Shown here in pieces: positions 1-9,046 of a DNA stretch of 9,046 nt. Location: NCBI GenBank assembly GCA_048939465.1, contig JBHLPL010000080.1:1-9046 (forward strand), read 5' to 3'. Every line of letters begins with the position of its first letter. Within the stretch, counting starts at the first letter, position 1. Made by a program: the position numbers and the translations under genes. The notes beneath the pieces are model-generated. The model saw nothing but the letters and a program-made list of their open reading frames with translations, was not told where the DNA came from and did not search any database. Source of the stretch: Promethearchaeota archaeon. Its GTDB lineage: Archaea; Asgardarchaeota; Odinarchaeia; Odinarchaeales; JBHLKK01.

Positions 1-88
1 GTTTGTTTAGATCGATGCGATCTTCAAGAGTAACAGACGCCACGACATTTTCTACCTTATAATTTATATCCCGTTTATTACTTTCCAT
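1..88 (-). CDS. tbp: TATA-box-binding protein, N-terminal fragment (continues beyond the left edge)
   Basis: Hand translation from ATG at 88-86 gives MESNKRDINYKVENVVASVTLEDRIDLNK, matching the TBP repeat-1 start motif (I/V)ENVVAS..L...IDL. SD-like AGAGGT at 105-100; an in-frame TTG at 94 is an alternative start. Confidence 0.9.
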   Translation of the reverse strand, partial: MESNKRDINYKVENVVASVTLEDRIDLNK

Positions 89-188
89 AATCAAACTCAA
101 CCTCTAACTAGTTTGAAGGGATTTGCCATAAATCTATGGATTCTATAACGCAGAAACCATGATCGAACAGATTCTAATTGACTCTCAT

Positions 189-206
189 ATTATATAATCC
201 TTTATC
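189..206 (-). promoter_or_regulatory. BRE-TATA promoter, most likely for tbp
   Basis: The minus strand reads GATAAAGGA-TTATATAAT: a purine-rich BRE-like segment followed by a TATA box. The TATA (ATTATATAAT, 189-198) is a perfect palindrome. Confidence 0.55.
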
Positions 207-237
207 TATCCTTCGCAAGAAGACTCTAGGTGGATTC

Positions 238-516
238 ATGCGGATGAGTCGTGACGCGTTCAAGTACTCTCTAGGGCAATCATGGCTGAGACCTGTTACC
301 TAGAGGGCTAGGAAGGCCATCATAGCCAAGGTTATCCATCTGACCGGGATTATGCAACAACTTCTTGATGAGGGATACGTAGATCGACAACGCCTGCAAC
401 GCGACAAGGACGCAGAAATCTATTCAGCCACCAAGCAGCAAGTCACGAGATTCTACAAAAAAGTCAAGTCAGAAGAAGAATCACCCCATCAATCAGGAAA
501 TACCTTTTGGGGGTAG
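238..516 (+). pseudogene. Amber-interrupted ORF, possible winged helix-turn-helix regulator
   Basis: ATG at 238/244 follows SD-like AGGTGG (228-233). The frame reads MRMSRDAFKYSLGQSWLRPVT*RARKAIIAKVIHLTGIMQQLLDEGYVDRQRLQRDKDAEIYSATKQQVTRFYKKVKSEEESPHQSGNTFWG* with one internal TAG at 301-303. The ...IMQQLLDEGYVDRQR...DKDAEIYSAT segment resembles a MarR/ArsR-type recognition helix plus wing (by eye only). Confidence 0.35.
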
Positions 517-663
517 AACTACAAAACGCAGGAATAGCCAGGTACTGAATAAGATCACTCCGGCGTTCTTGACTCCGTGGGGAGACGGATTGCCATCTCA
601 AAGCTTGAGGGAGCCAGCTCTTGTGAAAGCTAGGGTTGGTTCACAGCTGGTAACCTCATTTCT

Positions 664-678
664 CAAAGGCTTTAAATA
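664..678 (+). promoter_or_regulatory. BRE-TATA promoter for the eL33 fusion gene
   Basis: CAAAGGC-TTTAAATA (TATA at 671-678), nearly identical to the promoter at 5081-5093. A second candidate, TTTTAATA, lies at 728-735. Confidence 0.6.
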
Positions 679-784
679 AAACTTGCGTAATAGTTAGGAA
701 ACGAACCCCCTCACGGGAGAAGAAGCATTTTAATAGGTTAATGAGCTAGGCATTTCATGCAAAGCCGAACGGAGGAGAATATCG

Positions 785-1438
785 CTGCCCAAGAAGAAAA
801 AGAAGACTGAGTTGCACGTTCTCAAGGGCGTGGGTCCCAAAATCGCAGAAAAACTGAAGAAAGCTGGCTATGACAGCGTTGAGGCTCTGGCCAAGGTCAA
901 ACCAAGAAAACTTCAAGAGAAAGCAGGTATTGGCGAAAAGACCGCTACATCGTTGGTTTCTGGTGCCAAAGGTTATCTTGAAAAATCCAAAGAGAAAGTA
1001 GCTGAACCGAAAAAGAAGGTTGAGAAGAAGCCCCCGAAGAAAGAAAAAAGAGAGAAGAGGAAAAAACCAGAAAAGGAGAAAGTGAGGGAAAAGGAAAAGA
1101 AGAAAAAGAGAAAGAAAAAGATACCTAGAAAGAAGAAAGAAAAAGTCGAGAAAGAGGAAACTAAGGTAGAGGGAATCGTAGGAGAAGGTGTAATGCTTTC
1201 GTATAGGCGTGGTGGTGGGAGGATAATCTCTAATGTTGGACTGATATGGGTGGACGGGATTAGCACACATCGGAAGGGGGCTCAATTAATAGGTAAGAGA
1301 GTTATGCTGATCTACCCTAGTGGCACCACAATAAGAGGAAAGGTTATCTCCACACATGGGAAAGGAGGCACGCTACGCGTAAGATTCAACAAGGGCCTTG
1401 TTGGAGCAGCGATAGGAAGCAAGGTAAGGATTACCTGA
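785..1438 (+). CDS. rpl35ae: Fusion protein: tandem helix-hairpin-helix domain, Lys/Glu-rich linker and ribosomal protein eL33 (L35Ae), ~217 aa
   Basis: The C-terminal ~88 aa (GVMLSYRRG...QLIGKRV...PSG..IRGKVISTHGKGGTLRVRFNKGLVGAAIG..V.I) follow the archaeal L35Ae pattern. The N-terminus has two HhH motifs (LKGVGPKIAEKL, GIGEKTATSL). The ORF track starts at TTG 812, but the frame is open from 737 and SD GGAGGAG (771-777) sits 7 nt before CTG at 785. Confidence 0.85.
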   Translation: MPKKKKKTELHVLKGVGPKIAEKLKKAGYDSVEALAKVKPRKLQEKAGIGEKTATSLVSGAKGYLEKSKEKVAEPKKKVEKKPPKKEKREKRKKPEKEKVREKEKKKKRKKKIPRKKKEKVEKEETKVEGIVGEGVMLSYRRGGGRIISNVGLIWVDGISTHRKGAQLIGKRVMLIYPSGTTIRGKVISTHGKGGTLRVRFNKGLVGAAIGSKVRIT

Positions 1439-1463
1439 TTTGATGCAAAGCGGGTGGATGTGC

Positions 1464-1931
1464 TTGAGTGAGACTAAACCAAAACCTGAAATAGTAACAG
1501 AAATGAAGAGTATCTCTGATGAAAAATTAGAAGCCAAACCTATACACAGGAAAAGTGAGACTGTTTTGATATCGCTGGGAGGGGGTACAATGCTTGCGTG
1601 CATAGCCTTTGCTAATTACATAGAATGGGTTCCCCTCACTAGTATTCTTATTTATATATTGCCAATACTGGCAGGTCTAGTTCTTGGGATCGTTTCTCGG
1701 ACCTTTGGACAGAGTCTCGCCGTCGCATTACTCTCGATAGTAATTCATGTTCTCATCATAACCCTGATTTTCTTTTTACCTCTGATTCTGGGAACATCGG
1801 CGATTGTTGTCGACCAAGTGGTTCTTACTATATTTACCGATGTAATTGGTTTTGTAAATATGATTCGATTGATAACGTTAACGATGGCGTCGAGCTTACT
1901 TGGGTACTTAATTTTCGGTGAAGAACGCTGA
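1464..1931 (+). CDS. Hypothetical integral membrane protein (about 4 TM helices, hydrophilic N-terminus), ~155 aa
   Basis: Open frame with four long hydrophobic segments. Start placed at TTG 1464 because GGGTGGA (1452-1458) precedes it; the ORF track start is 1440. It lies directly downstream of the eL33 fusion and is probably co-transcribed. Confidence 0.75.
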   Translation: MSETKPKPEIVTEMKSISDEKLEAKPIHRKSETVLISLGGGTMLACIAFANYIEWVPLTSILIYILPILAGLVLGIVSRTFGQSLAVALLSIVIHVLIITLIFFLPLILGTSAIVVDQVVLTIFTDVIGFVNMIRLITLTMASSLLGYLIFGEER

Positions 1932-1935
1932 AGTT

Positions 1936-2418
1936 CTAGGTCACAATCCCTTCATAAACATCGGAATAGAATACGCCAACATCTTCAGCTTCGAAAAACA
2001 GGACAGACAGTCCTGCAAGGGTAATAATATACCAGTTCCATTGATCAGTGGAATTAGCCTCCAAAACAACGTCGTTTCTTTGCCCGGTAATTATGGCGTT
2101 TACCACGGTCGTCCAATTGGAACCAGGTTCGAAGTCTTGAATCGCCTGATACGTACCCACGAATACATTTATGCCATTAAGGTATAGAATAAACTGATAG
2201 AAACTCATATTGATGGGTAACGTGCCTAGATTTCTGAATGTCATAGTCACTCTCATATGCGAATTACTGCCGCTGATGCTTTCTGCGAATACTTCTGTCA
2301 CAGTCAAATCAAAACTACCCAGAGCTGAACTGACTTGCACATATTGATATGCCATGATGCTAGTGAACCCAAAAGATACTAATACTACTGAGATGAAGAA
2401 TATCGCCCGAAATCTCAT
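1936..2418 (-). CDS. Membrane-anchored exported protein, LEA_2/WHy-like beta-sandwich, 160 aa
   Basis: SD GGAGG at 2427-2423; N-terminal hydrophobic anchor; motif VTMTFRNLGTLPINMSFYQFILYLNG resembles the LEA type 2 pattern; three N-glycosylation sequons (NMS, NWT, NST). The CDS is well supported, the fold call is tentative. Confidence 0.7.
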   Translation of the reverse strand: MRFRAIFFISVVLVSFGFTSIMAYQYVQVSSALGSFDLTVTEVFAESISGSNSHMRVTMTFRNLGTLPINMSFYQFILYLNGINVFVGTYQAIQDFEPGSNWTTVVNAIITGQRNDVVLEANSTDQWNWYIITLAGLSVLFFEAEDVGVFYSDVYEGIVT

Positions 2419-2491
2419 TTATCCTCCCTCTTGGTTCTCACGATCTATCTTAGAGCAATTCGTCAAGACTTAGGAACATTTATTCCATTAG

Positions 2492-2507
2492 TTTATTAAG
2501 ATTTGCG
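2492..2507 (-). promoter_or_regulatory. Candidate TATA box for the LEA_2-like gene
   Basis: The minus strand reads CGCAAATC-TTAATAAA (TATA at 2499-2492), about 75 nt upstream of the ATG at 2418. Confidence 0.4.
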
Positions 2508-2921
2508 GTTAGTCTTTGGAATTCTCCTCAGAGATTCTTTGATTGTTTACTTGACAAAGAGAATCTTGAACTTATTGGATTTTAAGACACGGAAGAAATA
2601 AAGAATACTCTTCTGACAAGAAGATGTTTTCGTGAACCAGCCAGTTCCTGGAGAAGAATCGGATAGCTGCTCGGTCCCTGTTCGAATATTCAGCCTCAAC
2701 TGAAGGAAATACCTGAATCAGAATGAGTTGGTGATTCATCATTTGGGATTCACTCACCTACGAGAGTCTGCGTTTCTTTCTTGTCATTCGGTCTAGTTCC
2801 GGGATTGCCCTTCCAATCATTCATCTTTGCCATCTTGCTGATAACAGATTTGTGTTGGCCCCTGCCTTTTGATGGTCTCATCTGACAATCCGAATCTTTC
2901 ATACATTTAGAACAAAGATTC

Positions 2922-3008
2922 TTGTTCCATACATTGCGATAAGATTCCTTTTTGTTCCAGTCTTATCATTTCGTTCTATTCTTGTGGCTTTGTTCTATCC
3001 TGGCCATT
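2922..3008 (+). repeat. Degenerate 19-bp repeats upstream of the oppA promoter
   Basis: TTGTTCCATACATTGCGAT (2922), TTGTTCCAGTCTTATCATT (2952), TCGTTCTATTCTTGTGGCT (2971), TTGTTCTATCCTGGCCATT (2990); the last three are exactly in tandem. Confidence 0.55.
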
Positions 3009-3020
3009 AACCTTTTAAGC
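3005..3020 (+). promoter_or_regulatory. BRE-TATA promoter for oppA
   Basis: CATTAACC-TTTTAAGC (TATA at 3013-3020); SD AGGAGG at 3051-3056, 7 nt before ATG 3064. Confidence 0.6.
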
Positions 3021-3063
3021 AACCTTGGCAATAAGGGATGCCGAGTTATGAGGAGGATATGAG

Positions 3064-4965
3064 ATGAATAAAAAAGTAGGCCTCTTCCTCGGAGTATTTC
3101 TAGCGACAGCCATATTCGGTATACTTCTCCCTGCACTTCCAGTACGTGCACAACAAGAAGGTGGAATAGTCACATTCGCATGGCTGGAAGACGTAGACGA
3201 TATGAATCCATGGACAGCTGATTCGGTCTGGGAAGCATACACCCAGGCTGCGATATGGGATGCTCTATGGGACACTAATCCTGACGATATAAGTGTAGAT
3301 CCTTGGTTATGCCACACTTGGGTACAAGTAGATTTAGTGGGTATGGAGTGGGAGTGCTCTATATACGATAACGTGAAGTTCAGTGATGGGACTGATCTGG
3401 ACATAAACGACATAGTTTTTGCCTATTATTTCGCTAAATATGCAGTCACCCGAAACACCGTAATACACAATACATATGTAGACTCCTGCACGAAACTGAA
3501 CGATACTGCATTCAAGTTGGTCCTGACTGAGCCATACGCACCCTTCCCGAGAGGACTGGATCTCTTAGTAGTCAAAGCATCAGACTGGAGTAGCTATGTT
3601 GTTAACTGGGGCGGTTCAGTGGCTTCCACACCAGAACCTTGGATCATCGATAACGCGGCCCTCATCGCTGAGGATCTTCTTGGTGCCGGTGATACACTCA
3701 TTGGGACTGGCGGCTTTGAGTGGATTCAGAGGATTCCTGGGCAATTCATTGAGTTAGACGCAGTTGATGACTACTGGAATCAAGATTTCCAACCACATGT
3801 AGATAAGATAGTACTGAAAATCATCTCGAACCCAGCTGCACAACTGCTGGCTGTAAAGACAGGTGAAGTTGATGCAATGGGCTGGTGGGTGCCACCTGCT
3901 CAGGTAGCAGGTCTTCAAGACCACCCAGTGGTTGGACTTATTCAAACTCCAGACTGCGGCTACTACCACCTCTCATTCAACTTCAGATTCTGGCCAATGA
4001 ATCTGACATCCTTCAGACATGCAGTCCGTGCCATGGTTGATAACCATCAAATCGTCGATGGGTTCATGCTAGGAAATGGTATACCGGGAGGTTCCAATGT
4101 ACCTCCACTCCTGAGCTATTGGTACTACAACTACAGTCTTGACGACTATCCGTTTATGGACTGGGATGAGAACGAGACGGTGGCACGTGCTGAGCTTACA
4201 GCTGGCGGCTGGTATGATACAAACGGGAACGGGAAGTTCGACACATGGTTTAATGGCACGCACGGACCTATTTCATTCGCGACTCTCGGAAACGGAACCG
4301 AATGGCCCAGTGGCATCACGATTCTAGCACCCTCGTACGATCCTGTACGTGTCAGAGCTTGCATGATGATCACTGAAGCTTTAGATAGGCTATTCGATGT
4401 GGATTTCATACCCGAAATCCCAGACTTCAACACCCTGGTCATCAGAGCGTTCTATAGCAACACTTTCGACATGTTCATTCTAGGATACGGTCTAGGATTT
4501 GATCCTGGAACATTCCTAAAGGGTATATTCCACAGTTCGTCCTACGGATTCTTGGGTGCAGATAACTGCTTCCCGATTCTTAATGACACGCTTGACACCG
4601 CTATCGATTACTATATGAATACGACCGGTGATTCCGTGCAGAACGGAAAGACTAGACAACAATGGGGCTGGGAAGTCCAGAAAATCCTGATCGAACAAGG
4701 ACCCCAGTACGTACTGTTCTACAGGGTTAACTACCAAGCTTACAGAAAAGACCTTATAGGCGGTCTTGTTGACATGCCCAGCGGATGGCACAGCACCCAG
4801 CGTTCATTCTACAATGTCTACAGGGTAGCTGCAGTATCTGCCATTCCGACGGGTCCAGCATACACTTGGTATATCGTCGGTGGAGCCGTGGCTGTTGGTG
4901 TAATTGGTATTGCTTTGGTAGCAAGATCCAATGCAGCATTTACAGCAGAAATCAAAGAGAAGTAA
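3064..4965 (+). CDS. oppA: ABC transporter substrate-binding protein, family 5 (OppA/DppA-like), with signal peptide and C-terminal TM anchor, 633 aa
   Basis: Family-5 hallmarks: NPW, 'PWL..W...W.....NVKFSDG..L...DIVF', 'IGTGGF', and 'A.LLAVKTGEVD'. Sec-type leader ending in ...PVRA; hydrophobic tail YIVGGAVAVGVIGIALVA; located upstream of oppBCDF. Substrate is not determinable. Confidence 0.95.
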   Translation: MNKKVGLFLGVFLATAIFGILLPALPVRAQQEGGIVTFAWLEDVDDMNPWTADSVWEAYTQAAIWDALWDTNPDDISVDPWLCHTWVQVDLVGMEWECSIYDNVKFSDGTDLDINDIVFAYYFAKYAVTRNTVIHNTYVDSCTKLNDTAFKLVLTEPYAPFPRGLDLLVVKASDWSSYVVNWGGSVASTPEPWIIDNAALIAEDLLGAGDTLIGTGGFEWIQRIPGQFIELDAVDDYWNQDFQPHVDKIVLKIISNPAAQLLAVKTGEVDAMGWWVPPAQVAGLQDHPVVGLIQTPDCGYYHLSFNFRFWPMNLTSFRHAVRAMVDNHQIVDGFMLGNGIPGGSNVPPLLSYWYYNYSLDDYPFMDWDENETVARAELTAGGWYDTNGNGKFDTWFNGTHGPISFATLGNGTEWPSGITILAPSYDPVRVRACMMITEALDRLFDVDFIPEIPDFNTLVIRAFYSNTFDMFILGYGLGFDPGTFLKGIFHSSSYGFLGADNCFPILNDTLDTAIDYYMNTTGDSVQNGKTRQQWGWEVQKILIEQGPQYVLFYRVNYQAYRKDLIGGLVDMPSGWHSTQRSFYNVYRVAAVSAIPTGPAYTWYIVGGAVAVGVIGIALVARSNAAFTAEIKEK

Positions 4966-4994
4966 GGCAAACAGATAGCAAATACATATATATT

Positions 4995-5009
4995 CCCCCT
5001 TTTTTTCTT
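4995..5009 (+). terminator. Archaeal oligo-T terminator after oppA
   Basis: CCCCCTTTTTTTCTT with a 7-T run at 5000-5006, about 35 nt after the oppA stop. Confidence 0.6.
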
Positions 5010-5076
5010 ATCTTGAGATTCTGAGTCTTCTAACATCAAAAAGAAGACAATATGAACTTAAAATCTAAGTAAGAAC

Positions 5077-5093
5077 CCAAAAAGGTTTAAATA
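5077..5093 (+). promoter_or_regulatory. Internal BRE-TATA promoter for oppBCDF
   Basis: CCAAAAAGG-TTTAAATA (TATA at 5086-5093); SD GGAGGA at 5140-5145 precedes ATG 5154. Confidence 0.7.
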
Positions 5094-5094
5094 T

Positions 5095-5124
5095 TTGGAT
5101 GTATCCAGATACACAGACATCCAA
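5095..5124. promoter_or_regulatory. Candidate operator: nested inverted repeats over the predicted oppB transcription start
   Basis: TTGGATGT-N14-ACATCCAA (5095-5124) containing TGGAT-GT-ATCCA (5096-5107) and TGTATC-CA-GATACA (5100-5113). Confidence 0.55.
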
Positions 5125-5153
5125 GAAGTTAGCTCGAATGGAGGAAGAGCGGA

Positions 5154-6140
5154 ATGAGCCTAGCAAAGTATGTGGCAAAACGAATAGCTACAGGGCTAAT
5201 AACACTATTCTTCGTAGTTGTACTAAACTTCTTTATCTTCTGGGTTATGCCTGGTGATCCTGCAGCGCTGCTGATTTTTGGAAATCCATTTATGACGGAA
5301 GCACAGAGGCAAGCGCTGAGAGCGCAACTAGGACTAGATCGACCGTGGTATATGCTATTCTTCAGCTACATCGTTAATGTATTTACCTTCAATTTTGGGA
5401 ACTCGTACTCTCAATTCAGACCGGTATCAAATATGCTGTTTGAAGCACTTCCCTATACGATACTACTGCTCGTTCCGGCGACCATTGGGTCAGTCTATCT
5501 GGGAATGAAGTTAGGCGTAAGATCAGCCTGGAACTACGGAAAGAAATCAGACCTATCAACACTGATAACGGCTTTGGTGTTCTATTCAATGCCCGTATTC
5601 TGGCTCGGAATGTTCATGATACTTATCTTTGGTTTTTACCTCAGACTGTTCCCGATAGCTGGCGTTATGAGTCCGAGGTGGTTATGGATAAGCCCCCTGG
5701 CGGATCCGCTGGGCTTTGTAGTGGATATAATATGGCACATGTTCCTGCCCTGTTTAACCCTAATACTGTTCTTGTTCGGCGGTTACTACCTCATCATGAG
5801 GAACACGATGCTCGACACCCTGACCCAGGACTATATAGTTACAGCGAAAGCAAAGGGTGCAAGCGACAGAGCGGTAATGTACAAACACGCCCAAAAGAAC
5901 GCTATGCTACCAATGATAACGGTCATTGTTTTGGCTTTCGCCACTATATTTAGTGGTGCTGTCCTTACGGAGACCGTTTTCTCGTGGCCTGGTATGGGTA
6001 AGCTTATGTACAACGCAGCAATCCAGCAGGATTACCCTGTCCTGTGGGGTACGTTTAGCCTCTTGGCTATGATGGTGGTATTCGCGAATATCGTAGCAGA
6101 CGTACTCTATGGATACCTCGATCCGAGAATAAAGTATTAG
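5154..6140 (+). CDS. oppB: Peptide/oligopeptide ABC transporter permease, OppB/DppB type, 328 aa
   Basis: MPGDPA, LGLDRP, FNFGNSY, SMPVFWLG, EAA-region TAKAKGASDRAVMYKHAQKNA, and ETVFSWPGMG motifs; multiple TM segments. Confidence 0.96.
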   Translation: MSLAKYVAKRIATGLITLFFVVVLNFFIFWVMPGDPAALLIFGNPFMTEAQRQALRAQLGLDRPWYMLFFSYIVNVFTFNFGNSYSQFRPVSNMLFEALPYTILLLVPATIGSVYLGMKLGVRSAWNYGKKSDLSTLITALVFYSMPVFWLGMFMILIFGFYLRLFPIAGVMSPRWLWISPLADPLGFVVDIIWHMFLPCLTLILFLFGGYYLIMRNTMLDTLTQDYIVTAKAKGASDRAVMYKHAQKNAMLPMITVIVLAFATIFSGAVLTETVFSWPGMGKLMYNAAIQQDYPVLWGTFSLLAMMVVFANIVADVLYGYLDPRIKY

Positions 6141-6161
6141 GAATAAGAGGAGAGAGATATA

Positions 6162-7082
6162 ATGAGTGGACCTGAGGTTATTGAAATCACAGAAGGCGAA
6201 GAGGTGAGAGCAGGATGGCGAGGCCTGCTCAGAAAGTATAGACGCCGTTTTGGTGGGTTCTGGAAACTCTACAAGCAAAGCAAAATGGGATTGATCGGAC
6301 TATCATTGCTCATCGTATTCTTGGTCATAGGTGTCTTTGCGCCTCTTATAGCACCATGGACTCCTAATGACTTCTTCGTTGGAGGGTCCTTAGAGCCGCC
6401 AAGCTTTCAACACCTTCTCGGATGCGATGAAATAGGCAGAGACCTGTTTTCCATGCTGATTTACGGTACGAGAATATCTTTACTCGTCGGTGTTCTATCA
6501 TCGCTTGGCATAGTCGGGATAGGAACAGTGGTCGGCTTGGTATCAGGCTATCTTGGAGGCAAGGTAGACGAAGTTCTCATGAGGATAGCAGATGTGATCC
6601 TGATGCTTCCAGGAATTCCGCTGCTAATAGTCTTTGCTGCGATACTGGGAGCAAGTCTCACGAACATAATATTTATCATTGTGATTCTATCGTGGGCATC
6701 GACTGCAAGGGTGATTCGGGCACAAGTTCTGTCACTCAAAGAGCGTCCGTTTGTGGAAGCAGCAAGAGCCATCGGAGGAAGCGACCGTTATGTGATATTC
6801 CATCACATACTACCCAATGTTACGCCGCTAGTGTTCACCTATATGATTCTGAATATCCCCATAGCGATTGTTACTGAGGCATCCCTGAGTTTCTTGGGTC
6901 TAGGTGACATCAACGCCTCAAGCTGGGGAATGATGCTGCATTTCGCTTTCGACGCGGGAGCAATAGACACGTGGTATTACATACTCCCACCTGGGATTAT
7001 GATAACAATACTAGCATTCGTCTTTGCGCTGATAGGGCATGCATTGGACGAAATAATAAATCCAAGACTTAGACAAAGATAG
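6162..7082 (+). CDS. oppC: Peptide/oligopeptide ABC transporter permease, OppC/DppC type, 306 aa
   Basis: HLLGCDEIGRD, YGTRISLLVG, EAARAIGGS...IFHHILPNV, EASLSFLGLG, SWGMML, and NPRLR motifs; SD-like GAGGAG at 6147-6152. Confidence 0.96.
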   Translation: MSGPEVIEITEGEEVRAGWRGLLRKYRRRFGGFWKLYKQSKMGLIGLSLLIVFLVIGVFAPLIAPWTPNDFFVGGSLEPPSFQHLLGCDEIGRDLFSMLIYGTRISLLVGVLSSLGIVGIGTVVGLVSGYLGGKVDEVLMRIADVILMLPGIPLLIVFAAILGASLTNIIFIIVILSWASTARVIRAQVLSLKERPFVEAARAIGGSDRYVIFHHILPNVTPLVFTYMILNIPIAIVTEASLSFLGLGDINASSWGMMLHFAFDAGAIDTWYYILPPGIMITILAFVFALIGHALDEIINPRLRQR

Positions 7083-7096
7083 AGGGAGAGTACTCA

Positions 7097-8089
7097 ATGG
7101 CACTGCTAGAAGTGAATAATCTAAAGACATACTACTATCTAAAAGCAGGCGCAGTCAAAGCTGCCGACGATGTAACGTTCAGCGTTGAAAAGGGCGAGAG
7201 CTTCGGTCTGGCTGGAGAATCTGGCTGCGGGAAGTCTACTGCTGCGTATTCTATTCTGAGAATGCCACCTTATCCCGGTAGGATTGTTGGTGGAGAGATT
7301 CTTTATGATGGAAAGGATCTGGTGAAGGTCAGCGATGGTTACATGAGGAAACAGGTACGATGGAAGAAGATCTCTATGATCTTTCAAGGGGCTATGAATG
7401 CCTTAAACCCGGTATTTAAGGTAGGAGACCAAATAGCAGAAGCCATAACCCTACATGAACGTCGTGTGAAAAAGGAAGAGTTAAACGACCGCGTGGCGAA
7501 GCTGCTTGAAATGGTAGGCATAGATTCTAAGCGGATCGAAGACTATCCCCATGAATTTAGTGGTGGCATGAAACAACGAGCAATGATAGCCATGTCTCTT
7601 GCCAACGATCCCGAACTGGTCATAGCTGATGAACCAATAACCGCGCTGGACGTGGTTGTTCAGGGACACATAATGGAACTTCTAAACAGCCTGAAGAAGA
7701 AACTCAATCTATCTTACATTCTGATTACACATGATCTATCGGTAGTGGCAGAGACTTGCGACAGAGTCGCCATCATGTACGCCGGTAAGATTGCTGAGAT
7801 CGCTGATGTTACTACGATATTTAAGAACCCTGCTCATCCCTACACTCAGGGACTCATTGGGGCATTCCCGAGTCTCATAGGAGAGAAGAAACGACTAGCA
7901 GGTATTCCTGGAGCTCCACCAGACTTGATAAATCCGCCCGCCGGATGTCTATTTAATCCACGCTGTCCGTTTGTTATGGACATCTGTAGGAAAGAAGAAC
8001 CGCCCGAAATCGAGATAAAGCCGGGACATACTGCTGCCTGTTGGCTGCATTCTGACAGGGTCAAGAAGGCCAAGAAGACCAAGAAATAG
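7097..8089 (+). CDS. oppD: Peptide ABC transporter ATP-binding subunit, OppD/DppD type, with C-terminal oligo_HPY Cys-rich domain, 330 aa
   Basis: Walker A GESGCGKS, Q-loop IFQ, signature FSGGMKQR, Walker B VIADEP, H-loop ITHD, HPYTQGL, and Cx5Cx6Cx17C. Confidence 0.97.
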   Translation: MALLEVNNLKTYYYLKAGAVKAADDVTFSVEKGESFGLAGESGCGKSTAAYSILRMPPYPGRIVGGEILYDGKDLVKVSDGYMRKQVRWKKISMIFQGAMNALNPVFKVGDQIAEAITLHERRVKKEELNDRVAKLLEMVGIDSKRIEDYPHEFSGGMKQRAMIAMSLANDPELVIADEPITALDVVVQGHIMELLNSLKKKLNLSYILITHDLSVVAETCDRVAIMYAGKIAEIADVTTIFKNPAHPYTQGLIGAFPSLIGEKKRLAGIPGAPPDLINPPAGCLFNPRCPFVMDICRKEEPPEIEIKPGHTAACWLHSDRVKKAKKTKK

Positions 8090-8113
8090 AAACGGAATAT
8101 GGAGAGAGCCTAG

Positions 8114-9046
8114 ATGAGCACAGACAAGGATGGTTTGCTGAGAGTCGAAAATCTCAAGAAATGGTTCCCTGTAAGGACTGGATTCTTCGCTGGCTTGTTT
8201 TCCAAGGGGCAAATCTATGCTTATGCGGTTGACGGAGTAAATTTCAACATAAAAAAGGGAGAAATCCTGTGCTTGGCCGGAGAATCTGGATGTGGCAAGA
8301 CTACAGTTGGGAGGACTATTCTCAGACTAACGGAGCCGACTGATGGAAAGGTGTATTTTAACGGAGAAGATGTATTCTCAGCGGATAAAGAGCGGATGAG
8401 AAAGCTCCGTCAAAAAATGCAGATGATATTTCAAGACCCTTACGAATCCTTGAACCAACGTATGACCGTATTTGACATAGTCGCCGAACCAATAAGAATT
8501 CACAAACTGGCTGAATCCTCAGATGAACTCCAAGATAAGGTAACAAAAGCTCTGGAGGCTGCAGAACTCAGGCCCCCAAGTTTGTTCTTCGATCGATTTC
8601 CGCATGAACTCAGCGGTGGACAGAGACAAAGAGTTAATATTGCCAGAGCAATGATACTCGACCCTGAATTCATTGTAGCTGATGAGCCTGTATCCATGAT
8701 TGATGTGTCAGTAAGAACAGGGATTCTGAATCTAATGATGGACCTAAAAGATGAATTTGGCCTGTGCTATCTGTTTATTACACATGACTTGGCTCAAGCT
8801 CGATATATAGCAGACAACATAGCAATAATGTACCTTGGCAAGATCGTTGGCTATGCATCCATAGAGAAAATGGTTAAATCTCCACTTCATCCTTACAGCC
8901 AAGCTCTAATATCAAACATTCCGATTCCGGAGCCGGAATTGAAGCGTGATAGGATACTGATAACTGGTGAACCTCCGACGCCTATCAATCCCCCCTCAGG
9001 TTGCAGGTTTCATCCGCGTTGTCCTCAGTTTATAGGTGACATCTGC
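8114..9046 (+). CDS. oppF: Peptide ABC transporter ATP-binding subunit, OppF/DppF type (3'-truncated by the window edge)
   Basis: Hand translation from ATG 8114: MSTDKDGLLRVENLKKWFPV...GESGCGKTT...IFQDPYESLN...LSGGQRQR...IVADEPVSMID...ITHDL...HPYSQAL...GCRFHPRCPQFIGDIC, 311 codons with no stop seen. Confidence 0.96.
   Translation, partial: MSTDKDGLLRVENLKKWFPVRTGFFAGLFSKGQIYAYAVDGVNFNIKKGEILCLAGESGCGKTTVGRTILRLTEPTDGKVYFNGEDVFSADKERMRKLRQKMQMIFQDPYESLNQRMTVFDIVAEPIRIHKLAESSDELQDKVTKALEAAELRPPSLFFDRFPHELSGGQRQRVNIARAMILDPEFIVADEPVSMIDVSVRTGILNLMMDLKDEFGLCYLFITHDLAQARYIADNIAIMYLGKIVGYASIEKMVKSPLHPYSQALISNIPIPEPELKRDRILITGEPPTPINPPSGCRFHPRCPQFIGDIC

Follow-up and report, generated by a model that had tools for sequence, protein, structure and literature searches.

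Ribosomal protein eL33 with a predicted leashed helix-hairpin-helix arm in Asgard archaea

Results

The eL33 gene and its surroundings

In the stretch of 9,046 nucleotides analysed here (the window), positions 785-1438 of the plus strand hold the coding sequence of an HhH-linker-eL33 protein of 217 amino acids plus the stop codon, with a probable CTG start; its extent was derived from the reading frame, Pfam matches, a sister genome and related contigs. The gene lies in frame 2 of the plus strand, in which an in-frame TAG at 734-736 is followed by an open frame from 737 to the TGA stop codon at 1436-1438. Upstream of the TTG at 812 this frame contains no ATG, GTG or TTG. The default ORF call starts the gene at that TTG, a start that was rejected since position 812 is a C, giving CTG instead of TTG, in related contigs from two independent metagenome studies. 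In the sister genome G053 a TTG is aligned to the CTG at 785 of the window, and it is the start annotated by NCBI for the 213 amino acid protein encoded there (P0003); the differences between the window and G053 in the nine codons from 785 to 812 are partly synonymous. A Shine-Dalgarno-like GGAGG, read directly from the sequence, is located at 771-775 (+), 9 nt before the CTG, the annotated TTG start of G053 is preceded by GGAGGAG, and the spacing is 8-9 nt in both genomes. Because TTG 812 is not conserved, G053 has a TTG at the position of 785 and a GGAGG is located upstream, CTG 785 is favoured and is probably the start codon rather than TTG 812. A CTG start is unusual for an archaeon.

An ATG at 757 was rejected as start codon since it is in a different frame, which ends at 808, and is missing from the sister genome. 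Antisense ORFs on the minus strand at 755-1285 and 973-1266 were likewise rejected as Phe/Leu-rich shadows of the A-rich linker. Upstream of the gene, a distal TATA-like box, TTTAAATA, can be read directly at 671-678 (+), with an identical 'CTTTAAATAA' upstream of the G053 gene. A proximal one, ATTTTAATA, is located at 727-735 (+), about 50 nt before the start; its counterpart in G053 is TATTTATAATATA, and it represents a putative promoter. Rfam and tRNA scans across the window returned no match.

Downstream, a predicted membrane protein of 163 amino acids without a Pfam family is encoded at 1440-1931 (+) and an ORF of 160 amino acids with a weak CARDB match (E 0.007) at 1936-2418 (-); both are conserved beside the eL33 gene in G053. 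Only two downstream genes are common to the window and G053, and none is shared with Odinarchaeum, so that comparison of the neighbourhood with these two gave no operon clue and no conserved partner candidate. The HhH-eL33 gene looks monocistronic. The region 3064-9046 (+) contains an apparent Opp/Dpp-type ABC peptide transporter operon, recognised from the translations only, with a 633 amino acid substrate-binding protein carrying a C-terminal membrane anchor, two permeases and two ATPases.

The host genome comprises 1.96 Mb in 152 contigs and is 91% complete; a 23S rRNA was not found in this MAG. HhH-eL33 is its sole eL33 homolog (one match). According to GTDB the genome belongs to the same order as Candidatus Odinarchaeum yellowstonii LCB_4 (G001; WEU40413.1), and its class contains only seven genomes. 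Proteins of the sister genome bear the NCBI labels 'Hodarchaeota' or 'Promethearchaeota', thus the names are in conflict.

Integrity of the linker region

The linker DNA is 58% A, the error-prone kind of low-complexity stretch in which a misassembly or an indel might have joined two genes artificially. Such an artefact would also agree with the contigs of run X3, which break within the linker and leave 1020-1170 uncovered. The original prediction had called for a check of the A-rich linker for misassembly or frameshift. Neither was found in independent related metagenome contigs, the evidence being Logan assembled contigs and not raw reads. In an independent metagenome from mangrove, a contig (X5, record 14) spans 813-1168 in frame with 11 substitutions over 356 nt; this relative from mangrove sediment has a single in-frame deletion of 3 nt at 1023, inside the linker. 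Contigs from another study (X7) cover 600-1081 and 1130-1600. Furthermore, the sister genome and the closed Odinarchaeum chromosome encode the fusion as well, as do dozens of other assemblies. Since independent contigs bridge the linker and the fusion recurs in many other assemblies, a local misjoin at the linker is excluded, and we regard an artefactual fusion of two genes as exceedingly improbable.

Near-identical DNA is present in mangrove and sediment metagenomes. The genus is therefore probably not a hot-spring organism, unlike Odinarchaeum.

Domains and predicted structure

An HhH pair, a basic linker and eL33 had been predicted to lie in one frame, and Pfam, translation and AlphaFold2 confirmed this arrangement to the residue. 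The (HhH)2 domain is encoded at 812-1003 (+; residues 10-73) and the eL33/L35Ae beta-barrel, delimited by Pfam, profile and structure matches, at 1181-1435 (+; residues 133-217). The region between them, 1004-1180 (+; residues 74-132), encodes a disordered Lys/Glu/Arg/Pro linker according to its composition, the AlphaFold2 model and a related contig. In a Pfam search with the translation of 785-1435, both families that were to be looked for scored above their curated cut-offs: HHH_5 (PF14520) with 48 bits against a cut-off of 27 (E 1.7e-12, residues 13-62) and Ribosomal_L35Ae (PF01247) with 50.6 bits against a cut-off of 27 (E 2.2e-13, residues 134-216, positions 4-94 of the 95 in the model). 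Both HhH hairpins contain the G-hydrophobic-G motif, as GVG at residues 15-17 and GIG at residues 48-50. The translation of 980-1171 has 64 residues with 30 K, 5 R and 15 E and a net charge of +20, exactly the counts given originally. The whole protein has a net charge of +44 and a pI of 10.5.

An AlphaFold2 model, which had likewise been proposed as a check, was built from a 42-row alignment and predicts a folded HhH domain, a disordered linker and an eL33 barrel. The HhH domain (residues 10-73) has pLDDT values of 94-97 with helices at 18-26, 32-37, 40-47 and 51-73, residues 74-132 are without secondary structure at a pLDDT of about 48-71, and the barrel (residues 133-216) reaches 91-98. When the predicted barrel was used for a Foldseek search, all of the best 50 matches listed were eL33 chains. 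The top match was P. furiosus eL33 from the 70S ribosome (9qf4_Bc; TM 0.91, rmsd 1.4 Å, 85 columns, 39% identity). In the comparison by sequence with solved structures, 4v6u_Bc was matched with an E-value of 3.4e-13. Judged from sequence and predicted structure, the C-terminal part is a real eL33, fused via a polycationic leash to what is predicted to be an (HhH)2 domain.

Relatives of the barrel and the arm

The C-terminal 85 residues share family and fold with archaeal eL33 from P. furiosus (1SQR, 4V6U Bc, 9QF4 Bc) and T. kodakarensis (6SKG Bf). The solved archaeal eL33 proteins are stand-alone and 87-101 amino acids long, whereas the protein encoded in the window has 132 more N-terminal residues, which form the folded (HhH)2 domain and the +20 leash.

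For the arm, the best match among solved structures is the N-terminal domain (NTD) of P. furiosus Rad51 (1pzn_A, E 1.7e-10), including the PKKKKK that precedes it, in agreement with the proposed RadA/Rad51 N-terminal type of HhH. The HhH repeats of Topoisomerase V (4gfj_A) follow with an E-value of 4.7e-7. The RadA/Rad51 NTD and the (HhH)2 modules of Topoisomerase V have canonical hairpins as does the arm described here, but these modules sit on DNA enzymes and the one in the window on a ribosomal protein.

An HhH extension on haloarchaeal eL32 had been mentioned in the original prediction, and a homologous N-terminal module was indeed found: residues 5-87 of the arm match residues 11-92 of H. 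marismortui L32e (1jj2_X) with an E-value of 6.7e-6, and a second eL32 (9l94_Q) matches as well. In haloarchaeal eL32 (L32e with 240 amino acids, 1JJ2 X/1S72 Y; 9L94 Q with 234 amino acids) the homologous HhH module is followed by a low-complexity linker, and eL32 is, like eL33, a solvent-side protein of the large subunit that binds domain II. The location of eL32 is near H25 (PMC10516650). The two arms differ in the carrier and in the linker, which is acidic in haloarchaeal eL32 and strongly basic in the window. By sequence comparison, the HhH arm of haloarchaeal eL32 is the nearest precedent for the arm on eL33; a functional description of it was not found in the literature.

Distribution in Asgard archaea

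A Pfam scan of 201 Asgard genomes detected eL33 in 134 of them, mostly in open frames of about 90-130 amino acids with several long exceptions, which is in line with the expectation that archaeal eL33 is normally stand-alone. For the survey of the fusion, the long frames were read and 400 genomes were then searched with a profile of the fused protein; the counts are lower bounds, with 1,475 further matches. Among the matches listed, full-length matches to HhH-linker-eL33 were obtained in families f1, f2, f14, f4 and f25. In the genus of the window the fusion is present in at least two of the three genomes (the third is 82% complete), with 73% identity in the case of the sister genome G053. All four Odinarchaeum genomes encode it, including the closed one, in which the fused gene is the only eL33. 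The HhH-eL33 proteins of family f14 have 360-450 amino acids and in some cases two HhH modules. In family f4, the cluster representative of which is labelled Heimdallarchaeaceae, the fusion occurs in two single-contig genomes of g23 and at least eight genomes of g28, and it is also present in family f25. Families f12 and f27 encode eL33 behind a basic tail rich in K, T, A, P and S, without an HhH.

An exhaustive HMMER search for both domains over 1.84 billion representative sequences resulted in about 30 clusters at 50% identity that carry HhH as well as eL33. The number of HhH modules in these proteins is one, two or four, and the linkers range from about 22 to 240 amino acids; the leash of P0032 has only about 22 residues. 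Other arrangements were seen in metagenomic proteins: P0018 (605 amino acids) has four HhH modules ahead of eL33, P0084 (173 amino acids) has the two domains the other way round, eL33 first and HhH after it, and P0154 (218 amino acids) is a tandem double eL33.

The barrels of several of these proteins are divergent and score below the Pfam cut-off (19.8 bits in Odinarchaeum, 14.7 in f4, 24.0 in f14 and 15.8 in f25), and NCBI names these fusions 'helix-hairpin-helix domain-containing protein' or 'hypothetical'. In a profile-profile comparison with hhalign, the Heimdallarchaeaceae-type barrels were nevertheless matched to canonical eL33 with 98.4% probability and an E-value of 7e-15. In a published table (Table 1, PMC9932298), Odinarchaeota and Heimdallarchaeota both have the entry 'un' for eL33, an entry that fits fused barrels below the cut-off.

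A maximum-likelihood tree of 56 barrels and 98 columns was weakly resolved and contained long branches. It separated every extended eL33, with HhH or with basic tail, from the 29 plain barrels with a support of 96/87. This split is compatible with a single old origin of the eL33 extension.

Basic extensions are also known from eukaryotes, where a solvent-side ribosomal protein can carry a lysine-rich, disordered extension, and the eL33 tails in families f12 and f27 are of a like kind. The extension of eukaryotic eL33 is short and has no HhH, and homology between the eukaryotic and the Asgard extensions is not implied. Histone-like tails are described for insect uL23 and eL22 in PMC1934995.

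A second arm on eL13 and other HhH proteins of the host

A scan of all open frames of the host genome with HhH profiles returned, besides RadA, UvrC, Hel308, Hef/XPF and a Y-family polymerase (names read from the sequences, not from Pfam), a second ribosomal fusion. On contig C53 (13983-14627, minus strand; L081:1984-2628) an eL13 (Ribosomal_L13e, 51.8 bits, residues 3-116) is joined by a K/E/R-rich linker to an HHH_5 domain at the C-terminus (40.6 bits). This eL13-HhH fusion is found in all three genomes of the genus and in another lineage labelled Odinarchaeia (P0171), and it is absent from Odinarchaeum. The scan also identified a protein of 257 amino acids on contig C16 (L082:1419-2189, minus strand) with an N-terminal HHH_5 domain (51.9 bits) and no other Pfam family. 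It has seven tandem copies of VVEPIKEER, its C-terminal stretch reads like a putative coiled coil, and a counterpart is encoded in G053 (C3:56456-56797).

The eL32 of the host (contig C69:47532-48158, minus strand; L083) scores 139 bits and is without an HhH. Its acidic C-terminal tail, about 45 residues long and rich in E, L and A, has a charge opposite to that of the arms on eL33 and eL13. In the host proteome, basic tails seem to be common: by eye, an N-terminal extension of about 60 residues, rich in lysine, was identified on an Rpo6/RpoK-like ORF (C137:11930-12364, minus strand) and the usual K-rich C-terminal tail on a Nop5-like ORF (C116:4850-6076).

Discussion

The Asgard architecture of HhH, low-complexity linker and eL33 barrel is real, conserved in relatives and undescribed in the literature we found. 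Our search of the literature on eL33/L35Ae, on eL32 with HhH and on Asgard ribosomes revealed no publication that describes a fusion of HhH with eL33 or eL13, and term searches within PMC9932298, PMC10833476 (on Asgard ribosomal-protein clusters) and PMC13728122 found no mention of it. The original prediction had considered the fusion as the best candidate for undescribed biology in the window. This part stands, as no publication describing it was found, but the fusion is not rare since it is widespread in Asgard archaea.

We consider it likely that HhH-eL33 is the genuine eL33 of its host, a ribosomal protein whose tethered arm acts as a clamp on duplex nucleic acid; residence in the ribosome, binding of nucleic acid and the target of the arm are all putative. 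In yeast, eL33 binds domain II of the rRNA and bridges to domain VI beside ES7 and ES39 on the solvent side (PMC4671574). Yeast eL32 is located in the same general area of domain II and ES7, and eL13 in a neighbouring solvent-side cluster (PMC4671574, PMC10516650). The barrel encoded in the window would accordingly sit at the canonical position of eL33, on the solvent face of the subunit, and the disordered leash of about 60 residues with a net charge of about +20 would ride on nearby RNA. The (HhH)2 domain, which is of the RadA-NTD type, might then clamp the phosphate backbone of a duplex with its two G-hydrophobic-G hairpins, without sequence specificity. Together, leash and (HhH)2 domain would constitute a protein 'expansion' of the subunit surface. 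This reading agrees with the intact hairpins, with the DNA-binding HhH modules that are closest to the arm in sequence and with the arm of a like kind on eL13.

As target of the arm, helices of the rRNA or pre-rRNA of the same subunit, bound for stabilisation or assembly, are quite possible, at somewhat less than an even chance. DNA as target is rather unlikely, and mRNA or another RNA on the one hand and a protein partner on the other are each quite unlikely. The presence of basic tails in place of the HhH in families f12 and f27 suggests a general function of the extension in binding polyanions. Furthermore, the ten-fold range in linker length and the arrays of several modules argue for non-specific duplex binding of an avidity type and against a single fixed docking site. 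Where the leash has only about 22 residues, the target should, at least in the lineages concerned, lie close to the surface of the ribosome.

It might also be possible that the arm binds chromosomal duplex DNA and holds large subunits at the nucleoid or at transcribed genes. We judge this to be unlikely, as we do its suggested purpose, an aid to the coupling of transcription and translation or to the storage of ribosomes on DNA. The closest sequence relatives of the arm, the P. furiosus Rad51 NTD and the Topoisomerase V repeats, do bind DNA, the arrays of two to four HhH modules in related proteins resemble the avidity arrays of Topoisomerase V, and a long leash on a solvent-side anchor would permit reach off the ribosome; moreover, arms are present on two large-subunit proteins. 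But a protein with a net charge of +44 that is anchored in an rRNA particle would meet rRNA first, short leashes such as that of P0032 would not reach far from the surface, and the lineages in which eL33 has a plain basic tail instead of an HhH speak for a role of lower specificity. An unlikely wider possibility is that Asgard large subunits carry a set of flexible solvent-side HhH arms, on eL33 and eL13 in the host described here and with up to four modules per protein in relatives, which bind duplex DNA or RNA off the ribosome and thereby anchor ribosomes on the chromosome or on transcripts, or link them to one another.

HHH_5-type domains also include protein-binding members. Like the NusA acidic repeats or the alpha-CTD of the RNA polymerase, the HhH could thus serve as a docking platform by which a protein is brought to the back of this subunit. 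The Odinarchaeum ortholog (P0005/L033) would fit such a function: both of its hairpins are without G-x-G (GIS and DLS) and its HhH domain also reaches 24.3 bits with the RNA_pol_A_CTD model (cut-off 23.8), which looks more like a protein-binding HhH and counts against the clamping of nucleic acid. In contrast, the canonical G-hydrophobic-G is retained in both hairpins of the protein from the window and of the f14 and f4 proteins, and in the second hairpin of the f25 protein. In addition, no conserved neighbour gene offers itself as partner, given that the two downstream genes shared with G053 have no equivalent beside the Odinarchaeum gene. We regard protein docking as very unlikely, and the same applies to the candidates for recruitment, namely an assembly factor, a chaperone, RNA polymerase or a hibernation factor.

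That the fused barrel is the only eL33 copy is not proof of ribosomal residence, because eL33 is lost or dispensable in several archaeal lineages according to Table 1 of PMC9932298. This loss, the fast-evolving barrels with long branches in Odinarchaeum and Heimdallarchaeaceae and a composition like that of basic chromatin proteins would be consistent with an extraribosomal protein, in which an eL33-like barrel, an HhH and a histone-tail-like linker act together in chromatin or as RNA chaperone. We consider such a role highly improbable. The barrel in the window is well conserved, both in its identity to P. furiosus eL33 and in its Pfam score, and the host genome has no second eL33; furthermore, all relatives that bear the fusion would have to lack eL33 while other Asgard families keep it.

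For the families concerned, the 'un' entry for eL33 in PMC9932298 is resolved by these data: Odinarchaeota and Heimdallarchaeota have an eL33, which is fused, divergent and annotated as 'HhH domain-containing protein'. With a leashed domain of a nucleic-acid-binding type on eL33 in the Odin and Heimdall groups and on eL13 in the genus described here, a different route to a larger subunit surface emerges, in contrast to the rRNA expansion segments and simple basic tails of eukaryotes.

No known organisms are more closely related to the eukaryotic host than Asgard archaea, whose ribosomes serve for tracing the growth of the eukaryotic ribosome. Contact of the arm with DNA or mRNA would, if it occurs, matter for the positioning of translation in cells without a nucleus. 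Should HhH arms indeed act off the ribosome, they would represent an archaeal device for localising or coupling ribosomes without a described counterpart, in the lineage closest to eukaryotes.
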